Assembly (NCBI GenBank): GCA_004431415.1 | Contig: QPMI01000239.1 | Location: 1 to 64,000 of the forward strand | DNA from: Cyanophora paradoxa CCMP329 | Lineage: Eukaryota > Plantae > Glaucophyta | Length of the DNA stretch: 64,000 bases | Reading direction: 5' to 3' | Shown here: one piece after another, positions 1 to 64,000 of the stretch | Position numbering within the stretch: the first letter of the stretch is position 1 | How the letters are laid out: each line of letters opens with the position of its first letter | The notes under the pieces: model-generated | The model's input: the letters and a program-made list of their open reading frames with translations, nothing else | Told to the model about the DNA's origin: nothing | Databases searched by the model: none | Translations under genes and position numbers: made by a program

Positions 1-3000
1 GAGGAGGGAGTCGGGGCGGGCGAGGAGCGCCGCCGGGCTCTCCAGCTCCGCACCCGCCCGCCTCCAGCACCAGGATCCGGTCGCTGCGCGGCCCCGCTGG
101 CAAGGCGCGGGGCGGGGCGGGGCGGGGCGGGGCGGCCTGTCCATGACGGTGTTGAGCGGTGGGCGATGTGAGCACCGTGCTCCCCGCGAATGCTCCCCTG
201 CGCCCCCGAGGAGGGGCGTCGGGCAGGGCCGGGGGCCGGGGCCGGGCCGGGGGCGGACGGATGGTGCGCGGATGAGGGCGTCCGTTCGACGTCGATGTTC
301 GCCGTCGCCTCGTCGAGGACGAGGACGCGGGCCGCCGCAGCAGCCCGCGCGCCAGGCACACAAGCTGGCGCTGCCCACGCTCAGGTTTCCCCCCCTTCCG
401 CCACCTGCCCGCCCCGGCGCTCCCGCTCAGGCGGGGGGCGGCGGGGGGCGCGGGGGGCGCCGTGGCGTCGAGGCGGCCGGCGAGGGCCTCCACGGCGGGC
501 GCAGGCGGCAGTGCTCCAGCGCCGCCCACAGCTCCTCGTCGCTGCACAGCGCTCCTCAGCGCGCCCCGGGGCAGGGCGGGGCGGGCGGGGGCGCCTGCGG
601 GAGGCGGTGGGGTCGAGGTTCTGGCGGACGCTCCCCGAGAAGAGGACGGGGTCCTGGGGGATGATCCCCAGGCGGGAGCGCAGCGTCCCGCAGCCCGACG
701 CCGGCGATGTCGAGGCCGGTCGATGGCGGGCCTCGCTCGCCTCCACCAGCCGGAAGAGCGCCAGCATCAGGCTGCCGCCCCGACGCTCAGCGCGCGGCGG
801 CCGGCGCGGCGGCGCGGCGGCGCGCCTGCTCTTGCCGGCCCCCGTGCGCCCACGACGCCGATCTGCGCCGAGCCGGGCGGCTCAGGGCGGGGGGCAGGGG
901 AGGGCGGGGAGGGGGGCGCGCCTTCTCGCCCCGCGGATCTCGAGACGCTGACGCCGCGCAGCACGGGCTCCAGGCCCGCGGGGCGCCTCGGGGGGCCTCC
1001 CCACGGTGCGGGCCGGGGGGCGCGCCTGGCGGTAGCGCATGTGGAGGTCGGTGACGGCGATGGCGCCGGCGGCGGGCCAGGCGGCCGGCGGCCGTTCGCC
1101 TCGACCACCTCGGGGCTCGGTCGGCAGCCCGCTGTACTCCAGCATGCGCTGCCCCGCGCTCGCCTCGAGCCGCCCCGCGCGGCGCCGGGGGCGGGGCCGG
1201 CGCCGCGCACCTCGACGGCGTTCATCTTGGCCTCGAGCTCCGCCCCGAAGCGCACCGACATGCTGCGCCGGCCTCGCCAGGCGCCGTGGGGGGGAGGGTG
1301 CGGCGGGGGGGGGGCCTGAGGGTCTGGGTATGCCGAGAGTATGATCACGAGGCCGGCCGTGCCTGCGCGGAGGCGTCGGCGCGCCCCCGCGAGGCGAATC
1401 GTGCGCGCGCGCAAGGCGGACCGGGGTTGAGGTTGCCGTCTCTGCCGGCGACAGCGAGGGACGCGACAAGGACAGGACCGTGGAGCCCAGCACGTCGAGC
1501 CGCAGTCCCAGCCTGCGCCCCGCCCCACTTCGGCGGGGCCCCGAGGGGGCTGGCGGGGCGGGGCGGCCAGCGTTCGCCGCCTGCAGCGCGTCGAAGGCCC
1601 TGCGGGCGCACGGCGGCGCGGGGTCGGACAGGCGGCCGGCGGCGGTCGAGCGCGCGGGCGGACCGGTTGTTCTCGTCCAGGCGGGCGTCGTTCGTCCGCA
1701 CGAAGCGCTCCTGCACGCCGTACGCCCTGCGCACGCGCCGGCGGGGCCGGGTCATCGGCGAGGGCGGAGGGAGAGGAGGAGCGGGGTACCGGATGGTGGA
1801 GACGCCGGCGAGGGTCTCTGCCCGGGGCGGCCCCGCGGGGTGAGGGGGACGGGGCGGCTGGAGGGGCGGCCGGGTGGGGGGTGGGAGGTGGATAGGGGGC
1901 ACCGGAAAATGGTTGTAGACGGGACTCTTGGAGACGGACTGGCGGCGGGGTGAGGAGGGGTGAGGAGGGCGGCCGGAATGCGGGGCGGGGGAAAGGGCGC
2001 CTCGAGCGCGTGGATCGGTGGAGGTGCGGCGGTAGAAGCGCTGCAGCATCACGTAGAGCGCCCCCAGCGGCGCCAGCGCCAGCAGCAGCCAGGGGAAGAC
2101 CGCGCAGATGATGCAGACGATCGAGAGCACTGCCCCCGCCCCGCCCCGCCCGCCTCGCCCCAGGGCGAGGGCCGGCAGGGCCCGAGCGGGGCGGGGCGGC
2201 GCACGTGCGAAGGCGTTGCCGAGGAACTGCTCGCGGACATCGCCACGAACTGGTCCACCTGCGCGCGGGACGAGGATTAGAAAGGCGAGCGGATCGAGCG
2301 AGACGGGGGCGAGGGGGGTGCACACCTGGTCGGTGTCCTTGGAGAAGCGGTTGAGGATGCGCCCGATCGGCGTCGTGTCGAAGAAGGACATCGGGCAGCG
2401 CAGGACCCTTCCGAGGGGGCAGGCGGTCAGGCCGGGGAGACCGACGAGGCGGCGGGAGCGGGCCGGGGGCACCGGGCGAGCATGGCGTCAAAGAGGCGGC
2501 GGGCGGCGAGGACGGTCACGCGCGCGAAGCCGTACGAGGCGCAGCGCCGCCAGGGCGAAGGCCGCGCCCCAGGCCCCTGCAGGCGACAGTTCGAGGGCGG
2601 GAGGGCTCAGCAAGGGGCCGGGGCCGGGGCGGGGCACCGTAGAGGCCGAGGTAGAAGCCCTCGCCGGGGTCCGCTGCGCGGCGCCCCGCCCCGTCAGCCC
2701 CGCCCGAGGGCGGCGAGGGCGCGAGGGGGCGGCCTTGATCTGGCGGCCCGTCCACAGGCTGAGCCAGATGTCTGCGCGCCCCCCCCCGATGAGGCAGGGC
2801 GGGGGCAGGGCAGAGTGGGGAGCCGGGGCGGGGCACCGCCGCCGGCCTGGACGGCCTGGTGACGGCGTAGAGGGCGAGCACGGCGCCGGCCGCCAGGGCC
2901 CCCCGCCGCCCCGAAGTACCCGCGGTACACCGACCACGCACCTTCCCCGAGGCCCGCTCCTCCGCCTTGACGAGCCGCGGGTCCGCAGCCGCCCCGGCCC

Positions 3001-6000
3001 GCGTCGCCATCGCGCCGCCCCGCCTTCCCCGGGCCGGCACCGTTCCCGTTGACGACCTCCGCACCCTCCCGCGTCTTCTCTTCGCCTCGGCCTCGGCGCC
3101 GCCCGGCCTCGGCGCCGGCCCCGGCCTCGGCCTCGTCGTCCCCGTGCCCGCCGTGCGCCGCGACGAGCGCCGCGAACTCCTGCGCCGGCGCGGCGGCGCC
3201 CCGCGATCGGCCCAGGAGTGCGGGCGCCTGGCGGGGCCGGGGCGGGCGCACGCCGGCGGCGGCGACGAGCTGGGCGTAGGTGCCGGCTCGACGACGCGCC
3301 GGCCTTGAGGACGTAAGACGGCTCCGCGTCGGGCAGGTAGTGCAGCTGCCCGCCCCCCGCGTCAGGGGCCCCCCGGGCGGAGCGCCCGCAGCGGACTCGC
3401 CTGGTTGGTCACCAGGACCCGAGTCTTGCCCTTCAGCGCCCCTGCGCGCCCCTGAGCCGCCGGCGCGGGGCCGGGGCCACTCGCGGGTGCGCGGGGCGGA
3501 CCGCGCGGATGCAGTTGTCGAAGAGGTGGCGCCCGACGTGCGGGTCCACCGCGCTCAGCGGGTCGTGTCAGTACTGCCCCCCGGCCTCGGCTCCCGGGGC
3601 GCGGCGCGTGCGAGGCGGCGCACCGTCGGCGTCGGCGTAGACGGCCCGGGCGAGGCTCACGCGCTGCTTCTGCCCGCCCGAGAGGTTGATCCCCTTCTCT
3701 GCGCCCCCGCGCGTGCTCGGGGCGAGGAGGCAGGGATCCGGCGGGGGGCGGGGGCGGGATGCGGGGCGCGGACCGCCGATCTCGGTGAGGTGGCGGGCGG
3801 GGAGGGCGGCGACGTCGCGCTCGAGGGCGCACGCCGCCACCACCGCCATAGCGCGCCTCGTCGTACCCCTCGCCGACTGCCGGGGGGGTCCGTATGCCGG
3901 CAGGGCGGGGGGCGGGGGTGGGGGCGCGGGGGCGCGGGCCGCACAGAGGATGTTGTCGCGCAGCGTCGCGTTCACGATCACGCCTGCGGGGGCGGGGGAG
4001 CGCGCTCGAATGCGGGCCTCTCGCTCCCTCGGTGGGAGGGGCGCCGCGGTGACCTGCTGGGCGACGAGGGCGACGCGGCCGGCGACGCGGGCCTCCCCGC
4101 GCCGCGCGCGATGTCCCCAGCAGCGCCGCCACCAGGCTGTCTTCCCGGAGCCCACCTGCGCGGGGCGAGCGGCGCCTCTCCCCTCTCGCTCCCTCGCCCC
4201 GCGGCTGGAGCGGCGGCGGCGTGGGCGCACCGGCCCGACGACGGCGACGAGCTGCCCCGGCCTCGCCTCGAAGTCGATGTCCTGCCGGGCGGGGGGTTCA
4301 GCGCCCGGCCCGGCATCGCCTGAGATCGTCTCGAAGGGAGACGTGCGCACCTGGAGGGTCGGGGGCGGGGGGAGCCACTCGGCGCGGGCGGCCGCCTGCG
4401 CGCGGGCCTCAGCGATCGCGGGGGCGACGCCAGCCGCTGGAGGTGGCGGGCGAGGGCGCACCATCTCCTCATCAGCCGCCCCCGCCTTCTGCTTCGCTCC
4501 TTGTCTTGGGCGCCACCAGCAGGCGCCTGCGCAGGCGCGCAAGGCCGCGAAAAGTACGTCTGGGCCGAGGCGAGCGCGCCTGCGCGGCGTGGAGGGCGCC
4601 GGCGGCAGGGCGGGAGCGCGGGGCCGCCGCTGGAAGGCGGCGGGGGCGGCTCCGTCTCCCACGCGAAGGTCCCTGCGGCCGCCGCGAGCTCGCTGGGCGG
4701 CCGGCAGGGCCCCGGGGGGGGCGGGGCACCGCGGGAGATGCGGGGGAGGGGGCCTCGGCGGGGGCGAGGGAGCGGTCCGGCCGCTCGCACTCAGGCAGCA
4801 GCAGGAAGGCCGTGATCTGAGGGCCGTCGGCCGCGGCCGCCGGCGCGGGAGGGGCGGCGCGCACGCGGCCGACGGCGACGTGCGCTTGCGCAAGCATGGC
4901 GATGATCATCTGCAGGGCGGGGGAGGCCGCCGTGAGCGGGCATGTGGGCCGTGCGGGAAGGGCCGCAGGAGGGCGCACGGGGAGGAAGGTCATGGGCATG
5001 CGGAGGACCGAGAAGAGGGCCAGCGCCGTGTAGATCTGCGCGGGGGCGGCCGCGTCGCGCCCCGCCTCGAGCCCGCCCCGGCCGCCCCGGCGCACCTTCT
5101 CGGGCCGCATGGGGCCGCCGGTGAGCGAGTACGTCGCGAGTCACCTGGGGGCGGGGGGCTCCGGGTCGAGGCGAGGAGGGGGCGGAGCGGCGGGCGGGCG
5201 CACGCCGGAGTGAGGACCGGGGTGGCGATGACGAGGAGCGAGAACCGCCCGGATGTACGCCTGCCCCGGAGCTCAGCCGCGCGGGCGCGCGGGCGAGCCG
5301 GGGCGGGGCGGGGCGGGCGCCTGGGAAAGGAGGATGCCGCACTCGCGGGCGCGGAGGGAGCCCGCCCGCTCCCGGAAGAACTGCCCCCCCGCCCCGGCCC
5401 CGTCAGCCCCGCAGCGCGCGCCCGCGAGCAGCGCCCCGCCGGCCCCAGGCGGACCTGCTCCCTGCGCGCCCCGGCGGGTCAGAATCCCGGGGGGCGGGGG
5501 AGCGGGGCGCGGGGCGGACCAGGCGTAGAGCTTGATGACGCGGATGCCCTGGAGCACCTCGTTGACGGTCTTGACCCGCTCGTCGCTGCCCGCCCGCAGG
5601 CGCCCCGCTCGACCCCTGCACGTCCCCCGCGCCTCGCCCCGCGCACCTCATCTTGGACTGCCCGGCGCGAAGCTTCTGCGTCTTCGTCGCGAGGAAGGCT
5701 GCCGGCCCCCGGCTGATTCGATGGGGGAAGAGGGGAGGGAGCAGAATCCACGGGGTACGCCGCACCGTTGAGGGGAATGAGGCTTATCACTGTAGCGACA
5801 CCCACGAGGGCCTGCCGGGGTGAAGACTAAGGGGGTACACGATACGCCGGGGGCGGGGGTGGGGCGGGGGCGCGCCTGCCACCCGATCACCCAGACCAGC
5901 AGCACCAGCGCCGCTGCGGCCCCGTGACCCGTGAGAAGACCGCGGGGACGGGAAGCGAGGTGGGGAATGGCCGCACTGATGATGATCAGTGGCGCGATCC

Positions 6001-7336
6001 AGGCGAGGTGGAGCTGTACCCCCTGGAGTGAGCCGGGGCGGGGGCGTCTGAGGGGCACGGCGCACAAAGAAGGCCATCTCGGAGAAGCGCTGGCAGTCCG
6101 ACGCCATCAGGTTCGTGATCTGGCGGCGGGGCAGTCAGGGAGGCGGGGGGGGGCTGCGGGGCCGGGGGCCCCGGGCGGGGCGGCGGTCGCCTGGCCGACG
6201 GTGGAGCGCTGGCGGGAGGCGCCGTCGATGAGGAGGCTCTTGCGGTAGATGAGCGCCGACGTCGCGCTCCGCAGCTGCCCCGCCCTCAGCCCCCGCCCGC
6301 CCAGGGCCGGGGCGAGGCCGGGGGGCACCGTCATGCCCATCCGCGCCACCGCCAGCAGCGCTTGCTGCACCCGCCGGGATCAGACCCGAGTGGAAGAAGG
6401 GAGAAGGAGGGAGGGGGAGGTTAAGGGGGGGGGGGAGGGGGAGGGGGGGAGGGGGGAAGGGGCACCTGATTCATAAGGCTGGAGCCAACGGGTACGATGA
6501 ACAGGGCAGCGGCGAGCCCATACCTGTACCGGGGGGTCACGCATTGAGCCCATACCTGTACCGGGGGGGTCATGCGCATCCAGCGTACCCCCGTGAACGC
6601 GGCGCGAACGGATCTGCGAAATATGCAAGTATCTGCCGATCAAGAGATCCTTAGGGAGACGGCACGTTGATAACCGATCAGTGCTTCCTCAGCACCTCGT
6701 GCATGATCATAGAGCTGCGCAGGCGCGCCGCAGCTCAGTAAGCGCCGGATCCGGATCAAGCGGCGGGCAGCGCGATGAAACTCGAGCGCACTTGACGACC
6801 AGGGAGCCTGCGCAGAGGAGTCAAATTCACCCACGCGGAAGCGGCACCGGCGTAGGCCCGGGCTAGCTATAGCTAGGCGCGAACCGTAGAAGGAAAGTTG
6901 ACACACGCCCGTCCACAGAAGCGTGAAGCGATGCGCGCGCCAGATGGGGCGGTACAACGACGGCTTCTTCCCAGTCTCTGTCGCGCGCCGCTGCTCGGCG
7001 TCCCATTCACGTGCGAACCGATCGCAGACGCCCGCCGTGCGCAAATCGCTCCTCAGCGAGGGCAGGTCCTCGTGCTCGAGTGTAGTACGATATCCGCTGC
7101 AGTGCGCAATGAGCGCACGCGTGGGCTCAAGGCGCACGGCTCGCCCGAGGCCGGCCACGTGCGCCTCACGGCGCTGGGTCTGAAGAGCGCGCGGGGGTTC
7201 AAAAGCGGGCGGTGGCGCACCGTGCGAGGAGGCCGCTTATCCAGAGGTATGCAACGCGTGAAACGAACGTCGCGCGCTCCTCGGGGCTTCCCTCTCGCTG
7301 CGCTTCGTCCTTCTCGAGATCCGGCGTCGGAGCCAT
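1..7336 (-). CDS. ABC transporter C family (MRP-like, short form without TMD0), multi-exon, 3' end runs off the window
   Basis: ATG at 7336 gives MAPTPDLEK...[23 protein letters not shown]|[12 protein letters not shown] (ABCC lasso motif). NBD1: VGSGKT and [22 protein letters not shown]2: [20 protein letters not shown]2: [35 protein letters not shown] and IAHRLNTVMD. Several single-base indels break the frame in about 1-5600. Confidence 0.93.
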
Positions 7337-7773
7337 CGCTCCCAACGCTCGGCAAGCGCGCAACGCTCAGCTGCAGCACTGGCACCGGCGGGCCTCGACT
7401 TTGCAGTTGCCGTACCCGGGACTCGGGGGGGGGGGGGGGAGGGCGCGGCAGTCGGCCGCGGCCGCGGCCGCGGGCCGGCCGGAGACCGCGGGCCGGGGAC
7501 CGGCCGGGCTGGGACGCTGATTTCTTTCGAGCTCAGCTGCGCATATGCATCACTGAGTTATGCTATGATGCATATGGCCAGTGGCATGCCGGCCGCAGTG
7601 CGCATGCAGGCCTAGGGCGCCCCTGGCCGCCATGGCCACGCGTATACGTACGGCCGAATTCGAATGCTTTCATGCTTACATCACCGTTAATTATCATAGT
7701 ATACGTGCAGCTATATATAGCTAGACTTATAGCTAGAATTCGAGGCTTAATTTGGGACCGTCGGACGCTAGAT

Positions 7774-10700
7774 CTAGAAGGAAAGCCGCTTTTTGCCGCG
7801 GCAGGGCTTCTCATTGACATCTTGCACCTGGTCTTCATGTGCCGGGCCCCCTTCGGCACGCCTGCGCCGCCGGGGCTTCGCCGTTGTCCCTGGCGCGCTC
7901 GCGCTGGGCCCGGCCTGGCTGCTGTCGACCGTGAGGGCCACCGCCGCCAGGAAGAGCTGCTTGGAGCGCGAGGGCGTCGGCGGGGCCGGCTTCGGGAGCG
8001 GTGGCGGGGCCGGCTGGACCCCGGACACCATGTACGCCTCCAGGCACCGCGCGAGCTCCGGCGCGTGGGTGCTGGGGCAGGGGCAGGCCCCACACGCGCC
8101 GACGGGCTCGCCCCCTTGGAGGGGTACGCGCCCCCTCGACTCCACCAGCTCGTCGTGGCCGCAGGCCGCCACATGGAGGGCGGCCCTGCTCGGCGGCACG
8201 GGCGCCGGCTCGGCCGCGGGCCGACTCCAGCAAAGTTTGCAGGAAGCGGCGGGAGCAGTCCCGAGCCGCAGAGAGAAGGCGAGAGGCCGGGTCGCCAGGT
8301 TGTGGAGGGACCAAGACGCAACGAGCACGCTTTTCGCACGCGTTGCAGCGACGTACAAGTGGTTTATTTCCTCTAAAGAGCGAGGTCAGATCTAGATCTA
8401 GAAATGTGGAAGTTGAGAGCAAGGGTGTTGAGAGGCGGACCGCGGTGGGTAGGATCCCGCCCGATTTCCTGCGGAGACCGGAGCCGGGCGCGGGAGCCGG
8501 TGGCCTCCTCCTCCCTAGTTAAGCGCGCCTGCAGGCATGGAGGGACCCAACGTCAACGGCTCCGCCCACTGATGCGAGTGCGCTGCGGCAAAACGGGTGC
8601 ACCTCGAAGCAGGGCATGAAGTCATTGGCGAGGACAACCCTGTTGAGGCCCCGGCCCGGCCCCCGGCCCCCGATCGGCGTGCTCTCCCGCAGTTCTAGCT
8701 TCGAGGGGGGAGAGGGGGGCGGACCTCTCGAACTCGCGGCCCTTGGCCTGGTGGACGGTGGTGAGGGTGACATCGGCCTCCTCCTCGCACGAGACGACCG
8801 CACTCTTCACCCGCTCCACCTGTCCCCGCGAACGCGCCCGTGAGAAGGGTGCTGACGGCAGGCAGGCGGACGCGGGGGAGGTGGTACTGCGCGCGGGCTA
8901 CCATGTTCGGAATGGCGTCGCCGTGCTCCTTGACGACCTGCCGGGGCGCTTCGGACGCGAGAGGGAGCGGGGGGCGAGCTCGCCACGCGCCTGGATGGCG
9001 CGGAGGATCTCGATGTCCTGCGAGTCCTCCGCGAAGGCCTCCAGCTCCTTGAAGCTCTCGAAGCGCTTGAACTTGGCGTGGCCCTCCCTCTTCACCGTCC
9101 AGTGCTCCCCCTTCTTGATCAGGTACACGTCCTGCTCGAGGGCGGCGATGAGAGATCTAGACCTAGAGCTCGCACGGGACGGATTCGCATGCGCGCGCGC
9201 GAATTCGAACCAGGACGTCTCGCATGAGCGCGTTGACTACGGAGCTGCCGTCGCTGCCCGCGCGCCCGAGGAAGAAGAGGCGCGTGTCCGGGTTCGTCAT
9301 GGCCAGCCGCGACGCCATCCTGAGCCCGCTCGCTCAGAGGCCTCTCTGGCGGGCGCTGCGGGTCGGAAGCACTTGAATAGCCCCGCGTTGCTGCGACCGA
9401 TGTACGTGAACGGCACATCAACCGGCTGTACGCGTGCAGGCGTTGCAATCAGCTTCAGAGAGACAAATCCAGACCAAAGAAGCAGATCGCTCGTGTAGCC
9501 GCACCCGCCATTGGAGGGCATCGAGCTCCACGATCTTTTTCGGGGCTAGAACAATGCCAGGCATACCCCCAGGCCGGCCTTGCACGGGGTATATCTGCAA
9601 GCGAGTGACTCGTGTGTAAAGGATCCGGAAGCGAACAACGAACAGCGAACCTCGCGCTTGAAGCGTCGGAGAGGGAGGGAGGCGAAGGCGGCAACGGCGT
9701 CGCCGAATCTGCGCGCACGAAGGTCAGAAGCGGGGCCGGAGAGGCGGGCGGCGAAGCACGAGCTGGAGACCGGAAGGAGCGGGTGAGGTGGAGTGTGCGC
9801 CACGCCTCCATGTGCGAGAGGGCATCGATGGAGAGGCGGAAGCCGTAGATCTGCACCCGCGCACGGCCTCGAATCGAAGCGGGCAAATGGGGCGCGGAAC
9901 GCAAGGCACCTGCTGGTGGGGGTCCCCGACGGCGATGCGGGCGGCCTCCTGATTCATGAAGACGTGGGCAAAGCAAGGGTTGCTGTCCTGCGCCTGCGCA
10001 CGGCGGTGAGGAGGGCGAGGCCGCTGAGCGGGGGGCAAGTGTGCGGTCAAAGGCGCGCCTCGTCGAGGAGGATGCAGTCGTAGGGCCGGCCCTGCTGGTC
10101 GAGGATCTGCGGGGCCCCGCCGTCCTCGCCGGAGAGCTGCCAGAGCTTGAAGTACGTGTCGTGCGTTGCCTTGACCTGCGCCCCCGCTCGCGATTACGGG
10201 CGCCAGGTCTAGATCTGGCAGACGCGCGCTCCTCAGGCGCGCACCTCGAGGTCGCTCGGATCCGCCATGCGGGCCCAGTAGCGCTGGGCGTTCTCGAGGA
10301 TCTCGTCCCGATCGGGGCGCTCGGCTGCCTCGGGCGGGAGATGCTGGCTGCCGATCTCCCGGTCCGCCGACGACGTGAAGGTGACAAGGAGGTCCCGCAC
10401 GAAGCCCGCCCGTTGCCACTGCCTCTTCTGCTCCGGGCGGCCCTGCGTTGGAGCGCGGAGCAAGTCAGTGCGAGCCGCCGCCGAGCGAGGAGAGGCGCGC
10501 ACGCCGCCCTGCCCTCGGAAGAGGAAGTTCTTGATCTCGGTGGCGGTCAGGCTGCCCTTCGTGATGAGCTTGCCCTGGAACAGGCACCCGACCGTCTGGT
10601 ACGCCAGCGAGTGGTACGTCCGCACCTGCTCGCGCTTCAGAATGCGAGTGCGCTGTTCGGACGTGGATGGCCGCACTGCAACGTTCGGTAGGTCTGAGGT

Positions 10701-11956
10701 GCGGCGCTCCATCTCGTCCACCGTGGACCGGTTGAAGCAAGTGTAGAGGAACCTCATGCGCGGGCGCCGGCGGATGTACTCAACGAGCACAGCGGTCTTG
10801 CCCGTGCCGGCGAAGGCGATCACCTGCACAGATAGTCAGCGGGGGGAGATCACGTGGAGAGGGGCGAGAGGAGGGGCGGGGGGGGGAGGGGGGGGGGGGG
10901 GGGCGGGGGAGCAATCACAGACCTTCATGATCTCTCCGGGGGGGACGTCGGTCTCGACGACCCGTCGCTGCTCGTCCGTGAGCCGCAGCCGACCTGGCTC
11001 TTGCTCAGGCTCCTGCTCTTCCTCCGTGCGTTCTCCCAACCAAGAGCCCATGCTCCGCATTGCCTCGAACAGGGCATACGCTGCGGGCTAGAGGTTGAGC
11101 TCGCGGTGTACCCCCTCGAGAGAAAGGCGTACCCTGCTGTGAGAACTCGTAGGCATAGCGGTCGGAGAGGAAGACGCAGAGGAGCGCCGAGCCGAACTCC
11201 AGCGCCGCCAATCGTCCGAAGTGCGGATCCTTTTTATCCTGTGAAACGTTGACTTCAGCAGGGCATGGAGAGCTCGAGGACCGAGGGACGGGCCGCGCAC
11301 CGAAACGGGCACGGCAAAGCGCTCGATCGCTGAAAGGAGCTGCAGGGCGTCCGAAGGACGGCCGCAAGCGAAGCTGAGGGCGGCGCACTCGCCGGGTCTG
11401 CCGGCAGAGCCTTGTCCTAGCGCCCAGCTCGCCATCTCACGGGCCGCGGCAAGCGTCTCCTGCTCGCCATCGCTGAAAGCCGGGATGGACGGCCCGGGGA
11501 CGACCCAGCTTTGAGAGAAAACCGCATCCACCCAGCGGATAATACCGTCCAAAGTGTTACACATCCACTCTCCCTCAACCAGCTCCGAAGCGCGCCGAGC
11601 AGCCGTAGAATCAGGTCCGTCTGCCGCCAGCCGCTCTGCCTGTGCACGCGAGACAACCGCACGACATGTCAATTTTAACGCGGCCGCGAACGCGAAGCGT
11701 CCGAGGCGTCAAGGCGCTGCGCACCAGGCGCCGGTACCGAGACATGCTTTTTATTTCCTCCAGGATCGCATTCCATTGCCTCGAAACGAGCCTGCACGCG
11801 TCGATTGGGTTTTCGGCGGTCGCCTCGATCTTTGACACAATCGCACCGCGCTTGCGCGATGGTCTCCGGAGACAGTAAATCTTGCAGGACCTTGCGCACT
11901 AAGTCATCGGAAAGCCCGTCGAAGGAGCCGACTGGCGCCGTGGCGCTGTTGCCCAT
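7774..11956 (-). CDS. FBH1: F-box DNA helicase 1 (UvrD/SF1 helicase with N-terminal F-box), multi-exon
   Basis: F-box: FDGLSDDLVRKVLQ...ARLVSRQWNAIL. Helicase motifs in order: LTDEQR (Q motif), AFAGTGKT (Walker A), RTYHSLA, ILLDEAQD, VGDPHQQIYGFR, LTRSFRFG, TTVHQAKGREF, LYVAATRAK. Confidence 0.9.
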
Positions 11957-12339
11957 AGCCGCTAAAGCTCGCCGAAAACCGCGCGGGGTGGCGCGATACG
12001 ATAGAACGAAACTGCGCTGTGCTTGCTCTACCCGTAAATGACCCCGGAAGGCGCGGGAGGCCTCGAGCTCTAGCTACTTGCTCGAACAAAAGAAAGACTT
12101 CGACCGGTGCCGAACCCGTTATTGGGGGAAAGGGGGTACTACGGTACAGCTAGGTCCTCCTCCGCTCCTACCGCAGCGCAGTTTCGATTTAGAGCTAGAG
12201 CTCGATCGCCGGGGCGTACGTCTGAATCAAATTGCATTTAACGGAGGACGTCTTGCGCACGTGCTCTCTCAAGCTCGAGCTGAGCTCAATCTCAGCCTGG
12301 CAGAGCTTTAGGCCGCCAAAGCGAGCTCGAGCGGAAGAA

Positions 12340-14878
12340 TCAGAGGCCGGTGCGGATGCGCTTCCAGGCGCGCTCGGACTCGCGGAGGGCGGCGGGGGAG
12401 GGCGGGGCGGGCGGCCCCGGACTGGCGCTGCCGGCGGGGGCGAGCTGGGCGGCGCAGGCGCGGGCGAGGAGGGCGTCGAGGCAGGCGTGGGGCCGGAAGG
12501 CGGGGTCCCGGGCCACCACCGGGTACTCTCCCAGCGGGACCTCGTTCCAGGGGACGGCGGCGAGCACGGGCCCGGCCGCCGCCCCGGGGCCCTCCGCCTC
12601 CAGCCACGCCCGCCCGCCCGAAGACGTCGAAGGCCGCCGCCCCCGCCCCGCGCCGCCCGCAGCACCGCCGCCATCGCCTCCGCGGGGAGGAAGCGGAGGA
12701 GGCGCTGCGCCGCGCCCGCCGCCCCGGCCCCCGCCTCGCGCCCCGCCGCCTCCACCACGCCCGGAAGGCCCTGCCGCAGCGCCTCCAGGCAGAGGCTCTG
12801 CAGCCGCCCGAGCGGCGGGAGTGGCCCCCGAGGAGGCGGGGCGCGGGTGGCGGCTCGGGGGCGGGCGCCGGCTGCGGGGGACCGGCGAGGGCAAGGGCGA
12901 GCTCGAGTGGGCCCAGCGCCGGGGCGCCGGGGCCGGCGAACGGGAGGAGCGCCGCCGCCAGCGCCGCGGGGATGGCGAGCGGGGGCGGAGAGGCGGGGCG
13001 GCGGGGCGGGGGCGGGGGAGGCGGGGGCCTCCGGGAGGCAGCGAAGGCGGGGAGGAGGCAGGCGGGGGCGCGCCCTCGTCGAGGAGCCGCGGGCGCGGCC
13101 CCAGGCGGCGAGGGCAGCGAGGGGGCCTCCAGGGTCGGCGGGGGGCGGGGGCGGCGGGGCGGTCCCAGGAGGCGAGCATGGCCTCCACGGAGGCCTCCGC
13201 CGGGGGCACGGCGGCCCCGAGAAGCTCCCGAGGCCCGCCGCCTCCAGCCGCCCCAGTCCCCCGCCGGCGTCCCCGCCGCCACCTCCCCCCACGCCCCGCC
13301 CGCCCGCTCCGCCAGCCGCCGCTGCGCGCGCCCCCACACGCCCTCCTCTCCCGGCGGGCCCCCCGTCGCCGCCTGCGGTTGCACAGTCAGAACGAGGGGC
13401 GAGCGGTGCCTCCGGGCGGGGCCCGACCTGGTCGCGGACCCAGGCGAAGGTCTGGACGATCCGCGCCGGCTCCGTGCCCGGCCCCAGGGCCGCCGCGCAC
13501 AGCGAGGGCAGGCCCCGCACGCCCCTGACCCCCGCGTCGGATGAAGAAGAGAGGGGACGGGGAGGCGGGCGCACCAGGAGCAGGCGAGGGCGAGGAGGGC
13601 CGGGAGGGAGGCGGGGGGCACGCGGGGGGCGACCCCCGTGTACGCGTAGCGCAGGGCAGCCCGCACGACGCCCGCCGAAGGGGGAGGAAGGCCGTGCGAG
13701 GGCTTGACCCGGAGCAGCGCCTGCGAGGCGCCCGGGCCCGGGGGTACGGCCTCGGGGAGCGAGCTGAAGCGGGCGGCGAGGGCCGCGCGGTGCGCGAGGA
13801 GGAGCTGCGGGGGGCTCGGAGGGGCGCGGGGGGCGGGCGAGGGGCGCGGGGAGCGGGGGCGACCTGCCCGCCGGCCTCGATGGCGAGGTCGTGCGGCTCG
13901 AAGAGGGGCAGGGCGTCGGCGAGGGCGGCGAGGCGGGCGAGCGTGAGGGGCCCCGCCGCCTCCCCGCTCAGCTGCTCCGAGCCCTCCTCCGCCCACAGCG
14001 CCGGCCGCCGCACCAGCTCGTCCAGCGCAAGGTCCACCGGGGCCGGAGCCTCCGGCGCCCCCTCCGCACCCGGGCCCTGCGCGGCCCCCCTGCGCGCCCC
14101 GCCCCCCATTGGTCATGCCAGGGCGCCGCGCGGGCGGGCGGGAGGAGGCTGCACCGCGGGGGGTACACGGAGAGCCGGAAGAGGAGCGTGTCGCCGACGA
14201 GGAGCTGGCTGGAGGGGTCGTGCAGCTCCGAGAGGCGCACGGCCTGCGCGCGCGAGAGCTCGGAGCGCCCTCTTGGATTCGATGGTGCTCCGAGCGCACC
14301 TCGGTGAGGTAGCACGCGAGCTTGCCGTGACTTCGAGCGATCGCTGCCATCTTGCCATCTGCCGGCGCGCGCGCGAGTGAGTGCTGCAGGTCCGCTGCTG
14401 CGGCGGAGCTTACGGGCTGAAACGCTGCGATCAAGATCCCTTGACACAGTCGTGAGCGTCACTTCGCCTGTGTAATTTGGTAAACACGGTAGACTTCGCT
14501 GCGAACGAGAGCGGCGCAGCAGCGGCAGGACCAGGCACGGAACTCGCAAATTCCAGCTGAAGGCCCGGCGGCGTCTCCGCGAACACGAAAACAGAAAGAA
14601 AGCAACCCGTCGCCGCGCCCGTTCCGTGCGGAAAGCGTGCGCCTGGCCCGGATGTTCAGCTTCAAGCCAGCTACCGCCCAGGCGGCGAACACGCACCAAT
14701 CACTTCCCTCCAGGCGAACCCTCTCGCTCTTGTGCATTGGCGGCAGCAAGGAGAAGCGTGGGAACGCGAACTCGAGAACGCGCGTCGGATCCACGCTGGC
14801 AGCGCGCCCGGGCTCGCGCTTGGTAGGCTGCGGTTCCGAGCCCGCCGGGGCGCTCCCCGCGTTCGCCGCAGTGTCCAT
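12340..14878 (-). CDS. MATH-BTB/POZ(-BACK-like) domain protein, putative Cullin3 adaptor
   Basis: MATH-like start (FAFPRFSLLPPMHKSERVRLEGSDW) and end (LSELHDPSSQLLVGDTLLFRLSVY). BTB-like segment VRAALRYAYTG...LPALLALACSW|GVRGLPSLC. Helical C-terminal region. Confidence 0.7.
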
Positions 14879-15025
14879 CTTGCGACGACGCGTACCCCGC
14901 TGAAGACAGGACGTGTACCCTTTTTCGGGAGCGCGGCTTCATCCCGGCAACTGTGTTCGCCGGAGGCGGGCAGCTCGTTCGCAGCTCTTCGGGCAGCTCG
15001 CTCGCCGGAGGCGGGCTAGCCGAAG
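14879..15025. promoter_or_regulatory. 147-bp divergent (bidirectional) promoter between MATH-BTB and SF3B3
   Basis: Head-to-head ATGs at 14878(-) and 15026(+). Contains the 15-bp direct repeat TCGCCGGAGGCGGGC at 14957 and 15002. Confidence 0.6.
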
Positions 15026-18000
15026 ATGTTCCTCTATTCCCTGACTCTGCAGCAGCCGTCGGGCATCGTCAATGCAGTCTTCGGCAACTTCAGCGCGCCT
15101 AAAGCGCAGGAGATCGTCGTTGGTCGCGGGAAGGTGCGCGGCGCACCGAGCCCTGCCGCGCGAAGCCCCGGCGGACCTCGAGAGCCCGTAGCACGCCTCC
15201 CGCGTTAGCTTTTGTTTCGTAACGAGTGCGATGACAGGTCCTCGAGCTCCTCCGGCCCGACGAGAATGGGAAGATGCACTCCGTGCTCGCGGTGGACTGC
15301 TTCGGCATCATTCGCGCGATTATGCCGTTCCGCTTGACTGGTGCGAGTGCTATTGAAAGCTTGGAGCCTCGCCGGCCGCTCACCATGCTGCGCGTCGGCG
15401 AGCAGGCGGCACAAAGGACTTCCTTGTCGTCGGGTCGGACTCCGGGCGCATTGTCATCCTCGAGTACAACCCGACGAAGAACACGTTCGACCGCGTGCAC
15501 TGCGAAACGTACGGAAAGAGCGGCTGCAGGCGAATCGTGCCGGGGCAGTACCTCGCTGTGGACCCCAAGGGCCGTGCCATCATGATCGGTCCGTGCAGTG
15601 TCCGGGCCCGCACGCCTTCTACCATTAGATACGAACGCCCGCGCGCCCGCCTGGCCGCCCCCGCCCGTCCGACCGACGCGATGGTCACTGCTCGCTGACA
15701 ACGCCCCCGCGCAGGCGCCATGGAGAAGCAGAAGTTTGTGTATGTCATCAACAGAGACGCGGCGGCGCGGCTGACGATCTCGTCGCCGCTGGAGGCGCAC
15801 AAGTCGCACAGCATCTGCTGGGCGCTCGTGGGCGTCGACGTCGGCTTCGACAACCCCGTCTTCGCCGCCCTCGAGATCGAGTACGCGGAGGCGGAGAGCG
15901 ACCCCACCGGCGAGGCCGCCGCGCAGACCCAGAAGGCGAGCCCTGCCGCCGGCGCCGCCGGCCGGCGCGGCGCAGCCTGACGCCGGACGCGCAGATGCTG
16001 GTCTACTACGAGCTCGACCTCGGCCTCAACCACGTGACCCGCAAGTGGTCGGACCCCGTCGACGACACCGCAAACCTCCTCATCGCAGGCGCGGCCGGTG
16101 CCGGCCGACGCCCCGCCCCGCCCGACCTGACCGCGCCCCGCAGTGCCCGGCGGCAGCGATGGCCCGAGCGGCGTCCTCGTCTGCTGTGAGAACTTCATCG
16201 TGTACAAGAATCAGGTCTGCTCCTCCTTTCTCCCTTCTTCTTTCTTTCCTTTGCCCTGGGCTCACGCGGGGCGCAGAACCACCCGGACATCAAGTGCTAC
16301 TTCCCGCGGCGCGAGGGCCAGAGCGAGGAGCGCGGCACGCTCATCGTCTGCTCCTCGACGCACAAGCAGAAGGCGCGGGGGCCCCGCCGCCCCACCGCCC
16401 CTGGCCCGCGCTGAGCCTCCCCGCCCACAGGACTTGTTCTTCTTCTTGTGCCAGACGGAGTACGGCGACCTGTACAAGGTCTCCCTCGCCACCGACGAGG
16501 AGAGCAACGTCCGCGAGGCGCGCCCTCGCCCTGCCCCCTGCCCCTCCCCGCCGCGCGGGCGGCGCGCGAATGCGGGGCCGGAGCAGGTGCGGGTGAAGTA
16601 CTTCGACACGATCAACACGTCGAACGCGATCTGCATCATGAAGCACGGCTACCTCTTCGCCGCCGCCGAGTTCGGCAACCAGTGCGCCCGCCCAGCGCCC
16701 CGCCGGCCGCCCTCCCGCCGGCCTCGCCGCTGAGCGCGGGGCCTGCAGCTCGCTGCACCAGTTCCAGAGCATCGGGGACGACGACGAGACGGCGGAGTGC
16801 AGCTCGTCGCAGATGCTCGAGGAGGGCCCGGACGGCGTCGAGCGCGTCTCCGTCCCCTACTTCCGCCCCCGGCAGCCCCGCAACCTGCTCGCCACCGACG
16901 ACGTCGACTCCATGTCCCCCATCGTCGACTTCAAGGCGCCCCGCCCGCCCCCGCCGCCGCCGCCCCCCCCGCCCCGCCCCTCACCCGCCCCGCCAGGTGG
17001 CCGACCTCTACGGGGAGGACTCGAAGCAGATGTACGCGGCGTGCGGGCGCGGCGCCCGCTCCTCCCTCCGCGTCCTCCGCCACGGCCTCCAGGTCACCGA
17101 GATGGTGCGCCCCCGCCCCCGCCACCCCCCGCCCCCGCCCCGTCCGCTCCGCGTCCGCTCACCGGGGCGCGCGGCGGGCAGGCGGTGTCGGAGCTGCCGG
17201 GCAACCCGAACGCGGTGTGGTCGGTGCGGCGGACGCGGCAGGACGCGCACGACAAGTACATCGTCGTCTCGTTCGTGAACGCGACGCTCGTCCTCTCCAT
17301 CGGCGAGACCGTCGAGGAGGTCACCGACACCGGCTTCCTCGTGCGCCCCGGCCCCGCCCCCTCCTCGAGCGCGCGTGCGGGCGGGGCGCTGAGGGGCGGG
17401 GGCGGCAGGCGACGTCGACGACGCTGAGCGTGTCGCTGCTTGGCGAGGACGCGCTGCTGCAGGTCTGCCCGGGCTCCATCCGCCACATCCGCTCCGACCG
17501 GCGCGTCAACGAGTGGCGCCCGCCCGGCAAGAAGAGCATCGTCAAGGCCGGCGTCAACAACCGCCAGGTCGTCATCGGCCTCAGCGGGGGCGACATCATC
17601 CACTTCGAGCTGGACCAGGCCGGCCACCTGATGGAGATCGCCAAGAAGGAGATGGGGCAGGAGGTCTCGGCGATCGACATCGCCCCGATCGGCCCCGACC
17701 GCACCCGCTCCCGCTTCCTCGCCGTCGGCACTCTCGACAACTCCGTCCGCATCCTCTCCCTCGACCCCGAGGACCACATGACGGCGCGCCCCCGCCCGCC
17801 CCGCCCCGCTGACGCCGGCCCCGCCCCGCGCTGACGCCGGCCGGCGCGCAGGTGCTGGCGATGCAGGCGCTGCCGGACACGGCAGAGTCCATCACGCTGC
17901 AGGAGATGTTCTCGGGCGCGGCGGACGCGACGACGACGCTCTTCGCGAACATCGGCCTCCGCAACGGCGTCCTCCAGCGCACCGTCGTCGACAGCGTCAC

Positions 18001-19862
18001 GGGCCAGCTCTCCGACACCCGCCAGCGCTTCCTCGGCTCCCGCCCCGTCAAGACGTTCAAGTCGCGCGTGGGCGACCGCCCGGCGGTGCTCGCCGTCTCG
18101 AGCCGCACGTGGCAGTGCTACACGTGGCACGGGCGGATCCACCTGACGCCGATGGCGTACGAGACGCTCGAGTACGCATCGAGCTTCGCGTCGGAGCAGT
18201 GCCCCGAGGGCGTCGTCGCCATCGCGGGGAACACCCTCCGCATCATCGCCACCGAGCGCCTCGGCGAGGTCCTCTCCCAGCACTCCATCCCCCTCACATA
18301 CACCCCGCGCAAGCTCCTCATGGGTGCCCCCGCCCCGCCCCCGCCCGCCCCCCGCCCCGCGAGGCTGACGGTCGGCGCGGCGGGGCGCGGCAGTGCCGGA
18401 CACGAAGCTGGTGGTGACGCTGGAGGCGGACCACGGGCGGTACACGGAGGTGGAGCGGGGCCAGATCGTGGACCTGATGCGCAAGGCGCAGCAGGACGCG
18501 GGGATCAAGCTGGAGAAGGAGCAGCAGGAGCAGGAGGACGCCGACGCCGAGGCGCTCGCCCGCGAGGCCAAGGCCGGCCCGGGGCACTGGGCCTCGTGCA
18601 TACGCCTCCTCGACGTCCCCAACGGCAACACGCTGCAGCGCATCGAGCTGGAGAACAACGAGGCGGCCTTCTCGGTGACGGTGGCGCAGTTCCACGACCA
18701 CCCGGGGGAGACCTTCCTCTGCGTGGGGACGGTGAAGGACCTCGTGCAGCTGCCGCGGCGCTCGCACTCGGGCGGCTTCATCTACGTGTACGCGTTCAGC
18801 CCGGACCGCACGCACGTCGTCCTCTACCACAAGACCCCCGTCGAGGACGTGCCCCTCGCCCTCGGCAACTACGCCGGCCGCCTCCTCGCCGGCGTCGGCA
18901 AGACCCTCCGCGTCTACGACCTCGGCAAGCGCAAGCTGCTGCGCAAGTGCGAGAACAAGGGCTTCCCCACCACCATCACCAACATCATCTGCAAGGGCGA
19001 GCGCATCTACGTCTCCGACGCCCAGGAGTCCGTCCACTACTGCAAGTACAAGCGCGCCGAGAACCAGGCGAGCGAGCGCCGCGCGATCGAGCGCGCCCGC
19101 CCCCCGCCCCTGACGCCGGCGGCGGCGCCGCGCGCAGATCTACATCTTCGCGGACGACAGCGCGCCGCGGTGGATGACGACGCAGTGCTACCTGGACTAC
19201 GACACGATCGGCGGGGGCGACAAGTTCGGCAACATCTTCATCCTGCGCCTCCCCGCCGAGGTCTCGGACGAGGTGGAGGAGGACCCGACGGGCGGCTTCA
19301 TGCGCTACGAGCGGGCGTACCTCAACGGGGCGCCCCACAAGTCGGAGAACGTCAACAACTTCTACGTCGGCGACGTCGTCATGGGCATGGTCAAGGGCGC
19401 CCTCCAGGTCCGCCCCCCGCAGGCCCCGCCCCCTGCCGGGGCGAGCGGGGCCGACGGGGGCGCGGGGGGCAGGTGGGCGGGGCGGAGGCGATGCTGTACG
19501 GGACGCTGCTGGGGGCGATCGGGGCGGTGCTGCCCTTCAACTCGCGGGAGGACGTCGACTTCTTCTCGCACCTCGAGATGCACCTGCGGCAGGAGAACCC
19601 GCCCCTCCTCGGCCGCGACCACCTCGCCTTCCGCTCCTCCTTCTTCCCCGTCAAGCAGGCGCGCCCCCCGCCCGCGCCGCGCCGCGCCCCCTCCGCGTCG
19701 CGCTGAGCGCCCCCCGCTCGCCGGCAGGTGGTGGACGGGGACCTGTGCGAGCAGTTCACGTCGCTGCCGTACGAGAAGCAGCTGCAGATCGCCGGCGAGC
19801 TCGACCGCACCCCCGCCGAGGTCGCCAAGAAGCTCGAGGACATCCGCAACATCATCCTCTAG
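15026..19862 (+). CDS. SF3B3: Splicing factor 3B subunit 3 (SAP130/Rse1), 18 exons by manual parsing
   Basis: MFLYSLTLQ...[114 protein letters not shown]...[11 protein letters not shown]-stop. Confidence 0.98.
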
Positions 19863-20196
19863 CCCGCGCCCCCGCCCCGCAACCCCCTCCGCACCCGCCC
19901 CGCCCCGCCTGCCCCACCGCCCCCTCCGCCCCCCGGCCCGCCGCGGCCCGCGGCCCCTCCTCCGCCCCGCCCGTTCCCGCGCCCGTCATGCTTTCTGTCC
20001 AGCTTTCTCGCCCTCTACATAGTAAACTCTCGATTTCGAGTCCAGTGTCACAGCACCAGTGTCTTTGGGTTCGTGTGCGTTGTCGAGCAGTGGGCAGCGG
20101 GCATTGGCAGTGGAATTTACGGGGCAATATTCAAGAAAACTCTGAAAAGAAAAGCGCGAAAGGAAAAGAGACATCGATGGGCCCACCATGGCCATC

Positions 20197-20990
20197 CTAC
20201 GCGCTGCGCTTGGCGCGGGCGCGGGCGCGGGTGGTCACGCCACGCCGCGGCGACGGGCTCCGCGTCGCCTTCCCCGCCCCGGCCCCGGCCCCCGCCGCCT
20301 CCGCCTCCGCCTCCGCCTCCGAGGCGGCCTCCACCGCCCGCGCCGGGCTGGCGTCGCTCTTTCTGGGGCGGCCCGGGCCTCTGCGCGGCGTGCCGGCGCC
20401 CGAGGTCCGGGGCGCGGCGGCCGCCTCCTCGGGCGGCGTCAGGGGCCGTACGGGTCGTAGTCGTACCCCCCGACGCAGAGGAGCCAGTAGAGGCGGATGG
20501 GGGCGTACACGATCGGGAAGCCAGCCGAGCAGACCTGAGCGCCGCGGCGCCGCCGCGCGGCCGGTCGACGGTCGGACGTCGGCGGCAGGCGCGGGGCGAG
20601 CGGTGGGGCGGGGCGGGGCGGCGCGCACGGCGCTCCAGAAGTTCCAGACGCCGTGGGAGTTGATCCAGGGGACGAAGACGGCCAGGAACGCGAAGTCCGC
20701 GAGGAGCCAGCCCTGGGGCGCCCGAGGTCAGCTCCGAGCCAGACCGCGATCCGCGCGGCGATGCGGCGGATGCGCGGCGCACTTCCACCTCGAACTTCGT
20801 CATCGCGCCCCACGACCGCGACTCGACCCAGCCCATCAGGAAGACGAGCGCCCCGAACCTGCCGCGCAGAGCTAAGCTACAGCATCCAGCGTGGCGAGGG
20901 GGCGCATGCGCACCAGGCGACGCCGCCAGCCGCGGCGTCGGACGGGTTCTTCACGCCAAACAGCTCGAGCGCCATCTTCGGAGCTGCCAT
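20197..20990 (-). CDS. Small multi-pass membrane protein, possible C-terminal AT-hook (needs a 1-nt correction)
   Basis: Spliced N-terminus MAAPKMALELFG...GGVAWFGALVFLMGWVES...WLLADFAFLAVFVPWINSHGVWNFWSA|VCSAGFPIVYAPIRLYWLLCVGG. As written it stops at 20439. One extra C in the C-run near 20443 would continue into ...RRGPGRPRKS...KRSA-stop at 20197. Confidence 0.6.
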
Positions 20991-21450
20991 GAGGATCGGG
21001 CCTGCGACTACCAGGTCAAACGAGCGCTGCATGCACAGCTATAGCTAGCTTCCATGCCTCGTCCTCGACCAGGGCTTGCGGGGCGAGGATCGACGGCGGC
21101 GGCGCGCGGCGGCGGTTACCTGTGATAGCCATGCTGACGCCCTCGAAGAGAAAGATGAGCCGCACGATGCGGCCGGCAGTTGTGCCCGCCATCTCCGCTG
21201 CGCTCTAGATGTGTGGAAGCTTGCGGTTTTGAAGCCGGAAGCTGTGTACCCCCCACCTCAAATTTCGCGTGGAATTTTGCGCCCTCGGCTCCCGAGCTGT
21301 CCCGGCCTCACGGCGAAGCGCGTCCATCGGCCCTACTTGCATATAGAGGTACGAACTACGCTGCGACCTAGGGGTAGCCTGCCTCTGATCGAATCCTGCC
21401 TGCCCCCGCCGAAGCCGGGGTGGCCTGCCTGCGCCTGCACCTGCGCCTGC

Positions 21451-24400
21451 CTACTCGTCGCCCTCGTCGTCGTCGTCCAAGTCGTCCAGGGCCCCCGGCG
21501 CGTCCTGCGCGGCCACCGCGCGTCAGCCCCAGGCCCAGCGCCCCGCCGCGGCGCCGGCGTGCGCGCTGGCGCTGGACCGCGGCTCGCCTGGAGGTCCTCG
21601 GCGATGCGGGGCAGGACGAGGCCGGGACGGGCGGTGGCGGAGCCCGTGCTGCTCTTGCCCGAGGCCGCCGCCGACGCGGCGCGCTTCATCGCGTCGACCG
21701 CCTCGCGCCGCAGGTGCACCGCCGTCTTCACCCACTCGAGCGTGCACTGCGCCGCGACGCTCCCGTGCTTGGCGATGTCCCGCTGCGTGAGGCCCGTCGT
21801 GAGCCGCCGCGCCGCCTGCACGTCGATCCGCTGGTCCGCCTTCGTCGGGTCGAACTCCGCGATCCGCCGCACGAAGTTCGCCCCCAGCAGCTGCGCCCCT
21901 CGCCCGTCAGGGCCCGGAGGGCGCGGGGGCGGGGCGGGGCGGGGCGGACCCCGCGGGCGTCGTTCCAGGCGTCGAGCTCGCGCTTCTGGTGCCCGAGCAT
22001 GTACAGCGCCGCCTTGACCACGCGGCGCACCGCCTTGGGCGGGTTCTCGTAGCTGCGCAGCTCGGCGACCTGGCGCGGGTCGAGCTGCACGAGCTCCTGC
22101 CGCAGCTGCTCCATCTCGAGGCGGGAGATCATGAGCCGGAGGCGGTCCTTCTCGCGGAGGCCGGGGGCCCGCTCGGCGTCGGTCATCGCTTCGGGGGGCT
22201 CGCGGAAGCGCCTGTTCTTGGTCTTCTTGCGGACGATGGACATGGCCTTGGAGAGGAGGCTCGCCGCCTTGCGCACGCGCGAGACCTCCTCCTTCGTGAG
22301 CGTCCGCCCCAGGCGCCGCAGGTCCACCCCGATGCGCCCGACGACGCGCCCCTGCCCGTCCTGCACCGCGATCTGGAACTGCCGCTTGTCTCCGCCCTCC
22401 GTCACGTCCGGCAGCTGCGGCAGCTCGTCCCCGATCTGTATCCTCGGCACCCCCGCCGGCGCCTGCCCCGACGCCGCTGCGCGGGGGAGGGCGTCAGGCG
22501 GGCGAGGTCTGCGGGGAGGGGAGGGGGTGAAGCGGGGCGCGGACCGATGCGGGCGGCGCCGCTGGGGCCGGCGGGGGCGCCGGCGGCGGTGCGGGCGGAG
22601 AGGGGGGCGGCGTCGGGGTTGGGGGAGGGGGCGTCGGCGGGGCGCGGGGAGGGGGAGGGGCGGGGGGCCTCGGGGTCGGCGAGGACGGCGGCGCGCAGGG
22701 TGCCCCGCTCGTCCTCCTGGAAGGCGAAGTAGGTGGCGACCTTGTCGCCGAGCTGCTCGTTGATGCGCTCCAGCGTCGACTCGGCGATCGTCGCCACCTT
22801 GTTCTTCTCGTCCGCCATCGCGATCGCGCTCGCCAGCGACTCCGAGACCGACGTGATGAAGGAGAGGTCGGGGGCCCCCAGCCGGTTCTCCGACCCGAAC
22901 GTGTTGAGCCCGAGCATCGCGAAGACGTTCCCCACCTCGTCCTTCAGCGGCAGCGCCATCATCGACCCGGCGAGCGGCATCGAGGGCGCCGCCGGCATCC
23001 CGAAGGCGAGGGGCATCGAGGGGGCGGCCGGCATGCCGAAGGCACGGACGCTGCCGGTGACGCGGAGCTCGGGCTTGAGGACGGGCTGGCCCGTCTCCAC
23101 CGCCTCGTACAGCGCGTCCTCCTCCTCCCCGTACCCGTCCTCCGTCGTGTAGTCGCCCCCGTCGTCGATGACCTCCGTCTCCTCCTCCCCGTCCCCGTCG
23201 GACGAGTCCCCGTCCCCCGCGCCGCCGGCCGCCGGCTTGCGGTTGATGGTGCGGGCGAGGACGGAGCCGAGGATGTGGCGCGAGTCCTCGTGCCCGCCCC
23301 GCACCGCCACGTACTGGAAGGAGGGGAAGAGGGAGCCCCCGAAGCCGGCGCCGCCCCCGCCGGGCGCCGAGCCGGGCCCCGCGGTGTTGAGGAAGGAGGA
23401 GAGGCCGAGGGCGGCGGAGGTGGAGGGGCGCGCGCTGCCCGAGGCGGGGCGGGTGTCGAGGGGCTCGGCGCCCTCGCGGAGCTGGGCGGCGAGCTCGGCG
23501 GCGGTGGGCCCCGCGGACTCGTCGGGGAGCATCATGGCGAGGTAGGCGCCGGAGGCGTTGGTGACGGCGGCGATGGCGTCGAGGGCCTTGCGGTAGAGGG
23601 CGTCGAGGTCCCCCACGCCCCGCAGCGCCTCCTCCTCCAGCATCCGCGACACCCGCTCCGCCTCCACCGCCCGCTTCGCCTGCTGCAGCTCTTCCACCGC
23701 CGCCCCCAGGCTCTCCCCCACCGCCCCCAGGAACCACTCCTCGCTCGGGTCCAGCCGGTGCGGCGCCGCCCCGTCCGCCGCGTCCGGCGCCACCTCCACC
23801 TCGATGACCCCCGTCACGTTGCCGCGCTTGTCCTTGACCGCCACCTGCACCCGCCCGGGGCCCGGCGCCGGGTCCGGCAGCGGGGCCCCCGCATCCGCGA
23901 AGACGTCGCCGAGGGGGTGGCCCTCGGACTGCGTCCCCACCGCCGCGACGGTGCGGACGAGGTTGTCGCCGGCGCCCAGGCGCCCGGCGTTCTTGAGGGC
24001 GACGGAGACGCCGCGGACGCGCGTGTAACGCATGATGCCGTCGACGGCCGTCTTGTAGAGGTCGGAGACCTCGGTGCCGCCGGCGTCGAGGCCGGTGCCG
24101 CGGCGGCGGGCCTTGGCGGCCTCGCGGTTGACGGCCTGGGAGAAGAGCTGGGGGAAGACCTCGCCGCCGTGCTTGCGGGCGACGGCGTCGCAGAGCTCCG
24201 AGGCGCTGCAGACGAGCCGCTCGAGCTCCGCCACGTCGCCCGGCCCCAGGCGCCGCCCCCCGCTCGCCCCGATGACCCCGACCACCTCGCCGCGCACGTT
24301 GACCATAGGGACGGCGACGTGCGCGCCGGCCTCGAGAAGGTCCCGGGGCGCCCCCGCGGGGCCCGTGCGCACGCCCTCGACGACCACCGTCTTGCGCGCG

Positions 24401-26598
24401 TCCGCCGCCTCGAACGCCGCCTTCGCCAGCGCCTCGCTCCCCGCGAACTGCATCCGCGGGGTCGCCGCCGCGTGCAGCCCCGACTCCGACCGCATCAGCG
24501 TCCGCCCCTGGACGCGCCCGCGGTCCGGCCCGACCGTCGCCACGCACTGCAGCTCCTGCCGGTGGCCGGCCCCCGGGGCCTCCCCCTGGCCCGGGAAGTG
24601 GCAGGCGTAGGCGGCCGAGGCGCCCGTGTGCTCGGCGACGGCCTTGAGCACGGTCTCGTACAGCTGCTTCAGCTCCATGTTCTTCTCCGGCGACGTCAGC
24701 CTGCGCGGGGGAGGGGCCGGCGCTCAGCGGGGCCGGGCGGGGCGGGGCGTGCGGCGGGCGCACGTGTCGTGGGCGATGGGGAAGCCCGGGATGATGAGGT
24801 TCTCCTGGGGCCGCTTGCCCTCCACGGCGAGCTCCTCGATCTCCTCCGCGACGTTCTGCAGCCGCTGCAGGGTCCCCGCCATCGCCCAGCGCCGCTCCGC
24901 CTGCGATATCCTGTCCAGCGCCACCCCGACCGCCTTGCTCAGGGCCTCCGCGAGGCGCTGGTCGGGCTCGGAGAAGCCCTCGCCGGCGCCGGGGGAGCCG
25001 AGGTTGTCCATGGCGAGGAGCGCGATGCACTCGCCGCCCGAGTCGGTGACGGGGAAGGCGGCGAAGGCGCCCCGGCGGCGGGCGCCGAAGAAGTGGACGG
25101 CGGCGGCGTCGGGGTTCTCGAGGTTCGTGACGTCGGGGATGACGAGCGGCTGGCGCTCGTCGACCGCCTGCCAGGAGACGCCCTCGCCGCGGATGAGGAC
25201 GCGCCCCTCCATGTGCGGCCGCCGCTTCCCGTCGGGGGCGTTGACGTTGCTCCCCGCCGCCGCCGCGTAGCGGAGCTCGTCGCGGTTGGGCCCCGAGACG
25301 AGGGCGACGTAGGCGTGCTTGCCGGCGGTGCGCTGCTCGAGGACCTTGAGAACGACGGCGAAGACCTGCGCGAAGGCCTTCTGGCGGATCTGCGCGATCT
25401 CGAGGTCCGTGATGCCCCCCCGCAGGATCGTCATCTCCGCCTCCCGCGAGATCTTCTCCACCTCGGCGGAGGCCCGCGAGAGCGCCTCCATCAGCCGCTC
25501 CTCCGCCCGCTTCAGCTTCTCCGCCGCGTTCTGCAGCTCCTGCACCGCCTTCCGCTCCGAGTCCTCGATCGTCTGCGCCGCCGCCTGCACCTCGCTCTGC
25601 CCCCGCCCCGTCGGACGGCCGCGGCGCCGGCGAGGGCGGGGCGCGCCGGGGGGCGGGGCACCTCGGCGGACGGGGCGGCGAGGAAGGAGCGGGCGCGGGC
25701 GCCGAGGCGGCGCATGCTGTGCGAGACGGGGAACTTGGGGGAGGTCGCGTCCCCGGCGCCGGCCTCGGCCGGCGGCGGCGCGGAGGAGGCCGCCGGGAGC
25801 GGCGCCTCCGCCGGCTCCTTCGCGGGGCTCTTCTCCCCCAGGGACTTCTTCCGCGGCACGCCTTCCGGGTACTTCGCCTTGAACGCCTCCTCCTTCCGCG
25901 CCCGCCACTCGTCCGACCGCCCCTGCGCCCCGCGCCCTCAGCGCCCCGCGCGAGCAGCGCCGTGCGGCCCCCGCGCCCGCCCCGCGCACCTTGATCTCCT
26001 TGTTCTGCTTGTCCTCCTCGTCCCGCGGGATCTTGTACGTCGCATGCTCTCGCCAGCGCGGGTTGTGCCGCATCAGGTACGACGCGAGCCAGTCTATCGG
26101 GTTTAACTTCCGCTTGTCCAGCGGCCCGCGCTTCCCGTTCAGCCTGCGCGCGCGGCGCGGCGCGTCAGGGCTGGCCCACGCCTGCGAGCCAAGGCCGCGC
26201 ACTCAGGCTCCACAGTCTTGAGGAGGGCGCTCACGCCCGCTGTGAGCACTGGAAGGACGTTCTGATCCAGGTAGTCCGCCCACTCCGGGACCGCCGCCTC
26301 TAGCTCCAGACCGAGGAGGTCCAGCTCGACGACGCCAGCGCGGCTGCTGCTCGCCGCTGGTTGCAGGGTTTGCTTCTGCTTCTGCTGCTGTGCTTGCTGT
26401 TCTGTGCTGCCATTGCTGGTGCTGCGCTCCGCAGGCGGAGGTCTCGGCCGCAGAACGAGTTCTCGCGACGGCGGCTTCGAGCGCTCTCGGCTCGGCACCC
26501 TCTCTCGGCTCGGTAGCCGCTCCTCCACCGTCACTGCGCATGCCGGTTCTTACGCGGGGACGCGTACCGGCACTTGGGGAAGTCTTACCCGTGGACAT
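21451..26598 (-). CDS. EFCAB5-like protein: Dpy-30/RIIa-like docking domain plus about 5 GAF-like repeats; probably flagellar
   Basis: MST|VTVEERLP start across a GTAAG intron. Docking-like segment YLDQNVLPVLTAGVSALL...NPIDWLASYLMRHNP. Repeated GAF-type segments (GEGVSWQAVDERQPLVIPDV...AAFPVTDSGGECIALLAMD; VAVPMVNVRGEVVGVI; ALPLKDEVGNVFAML). C-terminal AELRSYENPPKAVRRVVKAALYMLG. Confidence 0.7.
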
Positions 26599-26985
26599 CT
26601 CCGCCAGGCGCGTGTGCGCCTGAGCGGCGCTGTGTTGTGCTCGACCACTGCAGCTAGGTGCTCTCTCGTGCTGTGCGATGCCGGCAGCGATCGAACGCGT
26701 TCTGAACAGGTGGTGCAGCCGTCCTTAAGTAGCCGAGGCTCTGTACCCGTCCAAGAAGACAAATTTCTGACAAAAGCGCGGCCGGCAACCCCGCCAGTGT
26801 GTGTAGCTAGCTATCTAGGCACACTACTTGCTAGAACAGCACATATCGACCACCCCGCCTCGGAGCTGCAACACAATTAGCCAGGCGATGTGTTCCCCCG
26901 GCGCCGGCCTCCCAGGCAGCTAGCAGACAGCCGCCTCTGCTAGCAAGCTTCAACAGAGCCGTTTCCCTCTGCCCAGCTCGTGCCG

Positions 26986-29096
26986 ATGGGACTCTCGCCC
27001 AAATCGGACCCTGCGCTCAGCGAGACGGTCCGCATCGATGCCCAGAACGCTGCCGAGCTTTATGGTGTTACCCCGCCGAAGACGGCCGAGGCTCTGGTGC
27101 CCCGCCTGCCCACCCCGCCCGGGCTGCTCTTTCCCGGGCTGCTCTTTTGATGCCGGTGACGCGTAGGAGCGGCTGAAGCGCTCTGGAGTGCGGCCCTTTG
27201 TTGCACGGGTAACAGATTCCGATGTTAAGGGCGGTCGCATCGAATGGGAGGTCAAGAAGCGGCCGGGGTCCGGCAGCGCGACGGCGCGCCCGGCGCTGGA
27301 GCCGCGACCGCCCTCGGCGCCGCGGCCGGCGACGGCGAGCTCGGGGCGTCCGGGGGGGCGGCCCTCGTCGTCGAAGAAGCGGGCGACGGCGACGCCGCAC
27401 GTGTACCTGCGGGTGCCCTGCAACTGCGTCTCATGCATGGTCAAGGAGTTCCGCCTCGTGAGCGCCGTCGGGCCGACCATCTTCCTCCGCAAGCGGCCCC
27501 AGGAGCTCCTCCGGGACGAGCAGCTGGAGCGCCGCCGCATCGTGCAGCTCATCCAGATGGCGCGGCGGCAGGAGCGCGAGGAGTCCGCGGCGCGCATCCA
27601 GGGCGCCTGGCGCGCCTTCCTCGCCCGCGGCCTCCTTGCCGTCACGCGCGAGCGCCACTGGGTCCGCCCCGCCCCGCCCCGCCTTGCCCCGCCCCGTCCC
27701 GCCCGCCGCCTCGCTCACGCGCGTGGCAGGCCGCCGTCACGATCCAGCGGCACTTCAGGGGGTACCTGGACCGGCAGTTCGCCGCCTGGTACCGCAAGGT
27801 CCTCCCAGCAGGCCCCCCGCTCCGCCTCTGGGGACCTGAGGGCGGCGGCAGGTGATGACGGCAGCGGCGCGGCGGCTGCAGAAGGCGTGGCGCGCCTACC
27901 GCTTCTCCACCGTCCTCATCAAGCAGCGCCGCGCCAAGAAGATCCAGGCCGGTGCGTCCCGCCGCCTCGCCGCCCCCTAGCCACCGCTGCGGCGCCCGCC
28001 GGCCTCACGCGCCCCGTGCTCGCAGTCTTCCGCGCTTTCCGGACGCGCCGCGCGGTGCGAAGCAAGTTCCGGCGGGAGACCCTCGCCGCTATCATCGTGC
28101 GGCCCGCGGCCGGCGCGCCGGCATCCCGCCCCGGCCGGCCTCACGGGCCGGCGCTCAGATCCAGGCGAACTGGCGGAAGTTCGCGGCGCGGAGGCGCTTC
28201 CTCGAGTACTGGACGAGCGGGACGGCGGCGAGCAGGGTCGTCCAGTCCTACTTCCGCATGTTCCGCCTCCGCCGCCCTTTCCTCTGGTACTTCCACGACC
28301 GCATCTCGGCCGCCGTCTCCCTCCAGGCCCTCGCCCGCCGCTGGCTCCTCTTCCGCGCCCTCGCCCGCGAGCGCCAGGCCCGCCTCAACGCCGTCCTCGT
28401 CCTCCAGCGCTTCTACCGCCGCCACAAGTACCGCATCCGCCGCAGCCAGCGCCGCAAGCGCCAGCACCGCAGCGCCGCCCTCATCCAGCGCACCTGGAAG
28501 TTCTTCCACGTGCGCCGCAAGTACTGGGAGATCTGGAGACACGCCATGACCTGCGCCATCAAGATCGAGGCCCGCCCCCGCCCCCGCCGGCGCCTGCGGG
28601 GCGCGCCGCCCCCCTCTGACGCGGAGGCAGGCGGCGTGGAAGGCGGCGCGGGTGCGGGCGGCCTACAGGGTGCGGCGGGAGTCGCACCGGCGGGAGCAGG
28701 CGCGGCTCCAGCGCGAGCACCGGGCGGCGACGGCGGTGCAGTCGTTCGCGCGGGGCCGGCAGCTGCGGCGCTGGTTCGAGCGGGTGCTGCTGGCTGTGCC
28801 CCGGATGCAGCGCGCGCTGCGGCTCTTCGCGGCGCGGCGGCGGGTGCAGCGGCGGCGGGACGAGCAGCGGGGCCACATCCGCGAGATCGTGGGGAACCAG
28901 ATGCGCGAGCTCCTCCGCGTCGTCTACCTCCCCGACCGTGCGCGCGCCCCCGCCGCCTCCCCGCGCCGGCGCCGCTGAGGGCCGGGGGCAGTGTGGGTGC
29001 CGGCGCCGCTGATGGAGGTGGACTGCCGGCGCGCCCTCGAGGCCCTCGCCGCCCTCAAGCGCCCCATCCGCTTCCTCTACCTCCGCTACAGGTCCG

Positions 29097-29129
<33 letters not shown>

Positions 29130-30473
29130 GCTCCCGCCCCAACGCCTCCCGGCGGCCGCCGCTGGGGCTGAGGGGCGGGGGCAGCACGGCGGGGGTGCCC
29201 TCCCCCGACAAGGCCTTCAAGCTGACGAAGCCGATGTACGTCAAGTTCCTCAAGGACCTCCGCCTCCCCGACGCCGTCGTCAACGGTCCGCCCCGCCCCC
29301 GCCCCCGCCGGCGCCCCTCCCGCCGCCCTCACGCCGGCGCCCCGGCCTGCCTGCAGCGATGCCCGACTTCAACACGTATCTGAGGGACCCGCCCCCCTCG
29401 CACACCATCACCCGCTACGTGCGCGGGGCCTCGGGCCGGCGCCTGCTGCCGGCTGAGCGGGGGGCGGCAGCTGAAGGGGATCGCGGTGGAGAAGCGGCCG
29501 AAGTCGGCGGTGACGGCGGAGAGCGACGGGTCGATCGGGCTGGACGAGTTCGTGGAGGCGGTGGTGCGGCTCGCCCTTGTGCGCTCCCCCGACGAGCCCG
29601 GGGCGGTCAGGGCCCTCCTCGGCCCCGCCGGCAAGGTCGTCGCCGCCCTCTCCGCTGCCCGCCGCCGCGCCTTCGTCCTCTCCCGCGTCGGCTCCACGGC
29701 CGCCAAGATCGAGCGCCTCGGGCGGGAGGCGCTGGTGCCCCTCTACGAGGACGCGCTGCGGGGCGTCCCCGTGGAGGTCAACATCGCCGACCCCGAGCTC
29801 AAGGTCGTCGTCGAGAAGTACTCCCCCAAGCTCCGCTCCCTCTTCCGCACCTACTCCTCCCGCATCGGCGGCGGCGAGCCCGGCAGCAACAAGACCATCT
29901 CCGCCCGCGAGTTCCTCCTCATGCTCAAGGTCCGCCCCGCGCTGCCCCCGCCCCCGCCCCGGCCCCGGCCCCGGCCGCAGTCCGAGCGGCAGCACCGCTC
30001 GCGCGGGGCAGGAGCTGCGGATGATCGACGCGGGGCTCTCCTACTCGCGGGCGCTTGAGTCGTTCATCTACTCCAATGCCGCCGAGCTCGAGGCCTACCT
30101 CTCCACGTCCGCCCCCGCCCCCGCCTCGCCCCCGGCGCCCCCGCACGCGCCCTGAGGCGCCGCAGCGACGCCATCGGCGCGGCGCTCCTCGACAAGATGG
30201 AGATGGTGTTCATCGAGTTCTGTGCCGTGCGACCAGCCGTTTCCGCGAGGGCTCCCCGAGGCCTGACGCGGCGCCGGCTCGGCGCAGGGCCTGGCGCGCT
30301 GCGCGGCGGGGCCCATCTCGACGGGCGGCCGCCGGGGCTCGGTGGCCCTCAGCGCGCCGCCCGTCGACCCCAGCGGGCGCCGCAACTCCGGGGCGGCCGC
30401 CGCCCCGCCGCCCACCGACGTCCTCGTCAAGCAGCTCGACCGCTTCTTCTCCAGGCTCACCTCCTCCGTCTAG
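26986..30473 (+). CDS. Multi-IQ-motif (calmodulin-binding) protein with C-terminal EF-hand-like segments
   Basis: Many IQ-type motifs (IQGAWRAF, IQRHFRGY, LQKAWRAY, IQANWRKF, VQSYFRMF, LQRFYRRH, IQRTWKFF, VQSFARGR). EF-like segments IGLDEFVEAVVRLA, ISAREFLLMLK, MVFIEFC. Start inferred at MGLSPKSDP. Confidence 0.75.
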
Positions 30474-30610
30474 CCCCCTCGCCGCCCCTCCCCTTAGTGC
30501 GTTTACGTATTAGTAGTGCATATTAAGTTGCTCGCGCTCATATTGCACGTGCGGATTCGATTTTGCAAGCCCGACAGATCCCCGGCGCTGCAGCGCCCGT
30601 CTTAGGCTGC

Positions 30611-30775
30611 GCACGAAGTGCAACAGCTGCGATGCGCACGAAGTGCAACAGCTGCGATGCGCACGAAGTGCAACAGCTGCGATGCGCACGAAGTGCAACA
30701 GCTGCGATGCGCACGCCGTGTGACGAAGTGCAACAGCTTCGATCGCGATGCGCACGAAGTGCAACTGTGCAACAG
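30611..30775. repeat. 25-bp minisatellite GCACGAAGTGCAACAGCTGCGATGC, 4 perfect plus about 2 degenerate copies
   Basis: Identical units start at 30611, 30636, 30661 and 30686, with no spacers. Confidence 0.95.
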
Positions 30776-31015
30776 ACGGGCGGGGTACGACGTATCGACG
30801 GTTGCGCCGTCCGTGCGTTTATCCGGAGTCCGGACATCGCGTCGTCTTGTAGTTAGGCGTCCCATCGCACCGGAAACGGTTTTGTCATTGAGCGCTGTAC
30901 CTGGGAGCCCCACAGCTTTGACCTTTCGTCCTGCTCGCTGTGACACGTTCCGGTCTCGTCACCTGCTCAAAATATCCTGGGAATCAGCTAAGCCCCTGAC
31001 TTTCGTACTTGCGTC

Positions 31016-32624
31016 ATGAGCGCGACGTCCGCGGCGGGCCCGCCGCAACCTCCTCTGCGGGACCGGACGAGTTCGGCGCCGGCGGGGCCCAAGTCCGCGG
31101 CGTCAGCATCGGAAGATGGCTACGGCTCATCATCTGAAGACACCGAGCAGCGGGAAGCCGAGGTGCTCGCGCTTCGCGCCTCGAGGTCGCACCTAGGGCC
31201 TCAACCCTTATCTCAGCTGGCGGGCGCTCTGGCCCGAGGAGTGGCCCGCGGCGTCGTTCGCGGCGCAGTCCGCATTCTGCCCAAGGCTGGTAAAACTGAA
31301 GTTATTAAAACTTGGTCTCGCGCATCTACAATTTTACCCAGCGATGGGAGCCGCGGAGGAAGTGTGCGCCTTCCCATTCGAGGTGCGCTCCGAGTGCAAT
31401 CCTCAGACGCGCGCTGCGGGCCGCGCTTCTGCGGTGAGCGACGGGCGCTGAGCGTTCGACGGCCGACGCCGCGGCCGGGGCTCGCAGGTGGCGCGGACAA
31501 AGCTGCAGACGGACAGCCGCGTGGGCAACAGCTTCGAGGCGATCCGGGACGTCGTGCGGCACGAGGGGTGGCGCTGCCTCTTCCGAGGCGTCACCGTGCC
31601 GATCTTCACCGGCATCCTCCAGTCCACCGTCCTCTTCGGCGCGTACGGCACCGCCCACGAGGCCCTCGGCGGCGACCGCGAGAGCGCGCTCGTGAACGCG
31701 GCGGCCGGCGGGGCGGCCGGGGCGGCGTCTGCGTTCATCACGTCGCCGTCGGAGCTGCTGGTGCGGCGGATGCACCACGAGGGCCACGAGTCCGTGTGGG
31801 AGTGCCTGAGGCGCACGCTGCGCACCAAGGGCTTCCGCGACCTCTACCGCGGCTTCGCCCTCACCGCCGCCCGCGACGTCGGCGGGTGCGCCCGCCCCGC
31901 CCTCCCCCCGCGCCCCGCCCTCCGGCGCAGACGCGTACCCCTCAGGTACGCGAGCTTCTTCTGCGTGTACGAGGAGCTCAAGAGGAGAACGCACGCTGGC
32001 GGCGAGGGTACCCCCGTCAACATCGCGGGGGTAGTCCTCTCCGCCGGCACCGCCTCCGCCGCCTACTCCATCTCCACCGTGCGGTACCCCTCCCCCGGCG
32101 CGCCACCCGCCCCACTGATGCTTGCCCTCCCCGCGCACGTCTTGCCTTCCTCAACATTACAGTACCCCATTGACGGTGCGCGTCCTGGCTGCCAGCCGGG
32201 ACCTCTCTGAACAGCGCATGTCTCTCTCTTCCCGCGCTAACCGCGCCCCCGCGCCGCAGTGGTCAAGACGAACGTTCAGCTGAAGCCGGATCTTTACCGC
32301 GGCGCCTCCGACTGCATCCGTCGCCTCCACAACCTCTACGGTGCGTCTGTGCCCCCGCGGGCGCCCTGTACCCCCGGCCGGGTCGAGCCGGGGCTGCGCC
32401 GCAGGCTGGCGGGTCTTCTTCCGCGGGCTGCCCTCCACCGCCATGCACGCCTTCCCCGCCAACGCCCTCGGGTCCGCGACCGCTCCACGCCGCCCCTTCC
32501 CCGACCAGCTCCCTTCTGATCGTAGCGCGGGTACCCCTGCTCCAGGTTCCTCTGCTACGAACTCGTAGCGCAGATGCTCGGCGAGACGGGCGCCAAGACG
32601 AACCCGCACGCCCACCACTGGTAG
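31016..32624 (+). CDS. Mitochondrial carrier family (SLC25) protein, substrate not determined
   Basis: Three Px[DE]xx[KR]-type motifs after splicing: FPFEVARTKLQ, SPSELLVRRM (degenerate) and YPIDVVKTNVQ. Also EGWRCLFRG, GFRDLYRG, RDVG..FFCVYEELKR and FFRGLPSTAMHAFPANA. Confidence 0.92.
31290..31341 (+). other. 52-nt GT-AG intron derived from plastid rps19 coding sequence (NUPT)
   Basis: AT-rich island that translates from 31289 as GKTEVIKTWSRASTILP. Removing it is needed to reach the carrier motif KAAMGAAEEVCAFPFEVARTKLQ in frame. Confidence 0.85.
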
Positions 32625-32831
32625 ACCCCGCGTCCGCCCCGGCCCCGCAGCTGCCACGCTGCCGGTATCTCCATGCGTAGCGATAGGATTCAGTATGGAT
32701 TCCGAATCCCTTCTTTCAAGCAGATTAAGCTTGCTTTAATTTCACGTTATGGCGCAGTGTATAGTGAGTTCTTGTCTACACACTAACAGACCTACGCACT
32801 ATCCCTAGCTGGGTAGGGGGCGGCGCGACGG

Positions 32832-35800
32832 CTACGCGCCCCCGCTGGCGGCGGGGAGGCCGGCGACGCGCCAGACGAGGACGCTCAGGTCGGCGCCGCC
32901 CGTCGAGATCAGGTGCCTGCCGGTGCCGCCGCTCGGCTGGGGCGCTCCGCGGGCGGGGGCGGGGGCGGGGGCGGGGTGCGTCGCCGGCACACCGGTTGTC
33001 GCAGGTGAAGCGGACGTTCGTGACGTGGGAGGCGTGCCCGACGTACTGCAGCGCCGCCGCCTGCGCGGCCCGCCCCGCGTCACCGGCCCCGAGCGCATCG
33101 CAGCGTCCGCGCGGGCAAGGGGCGGGGGGGAGGGGGCGCGGGGCGGGGCGGACCCCCTCCTCGGTGCAGGGCCAGGCGAGCAGGTTGACCTTGCCGAGGT
33201 CGTCCCCCGAGGCGACGACGGTGCGCGCGGCGGGGCCGCTCGGGACGGTGCAGGCGTTGACGTCGTCGGTGGTGGCGCCGGGCGGGAGGAGGCCGGCGAC
33301 CGACCAGCCGACCGTGCACGTCTGCGTCGCCCACCTCGCCCCCTTCATCGACTTCGGGTTCGTGATCTGCAGGCCCGTGAGCGCGTCCCCTGCGGCCCGC
33401 GCGGTCAGCCGGCGAGCGCGAGGCGGGGCGGGGCGGGGCGGGGCGGGGCGGGGCGGGGCGGGGCGGACAGAAGAGGAGCTCGGGGGAGGCGTCCTGGCTC
33501 TGGAGGTACTGCGAGTCGGCGTCCCAGTCGATGTGCGTGACGGCGGCGGCGTGGCCCTTGCAGATGGCGATCCGCTTGAAGCCCTGCCGCGCGTGGTACA
33601 CGTCGATCGCCCGGTCCCGGCTCGCCGCCGCGAGGAAGTTGCCGCTCGGGCTGAACTTCACGTCCGTGATCTCCCCCTGCGCCGCCCCGCCCCGCGTGAG
33701 GCCCCGCCGGCCTCGGGTCGGGGGCGGGCGGGGGCGGACGGTGCGGTTGGCCTTGTTGAAGACCTCGCGCCAGCCGCCGTCGAGGTCGAGCACCATCACC
33801 GTCCCGTGCAGCGTCCCCGCCGCCACCTGCCGCCCCGCGCCCCGCGTCAGGCCGCATGGGGCCGGCCGGGGCGAGGCGGGGGGCACCTGGAGGCCGTCGG
33901 GGCTGATGGCGACGCTACGGACGGCGTCGGGGAGCATGCGCCAGGAGACGAGGCGGCGCTCCCGGAGGTCCCACATCCGCAGCGTCTTGTCGTCCCCGCC
34001 CGTCACGAACCGCGAGGCGTCCGTCGGATGCGTCGCCAGGCCCCACTGCCCCGCCCCGCGCCCCTCAGTGCAGGCCGCCGCCGCCGCGGCCGCCGCGAGC
34101 GCCGGCCGCACCACCTCGCCGTCGTAGTCGGAGCCGCCGGCGCGCTTCGTGGCGTCCCCACTGGGGGCGTGCCCCTGCACGAGCACGCGCACCTTGCCGC
34201 CGCTCTCCGCGATCTCGTAGATCTCGCCGGCCTTGGTGCCCACGAGGAAGGTGCGCCCGCCCTCGCCCCCGCCCTCGCCCCGCACCCCGATGGCCCGCAC
34301 GCAGGGCGCCGCCCCGCTCATGTAGGCGCGCGGGCGCCCGAACTCGTCGACGATGCTCGCCGTGATGGCGCAGAGGTCGATGCGCCGCACGACGCCCTTG
34401 TCCTGGAAGACGCAGAGCTTGCCGTCCTTGCCGCCGCTCACCATGCTCCCCGGCGCATGCCCGCTCGCCACCGCGAAGCACGGGCCCTGCGCCGGCGCCG
34501 GTCGCGCGGGGGCGGCGGGGCGCGGCGAGCAGCGGGGGCGGCGGGGCGCACGTTGTGGGCGGAGATGGTGGCGGCGAGCTCCGTGCCGACCCACACGAGG
34601 ATGCTCCCCGTCGCCGTCCCCGTCCACATCTCGGCCCCACAGAAGGCGGCGGACGTGTAGGTGTTGTTCCCCGTGCCGGGGGCGGCCATGCGGCGGGAGG
34701 AGAGCTGCCCGCCGGCGAGCGCAAAGGCCTTGAGGAGCTTGTGGCCCCCGAGGTAGACGGTGTCGGCGCCGGGGGCGTAGGCGGCGAAGAGGACGGCGCC
34801 GGGGTCGCCCCTGCACGAGGCGAGGGGCCTGGCGGGGCCGGCGGGCGGGGCGGGGCGGAGCTCCCAGAGGGCGAGGGTGTGGGCGTCGTCGCCGCCGACG
34901 GAGGCGAGGCGGCGGCCGTCGCCCGAGAAGGCGAGGGCCACCACGTCGTGCCCGTGGAAGCCCGAGAGGTCCGCCTGCACGGCGAGCGTCCTCGCGTTCC
35001 AGACGAGGAGCGTGCCCCGCTTGCCCAGCTGGCCCGTCGCCACCGTCTCCCCGTCCGGCGCGACCGCCATGCTCACGACGTCCTGCCGGGCGGTCAGGAG
35101 GCTGCAGGACGAGGCAGGGGGCCGCCGCGCACGTCGGAGTGGCCCTGGAAGAAGCGCTGGGCCTTGGTCTTGCCGGAGAGGGCGACGGCGAGGGCCGCCG
35201 TGTGGTAGAGCACCTCCTCCCCGCCCAGCGGGAAGACGTTGGCGCGGCAGTCGTAGCCCCGGTACCCGAAGGCGGCCTCGAGGGCGAGGGACTCCTTGGC
35301 CGGCCTGGCCTTGGGGTCCTTGCGGGGCACCCAGTTGTCCGGCACCGTCGCCAGCGCCGTCCCCATCCACGCCCGGCTCGCCCCGGCCTCCTCCCCCCGC
35401 CCCTCGTCCACCTCGAACTCCCCCGGCCCCGCCGCCGCGGCCGCGGGGGCGGCGCGCTTCGCCCGCGCCGCCGCCTTCGCGGCCCCTTTGCTCTTCTTCA
35501 GGCGCCCCGCCACGTCCTTCGCCGCGTCACTGTCGTACTCTGTCGCCGCCCCCGCCGTGAGCGCAGCCGAGGGGCGATGGGGCTGCGCGGGGGAGGGGAC
35601 CGGGGGGCAGGGCGGCGGGGTCGTCCGCGGGGTCGCCGTCGGTGAAGGCGTGGCGCCACTGGATGACGGCGAGGTCGGCGCCGCCCGTCGAGACCAGGTG
35701 CCGGTCGTCGAACGACCACCGCACGTTCGTGACGTGCTCCGAGTGGCCCGAGTAGGCCTTCGACGCTGCCCGCGGGTACGGGCACGGGTACGGGAAGAGG

Positions 35801-38800
35801 CGGACTTTGCGCCCGTCGTCGCCGGTCGCGATGAGGTCGCCCTCGTGCGAGCGCGCGACGGCGTTCACGTCCGACCGGTCCGTCGAGGCGTGCACCCCTG
35901 CGCCCCCGCTGCCCGCTCGAGGCCGCCGCGGGGCTCCGGGAAGGGAGGCGGGGCGCACCCTGGACGGGCCAGCCGACGGGGAGGGTCCACGTCGCCCACT
36001 GCACGTCCCGCAGGCCGGCCGTCGCCGTCACCCGCTCCCCGCGCTCCGCGTCCCCTGCCGCGAGGAGCGAGTCACGGGGCGCGGGCGGGCGGCGCGGGGC
36101 GGGGCGGGGCGGGGCGGACAGAAGAGGAGCTCGTAGCCGGTGGTGACGCCCTGGAGGTAGCGCGAGTCCGCTGACCAGTCCAGTTTCGTCACCGCCCCCG
36201 AGATCCCCTGCGCCCCCGCCCCCGCCCCCGCCCCGTCAGCGCTCCGCGTCGGAGATCGCTCGATTCCCCGAGCGCGCGGGCGCGCCTGCGTCATCTCGTG
36301 GAGCCGCTGCTTGAAGTCGCCCGTCGCGTCGTACACGTCGACGGCCGCCTCGCTCGCAGCCACCGCGAGGCGGCGCCCGTCGGGGCTGAACGCCACGTCG
36401 CGCACCCCGCCCGTCCGCTGCTTCGAGGCGATCGTCGCCACGTCGCGCAGCGTCGCGCCGTCGATGACGAGCACGGAGCCCGAGGCGAGCCCGACCGCGA
36501 GGCGCGCCCCGTCGGGCGAGTAGCAGACGCGCCGCGCGGCGTCGGGCAGCGCGCGGACGCTCTTCAGGCGGCGCGCCGCGAGGTCCCACACGCGCAGCGT
36601 CTTGTCCTCTCCCGCAGTCGCGTACTCCCCCGCCTTCGGGTGCGTCGCTGCGGCGCCCGCCCCCGGCTCGTCAGCAGCCGGCCCCGCAGCGGAGGGGCGG
36701 GCCGGGCGGGGCGGGGGCGGGGCGGACCGAGGCCCCAGAGCTCGCCCTGGTAGTCGGCCTGCTTGCCGGCGTAGGCGTTGCTGGGGGCGTGGCCCTGGAC
36801 GAGGACGCGGGCGGTGCCGTCCTCGGCGACCTCGAGGAGGGCGCCCTGCTTGAGGCCGACGAGGAGGGCCCCCTCCGCCGACCGCGCCACGCTCCGCACG
36901 ACCGGCTGCCCCGCGCCCCCGAAGGAGGCCGCCAGCGCCCGCCCGAAGGCGTCCACCAGCGAGGCCGCCGCCTTCGCCACGTCGATCGTCCGCGTCGCCT
37001 CCAGCGCCCCGCCCCGCACGCCCCAGAGCCGCACCCGCCCGTCCTTGCCGCCCGAGACGAGGAGGCCGCCCTCGCAGTGGAGGGCGAAGGCGGGGCCGGC
37101 GTGCGCCTTGGCGGCGACGTGGGCGACGGTGCCGTCGCGCCAGACGTAGAGGTCGCCGTCGTTGGCGCCCGTGACGGCCCCGGCCTCGCAGAACGCGAGC
37201 GCGAGGAGCGGCTGCAGCTTGGCGCGCCTGCCGAAGACGCCCTTCTTGGGGACGAGCACGGCGCCCTGCATCGCCCACGTCGCGAAGTGCTTGACGCCCA
37301 CGGAGACGACCTCGTGGCTGTTGGGGCGGAACTGGGCGGTGAGGACGCGCTGCGAGCCGCCCCGCCCCGAGGCCGCCTTGCGCAGCTGCCGCCCGTCCCA
37401 GTGCCAGACGGCGATCGTGTTCGCGTCGTCCAGGCCGACGGAGACGAGCAGCTTGCCGTCCGAGGACCAGGCGACGGAGCAGCAGCCGCGCTGGTGCGCG
37501 TCCTTCACGACGGCCCGCTGCTGCATCGTCTCCGCGTCCCACACGTGGAGCTGGTTGCGGGGCCCGACCTGCCCGCTCGCCGCGACGCGCCCCGAGGGGT
37601 GGACGGCGAGGCAGAGGACGTCGTCGTCGTGGCCCGTGTAGTGCCGCTGCGCGTGCGCCGCCGCGTCGTGCACCACGCAGAGGGCGGCGGCGTGGAAGGC
37701 GGCGGCCGGCGCCTGCCCGGGGGCCCGCACGTACGCCACGTTGTGCCGCGTGTCGAAGCCCCGGTACCCGTGCACCCACTCCACCGCCAGCGCGTCCGAG
37801 GGGGCCGGCGGAGCGGCCGCCGGCTGGCGCCAGTTCGAGGGCGCGTGCGAGGCGCCCAGCCAGGGTGCGGCGACGGCGCCGGCCTGCTCCCCCTGGCCCT
37901 CGTCCACCTCGTAGTCGTCCGCGTCGCCGGCCGCCCCGCCGGCCTCGGCCCGGCGGCGGCGCTTGAGGCGCTGCGGGCCGGGAGGTACGCCTGCGCCAGC
38001 TCCGCCTCCACGTCGCTGTCCTCGGGGCCCCCTGCGCGCCCGCCTTCAGCGCGCGCCGGGCCGACGACGCGGCGCGCGCCCGGCGCGCCCGCACCCTCGT
38101 GGGCCTCCTCCTCGCGGTCGGCCTCGTGCAGGGCGGCGGCGGCGGCGGCGGCAGCGGGGCCGGAGGGGAGGGCGGGGGCGAGGAGGCGGGGATCGGGCCC
38201 CGGGAACTTGCGGCGCCACTGGGCGACGGTGAGGTCGGAGCGGCCCACGGAGTAGAGGCGGCGGTCGTCCGCCGACCAGCGGACGTTGGTCACGGGCTCA
38301 GAGTGGGCGCGGAACTCGCGGAAGCCTGGGTTCGCCGCCGCCCCCGGGAAGCTGAAGAGGCGCACCCCGTGCGCCGTGTCCCCCGTCGCGAGCAGGCGCG
38401 CGCAGTGCGAGCGGTCGGCGCAGGTCACCGAGGCCGGGGGCGGCACGGTGTCGGCGATCTCGTCGACGGGCGGGCCGGCGGTGAGGGTCCAGGAGGCCCA
38501 CTCGGCGGCCTGCCCCGCCGCCTCGTCGGCGGGGACGCAGGAGGGGATGCGCCAGAAGCGGCGCGAGTAGACGCCGTCCATCGTCTGCAGCAGCTTCCCG
38601 TCCTGCCGGCGGCGCGCCCCCGTCAGCCCCCCGCCGGCCTCTCGCCGCATCCGTGGGGCGCACCTCGCTCCAGTCGAGCTGGAGGACGTACGACTCGTGG
38701 CCCGAGCACGTGCCCACTGCGCGCGCGGCGGCCCTGAGCGCGGCGCCCCCTCGCCCTCGCGAGGAGGGCGGGGCGGGGCGGGGCGGACCGCGGGCGTAGT

Positions 38801-41731
38801 CCTTGGCGGCCTCGAAGATGGCGACGGTCTGCTCCAGGCTCGCCACCGCCAGCCAGCGCCCATCCGGCGAGTAGCGCACCTGCCGGCCCCCGCGGCGTCA
38901 GGGCCCGGCCGAGCCTCCCGGCAGGGGGGCGCTGCTCGCCTGGAAGATCTCCTGGTCGGCGGTGGCCTTGAAGCGCGCCCGCTCCCGCATCTCGAGGTCG
39001 AGCACGACGACCCTGCCGGCCCCGCGTCGGGGGCGGGGGCGGGGGCGGCGGGGGGCGGCGGGGCGGGGCGGGGCGCGCCCGCCGTCGAAGCAGCCGACGG
39101 CGAGGGAGGAGCCGTCCGGGCTGAAGGCGACGGTCGAGGCCGGCGAGGCGATCGCCTTGAGCGCCAGCGGCGCGTGCTGCCCGCCCCGCCCCGTGAGAGG
39201 CGCGGGGCCGGCGGGGCGGCGGCGGGGCGCGCCTGGGCGGCGTCCCAGAGGCGGACGGTCGCGTCGTCCCCCGCCGTCGCGAAGAGCTCCAGCGACGGGT
39301 GCGCCGCTGCCCCCCGCGCACCCTCGCCCGCTCGCTCCCAGCGCGGCAGCGGAGCGGCGGGGCGGGGCGGCGGGGCGGGGCGGGGCGGACCGAGGCCCCA
39401 GAGCTCGCCCTGGTAGTCGCGGTCCTCGTGGCCGTGCCACTTCTTCGCCGCGGCGTGCCCCTGCACCACGATCGACGTGAAGCGGGCCCAGTTGACGTTG
39501 CCCTTGGCCCCCGCCCCGTCCGCCAGCGCCGCCTCGTAGTCCACCAGCAGCACCTGCCGGGGCGCTGCGGTCAGGCCGGGCCTGGGGCCGGGCAAGGGCT
39601 CGCGGAGCGGGGCGGAGCGGGGGCACCTCGGAGCCGCGGAGGCCGAGAAGGAGCTTGCCGCGCTTGCAGTCCACCGTCTTCACCGCCGCCATCCCGATCG
39701 AGAGCGGCAGGCCCGTGACCCCCTTCATCTCCCGCTGCGCCCCCGTCAGCCGCCGCGCCAGGCAGCGCAGCGCGGGGCGGGGCGCGCCAGCAGGGCGGCG
39801 ACGTCGAGGGTGGAGGCGGGGGCGGCGGGGCTCGCGGGGTCGAAGAAGTGCACCCGCCCGTCCTTCCCCGCGCTCACGATGCCGGACGGGGTCGCCGCGA
39901 GGCCGAAGACGCAGCCCGTGTGGGCGACGGGGACGGGCCCGAGGCAGCGGTTGCCCTTCCAGCGGTAGATCTCCCCGCTCATGTGGCCCGTGTAGACGTC
40001 GCCGCCGTAGACGGCCGCGGAGAGCGGGGAGCGGGGCACGGCGCGGTCCCAGAGGGGCACCGTCCGGCGCAGCTCGGCGCGCGAGGCCTCCCCGGGGGCC
40101 CCCGCGATCTCCCACACGAAGAAGTGGCGGTAGCCGAGGGTGATGAAGCGCGTCTCGCTCTGCGGGGGGGCGCGGGGTCGGGGCGGGGCGGCGGGGGGCG
40201 GGCGGGGGCGGGGCGGGGGCGCCTCGGGGAGGAACTGGACGTCGAAGACGCGGTGGCGGTTGGAGCCGAGGGTCGCCAGCGGCGCCCCCGACTCCCTCCA
40301 GCGCCACACCGCCAGCGAGCGGAACTTGTCGTACCCCACCGAGACCAGCGTCTCCCCGCTCGGGCTGAACGCCAGCGCCGTCACCGCCTTCTCGTGCACC
40401 CCTGCCCCGCCCCGCCGGCCGGCCCTCGGCACGCGAGGGGCCGAGAGGAAGCGGGCGCGGGCGCGCACCGGTGAGGCAGGCCTTCTGCTCGAGGGTGCGG
40501 GCGTCCCAGACGAAGATCTTGGGCTCCTTGCCGCACTGGCCGGAGGCGCCGAACTCGGCGCGGCCGTCCTGGACGGCGAGGCAGAGAACGTCGTCGTCGT
40601 GGCCGGTGAAGAAGCGCTGCGTGCGCCGCTGCGGGCTCAGCAGCACGACGGCCCCCGCCGAGTGGAAGAGCACGTCCCCGTCCGCGTTGAAGAGCACGTT
40701 CTGCGCCGGCCCCGTCGCGCGCGGCCTCGGCGCGCGCGCCGCAAGCCACACCTGGTGGCAGTCGAAGGTCCGGAAGCCGTAGCTGCGCGCGGGGCGGGGC
40801 GCCGCGTGAGGCCCGGGGGGCGGGGCCGCGGGGCGGCGGGGGCGCGGGGGGAGGCGGCGCGCACATCCACTCGAGCTCGAGGGAGTCCTCGGGCTTGCCC
40901 GGGTTCTCCGGGTTGGGCGCAGCCGCCCCATCCGGGTTCCCCGGCGTCGTGCCGGCGCCGGCGTCCCGGGGGTCGGCCTGGCCCGGCGCCCCCTCCGCGC
41001 CGGCCTCCTGCGCCTCCAGGTAGTCGTCCTTCTCGTACCTGCGCCCGCCGGGCGCCCCCGCCCTCGCACCCGCCCTGGGCCCCTGAGGGCGGCGCGGCAG
41101 CCGCGCGCACTTCCGGTTCACTTCCCACTCCACATCGGAGTCGTCCTCGTCCCCTGCGGCGCGCGGGTCAGCCGCTGGCAGCGCTGTCGGGCCCCGGGGC
41201 CGGCATCGATCCCCCCCGTGCTCTGGCGCTTGAAAGTGCGCAGATCTATCGTACGGGACCGCCGCAAGCAGAACCCGGCCCTCGAACGGGAAGCGCGAAG
41301 CTCTGGGGGCGGCCCTGTGGCGCGAGCGGATCCTCCCAGAGGGCTAGCCGCGCACCATCGAAGATAGCTTCCTCGATTGCTTCTGCTGCGATCTCTTGGC
41401 CTATCGCTGTTCCTGTGCGCAGGAGCAGATGCGTCAGCTGGAGCAGGGCCATGGCCCGGCATGGATAGAAAAGCTCGGCTCGGTAAAATACGAGCGTAAA
41501 GACCGTAGTGCGGCGGCTAGACTGCTTTGGGGGTGTTCAGCCGGCGAGAAAGCGGGGCGCGTCAAGGCTGCCGCCGTCCCGGCGACCCGAATGCTAGCTA
41601 AGCAAAGAGAGCTGCTCAAGCAGTGCAGCCGGGCTCGCTCCGGGCCGCCAGCTAAACGTACTCATCCGGGGGCGCCGCGTGCGGCGGATCGTACCTGTGA
41701 ATATGAAGTCCTTGGTGCAAGCGCCTCCCAT
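32832..41731 (-). CDS. Echinoderm microtubule-associated protein-like (EML5/EML6-type, three TAPE domains)
   Basis: Three HELP motifs (LELEW|IYGFRTFDCHQN, LAVEWVHGYRGFDTRHN, LALEAAFGYRGYDCRAN), each followed by WD40 repeats (GHDDDVLCLA, QGH...GELWGL, GHSEHVTNVRW). Start MGGACTK at 41731 is inferred from splice-compatible exons. Confidence 0.9.
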
Positions 41732-42820
41732 CTCGAACGCGCGGCGGCCGGCCGCAGCTCGCCAAGAAGAAGATGTCCACAGGTATCGCCCCCGAAGACA
41801 GCACAGCCCCAGCTAGCTCTTGCGTTGTCCGCAGCTGGTTTGCCTGTGTTGTCAATGCCCAGCTCGGCAAGCGCACGCGTTGTTGTCCAACTAAGCCTAC
41901 TAAGGGGGCAAGGGGGTAGAGGCCTGCTCAGTCATAAACGTTATACCCTCGTCATACTTCGTTCGCGAGCGCAGCGAATTCATTCATGATCACTGATCGA
42001 GAGTCTGTAGAGTCGACGTCAGTCATCGATTTTCGGATCGATCGAATTCGAAGCTTAAGTGCCGGCCCGGCTGGTACGGAGCGCGCACTGCACTGCAGCG
42101 CTAGCTAGCGCTGCAGCCGCGGCGGCGCGCTCATGATCAGCGCGCCGCGGCGCGGCTGATCATATCATCGGATCATGAACACTAGCTATATAGAATCGCG
42201 CTTTAAGAGTGCTCGAGCTCGCGCGCCGAGTCGAGCGCTAGCCTCGGAGCTCCCGGCCCAGCCTGGCAGCTGGATGCATGTGCGGGTTCCGGGGAATTCC
42301 GGGAAAATCGATGTTCAGTCTTACACTGTGATAGTACAATGTACGGGCATGCACATATACTAGGCTGGCCATGGTCTGCAGCTGATCATGATCATGCCAT
42401 GATGGAGCTTGAAGTACACAGGCCAGGCCCTAGGGTCGCCACGGTATCAATGCAACTCAGTGACTCGCGATCATCGGATCGGAAATCGAAAGTAAAAAAG
42501 GCCCTATATATACATACATGTACAGCTAAAGCTAGGACTAAATATATAACTGTAGGTCCGAAAGTCTGGAAACTTGAAATTCGCAGGCATCAATATCCGA
42601 AAACGCGGAAATGCATGCACGACGAAAGCGGGTGCATCACAAGGAAAGCACAAACCGCACGCAAAGCCCTGAAGAGGTCTAGGGCGCGGCGGGTAGACAC
42701 CGTGGCACTATACTCGGACATATATCGAGCTGGGTGTCGATGTCGATGCGATCGATGGCGACGCCGTACGTAATGTTGAAAATCAAAATCGAACGTTGCC
42801 CTGCACGGGCCTCTCGAGAA

Positions 42821-45800
42821 TCAGAGCGGGTTCTCGAGATCTAGACCAGGTGCCGGCGCCGCGCCGACGCCGCGGGAGCTGCGGCGCGAGGGCAGATTCT
42901 GGCCGTGCACGTGGACATGGGCATGGGCATGGGGGGCGACCGCGGCGCCCGGGGGAGGGCCGAAGCCGGCGTGGGCGCCCGGGAGAGCGCCGAAGGCGGC
43001 CGGGGCGCCAGGGACGCTGAAGCCGACGGGAGCGGCGGCGGGGGCGGGGGCTGGGCCGGGGGAGCTGGAGGCGGCCAGAGCGTGGCGGGTGCGGAGGATG
43101 GCGTCACGGAGGGCGCGCAGACGGGGCGTCGAGGGGGGGAAGTACTGCGGGAGGGCCCCGTACCGCGCCGCCGCGTCCTGCGCGCGGGAGAGGCGCGTGA
43201 GGCGGGCTGGCGGCGGGGGCCGGGGGGGCGGGGGGCGGGGGGCGGGGCGGGGACCTCGTAGGCGGCGAGGGCGCGGGCGGGGTGGCCGCAAAGGGCGAAG
43301 ACGTCGCCGGCGAGGCAGAGCAGGTGGGCGTGCAGGGGCGTCCCCGCCTCGTACCGCTCCACGATCCCCAGCGACGCCCGCATGATCCGCGCCAGCCCCT
43401 CCGCCGTCATCCGCCGGTACCCGACCGGCTGCTGCCCCGCCACGAAGACGTGCACGGCGTAGACGCGCATCGCGTGGTAGCCGTCCCACTCGGGCGCCGA
43501 GGGGTCGCCCAGGTGCAGGGCCCCCTCGATGGTGCGCCGCCCCGAGAGGACGGGCAGCGCGGCGCGCACATCCCACGAGGCCGTCAGCGTCGCCAGCAGG
43601 CTCTGCCCGATCGCGACGCCTGAGCGAGAGCGAGGAGGCGGCGCCCGCAGCGGGCGCACGACGTGGACGCGACTGGAGTAGAGGCGGTACTCCGGGGGCA
43701 GGTGGGCGAGGCCGGCGAGGGAGGCCTCGAGCAGCTCCTTCGCCCGCCGCGTCTGCCCCGCCCCGTGCGCGACGATACCCATAGTGTGCAGCACGAGCGC
43801 CCGCTGCCGCCCCCGCCCCGGCGCCCGTCAGGGGGCCGGGGCGGCTCGGGTCGGCGGGGCGGGGGCCGGGGGCGGACGTGGGCGGCGTCCTCGTCGTCGT
43901 CGCCGCCCTCGACCCAGTAGAGCTTGCCGGCAAGGTGGGCGGCGAGGTCGGCCCGCCCGGGCACCCGGCTGAGCACGTCGACGAGCTCCCGCAGCACGCG
44001 CGACTCCGCCCGCGACGGCGAGTGGCCCCCACGCAGCAGCGCCGCCCACGCCTCGAACTGCCCCCCGCCGAGTCGGCCGCCCCGAAAGGAGGGGAAAGGA
44101 GGGAAGAGGGCGGGGGCACGTAGAGCTCGAGGGCGGTGGGGGCCTCGTCGTAGTGGAAGTGCTCGCGGGCGCGGGCGGCGAGGGCGCGGGCGCGGAGCTC
44201 GGGGTCGCCCCCCGCGGGGCCGGCGTGGGCGCGCAGGGCGAGGTCGGCGCGGTCGAGGAGGACGAAGAGGAAGGGGCGGTCCACGGCGAAGAGGTCGGGC
44301 GCCGCGAGCGAGAGCGGGCCCGTCACCACTGCGATGAGGTCCCACGCCGCCTCCGCCACCAGCAGCGCCCCCTCCCTGCCCCCCGCTCCACCCTCAGAGC
44401 CCCGCCCGCCCCGCCGCCCCCCGCCGCCGCCGGCCGGCGCCTCGGGGTCGCACCGATAGGCGCAGAGGGCCTCGTCGGGGCGGACGTGCGCGTGCCAGCG
44501 GTGCAGCACGCCGAGCGTCTGCAGCCGCCAGCCTCAGCGCGGCGAGGCGGGGCCGGGACGGGCCGGCAGGGGCGGGGGCGGGGGCGGGGCCGGTGCGGGG
44601 CGGGGCCGGTGCGGGGCGGGGGCGGGGCGGTGCGGGGCGGACGAGGTCGGCGGAGCCGGAGAGGCGGAGGTCGGCGAGCATCTGGCGCAGGCGGAAGCGG
44701 CCCCCGAAGCTCCTGAAGAGCGCCGTGTCGAACAGCTGCGGGCCCTCCAGCGCCTGACCCCGCCCCGCCCCCCTCAGCCGCCGCCAGCGCCCGAGCGCCG
44801 CCACGGCCGGCCGCCGGCCGGGGCGATCTGCAGTGCGCGCACCGCGGCGAGACGGGTGCAGGCATCCTGAAGGGCAGGCGAGGCAGCGGTGCGGGGAGTG
44901 GTGAAGTCGGCCGCTCCGGCGGCGGGGTGGACGTGGGAGCTGGGGCGGCCGCGGCCCCGTGGCAGCCGCTCGCGCTCGTAGGAAGGGTGCGCGATGCCGC
45001 ACTGCGCGGCGACGCGGCGCACGTGCTGCAGGGCGGCCTCGACACGCCGCACGGCCGCTGCCCTCTCCGCCTCGCTGGCGTGGCGAAACGGCAGCGCCGG
45101 CGGGCCGCTCCCGGTGGCGAATGCAACGGGGACGGCCGCCCAGGAGTGCGAGGCCGCAGTCTGCTGAGGCGCGTTGCCGTACGCAAAGGCGCGCCCGGGG
45201 GCCCCGGGAAGGGGCGCCGGCGCTGGCGGGCCGGGGCCCGAGAACTCGAAGCCTCGCGGGCTCCCCCCGCCGATGGAAGAGTGCACTGGCGTTGCGGCTG
45301 CCTGGCCGCCCCAGAAGACCTCGCCGGGCCGCTCCTGCGCGCGGGTCGAGGGGCGCTGAGCGCGGGGAGAAAGCGCAGGCGGGCCCCGGGTGCGCGCGAT
45401 CGGCTCGACTCGCCCCGCCCCCTTGGATTTCACTTCGCTTCTTTTTGCGGGGGGCGGGGGGGCGGGGCGCACGCCGACGAGGCTCTCCAGGCGCTGCACG
45501 GTCTCGTCGAAGGCGTACGTGCACAGCGCCGTCCCAGCCGCCCCGCCCCCGCCCCCGGCCCCGGCCCCGGCGGCGGCGGCGGCGGCGGCGGCCATGTACA
45601 TCTGCGCCGCCAGCTGCACGGCCGAGGAGGAGCCGGAGGGCGAGGGAGGCTGCTCGTCGATCCCGAGCATGTCCACGGCGTGCAGCAGCAGCTCCACGTT
45701 GTAGGGCGTGCTCGCCTGCCGCCGCCCCGGCCCCGCTCACCCGCCGCCCCGCGGGGCCCGCCCGCACCGGTCGAGTGCACGCGCACCTTCTCGGGGTCCG

Positions 45801-46809
45801 TGTGGAAGGCCTGCACGACGTCGGGGAAGTCTGCGCGCGGGGCCGCCGCCCTCTGGCCCGCCCCGGGCTCCCTCTCGGGCTCCCGGAGGGTCCCCGTGGG
45901 GGAGACGCTCGGGCTGCTGCCCGCCCCCGGCGACGCGCCCTCCGCGCTCTCCGCCCCCGCCCTCGGCCTGCGGGCCTTGAGCGTGCCGCCGCCCCCGCTG
46001 CGTGCCGGCGCCGCCCCGCCCTCCCCCGCCGGCTCCGTCTTGATCTTGGCGGCGGCCGCCTCCAGCGAGCGCCGCCGCTTGAAGAGCGAGGCGCGGGACG
46101 AGGCCGGGCGCTTGGGGGGCGGGCCGAGCCCCGTCCGGCAGTGGATGCGCCACACGACCTGCTCCCCGCTGGCGACCGCGTGGGCGGAGCCGGGCTCCTG
46201 CGGCGGCGGGGGCGGCGGGGCGCCCTCGACGAGGAGAAGGAAGGGGCGGCCCTGGTGCCGTGCGGTGTCGGCGAAGATGCCGAAGGCGGGGGCGGTGAGG
46301 CCGCGGGGGTCGACCTCGAGCAGAGCCTGCTCGGCCGGCTCGCCCGGGCGGTCCTCGCCGGTGGCGAAGAGCAGCAGGGGCGCCGGCTCCTGCTTGCCCA
46401 CCGTGCACACCGCCGAGAGGTCGTCCCCGTAGAGCAGGCGCACCCCGAGCGCCGCGCCGGCCCACGCCGCCCGCTGCGCCCCGTCCCTCGTCCGCAGCGC
46501 CAGCCGATACGGCCGCATCAGCTCTGCGCCGCAGCCGGACCGGCGTGCGTGCGCGTTAGACCGCGGTTGCGGATCCTAAGAGCATGCAGCTGCAAAATAG
46601 ATCAAGGTCTGCGCACCGAGGCGGTAGACGACGGGGCCGCCCTCGTCGTCGCTTCCGTCCGCGACGGCCGCCGCGGTGTTGTAGCTGTACTGTGCGTCCC
46701 CCTTGCGAGGGAGCCCTGCCGCCGCCCGGTCCGAGAAGACGATCTCCAGCTCGGGCGCAGGCCGCCGCGGGGCCGCCGCCGCCGCCGGCTTTGGGCCTCC
46801 CTTGCCCAT
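42821..46809 (-). CDS. Hypothetical protein; putative transcription factor (beta-sandwich DNA-binding-like N-terminus, NLS, helical/TPR-like C-terminus)
   Basis: Spliceable coding exons from MGKGGPK to ...LDLENPL-stop. Segment FGIFADTARHQGRPFLLLVE followed by basic PPKRP...FKRRR. TPR-like LHTMGIVAHGAGQTRRAKELLEASL. Confidence 0.55.
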
Positions 46810-47869
46810 CCCCGCACCGGTATATACGTACCGGTACCGGCTGCAGTTGAAAGCTCAAGCGGCTAGCAGGTCACCGGGCCGGCCGCATATATATATAACT
46901 GCTCGAGGCTGCGCGGAGGCGCGCGCTGCAGTGCGACAGGTGCAGGGGTTCGAATATTAATTCGCCTGCAATTGCAGCCGCTTCCGGCGGGCATACCACT
47001 TCCGCCTGGATGACAGACTGGCTTTTGAACGCTGCTGTGCGCTGGCGACCGCAATTGCAAGGAAACGCCGGTCTAGAAAACGTCTGCTGCTGGCTGCTGG
47101 CGTCAAGATCGTGCTGGATAAGGCCGGCCCGGCCGGCAGCTTTTCAGCAAGCAGTACGTGTACGAGATGCAGAAGAGATGCGACACGCTGCAGCCTGCAC
47201 TGGCCCTGCAGGCCTAAGGCCTTGTCGCCGAGTCGGTTGCCGAGCCTTCCGGAGTCCGAGAGCGTCGAAGAGGTTTAGCGCTAGCGCTAGCTTTCGAGAC
47301 CGAGTCGGCTTTCCGAACAAACTGGCGGGCCGCTCTACTAGAGTCTAGATCTACCGCGGCGGTGGACGCGTCTCACGCGCGCGCGCGCCTTGCCAGATCT
47401 AGATCTAGAGCGAAGATTGCGGCGAGCTGGATGCATGCGATGCTTTCGTTCCGTACCCCCTTCGTGCTCCCCCGAACGAAATGATGTCTACCCCTGCCAA
47501 CCGCACTGAACGTGGCGTCACAGAGGTGCAGGCGCTGCCCAATCGGAAGGGGGCGGGGGGGGGGGCGGGCCAGGAGGGGCGGGACGGAAGGGGGGGGGGA
47601 AGGGCGGGGGGGTGGGGGTGTGAGCGCTATCCATACCATGCCTATGCATTTTTCAAGAGGCAGCGACCTTAGCCAAGACACGGCCAAGAAGGGCGCCCTG
47701 CCGCATGCGTAGTGCAGCATGCGGGAGCTGATCATGAGCAGCGCGCGCTGAGGGAGCTGACCTGAGTAAGCCGAGGGCGCGTGCGGGCGACCGCCGCAGC
47801 GCGCGTGAACCAGGCGCGCGATCCGAGCGTGGACCCAAAGTTGAACAGCTTGTCATACCAGACCCCAAG

Positions 47870-48765
47870 ATGTTCTTAGATCAGCATCTGGGCTTTGACG
47901 GCGCCGGGCCCGGGCGTGGAAGGCCTACGTTTCTCGACGGCGGGGCTGCAGCGCGGTTTTTACCCTTCACCGCCCGCGATGCGGTTCGTTCGCGTTTGAC
48001 AATCCGGAGCGGGCACTGTTAAGCGTGCACTCAGGACTTGGCGGCCTGCCTACGCGCGCCTGGGCTCGGCGCCCCCGTCGCGCACGCCCCCGCGGTGTTC
48101 TCCGAGGACGACATGCTGCAGAACTGGCTCGTGTTCTCCGCGCTGCAGTACGGTGGCCTCGGGGCGCAGTTCGAGGCTTCGGACTCGAAGGCGGAGCTCG
48201 AGGCCGCGGGGCCGGGGAGCCGGGCGGCGACGCCGGCGCAGTGGCGCAGCAGCGTGGCGCGCTCGCAGTCGAGCCCGGAGCTGCTGGACCTCGCCGTGCT
48301 GCCGCCGGCCTCGCGCCTCGGGGAGCGGCGAGCCCTCTCCTCCCAATCCCTCTCCTCCCTCGCCTCCGCCTCCAGCGCGGGGCGCCCGGCCCCGCTTCAG
48401 GGCCCCGACGCCCCGCAGCCCGAGGGCCGCACCCGCGAGGAGGGTACGCCCCCTGTCCCCCGCGCCCCTTCGACGCCCCGCCCCTCTTTTCCGAAGCTGA
48501 CCGGCGCGCAGCGCTGCAGCGGTACCGCCTAAAGAGGCTGCGCCGCCTCGCGGGGCTGGCGCAGCCGGCGCGGTACGCGGTGCGCAAGCGGCACGCCGAC
48601 TCGGCGCCGCGCATCAAGGGCCGCTTCTGCTCCAAGGCCGAGCTCGCGGGGGCCGGCGCCGCCGCCGGCGCCGCCTCGCGCTCCGCCACGCCGGAGCTGC
48701 GGGGGGTGCCGCCGCCCCCGCCCCCCGTCGAGTTCGACGCCTCGCTCCTGCCCCCGGTCGACTAG
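47870..48765 (+). CDS. CCT-domain protein (CONSTANS/CO-like/TOC1 motif only), 3 exons
   Basis: C-terminal RRAALQRYRLKRLRR...RYAVRKRHADSAPRIKGRF. Exons MFLDQH...RDA|DLAACL...REE|ADRR join in frame through GT-AG introns. Confidence 0.88.
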
Positions 48766-51151
48766 GCCCGGCTCCGGCCCCGCCCCTGTACTACCACCCA
48801 CACGAATTCACACCGGCCCCTCCGGCCCTCCAGCTTCGAACTCTTCTAAAGTTCTGGGCTGCGTTTATCGGTAGATTCGATAGATGGTCACTCTGTTTAC
48901 GTAGCGTGTTCGTTTCGTTTGTAATACGTTGTACAACCAGCTAGATTTGTCTTTCCAGTTTGTATAGGTATGCTAGCGCTGGCTTTCATGTCCGTTTGAA
49001 ATATGTCAGCTTTAAAGAGCTGGTTCGGATACTCCGGAGGCTCGGTCGCCTGGAGTGTCTAACTATCAGGCGTTGCTGATCATGAAGATCTAGAGCGGCT
49101 AGCGCTGCTGCAAGTAGCCGGGGGCATTTGCCATATGCATGCCCGCCCGGGCCCGCAGCTGCCCCTGAGACTGAACTTTAATTTGTGTTCGTAGATTCGG
49201 TGATTCCTGATTCCTGATTGTGGTGTCATGATCAGTGTCGGACCATGAGGCGTCAGTTTCTTGATTCATTAAAATTACAAGCCGTTGGTCGAGTCCGATG
49301 TCGTCCTAACTAGTACTTGATAAAGGGCCACTGACTTGCTGCGCGCGTCAGTTGGGTCCGGGGAAGGGCATTTAACCTTGGCGAATCCGAAGCTTAAGAT
49401 CTAGATGCAGAGAGCAGGGACTTAAGCTTAAGCTTAAGAAGGCGCCGCGGCGCGCGGTGGCCGGCCCGGCGGGCGAGCTGCCGGGCCGGCTCCGAGGCTG
49501 GCCGGCGCCATGCCAGGCGAGCTGTCCTCGCGATCGAGGCGAGCTGTCCTCTAGATCTATAGAGGCCTAGGTAGGCCTCAGGGCCTAGCTATATAGGGCG
49601 CGGGCCCCGGGGGCGGGGGATGGCTCGCAAATTGAACCTTGTGTACATGTGGACGTGCTCGAGCTCCTGCGCATGCGCATCCCCCACGACCTGCACGAGT
49701 GCACATGTGCTGCGGGTGCGTCACGGCGTGGCGCGGAGGCGCGCGGCGCCGGCTGGCCTAGGCCTAGGGCCGGGGCTGGCCTAGGCCTGGCCTGGGCCTC
49801 CGCGCGATCTGGGCGCGCGCGGGCGCGGGGACGCTGCTCAAGCTCACGCTCCGCTCAGAAAGCGGCCGCGGCCGGAGGGTCCGTAAGGGCGCTTGCGCAG
49901 CGGGCCGCGGGCCAGCTCATGATCAGCGGCTGCAGCGCTAGCATGCATATGCGCAGGCATGCGCATCTCGCGCGCGCGGGGGCTCCGCGTCGCGCGGCGC
50001 GCGCGCCGCGCGGGCGTCGGCTTGTTGCAACCCAGCCAACCCAGCCGGCGGCCGGCTTGCGGCCGGGCGCAACCCAGCCGCTGAGCCACAGCAAACTGCC
50101 GCGCGCGCGAGAGGCGTAGCCATTGTTGAGCCGAGCCGAGCTGCGGCGCCCGGGGAGAAAGCGGCTGGGGGGGACCGTAAAAAGATTTTTGCAGGGTAAG
50201 TTAACGGACTCTCCAATGTGATTGGCTAGCGCGCGCGACGTCCTCCTACGCGACCGCGCTCGCGCCCGGCCTCGCTCTCGCAGTACGGAATGTCGGGCGT
50301 AATGCGCGCAACGACCTCGAATTGGTCTGGCCCGTATATCTGCTCCCTGTGCGTCGCTGGACCCATTCTTGTTCCGGGTGTTGGTGCCCGTTCCTGGATC
50401 ACCATTTGGTCGGACGGGACCGGGAGACACGGTTTCGGGGTCCCCTGGGGATGGGCTTTCAGGGTATACCGCGCGGCCCGGGTTTTGAGGAGGTCGGGGA
50501 ATTGGGATTCGGGGTGGGGTTGGGCCCGAGGGACAGGGACAGGGGAAGTGTTTTACCCTTCCCCAATAATTTAAGCTAGAGTTATATCATACATAGTATG
50601 TCACTCGCAGCCGCTGAGCCTTTTAAGTTCTCTCCCTCCTGGTAATTTAAGCTATAGCTATAGCTAGAGTTTTACGTCACTCCCAGTCGCTGAAACGTCA
50701 GGCTTCAAGGCTTTTGCAACTCCCTGTTTCAAGTTTTACGTAGCCATTTTGTCCATTCAGGCCCGGCGGCCCGGCCCTTAGGGCCTAGCCTGATCATGAG
50801 CCTCGATCGACTCCGAGGCTCCCAGGGCCCACAGGATGCCTCGGACGGTAGACGGTAGCCTGGTAGCCTGGGAGCTGCACGTCCGTGATCCATTAACCGC
50901 ATATAGCTACTCATTGTCGGCCGGCGTACGCGTAGACCACAGATGTGCTGCTACTTAACAGCTAGCGAACGTCGCGTGCAATGCAACAGATATAGAGAAA
51001 ACATACGCAAATAAAAAAGAAAGCATGTAGATTTAAAAGTATGCCTTGGGCCCCGAGGGAGAAGGGGCGCATCATTGCCAAGTTGCCGAAGAATGCTGGG
51101 CGCGCCCCCCGCGAGAGGGTGGGTGCCAGACGAGGGCTAGCCGCCGGCTGC

Positions 51152-53401
51152 CTACTCCTTGCCGGCGCGCTTGCTGCCCTTGCCCTTGCCGTTGCCCTTG
51201 CCGGGCTTGCGGGCGGGGGCGGGGCTGGCGCTCGAGCTCGAGGCGCCCTCCTCCTCCGCCTCCTCCTCCTCGTCCTCGGGCCCGCGGCCGCAGATCCCGC
51301 AGCGCCCTGCCGGCCGCGCCTCCTCCGCCTTCTCCCAGGGCGCCGGACCCTGGTTCTTGCACCGCTCGAACTTGTAGTGGTACACCACGAACCCGCTCTT
51401 GCCCCGGTCCGCATTCACCTGCGCCCCGCGCTCAGCCACGCAGCTGGCGTGCCGGGAGAGGAGGGGGGAGGGGGTCGCGGGCGGGCGCGGGGGGGGGGGG
51501 GAGGGGGGGGAGGGGTGGGGAAAGGGGGTGGGGGGGTTGGGGGGGGGGGGGTTGGGAGGGGGGGGGGGCAGGTTCTTACGCGCCTCGACCACGTGGTAGA
51601 GGCCGTCGTAGCGGTACCCCTCCCTCGGGGCGTAGATGGAAGGCACCTTGAAGCCGCGGATGACGCTGCGGGGGTTACAGCTCAGGCCAGCGCGGCTCGG
51701 AGCGCGCGGACTCATTGAGGCTGGGCTCGGGCGGACCGAATGGGAATCTTTTTATGCATGGAGACAACCAACGCCATGTTCGTCCCCTCGAGCTTCTGGT
51801 CCTTCGACTGCTCCGCCGTTCGCTTGTTCCCGGAGAGATCGCGCCCTCCAGCGCCCGTGTACGTGAAGGTGTACCCCTCGTCCACGTCGTCCTCGTAGCC
51901 GCCGCTGAGCGCTATACTCTGGCAGCCGACCTTGGCCGTGCCGGCGATGCCCCCGACCGGCGGCTGCCGCGCGCCGCGCCAGTCGGGGGGCGGGGGAAGG
52001 AGCGGGGGGCGGGGGGAAGGGCGCGGACCCTGTGGACGCCGTCCTCGGAGGCGTGGATACGGTGCTTCCACCAGTGCCCGATGGGGATGCCCGGCACGTG
52101 CCCGATGTGCGTCGCCGGCACCTGCCCCACGCGTCGGGTGGCGGAGGAAGGACCCGCCGGCCGGGGCGCGCACGGGGGGCTCCTTGCGGCGCCCCGCGTT
52201 GGCCATCCCGGGCTTCTTCTCGCCCCGCGCCACCGGCGCCGCCTTCAGACGCTTGCCGCCCGCCTTCCGCGGCGGGCCCTTCCGCGGCCGCCGCTCCCCG
52301 TCCGCCTCCTCCTCCTCCTCCTCCTCCTCCTCCTCCTCCTCCTCCTCCTCCTCCTCCTCCTCGGGCTCGGAGACGACCGCCTCCTCCTCCTCCTCCTCTT
52401 CCTCGACGGCGTCCTCCGCGTCGCGCGAGGCGTCGTCGCCGTCGAGGGTGTGGCGGTAGAAGCCGTCCTCGCGCTGCCGCCCCGCGCTCGTCACTCGACG
52501 CGGCGCGGCGTCCGCGGCGGGGCGGCGCGCACCTGGGCCGAGGCGCGCGCCGAGCGCGCACGGGCTGCGCCGTCGCCGCCCCGCGACGCGCGCGCTGCGC
52601 CCGGCGTGAGGTCCCGGGAGCGGGGCGCCGGCAGCGGGCGGGGCGGGGGGCACCTTCTGCGGCTTGCGGGCCGGCGCGCGCCCGGCGACGGCGTCGACGG
52701 CGCGGGCGACGGCCTTGGAGCTCTGCGCGGCCCCGGCCCGAGCCGCCGAGTCGGGCGCGGTCGCCGACGAGCAGGGGCGGGCGGGGCGGGGCGCGCGGGG
52801 CGGGGCGGGGCGCACGCGGATGCTCTCGCGGATGTTGGCGGCGCGGATGTCGTCCAGGTCGAAGAGCTCCTCCTCCTCGCCCCCGCGCCCCGCCCTCTCC
52901 TCCCGCTCCTCCTCCTCCTCCTCCTCTTCCTCTTCCGCCACCAGGTCCTCCACCGCCTCATCCTCCTCCTCCTCCGCGCCCCCGGCCGCCGCCGCCCTGC
53001 CCCACGCCCGTGAGCCGCCCGGCAATGGAGGGTCAAGCTCCGGCCGCGAACCTGCGGCCGCGCTTGGCGCGGGTAGCAGGGGCGCGGCGGGTCGCGGTCT
53101 TGGCAGCCGCGCGCTTCGGCTGCGGGCGGCGGGAGCGTCACGGGGCGGCGGCGGGAGCGGGGGGCGGGAGGGCGCTCGCCCGCTCGGCCGGCATGGGCGA
53201 GGCCCCGCGGAGGAGAGCCGCCTGCTCGAGGAGCCTCCTCCTCGCCGTCTCGGGGTCCACGACGTCCTCGGCGCGGATGGGGACGGGCTTCGCCGGCTCC
53301 TCCTCCTCCGCCGCCAGCAGCGCCTGCTGCAGATCCTGGGCCGGCGCAATCCGTCGAGAGCGGGTCTTGTCATTCGCCGGAGTCGGAGCGCGATCGCTCA
53401 T
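51152..53401 (-). CDS. SRA/YDG-domain (methyl-cytosine-binding) protein with acidic low-complexity N-terminus
   Basis: [18 protein letters not shown]|[58 protein letters not shown]|[19 protein letters not shown]. Confidence 0.93.
52305..52360 (-). repeat. (GAG)n microsatellite encoding a poly-Glu tract of about 18 residues in the SRA protein
   Basis: Uninterrupted (CTC)n on the + strand. Confidence 0.9.
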
Positions 53402-54197
53402 CGCCTGTCGTCGGCGCCTGCGTCAGCAGCCGCCTCCAAAAAACGGCGGGAAACTGGGGACCGGCGAGAATGGCCCCGAAGTCGTCGCAGGAGCCCCGGG
53501 CTCCGAATTCGCAGATCTACGTTTTCAGAGTGAGAAACGATCATGGGATTCGGATTTCGGCCCTCGAGCTAGTTCGGACTTCGGAGCGAGGACGGGCCCT
53601 TTCAATACGCCCGCAATCAATACAGATGAACAGGGAGAGAACGCACCGGCGCCCCAGCTTGGCGCCGACTAGCGAAGTCGCATCGCCGTCCAGGAGCTCG
53701 ACGGGCTGCTGGGCGGCGAATCAAATCACGATATATGCAAGCGACTGAACGGCCACGTACCGAGCCGCGTGCCATCGCAGACGAGCCGCGAGCGAGTTCG
53801 ACGGGTACGGTGGAGGGCGGGCAAAGTGGGTCTACCCCAAACTACGCACGGGCGACGTAATATACGTACAGCTCGTGCAGCTTAAGCTTGACCTCGACAG
53901 CTCGCGATCGTTGCTCGGCTCAGGCCCAGTTCTAATCTTATTTCTTCGATCCGACTCGGGGCCTTGCAGCTTCGAGAACGCGGTGCGCTCCGCGCGTGGC
54001 CGTAAAGCTACAGAGCGCAGTAAATAACCTCTAGCGTGGCGCCGTTGAGCACGCGCTCTCCCCAGCTTGCGCGGCCGTTCACGTGCTGAAAGCGAGCGCT
54101 CGTGCACAGGCCCGTGCCTGTCGAACTTTACGAGTCAACCGAGATTCAGACATACAAAGTGTCGTGTGCATCGACCCGCGAGGCTTGCGAGGCTGGG

Positions 54198-55207
54198 ATG
54201 TCGACGCGCTCGGAGGCGCCGGCCGCGGCTCCTAGCCTGGCCGGCGCCGGTTGCAGTGAAAAATGTGCCAGACTGTGCGAGGCGCTCCGGAACGTGTCGT
54301 CGGCCTCGAATAGCCCCGGAGAACGGTATTTCCCGTGGCCACGAGCCGCGCCCCCGCTCGTACTGACAGCTGGCACGCATCGCGCGCGTACGCGTACGCA
54401 GGCTCGGGCTCGGTGACGTCGGGGACGATGCGGCGTCGGATCGCCTGTCCTGCCGCTCGCATTCCTTCTGCTCGGCCGTCGGCGGCGACGTGCCCGTCAT
54501 CGACGTGGAGCAGCTCCCCTCGAACTCGCCCTCGCTCTGCTCGTCCCTTGGGGGGAGCCCGCGGAGCTGCGGCTCGGGCGCGCTCGACTCGCCCCCGCCG
54601 CTCGACGCGAGCACTTCGAGCCGCTTCGCTTCGCTGCGGCCGCCGGTGCGCCGGCGTCTCGGCGCGTGCCTGCGCCGCCGCCGCCGCCGACGACGACGAC
54701 GGCGCGCGCCCGCAGGCCCGGCGCCTCGACGCCGTCCAGGACGAGGAGGTCCCGGAGGACGAGTGGGCCGGCCTCGACGTCCGCCCCCCCGCCTTCCTCC
54801 CGTTTTCCGCGCCGGCGCCGGCGCCCTCACACTTCGGGTCGCGGCAGGGGGCGTGGAGCGTCAAGGCGAGCGTGGGGATGGACGTCGTGCGAGTCGAGCT
54901 GGAGGTCTCCGCGGGGCGCCGCCCGCGCCTGGCGGACGTGGAGGCGGCCGTGCGCGAGGCGGCCGCCTCCTCGCTGGAGGCCGTCGCCCCGCACGGCGCC
55001 TTCCTCCTCTCATTCCCCCTCCTCGGCCCCGGCGAGCGCCGCTTCGCGCGCCTCCAGCGCGACTCGGACGTGCCCCGCTGGCTCCGCTCCGCCCCCGCCG
55101 GCTCCCGCTCCGCGCCCCTCGTCGTCGCCGTCGGCTCCCTCCGGAGCGCCTTCCACTCCGCCCGCCCCGCCCCCGGCCCCCTCGCCCCTTCCCTCCTCGC
55201 CTCCTGA
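54198..55207 (+). CDS. Hypothetical protein with C-terminal PB1-like domain
   Basis: Ser-rich N-terminus. C-terminal SVKASVGMDVVRVELE...LADVEAAVRE...FLLSF...RLQRDSDVPRWL resembles a PB1 fold with the conserved Lys but no clear acidic OPCA motif. Confidence 0.55.
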
Positions 55208-56069
55208 ACTCAGCCTGGCGAGCCTGTTCGTTGGACCCTCGAGCTCCTCTTGCTTCGGGGCCGCCAGGGACGAACTATAGCTAGTTACTCGTTTCGTGTA
55301 GTTGCTACCTAATTTAATTTCGATCTCTCCTCCGCAGCCCTCTGTCGCTTAATGTCCAGTACTAGTCTCGACGTCTCTGCCTTCTTGGAACACCGATCAC
55401 GATGTCGTGATGTACATGTCGATCTCGCGATTCAATGATTCTCGAAGGTCGACGGGGTCGACGTCCGACCGTCGCGGGGGCAGCCACGATTCGATGCTCT
55501 TAGGGATCCGATGATCCCGGAGCGATAAGCAGCGGAGCTCGCTGAAAGGGGGCTGATCGAGGGGTCCCCGGCTAACGAAAGACGAAGGCGGCCGCGGCAG
55601 CAGCATCATGGCATCCGGCTCCGGATCCGTGGCGGCGGTCTCGGCCGGCCTCGGCGACGCCAGGCCCACTGGGGCCCAGGCGGAACAGCGGGGGAGGTTA
55701 TAGGCCCGCGAACGCGCCGGCCACGAGATCGAAAAGCGTCCCGGAATTCATCAAGAACCTGTGTCATTCTTGGAGGAACTCGCATAATCTCAATCAAGCG
55801 GGAACTAGAGCTACATACACGGGCTAATGACTCTGACACTGAAAGTGAATTGAAACGGAAAGGGCTCCTATAGGCTATAGCTGGTAGTACTGTCTGTGAC
55901 TGCAATTTCCCGAAACAGCCGTAATGAAAACAGGTGCGCATGCGCCGGCGCCCTCGGAAGCAGAGGGACCCGCCCACGTGGATATGTACAAGGCGGAGAT
56001 CCCGGCCGCTTCACCTCCTGGCTGCTGAAAGCTGTTCTGCTGAAAGAAAAGCGGGCCGGCTCGCCCCCT

Positions 56070-57789
56070 TCATTGCTTCTTCTCGGGGTCGGACTTGGCG
56101 GCCTGGGGGCGGGGGCGGGTGAGGGGCGGGGCGGGGCTGGGCGGGGGCGGGGCGGCGGGGACCTCCTTCTTGACGAGCATGCCCTTGAGGTTGAGCATCT
56201 TGAGGCCGAGGTACATCAGCATCACCGCGAACACGAACTGCCGCCCCGTCAGCGCCCCGGCGCTCGCCCCGGGGGGCGGGGGCGCGCCTTCATGGTGCGC
56301 TCGGGGAGGCCGCAGGCGAGGAGGGCGCCGGCGCGGGCGCCGACGAGGACGCCGGGGATGAGGCCCGGGATGAGCTCCGTGCGCACGTTGCCCTGCTTGT
56401 AGTGCGTCCAGACCCCCGTGATGGCCGGCAGGATCATCGCCATCAGCGCCGTCCCCTGCGCCATCTGCTGCATGATCCCGCACTGCACCATCATCGGGAT
56501 CGACACTGCCGCCCCGCCCGTCCCCAGCAGCCCTGCCCCGCCCCAGCTCAGCGCCTGCTGAAAGGCCGGCGGCGCGCTCCGGGGGCGCACCGACGATGAG
56601 GCCCGTCATGAGGCCCGTGATCAGCAGGAGACCGGTCGTCTGCCAGTACTGCATCATCATCGGGATCGCGTTCGCTGCGCGAGATCCGTCAGCGCGCGCA
56701 GCAGCAACATACGCTCCGGCGGGCCGCGCACCGAGAGTCGCCGTCGCCAGCGGGCTGACGGGCGTGGCCACGGCGGCGGCACCGGCGCCCATGGCCACCG
56801 CCTTGCGGCCGATGCGGATGGCTGCCCAGACCCACCACAGGCCGAGGAACCTGCAAGCGCCGGTTAACGGCCGCTGGCGCCGCAGGATCAAATCTTCGCT
56901 CACTTCTTGAGGAGGCCGCCATCCATTTTGTTCGCCGCCAGGGCGCCAAAGCGCGCCGAGATGATGGCCGTTACGGTAATGATCAGACCGTAGAGCGGCA
57001 GGAGCATGCCTGCTCGGCCGGTGAGGCCATACTGACGTCATTCAAGCGCAGCGCGCTCCGCACCCTTCTGGTAATACGTGTAGCAGCCAGAGATGCCAGT
57101 GGCGATGACTGCAACGAGCGCGGTGCCGTGGCCCTCGTGCTGGGACAGGCCTTACCGAAGCGACGAGTGCGCGGGAACGCGAGCTGCCAACCTGGGTAAA
57201 CTTGAGCAGGGACGTCACGATGGGAATCAGCACGAAAGCGCCTCCTGTGACAGATTTCAGCGCGAGGGACAAGGGACGCTGGTGGGTGGCGGGCTTGCGA
57301 ACCGAGGCCGATGAGACCGCCGCCGCAGCCGGCAAGGAAGCCGATGACGAGGCCAGCCACCAGCCAGCCGTACTTGTTGGACTACGAAAAGGCGGATGCC
57401 GCGTGAGGGTCGGGGGAGGCGACGAAACTGGCGGCAAGCTGTGAGCTCACATAGATCCAGTCGAGAATCGGGGAGTGGCGCTCGGGGGACGAGGGATGGC
57501 TCATAGCAGCCGCAACGGCCATGTTGGGGTCGATGGGAACCTGCTTGGCAGAGTCCCACGATGGGGCACTGCCGTCCGCCGACGGGCTCTCACACTGGAC
57601 CTGGAATGTGCGGGCAGGTGGCGCGGCGAACGTCCTGGCGTTGAAAACAGGACGGCCGAAGAACTGCCGGCTGATGTCATGGCTCGACTTCGGGGCGGCC
57701 GCACGCTGGGCCGCTCGCGAGATGACGCTATGGAGGATGGCCGGCGTCGGCGTGGCCAACGCCGGGACGGGTGTGACGAAGGCGTTCAT
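56070..57789 (-). CDS. Plastid-targeted sulfite exporter TauE/SafE (TSUP) family membrane protein
   Basis: Transit peptide MNAFVTPVP...QFFG...FQVQC. Two repeats: GLVIGFLAGCGGGLIGLG|GGAFVLIP...HEGHGTAL and GLMTGLI|GLLGTGGAAVSIPMM...QQMAQGTAL. Confidence 0.85.
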
Positions 57790-58256
57790 CGCGCGTTCAG
57801 GCGTTCAAAAAAGACTAGCAGCAGCCAAAGGGGCAAATGCAGTGACGCGGACGGTCCGCGGCGGGGGTACGCCTGAGAAGGCATCGCGAGGGGCGCGCCA
57901 AGTTGCAGTTTGCCTGCAAGAAGAACCTGCAGCTGATATATATATGGGGAACCGCTCGTAAAGCAGCGGCTGCAAGCCCGGCAGCGGCCCCGCGCGTTGG
58001 ACGCGTACGCGTACCGTAGTACGGCGGTTAACGTCACATACTATGATAATAACGTGCGTTAACGTTGGGCCGCCGGGCGCTTGACGTTTCAAGTTCAAAT
58101 TCGTGGACATGGTAAGGTCTTGCGCGTCGACATCGACGTCGCGTCGGCGGCGCATGCGTATGCGCATGGTGCGGCATTGCCAGCTGCGCATGCGCATGCC
58201 ACATAAGCTTAAGCCTAACTATAAGCGGCGGCGGCTTCTGCGAGGGCTGCCTCAGA

Positions 58257-60609
58257 TCAGCTGCAGGCCGCCGGGCGCGGGCGCGGGCGCGGGTGCGTTC
58301 GCGACGACGGGTGGTCCGTTAGGTTCTGTACAGCAATAGACACTGAAAGGGGGGCGAGGCCCGCGAGGGAGGGGGGGGGGGGGGGGGGGGGGGCTACGGG
58401 GAGGGAGAGGGGGCGGACGGAGGCGGGGCTACGGGGGGCGGGCGGGGGCGGGGCGGGGCGGGGCCGGAGCGGGGAGAGGAGTTGGCGGGCGTCAAACTCG
58501 TCGGCCACGAACGCTAGCTCGCCGCGCAGCTGCCCCTCCACCGCCCGCCCCAGCACCTGCCCGCCCCTTCCCTCTCACCGGCCGCCCAGCATTCCAAGGG
58601 CGCGAGGCCCGCCCCGCACCCGGTTGCGGAAGAAGTGGGCGGAGGTCACGAGCGTCGGCTCGAAGCCCCGCATCCACTGCGCCGGCGCGTCACGGGCTCG
58701 GGCCGGGCCCCGGCGCGGGCCAGGGGGGGCCGGCGCGCCTTGAACTCCCCGCCGGCGCCGGGCTCGAAGCGGTGGAGGCGGCGGGCGATGCAGTACTCGA
58801 GCGCGGCGTAGTAGCAGACCTGCGGGCGGGGGCGAGTGAGGCGGGGCGGGGGCGGGGCCGGGGGGCGGGGCCGGGTGCCTCGAAGTGGAGGAAGGGGACG
58901 GGGGCCTCGGCGCCCCAGTAGCGCCCGTAGAAGACGCCGCCGCGCTCCAGGTTCACCGTCGCCGCTATCATGCGCCCGCCCCTGGCCCCCGCCCCGTCAC
59001 CACGAGGAGGGCGGCCGTTTCGAGGCCGGCGCCGGCGCGGGGCCGGCACCGGTAGGCGGCGACGACGACGAGGTCGTCCCGCATGCGCTCCCCCATCAGC
59101 TCGAACCACGCCCTGTTCAGGTACGCCCTGCCGCCCCGTCAGCGGGCCGTCTGGGCGGGCGCCGGGGAGGCGGCGGGGCCGGCGCACCGGCTCGGGTAGG
59201 GCCGCGGGGAAGCCGGCCGCCCATCGCCCTCGCACTCGCCCTCGCCCCACGCCGGCCCCCTCTGACCGAACCGCGTCAGCGCCGGGCGGAGAGCCGGGGT
59301 GTGTGTGTGTGGGTAGTACCCGATGCGAGGCGTAGAGTTCGTAGGCGCGGGAGATTACGCTCGGCGTGAGCTGCCCAGGAATCAGAATGAGAGGGGGGCG
59401 GAGGGGGGGCCCCGGGGGTACGGCACCTGCTCGCCGGTGAGGACGCGGACGGTGATTCCGGCCTCGCGCACGGCGCGGCGCTCCCGGCGGATCTGCAGCC
59501 GCCGCCGGCTCTTCAACGCGCCAAGGTACTCTGCCGGGGGAGGGGGAGAAGGTCAGGGGGTTACGCGTCGCGTCGGGGCCCGGGGTACCTTCAAAGGACG
59601 CAAACTGCGAGGGGCGGAAGTGGTACTGGATTCCGTGGCGCTGGAGAAAACTGCGGGGCGGGGAGGGGGGGGGGGGTCAGCAATGTGGGGCGGCAAGGCG
59701 GGGGGGCAGGGGCGGGGGACCCGAGGGGGGAGAGGAGGGAGGCCTCCTCGGGGGTGCAGAAGGCGAGGTGGACGGAGGAGAGGGCGGAGCTGTGCACGAG
59801 CCGCTTGAGCGTCGCCCCCGCCTCCCGCACCAGCGCCCCCCGCGCCTCCCCCGGCGCCGTCAGCACCCGGCAGCCCGAGACCGGCGAGAAGGGCACGCAG
59901 GCGAGGGCCTTCGGGTAGTACGCCTGCCCCAGCGACGCGGCGAGCTGCGCCCAGCGCTGCGCGGCCGCGCTCAGAGGGGGGCGGGCGGGCGGGGGTGGCG
60001 GGCGAGGGGGGGCACCTCCTGGGGGATGAACTCGCCGAGGGAGTGGGACTTGAGGTAGAGGGGCACGCCGGCGACCATGCGCGGGCCCGCGTGCAGCGTC
60101 AGGTGCATCGGCCGCCACCCCGTCCCCTCCCCCGCCACCCCGCTCTCCTCTGCGCCCCGCCGTCCGACCCCGGTCACCGGCCGCGCGCCGGTCGAGCGAG
60201 CCGCCGCTGAGCAACGCGGACCGAGGGTGCGGAGAAAGCGGTGGTCGACAAAGGGCGTGCAGGCGGCGGCCATGCGGTTCCATGCCGCCTCATCGACCTC
60301 GGACATCGACCCCGCGACGCGCACTTCAAGCGGGACCCACCGCGGCGCTCCAGGTTGCCGCAGAGGCGACGCAGGTTGTCGCTCCACCTCCGCTTCGCCG
60401 TCAAGGTCGCAGCGCGCCGGCTGTCGTTTCGAGCGCGCGGCCCGCGACGCCCGCCGCCGTCGGCAGAGCAGTGAGCGCACTTCACTGTCCGGAATAGCTA
60501 CTCGCTCTCCAAAGAACGATGGCGCCGGGCCAGCTGATCCGCCTATCATGCGCGCCGCACCTCCACGCGCACCGCGCCAGGGCGTGGATGGGGCGGCAAA
60601 GGCCTCCAT
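58257..60609 (-). CDS. Plastid-targeted FemAB-like GNAT protein (DUF482/COG3146 family); exact 3' end uncertain
   Basis: Transit peptide MEAFAAP...SFFG. Family-typical segments AAWN, PFVDHRFLRTL|EESG...GTGWRPMHL, PLYLKSHSLGEF, YYPKALACVPFSPVSG, SSVHL, FYGRYWG, PFLHFE|VCYY. Confidence 0.85.
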
Positions 60610-60788
60610 CGCTAGCGCTGCGCTATTCTCCCCGCTCTTCTGCCGTTCTTGAGCTTCTTGGCGAATTCTTTGTTTTCTTTCAGCAGTACCCGTCGCGTTC
60701 GCCGCAGCCTTTCTTAAGTATGCGCGTGCGTTCGCGCTGCGCAGCAAAGCCCAGCATGCGCAGATCTAGAGCTCGGGTTCGAAAGTTG

Positions 60789-61540
60789 ATGCGCGCGATG
60801 GAGGGCCAGGCAACTACGAGTCTACGACGTCGACCACTCAAAGTCGCGCTCATAGCTATAGGTGGGGTTGCTACTGCGCTTCTCTGTCTTTTTTATGTGC
60901 TCTTCTTGACTTGCACCGTCCTACCGAGTCGCAGGGGCCTGGGGTCGCTTTGCCTCCGGCTCTGCCGGCTCTGCGATGTGTGCAGGAGGGAGACGTTCGA
61001 CATTCGACATTCGCCTTGCTTCTCCAGTTCCTCGCGCGCGCGTGCTAGTTCACGTGCTTCTCCGGTTCTTCTCCAGTACGCGTGCACGTTACTCGTTTGG
61101 GCCGGGTCGCACATTCGCAGCTGCGAGTGTACGACGTCATCCGGTGCGCTCGCCCCTATTGCAAGCCCTGTGCAACAAGCCCCCGGAGTCAGCCCGGGCC
61201 CGCGGTCGGCTCTGCGACGCGCGCGTGCAGGAGGGAGACGCTTGAAAGGCTGCAGCTGGCGCGCGGAGTGGATGGCGGAGCTCGAGGTGCGGGCGTGCAC
61301 GCCGGGCATATGCATGCCGGTGCTGCCCGTAGCGAGCAACGCTGACCGGGACCTCCACGTGCACCGCCCCTCCCGCACCGCGCAGGGCGTCGCGCACCGC
61401 CGGCGCCCCCGGCCCGCCCTCCCGTCGAGCCCCGCACCCCGGCCGCGACCCCGCTCACCCCGTGCGCCTGCAGGCCTTCGGGGGCCTCGCGAGAGCCCTC
61501 TGCGAGGCGGCCCGCGGCCGGCCTGGCGCCTGACGTGATT
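60789..61540 (+). pseudogene. Probable gene relic or small gene with an internally duplicated exon-intron unit
   Basis: Two diverged copies of LRVYDV...TGCAG|GAGGGAGACG (about 60813-60995 and 61118-61240) with splice-like sites. I could not build a convincing full-length product. Confidence 0.3.
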
Positions 61541-62351
61541 ACCGTTGCCTGCGTGTCTTCGCAAGTATTTCCTCGCACACCGACCATGGGCCTGCAGCTG
61601 GCGGCGCTTCGCTCTCGGCTTGGGCGTCGGCGTCGGCATCCTCCGATGCTCGCGCGCTTCGCGCGGCGGCCTCCGACCCGCAGGCGTCTCCGCGCGGCCC
61701 CATTTTCCTCTTGGATTCCCTCTCCGGCCTCCTGGCCAAGCTGCGAGCGCGATATTAAATGAGTCCTGGCATGCATATGGGTACTTCTCGCGACAAGTTG
61801 AGCTTAGCCATAGATCTATACTAGCTAGAGATTTCGATATCGAAATGTCAACTTTAATTTGTTCATGATATCGATCATGGTCTGCTCGCCACGAGCCGCT
61901 GAGCTTGCCGCAGTGCAATTGCGTTTCCGCGAGCCGCGAGACTTCGAGGCTCCTCGAGGCTTGGGGGGGGGGGGGGGGGGGGATGGCCTCGAGGGCATTA
62001 TTTCGTTTCAATTGCAGGAGGGCATTACAGATCGATTTCATGAGTCACTGAGTCACTGAGTCAAGCAAGAGGCCCGGGGGGGGGCGGGGCGGGGTCCAGC
62101 TGCAAGCCCTGGCTCAGTGGGCAACGTTAACGGGGTTCGCCTAGGCCTGCCTGTACTTGGCCATGGCCACTAACTGCGACGTTCCCAGCTCCGAATTTTC
62201 TCTTTTCTTTTCTTCCCGATCTTCAAATTTTCTTTCAAGTTTGCCCAAGTTGATTCACTGCGTCAACTTGCGCTTGCAAGATTTCTCTTTAATTTGCAAC
62301 AACGCATCTCGGAGTCCGGATCCAGACCTACTGCAGGGGCTAGAGCTGGCC

Positions 62352-62438
62352 GGAAATCCGATGATCTGACTCCGATGATCTGACTCCAGGCCCCGAGGGA
62401 AAAAAACCACACGCGCAGGAAATCCGATGATCTGACTC
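62352..62438. repeat. Three copies of TCCGATGATCTGAC (two tandem, one spaced)
   Basis: Copies at 62357, 62371 and 62423. The first and third are preceded by GGAAA. Confidence 0.85.
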
Positions 62439-62530
62439 GGCGGAAAGAAGTACCACGAATACGAGTTCGGCGGATGCAGGCTATCAAGTAACTGGTCATG
62501 AAGCTGAGCCTAACACTTCGACGAGAGTCT

Positions 62531-64000
62531 TCATCCCGTGCAGTCGAAAGGCCGCGCGATGAGGCGGTCACGCGAAAGCGACGCCGGGGCCGCCCGACGC
62601 GGCGGCCGCGGGGAGGGTCGCGGGGCGCGGTGCGGGGAGCTCGAGGAGGGCGGGGAGGGCGGGGGCGGGGGCGGCGGGGGCGGCGGGGGCCCCCAGGCGA
62701 TGCAGCGCCAGAGGTCGCGGACGGGCTCGAGCTTGGCCTCCTCGTCGCCGAGCTCGGGGAGGAGGCGGCCGGCGAGCAGCAGCACGGGCCCCGCCACGAT
62801 CTCGAGAAAGGCGAGCACGTGCTCCGCCGCCCCGCGCCACGCCCCCGCCAGGTGCTCCGGCAGCCGCCCCTCCTGCCGCCCCCGCGCCACCGCCGCCTGC
62901 CGTGCCGCCACCCCGGGCCCCCACGCCGGCGCAAGCGGGTTCGACCCCTGCTGCTCCGCCCCCTCGCCCGCTGGCGCCGAGGCGGCCGGCTGCTCCGCGC
63001 GGGTTGCGAGGGAGGGGGCGCGGGGAAGGGCGGCGGGGGGGCCCGGGCGGGCGGTGGGGGCCGTCGAGGGGCCCAGCGCGGCGCCCAGGCTGCCGAAGAG
63101 GGGCATGTGGGGGATCGGCGTGAGCCCGCCCCGCGCTGCCCGCCCCCAGTGAGGCCGGCGGCGGGATGCAGAGGGGCGGCAGAGCGCGAGACGGCGGGGG
63201 CGCACAGCGGAGGGAGAAGAAGGAGTTGGCGGAGCTGGCGCCGTCCGACCTGCGCACGACGCGGGGGGACGGGGCGCGACTCAGCGGGCGGCAGCAGCGG
63301 CACCGGCGCGGCGGGGGGCGCGGACGCGATGTTCTCGCCCTCGGCCTCCATCCAGTCGGCCGTCTCCGCGCCGCGCATCTCGGGGAAGAAGCGGTAGCAC
63401 TGCGCCGCCGGCCCCGCCGGGTCGTCCGGGGCGCGGGGCGGGCGCGCGCGCGGGCGGGCCGCACGGTGGAGGGCCCGCAGCGCTCCGCCGCCGACGGGAT
63501 CTGGGCCACGCGCGCGGTCGGGGGCCGGCGTGGGCGGGCCCCGCGAAGCGCGGACCTTGTAGACGTCGACCAGCGAGCAGAAGCGGAAGAGGAAGACGCA
63601 GAGGCGGCGGCGGGCGGCGGGGGAGAGGGACCAGGCGCGCCCGACGTCCCCGCAGCGCAGCGCCTCGTACTCCCCCAGCGCCCCGTCCATCCCCAGCACG
63701 AACGACTGCCCCGAGGGCGGGGCGCTCAGCCGGCGCCGGCGGGGCGGGGCGGGCGCGGGCGGGGGCGGACGAGGGTCTCGGGGCCGCGTCGCCGGCGGCC
63801 TCGAGGCACGCGCCCAGCGCCGTCGCGCAGGCGTCGTCGTACTGTGCCCCGCCCCCCCGCGTCAGCGCCCCGCCGCCTCGTCGCCGGCGGCGCGCGGGCG
63901 CGCCCTGTCGACGTCGCCGATGACCTCTGCGAGGAGCGCGGCGACGCGCTCCTCCGCCCCCCCCGCCCCCTGCCCCGCCCCGGCCCCCGCCGCGCCCTCC
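62531..64000 (-). CDS. 3' part of a multi-exon hypothetical protein (5' end off-window)
   Basis: Coding-like exons (QSFVLGMDGALGEYEALRCGD...FLFRFCSLVDVYK; CYRFFPEMRG; HLAGAWRGAAEHVLAFLEIVAG...WRCIAWG) separated by typical short introns. No family recognised. Confidence 0.6.

What the first reader, a model, noticed from the sequence alone, without database searches (positions are those of the whole stretch)
31289..31341. A spliceosomal intron made from plastid rps19 DNA: apparent one-step intron birth by organelle-DNA insertion
Seen: within a very GC-rich mitochondrial-carrier gene lies an AT-rich 52-mer, GTAAAACTGAAGTTATTAAAACTTGGTCTCGCGCATCTACAATTTTACCCAG. It is bounded by GT..AG, and its removal is required to reach the carrier signature (KA|AMGAAEEVCAFPFEVARTKLQ); retention causes a frameshift. 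Read from 31289 it encodes GKTEVIKTWSRASTILP in AT-rich codons. Established: xxKTWSRASTIxP is the conserved core of cyanobacterial/plastid ribosomal protein S19, and from memory (unverified) the Cyanophora plastid protein reads ...SGKTEVIKTWSRASTILPM.... Inference: 31289-31340 was inserted between host codons GCT and GCG. The donor GT then comes from the plastid Gly codon GGT and the acceptor AG from the insert's last A plus the host G, so the insertion is spliced out without changing the protein. It lacks the GC-rich signature of neighbouring introns, so it looks recent. This would be a rare traceable case of intron gain by double-strand-break capture and may mark a genome-wide route.
Basis: partly seen in the sequence, partly recalled or inferred. 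Interest (0 to 1): 0.9.

Follow-up and report, generated by a model that had tools for sequence, protein, structure and literature searches.

The report
Spliced intron made of plastid DNA
A 52-base intron in a nuclear mitochondrial-carrier gene of a very GC-rich alga is an unchanged piece of the plastid's ribosomal protein S19 gene and is cleanly spliced out of the mRNA, a rare case where an intron's source DNA can be named.

Summary

- **The intron.** Window 31290-31341 is an AT-rich (37% GC) GT..AG intron in a nine-exon Mito_carr gene. The gene's other seven introns are 65-85% GC and start GTGC/GTCC.
- **Splicing.** Transcript contigs from two studies skip exactly these 52 bases. The public gene model does the same.
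- **Donor.** In two independent DNA runs (2012 and 2024), AT-rich contigs at about 17-42 times nuclear depth match 31287-31340 at 54 of 54 bases. They then continue into the rest of a cyanobacterial-type S19 reading frame, so the donor is an organelle rps19, plastid-type.
- **Junctions.** Nuclear-depth DNA contigs in both runs cross the right junction. The left junction rests on the assembly and the mRNA only.
- **No older intron.** The intron consists entirely of the insert plus one host G, so no older intron sequence is left.
- **Protein unchanged.** The spliced protein keeps the family's spacing at the site.

Best explanation: capture of a plastid DNA fragment at a chromosome break created a working intron in one step.

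The kind is already known from mitochondrial DNA (Bigelowiella, Daphnia); a plastid donor is a new member. Absence of the intron in relatives, and a genome-wide route, could not be tested. The scan holds one further unchecked candidate in this genome, on other DNA.

The parts
31016..31162 (+). Exon 1 of the mitochondrial-carrier gene (start codon 31016-31018)
   Evidence: Transcript contigs X15/X17; matches residues 1-49 of public model P0006
31163..31216 (+).
   Evidence: Joint 31160->31215 (cut +2) in two RNA runs
31217..31289 (+). Exon 2; its last base G is the first base of the split Ala74 codon G|CG
31290..31341 (+). Intron 2: the 52-nt plastid-derived spliceosomal intron. Donor G|GTAAAA, acceptor TTTTACCCAG|C, phase 1, GC 0.37
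   Evidence: Skipped exactly in transcript contigs of two studies; absent from P0006; composition and donor are outliers
31287..31340 (+). 54 nt identical to high-depth organelle (plastid-type rps19) contigs. 31287-31288 (CT), perhaps also 31289 (G), are microhomology with the host codon GCT(G); 31289/31290-31340 is the captured fragment
   Evidence: X1 record 5 and X4 record 16: 0 other letters, 0 gaps. The loose ends continue the S19 frame
31342..31382 (+). Exon 3 (41 nt): ..MGAAEEVCAFPFE, the start of the first carrier signature
31383..31487 (+). Intron 3 (105 nt, GC 0.76, GTGCGC donor)
31488..31885 (+). Exon 4 (Mito_carr PF00153, E=2.6e-23)
31886..31945 (+). Intron 4 (60 nt, GC 0.85)
31946..32078 (+). 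Exon 5
32163..32175 (+). 13-nt micro-exon (YPID + 1 base) carrying the Px[D/E] of the third carrier signature, flanked by two 84-nt introns (32079-32162 and 32176-32259)
   Evidence: 12 letters between the two sides of the joint in both RNA runs (table 5c)
32260..32624 (+). Exons 7-9 (32260-32340, 32405-32471, 32546-32624 including the stop), with introns 32341-32404 and 32472-32545

Best explanation
A 51-52-bp fragment of the plastid rps19 coding sequence was captured in the nucleus during end-joining repair of a double-strand break. It was inserted into the carrier gene between codon 73 (GCT) and codon 74 (GCG). The fragment runs from the Gly codon GGT to the first base after the Pro codon of the conserved ..KTWSRASTILP.. 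core. By chance it supplied G|GTAAAA at its 5' end and a pyrimidine-rich TTTTACCCA at its 3' end; together with the host G this reads CAG. The spliceosome therefore removes exactly the inserted bases, and the mRNA and protein are as before the insertion.

Shown here:
- identity to the organelle DNA;
- the S19 reading frame continuing in the donor's flanks;
- exact removal from the mRNA;
- the right junction in nuclear-depth DNA;
- no leftover older intron sequence;
- unchanged spacing in the protein.

Inferred:
- the direction of transfer (plastid to nucleus);
- the break-repair mechanism;
- that no mutation was needed after insertion (one step);
- that the event is recent.
For: -, donor: contigs at 17-42 times nuclear depth in two DNA runs (2012 and 2024) match 31287-31340 at 54/54 and run on unlike the window.
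- the rebuilt 114-nt donor stretch is one open S19 frame.
- that 37-aa fragment is most like cyanobacterial S19 (30/37).
- only S19 hits in the PDB and Pfam.
-, splicing: transcript contigs of two studies skip 31290-31341 with GT..AG ends.
-, nuclear DNA: nuclear-depth DNA contigs (depth 14 and 62) begin at 31311 and run through 31341 into the gene. This is what a 31-mer graph gives when 54 bases are shared with the plastid.
- public model P0006 equals the nine-exon structure.
- the intron is the only one of eight with a GTAAAA donor and low GC.
- from the conserved LP to the signature Q, the spliced protein aligns without gaps to its closest homologues, so no codon was gained or lost at the site.
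- Sequence itself: 51 of the 52 intron bases are the plastid fragment, and all 54 shared bases, including the GT and the acceptor A, are unchanged.
Against: - No DNA contig of X1 or X4 was laid on 31189-31286. The bin depths there equal the plastid contig's share alone, so the left junction is supported only by the window assembly and by exon 2 ending at 31289 in mRNA.
- The published plastid and mitochondrial genomes were not available, so 'plastid' rests on depth, AT-richness and cyanobacterial-type sequence.
- Chloroflexota S19 come close (28/37).
- No empty-site allele or orthologue was seen, so gain rather than retention is argued from anatomy alone.
- A microhomology of 2-3 nt is expected by chance about 1 time in 16 to 64.
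- Zero differences in 52-54 nt only bounds divergence below roughly 6%, so 'recent' is soft.
Confidence: 0.85

Rival explanations
1. The plastid fragment landed in, or replaced, an intron that already existed at this position, so no intron was born.
For: A distant fungal homologue (Naganishia albida, P0007) has a phase-1 intron two codons downstream of the aligned site. Carrier genes are intron-rich.
Against: The intron has no bases left over: 51 of 52 are the plastid fragment and the last is a host coding G. The fungal intron is 6 nt away, in a homologue of about 21% identity in the aligned N-terminal stretch, with at least six introns. About 10% of sites would have an intron that near by chance.
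Confidence: 0.05
2. Assembly or library chimera: the 52 bases are not in the nuclear chromosome, and the 'splice' is an artefact of mapping mRNA to a faulty assembly.
For: Independent DNA contigs do not cover 31189-31286, so the left junction is unconfirmed (depth arithmetic). Organelle reads are abundant and can contaminate assemblies.
Against: Contigs at nuclear depth in two independent runs, made 12 years apart, start at 31311 and carry 30 insert bases fused to exon 3. A chimera would not recur at full nuclear depth. The insert is bounded by working GT and AG exactly where the mRNA is joined.
Confidence: 0.02
3. The donor is not the plastid but the mitochondrial rps19, or a bacterium living with the culture.
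For: Both organelles are AT-rich and high-copy. The core motif also occurs in Clostridia, Chloroflexota and Actinomycetota. The organelle genomes were not at hand.
Against: The best matches of the 37-aa donor fragment are all cyanobacteria. No alphaproteobacterium appears among 120 motif-bearing loci. The only three database proteins sharing its words are S19 proteins of similar type carrying the same ..EVIKTWSRASTILP..MVGHTIAV.. stretch; their taxa were not identified. The same 860-nt contig appears at about 17-42 times nuclear depth in runs of 2012 and 2024. That fits a resident organelle rather than a variable contaminant.
Confidence: 0.05
4. Two-step origin: the insertion was first tolerated or deleterious, and splice sites arose later by mutation (intronization).
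For: Intronization is a documented route elsewhere (PMC3443670).
Against: All 54 bases shared with the donor are unchanged, including the GT and the acceptor A. The remaining G is a host coding base. Retention shifts the frame, so an unspliced allele would have destroyed the carrier.
Confidence: 0.03

Closest known systems
[quoted passage not shown]
   Same: A non-intronic fragment of organelle DNA, inserted into a nuclear protein-coding gene, is removed as a GT-AG spliceosomal intron.
   Different: The donor there is mtDNA and the host gene a GTPase-superfamily gene in a chlorarachniophyte. Here the donor is a plastid-type rps19 coding piece in a carrier gene of a GC-rich primary-plastid alga. 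I could not read the primary paper, so junction details could not be compared.
[quoted passage not shown] 2009, as reviewed in PMC3443670)
   Same: Filler DNA of organelle origin is captured at a break and spliced. Short junction homologies are taken as the end-joining signature.
   Different: The Daphnia gains were shown to be polymorphic in populations, and 43% had flanking short direct repeats. Here there is only 2-3 nt of microhomology on one side and no population data.
NUPTs (nuclear plastid DNA fragments)
   Same: A short stretch (tens of bp) of very high identity to plastid DNA sits in nuclear DNA. About 250 inferred nupts from 374 BLAST hits were counted in the Cyanophora paradoxa draft genome (PMC5570036). 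In Amorphochlora most NUPTs and NUNMs lie in introns (PMC12730881).
   Different: Those fragments sit inside longer, pre-existing introns or between genes. Here the fragment is the whole intron.
Organelle DNA insertions that become exon sequence (Noutsos et al. 2007, cited in PMC5570036)
   Same: An organelle fragment inside a nuclear gene is accommodated by the expression machinery.
   Different: The outcome is the opposite: there the fragment is translated; here it is spliced out and contributes no residue.
Introners / transposon-derived introns (PMC9860276)
   Same: A recent, traceable intron gain by DNA insertion.
   Different: There are no copies elsewhere in the window, no terminal inverted repeats and no target-site duplication. 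The source is a conserved organelle gene.

Membership tests
U2-type GT-AG spliceosomal intron | GT at the 5' end and AG at the 3' end | tested here: met
   G|GTAAAA ... TTTTACCCAG|C at 31290-31341
U2-type GT-AG spliceosomal intron | Absent from mature mRNA, with the flanks joined in frame | tested here: met
   Transcript contigs of runs X15 and X17 (two studies) skip exactly 52 nt. Public model P0006 joins residues 73|74|75 across it.
U2-type GT-AG spliceosomal intron | Branch point and pyrimidine tract upstream of the acceptor | tested here: inconclusive
   A T-rich run (AATTTTACCC) lies before the AG, and a possible branch region TCTACAA lies 13-16 nt upstream. The lariat was not mapped, and no consensus for this organism was derived.
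NUPT (nuclear insertion of plastid DNA) | Near-identity to the organism's plastid genome | tested here: met
   54/54 match to high-depth, AT-rich contigs in two DNA runs, whose flanks continue a cyanobacterial-type S19 frame. The published plastid genome itself was not compared.
NUPT (nuclear insertion of plastid DNA) | Physically joined to nuclear DNA on both sides | tested here: inconclusive
   Right junction: nuclear-depth contigs from 31311 onward in X1 and X4. Left junction: only the window assembly and the mRNA exon end; no DNA contig was laid on 31189-31286.
NUPT (nuclear insertion of plastid DNA) | Donor is the plastid rather than the mitochondrion | tested here: inconclusive
   The closest bacterial S19 are all cyanobacteria, and no alphaproteobacterium is among 120 motif loci. 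This is a strong hint, not a direct comparison with both organelle genomes.
Intron gained by organelle-DNA capture at a double-strand break | Intron sequence homologous to non-intronic organelle DNA over its whole length | tested here: met
   51 of the 52 intron bases lie within the 54-nt identical stretch, which is rps19 coding sequence.
Intron gained by organelle-DNA capture at a double-strand break | Intron absent at the orthologous site in relatives or other alleles | not testable with these tools
   The closest homologues (P0009-P0012) were found only as cDNA-like contigs or in an intron-free compact contig. No joined form was seen in the DNA contigs of X1 or X4, but contigs cannot show absence.
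Intron gained by organelle-DNA capture at a double-strand break | End-joining signature (microhomology, or short repeats or filler at the junctions) | tested here: inconclusive
   2-3 nt (CT or CTG) are shared by host and donor at the left junction. The right junction is blunt, or has a 1-nt filler. This is compatible with end joining but weak statistically.
Intron gained by organelle-DNA capture at a double-strand break | Host coding sequence restored after splicing | tested here: met
   The alignment from LP to the signature Q is ungapped against the closest homologues; the frame is kept.
Introner / transposon-derived intron | Multiple near-identical copies, terminal repeats, target-site duplication | tested here: not met
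   Unique in the window even with 3 mismatches. No inverted or direct repeats at its ends. Only this 64-kb window was searched.

The most novel reading that the evidence does not exclude
Organelle-DNA capture is a recurrent, still active source of new spliceosomal introns in this genome. AT-rich plastid or mitochondrial fragments carry by chance enough splice signal to be removed at once, even in a genome whose native introns are 65-85% GC. A measurable share of its short AT-rich introns would then be datable NUPTs or NUMTs. The scan already holds a second, unchecked candidate in the same genome: an rpoC1-like fragment forming an intron in a PPR gene (s1-512830).
Probability: 0.3. Interest if true: 0.85.

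Novelty: new member of a known kind. Interest (0 to 1): 0.65.

Why it matters
How new spliceosomal introns arise is a long-standing open question, because almost all introns are too old for their source to be recognised. Here the source, both boundaries and the outcome can be read directly.

- The donor is a conserved plastid coding sequence, copied without change.
- The donor GT and the acceptor A come from plastid codons.
- The mRNA is restored exactly.

This supports the break-repair/filler-DNA model with a donor (plastid) for which I found no report in the searchable literature. It also shows that the spliceosome of a very GC-rich genome accepts an AT-rich intron with a different donor type at once.

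It makes a concrete survey possible: compare every annotated intron of this genome with its organelle genomes, and look for empty sites in related strains to date the gains.

The intron itself is already in the public gene model. What is new is where it came from.

Tried and rejected
- **Exact plastid S19 protein not retrieved.** A read-through reference with the region limited to the motif gave only three related S19 proteins of similar type at 76-89%. Their clusters carry no organism names.
- **Metagenome scan.** An exact 31-mer scan of metagenome contigs found nothing.
I replaced it with a degenerate-pattern scan of bacterial genomes.
- **Contigs for the public model.** The look-up of encoding contigs has no contig on record for P0006.
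- **Intron presence or absence in relatives.** The closest homologues from the exhaustive search (P0009-P0012, 35-40% identity) exist only as contiguous-ORF (transcript-like) contigs or in an intron-free compact contig. The test could not be made.
- **Fungal homologue.** The Naganishia gene has a phase-1 intron two codons away. I judged it coincidental.
- **Other AT-rich islands.** The 13 others in the window look intergenic or UTR. None has a convincing protein-family hit; the best was B12D at E=0.028.
- **Repeat or transposon origin.** Rejected.
- **Spliced protein.** I did not build or search a joined one. Exons were checked one by one by reference, and the only full-length protein used was the public model returned by a search tool.

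Full report
**1. What is in the sequence.**
The quoted AT-rich 52-mer is present. The GT..AG unit is 31290-31341, and 31289 is the G before it. Host codons read ..CCC AAG GCT G | intron | CG ATG GGA.., so the intron lies in phase 1 inside an Ala codon.

Read from 31289, the stretch encodes GKTEVIKTWSRASTILP. A 22-aa translation across it matched only ribosomal protein uS19 in the PDB: 58 of 58 hits, with chloroplast uS19 among the best. It also matched Pfam Ribosomal_S19 at E=1.6e-4.

The window is 72% GC and the 52-mer is 37% GC. Fourteen islands of 50 nt or more fall to 36% GC or less. Of these, only this one lies inside a gene and carries a protein-family signal. The 31-mer 31310-31340 is unique in the window, and shuffles give no match.

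**2. The host gene.**
Transcript contigs define nine exons from 31016 to 32624. Exon 4 alone scores Mito_carr at E=2.6e-23.

A search with a stop-free reference covering exons 4-5 returned a public gene model, P0006 (343 aa, EukProt name tig00001024_g6320.t1). Each exon's in-phase translation sits in that model in consecutive order. Residue 74 (Ala) is the codon split by the 52-nt intron. The intron is therefore already annotated as an intron; its origin is the new point.

It also did not mention a 13-nt micro-exon at 32163-32175.

The other seven introns are 54-105 nt long and 65-85% GC, with donors GTGC.. or GTCC... This one is GTAAAA with low GC.

**3. Where the 52 bases come from.**
I laid the contigs of four public runs on 30800-32900.

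| Run | Year | Contig on 31287-31340 | Its depth | Nuclear contig depth |
|---|---|---|---|---|
| X1 | 2012 | 860 nt, 0 differences | 592 | 14-35 |
| X4 | 2024 | 860 nt, 0 differences | 2004 | about 62-68 |

- Beyond the 54 bases these contigs run on unlike the window, as AT-rich sequence.
- I joined the 30 loose letters on each side to the 54 shared bases. This gives one open frame of 37 residues. It reads as S19 throughout, with ..LLNTS before the G and MMVGHTIAVH after the P.
- The nuclear stretch is thus an exact copy of part of an organelle rps19 gene present at about 17-42 times nuclear depth.

**4. Plastid or mitochondrion?**
The organelle genomes were not available and run names are coded. 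I then ranked the 75 loci with the literal peptide by identity to the 37-aa donor fragment.

- The best are all cyanobacteria, at 29-30 of 37: Calothrix, Nostoc, Aetokthonos, Waterburya, Snowella, Symploca.
- Dehalococcoidia reach 28 of 37.
- No alphaproteobacterium appears.
- The only three database proteins sharing words with the motif are S19 proteins of similar type, carrying the same EVIKTWSRASTILP..MVGHTIAV stretch; their taxa were not identified.

I conclude a plastid donor, with modest residual doubt.

**5. Is it really in nuclear DNA?**
*Right junction: yes.* Nuclear-depth contigs start at 31311 and run through 31341 into the gene. One is 613 nt at depth 14 in X1; the other is 1663 nt at depth 62 in X4. 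Starting 30 bases inside the insert is what a 31-mer graph does when the preceding bases are shared with a much deeper plastid path.

*Left junction: not independently shown.*
- The bin depths for 31226-31296 (83.4 in X1 and 282.2 in X4) equal the plastid contig's contribution alone (592.3 x 10/71 and 2003.7 x 10/71).
- So no DNA contig of either run was laid on 31189-31286.
- The likely cause is inference. This short piece lies between a branching 30-mer at 31157-31188 and the very deep plastid path, and contig clean-up probably dropped it.
- The left junction rests on the window assembly and on exon 2 ending at 31289 in mRNA.

**6. Is it spliced?**
Contigs of X15 and X17 come from two studies. 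They are labelled only 'RNA?', but they skip eight GT..AG introns, so they are spliced transcripts. Both join 31289 to 31342 (table 5).

The small extra depth over the insert in these runs fits contigs that cover only 31287-31340. Those would be plastid rps19 RNA, not unspliced pre-mRNA. Contigs cannot exclude a minor retained form.

**7. New intron, or insertion into an old one?**
- Of the 52 intron bases, 51 (31290-31340) lie in the stretch identical to the donor, and the last (31341) is a host G. No older intron sequence remains.
- All 54 shared bases are unchanged, including the GT (from Gly GGT) and the acceptor A (the base after Pro CCC). No later mutation was needed.
- The spliced protein aligns without gaps to its closest homologues from the conserved LP to the signature Q. 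The event therefore neither added nor removed a codon.
- Host and donor share CT, or CTG, at the left junction. The right junction is blunt.

This is the pattern expected for filler-DNA capture by end joining. The microhomology is too short to be strong evidence.

**8. Relatives.**
The exhaustive protein search gave one clearly closest homologue, P0009 (40% identity, E=3.7e-51), and a few more at 35-38%. All were found only as contiguous-ORF contigs: transcript-like ones, or one compact intron-free genomic contig. Presence or absence of the intron in relatives could not be tested.

A distant fungal homologue has a phase-1 intron two codons downstream of the aligned site. That gene has at least six introns and only about 21% identity in the aligned N-terminal stretch, so I treat this as coincidence.

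**9. Prior knowledge.**
- Intron gain by break repair with organelle filler is an established proposal.
- It rests on a Daphnia intron similar to mitochondrial 16S rRNA, and on an mtDNA-derived intron in a Bigelowiella natans GTPase-superfamily gene (PMC3443670, PMC4757882, bioRxiv 10.1101/051292).
- NUPTs are known in bulk. About 250 were inferred in the Cyanophora paradoxa draft genome (PMC5570036), and in Amorphochlora most lie within introns (PMC12730881).
- Full-text searches found no report of a spliceosomal intron made wholly of plastid DNA, nor of this case. The library lacks most subscription journals.

**10. Other notes in this scan.**
One first-reader note on another piece of the same genome (s1-512830) proposes an intron built from an rpoC1-like fragment in a PPR gene. 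I could not check it. It is a lead for a recurrent route, not evidence.

**11. Verdict.**
This is a plastid-derived, one-step spliceosomal intron: a new member of a known but very sparsely documented kind.

Open points are the left junction in raw reads, a direct comparison with both organelle genomes, an empty site in relatives, and genome-wide frequency.

I did not build or search a joined spliced protein. Exons were handled by reference, and the only full-length protein used was the public model returned by a tool.

Noticed in passing
window 32163-32175: A 13-nt micro-exon (YPID plus one base) flanked by two 84-nt introns. It carries the Px[D/E] of the third mitochondrial-carrier signature. 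It is present in both RNA runs and in the public gene model.
   Followed up: partly
window 31163-31216: A 54-nt intron that is in frame and stop-free, so it reads through as coding.
   Followed up: yes
window 31157-31188: DNA contigs of both runs (X1, X4) break here. Several tiny contigs share this 30-mer, and one carries different upstream letters (CGACACGCCCGT). The 30-mer is unique in the window. It may be a repeat elsewhere in the genome or an allelic variant. No contig covers 31189-31286.
   Followed up: partly
window 30583-30765: A tandem array of a 25-nt unit (about 5-7 copies, the central ones identical) lies just upstream of the carrier gene's transcript start. The transcript contigs begin at 30823-30869.
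   Followed up: no
window 7653-7761, 42157-42586, 50541-50674, 55269-55331, 61795-61888: The AT-rich intergenic islands repeatedly contain TATAGCTAG-like words (CTATATATAGCTAGA, GCTATAGCTATAGCTAGAG). This may be a shared promoter or terminator motif, or footprint sequence.
   Followed up: no
L125 and L126 (Logan contigs with P0011): A 38%-identical carrier homologue sits in a compact, apparently intron-free contig. In L126 it lies next to a second Mito_carr gene in tandem.
   Followed up: no
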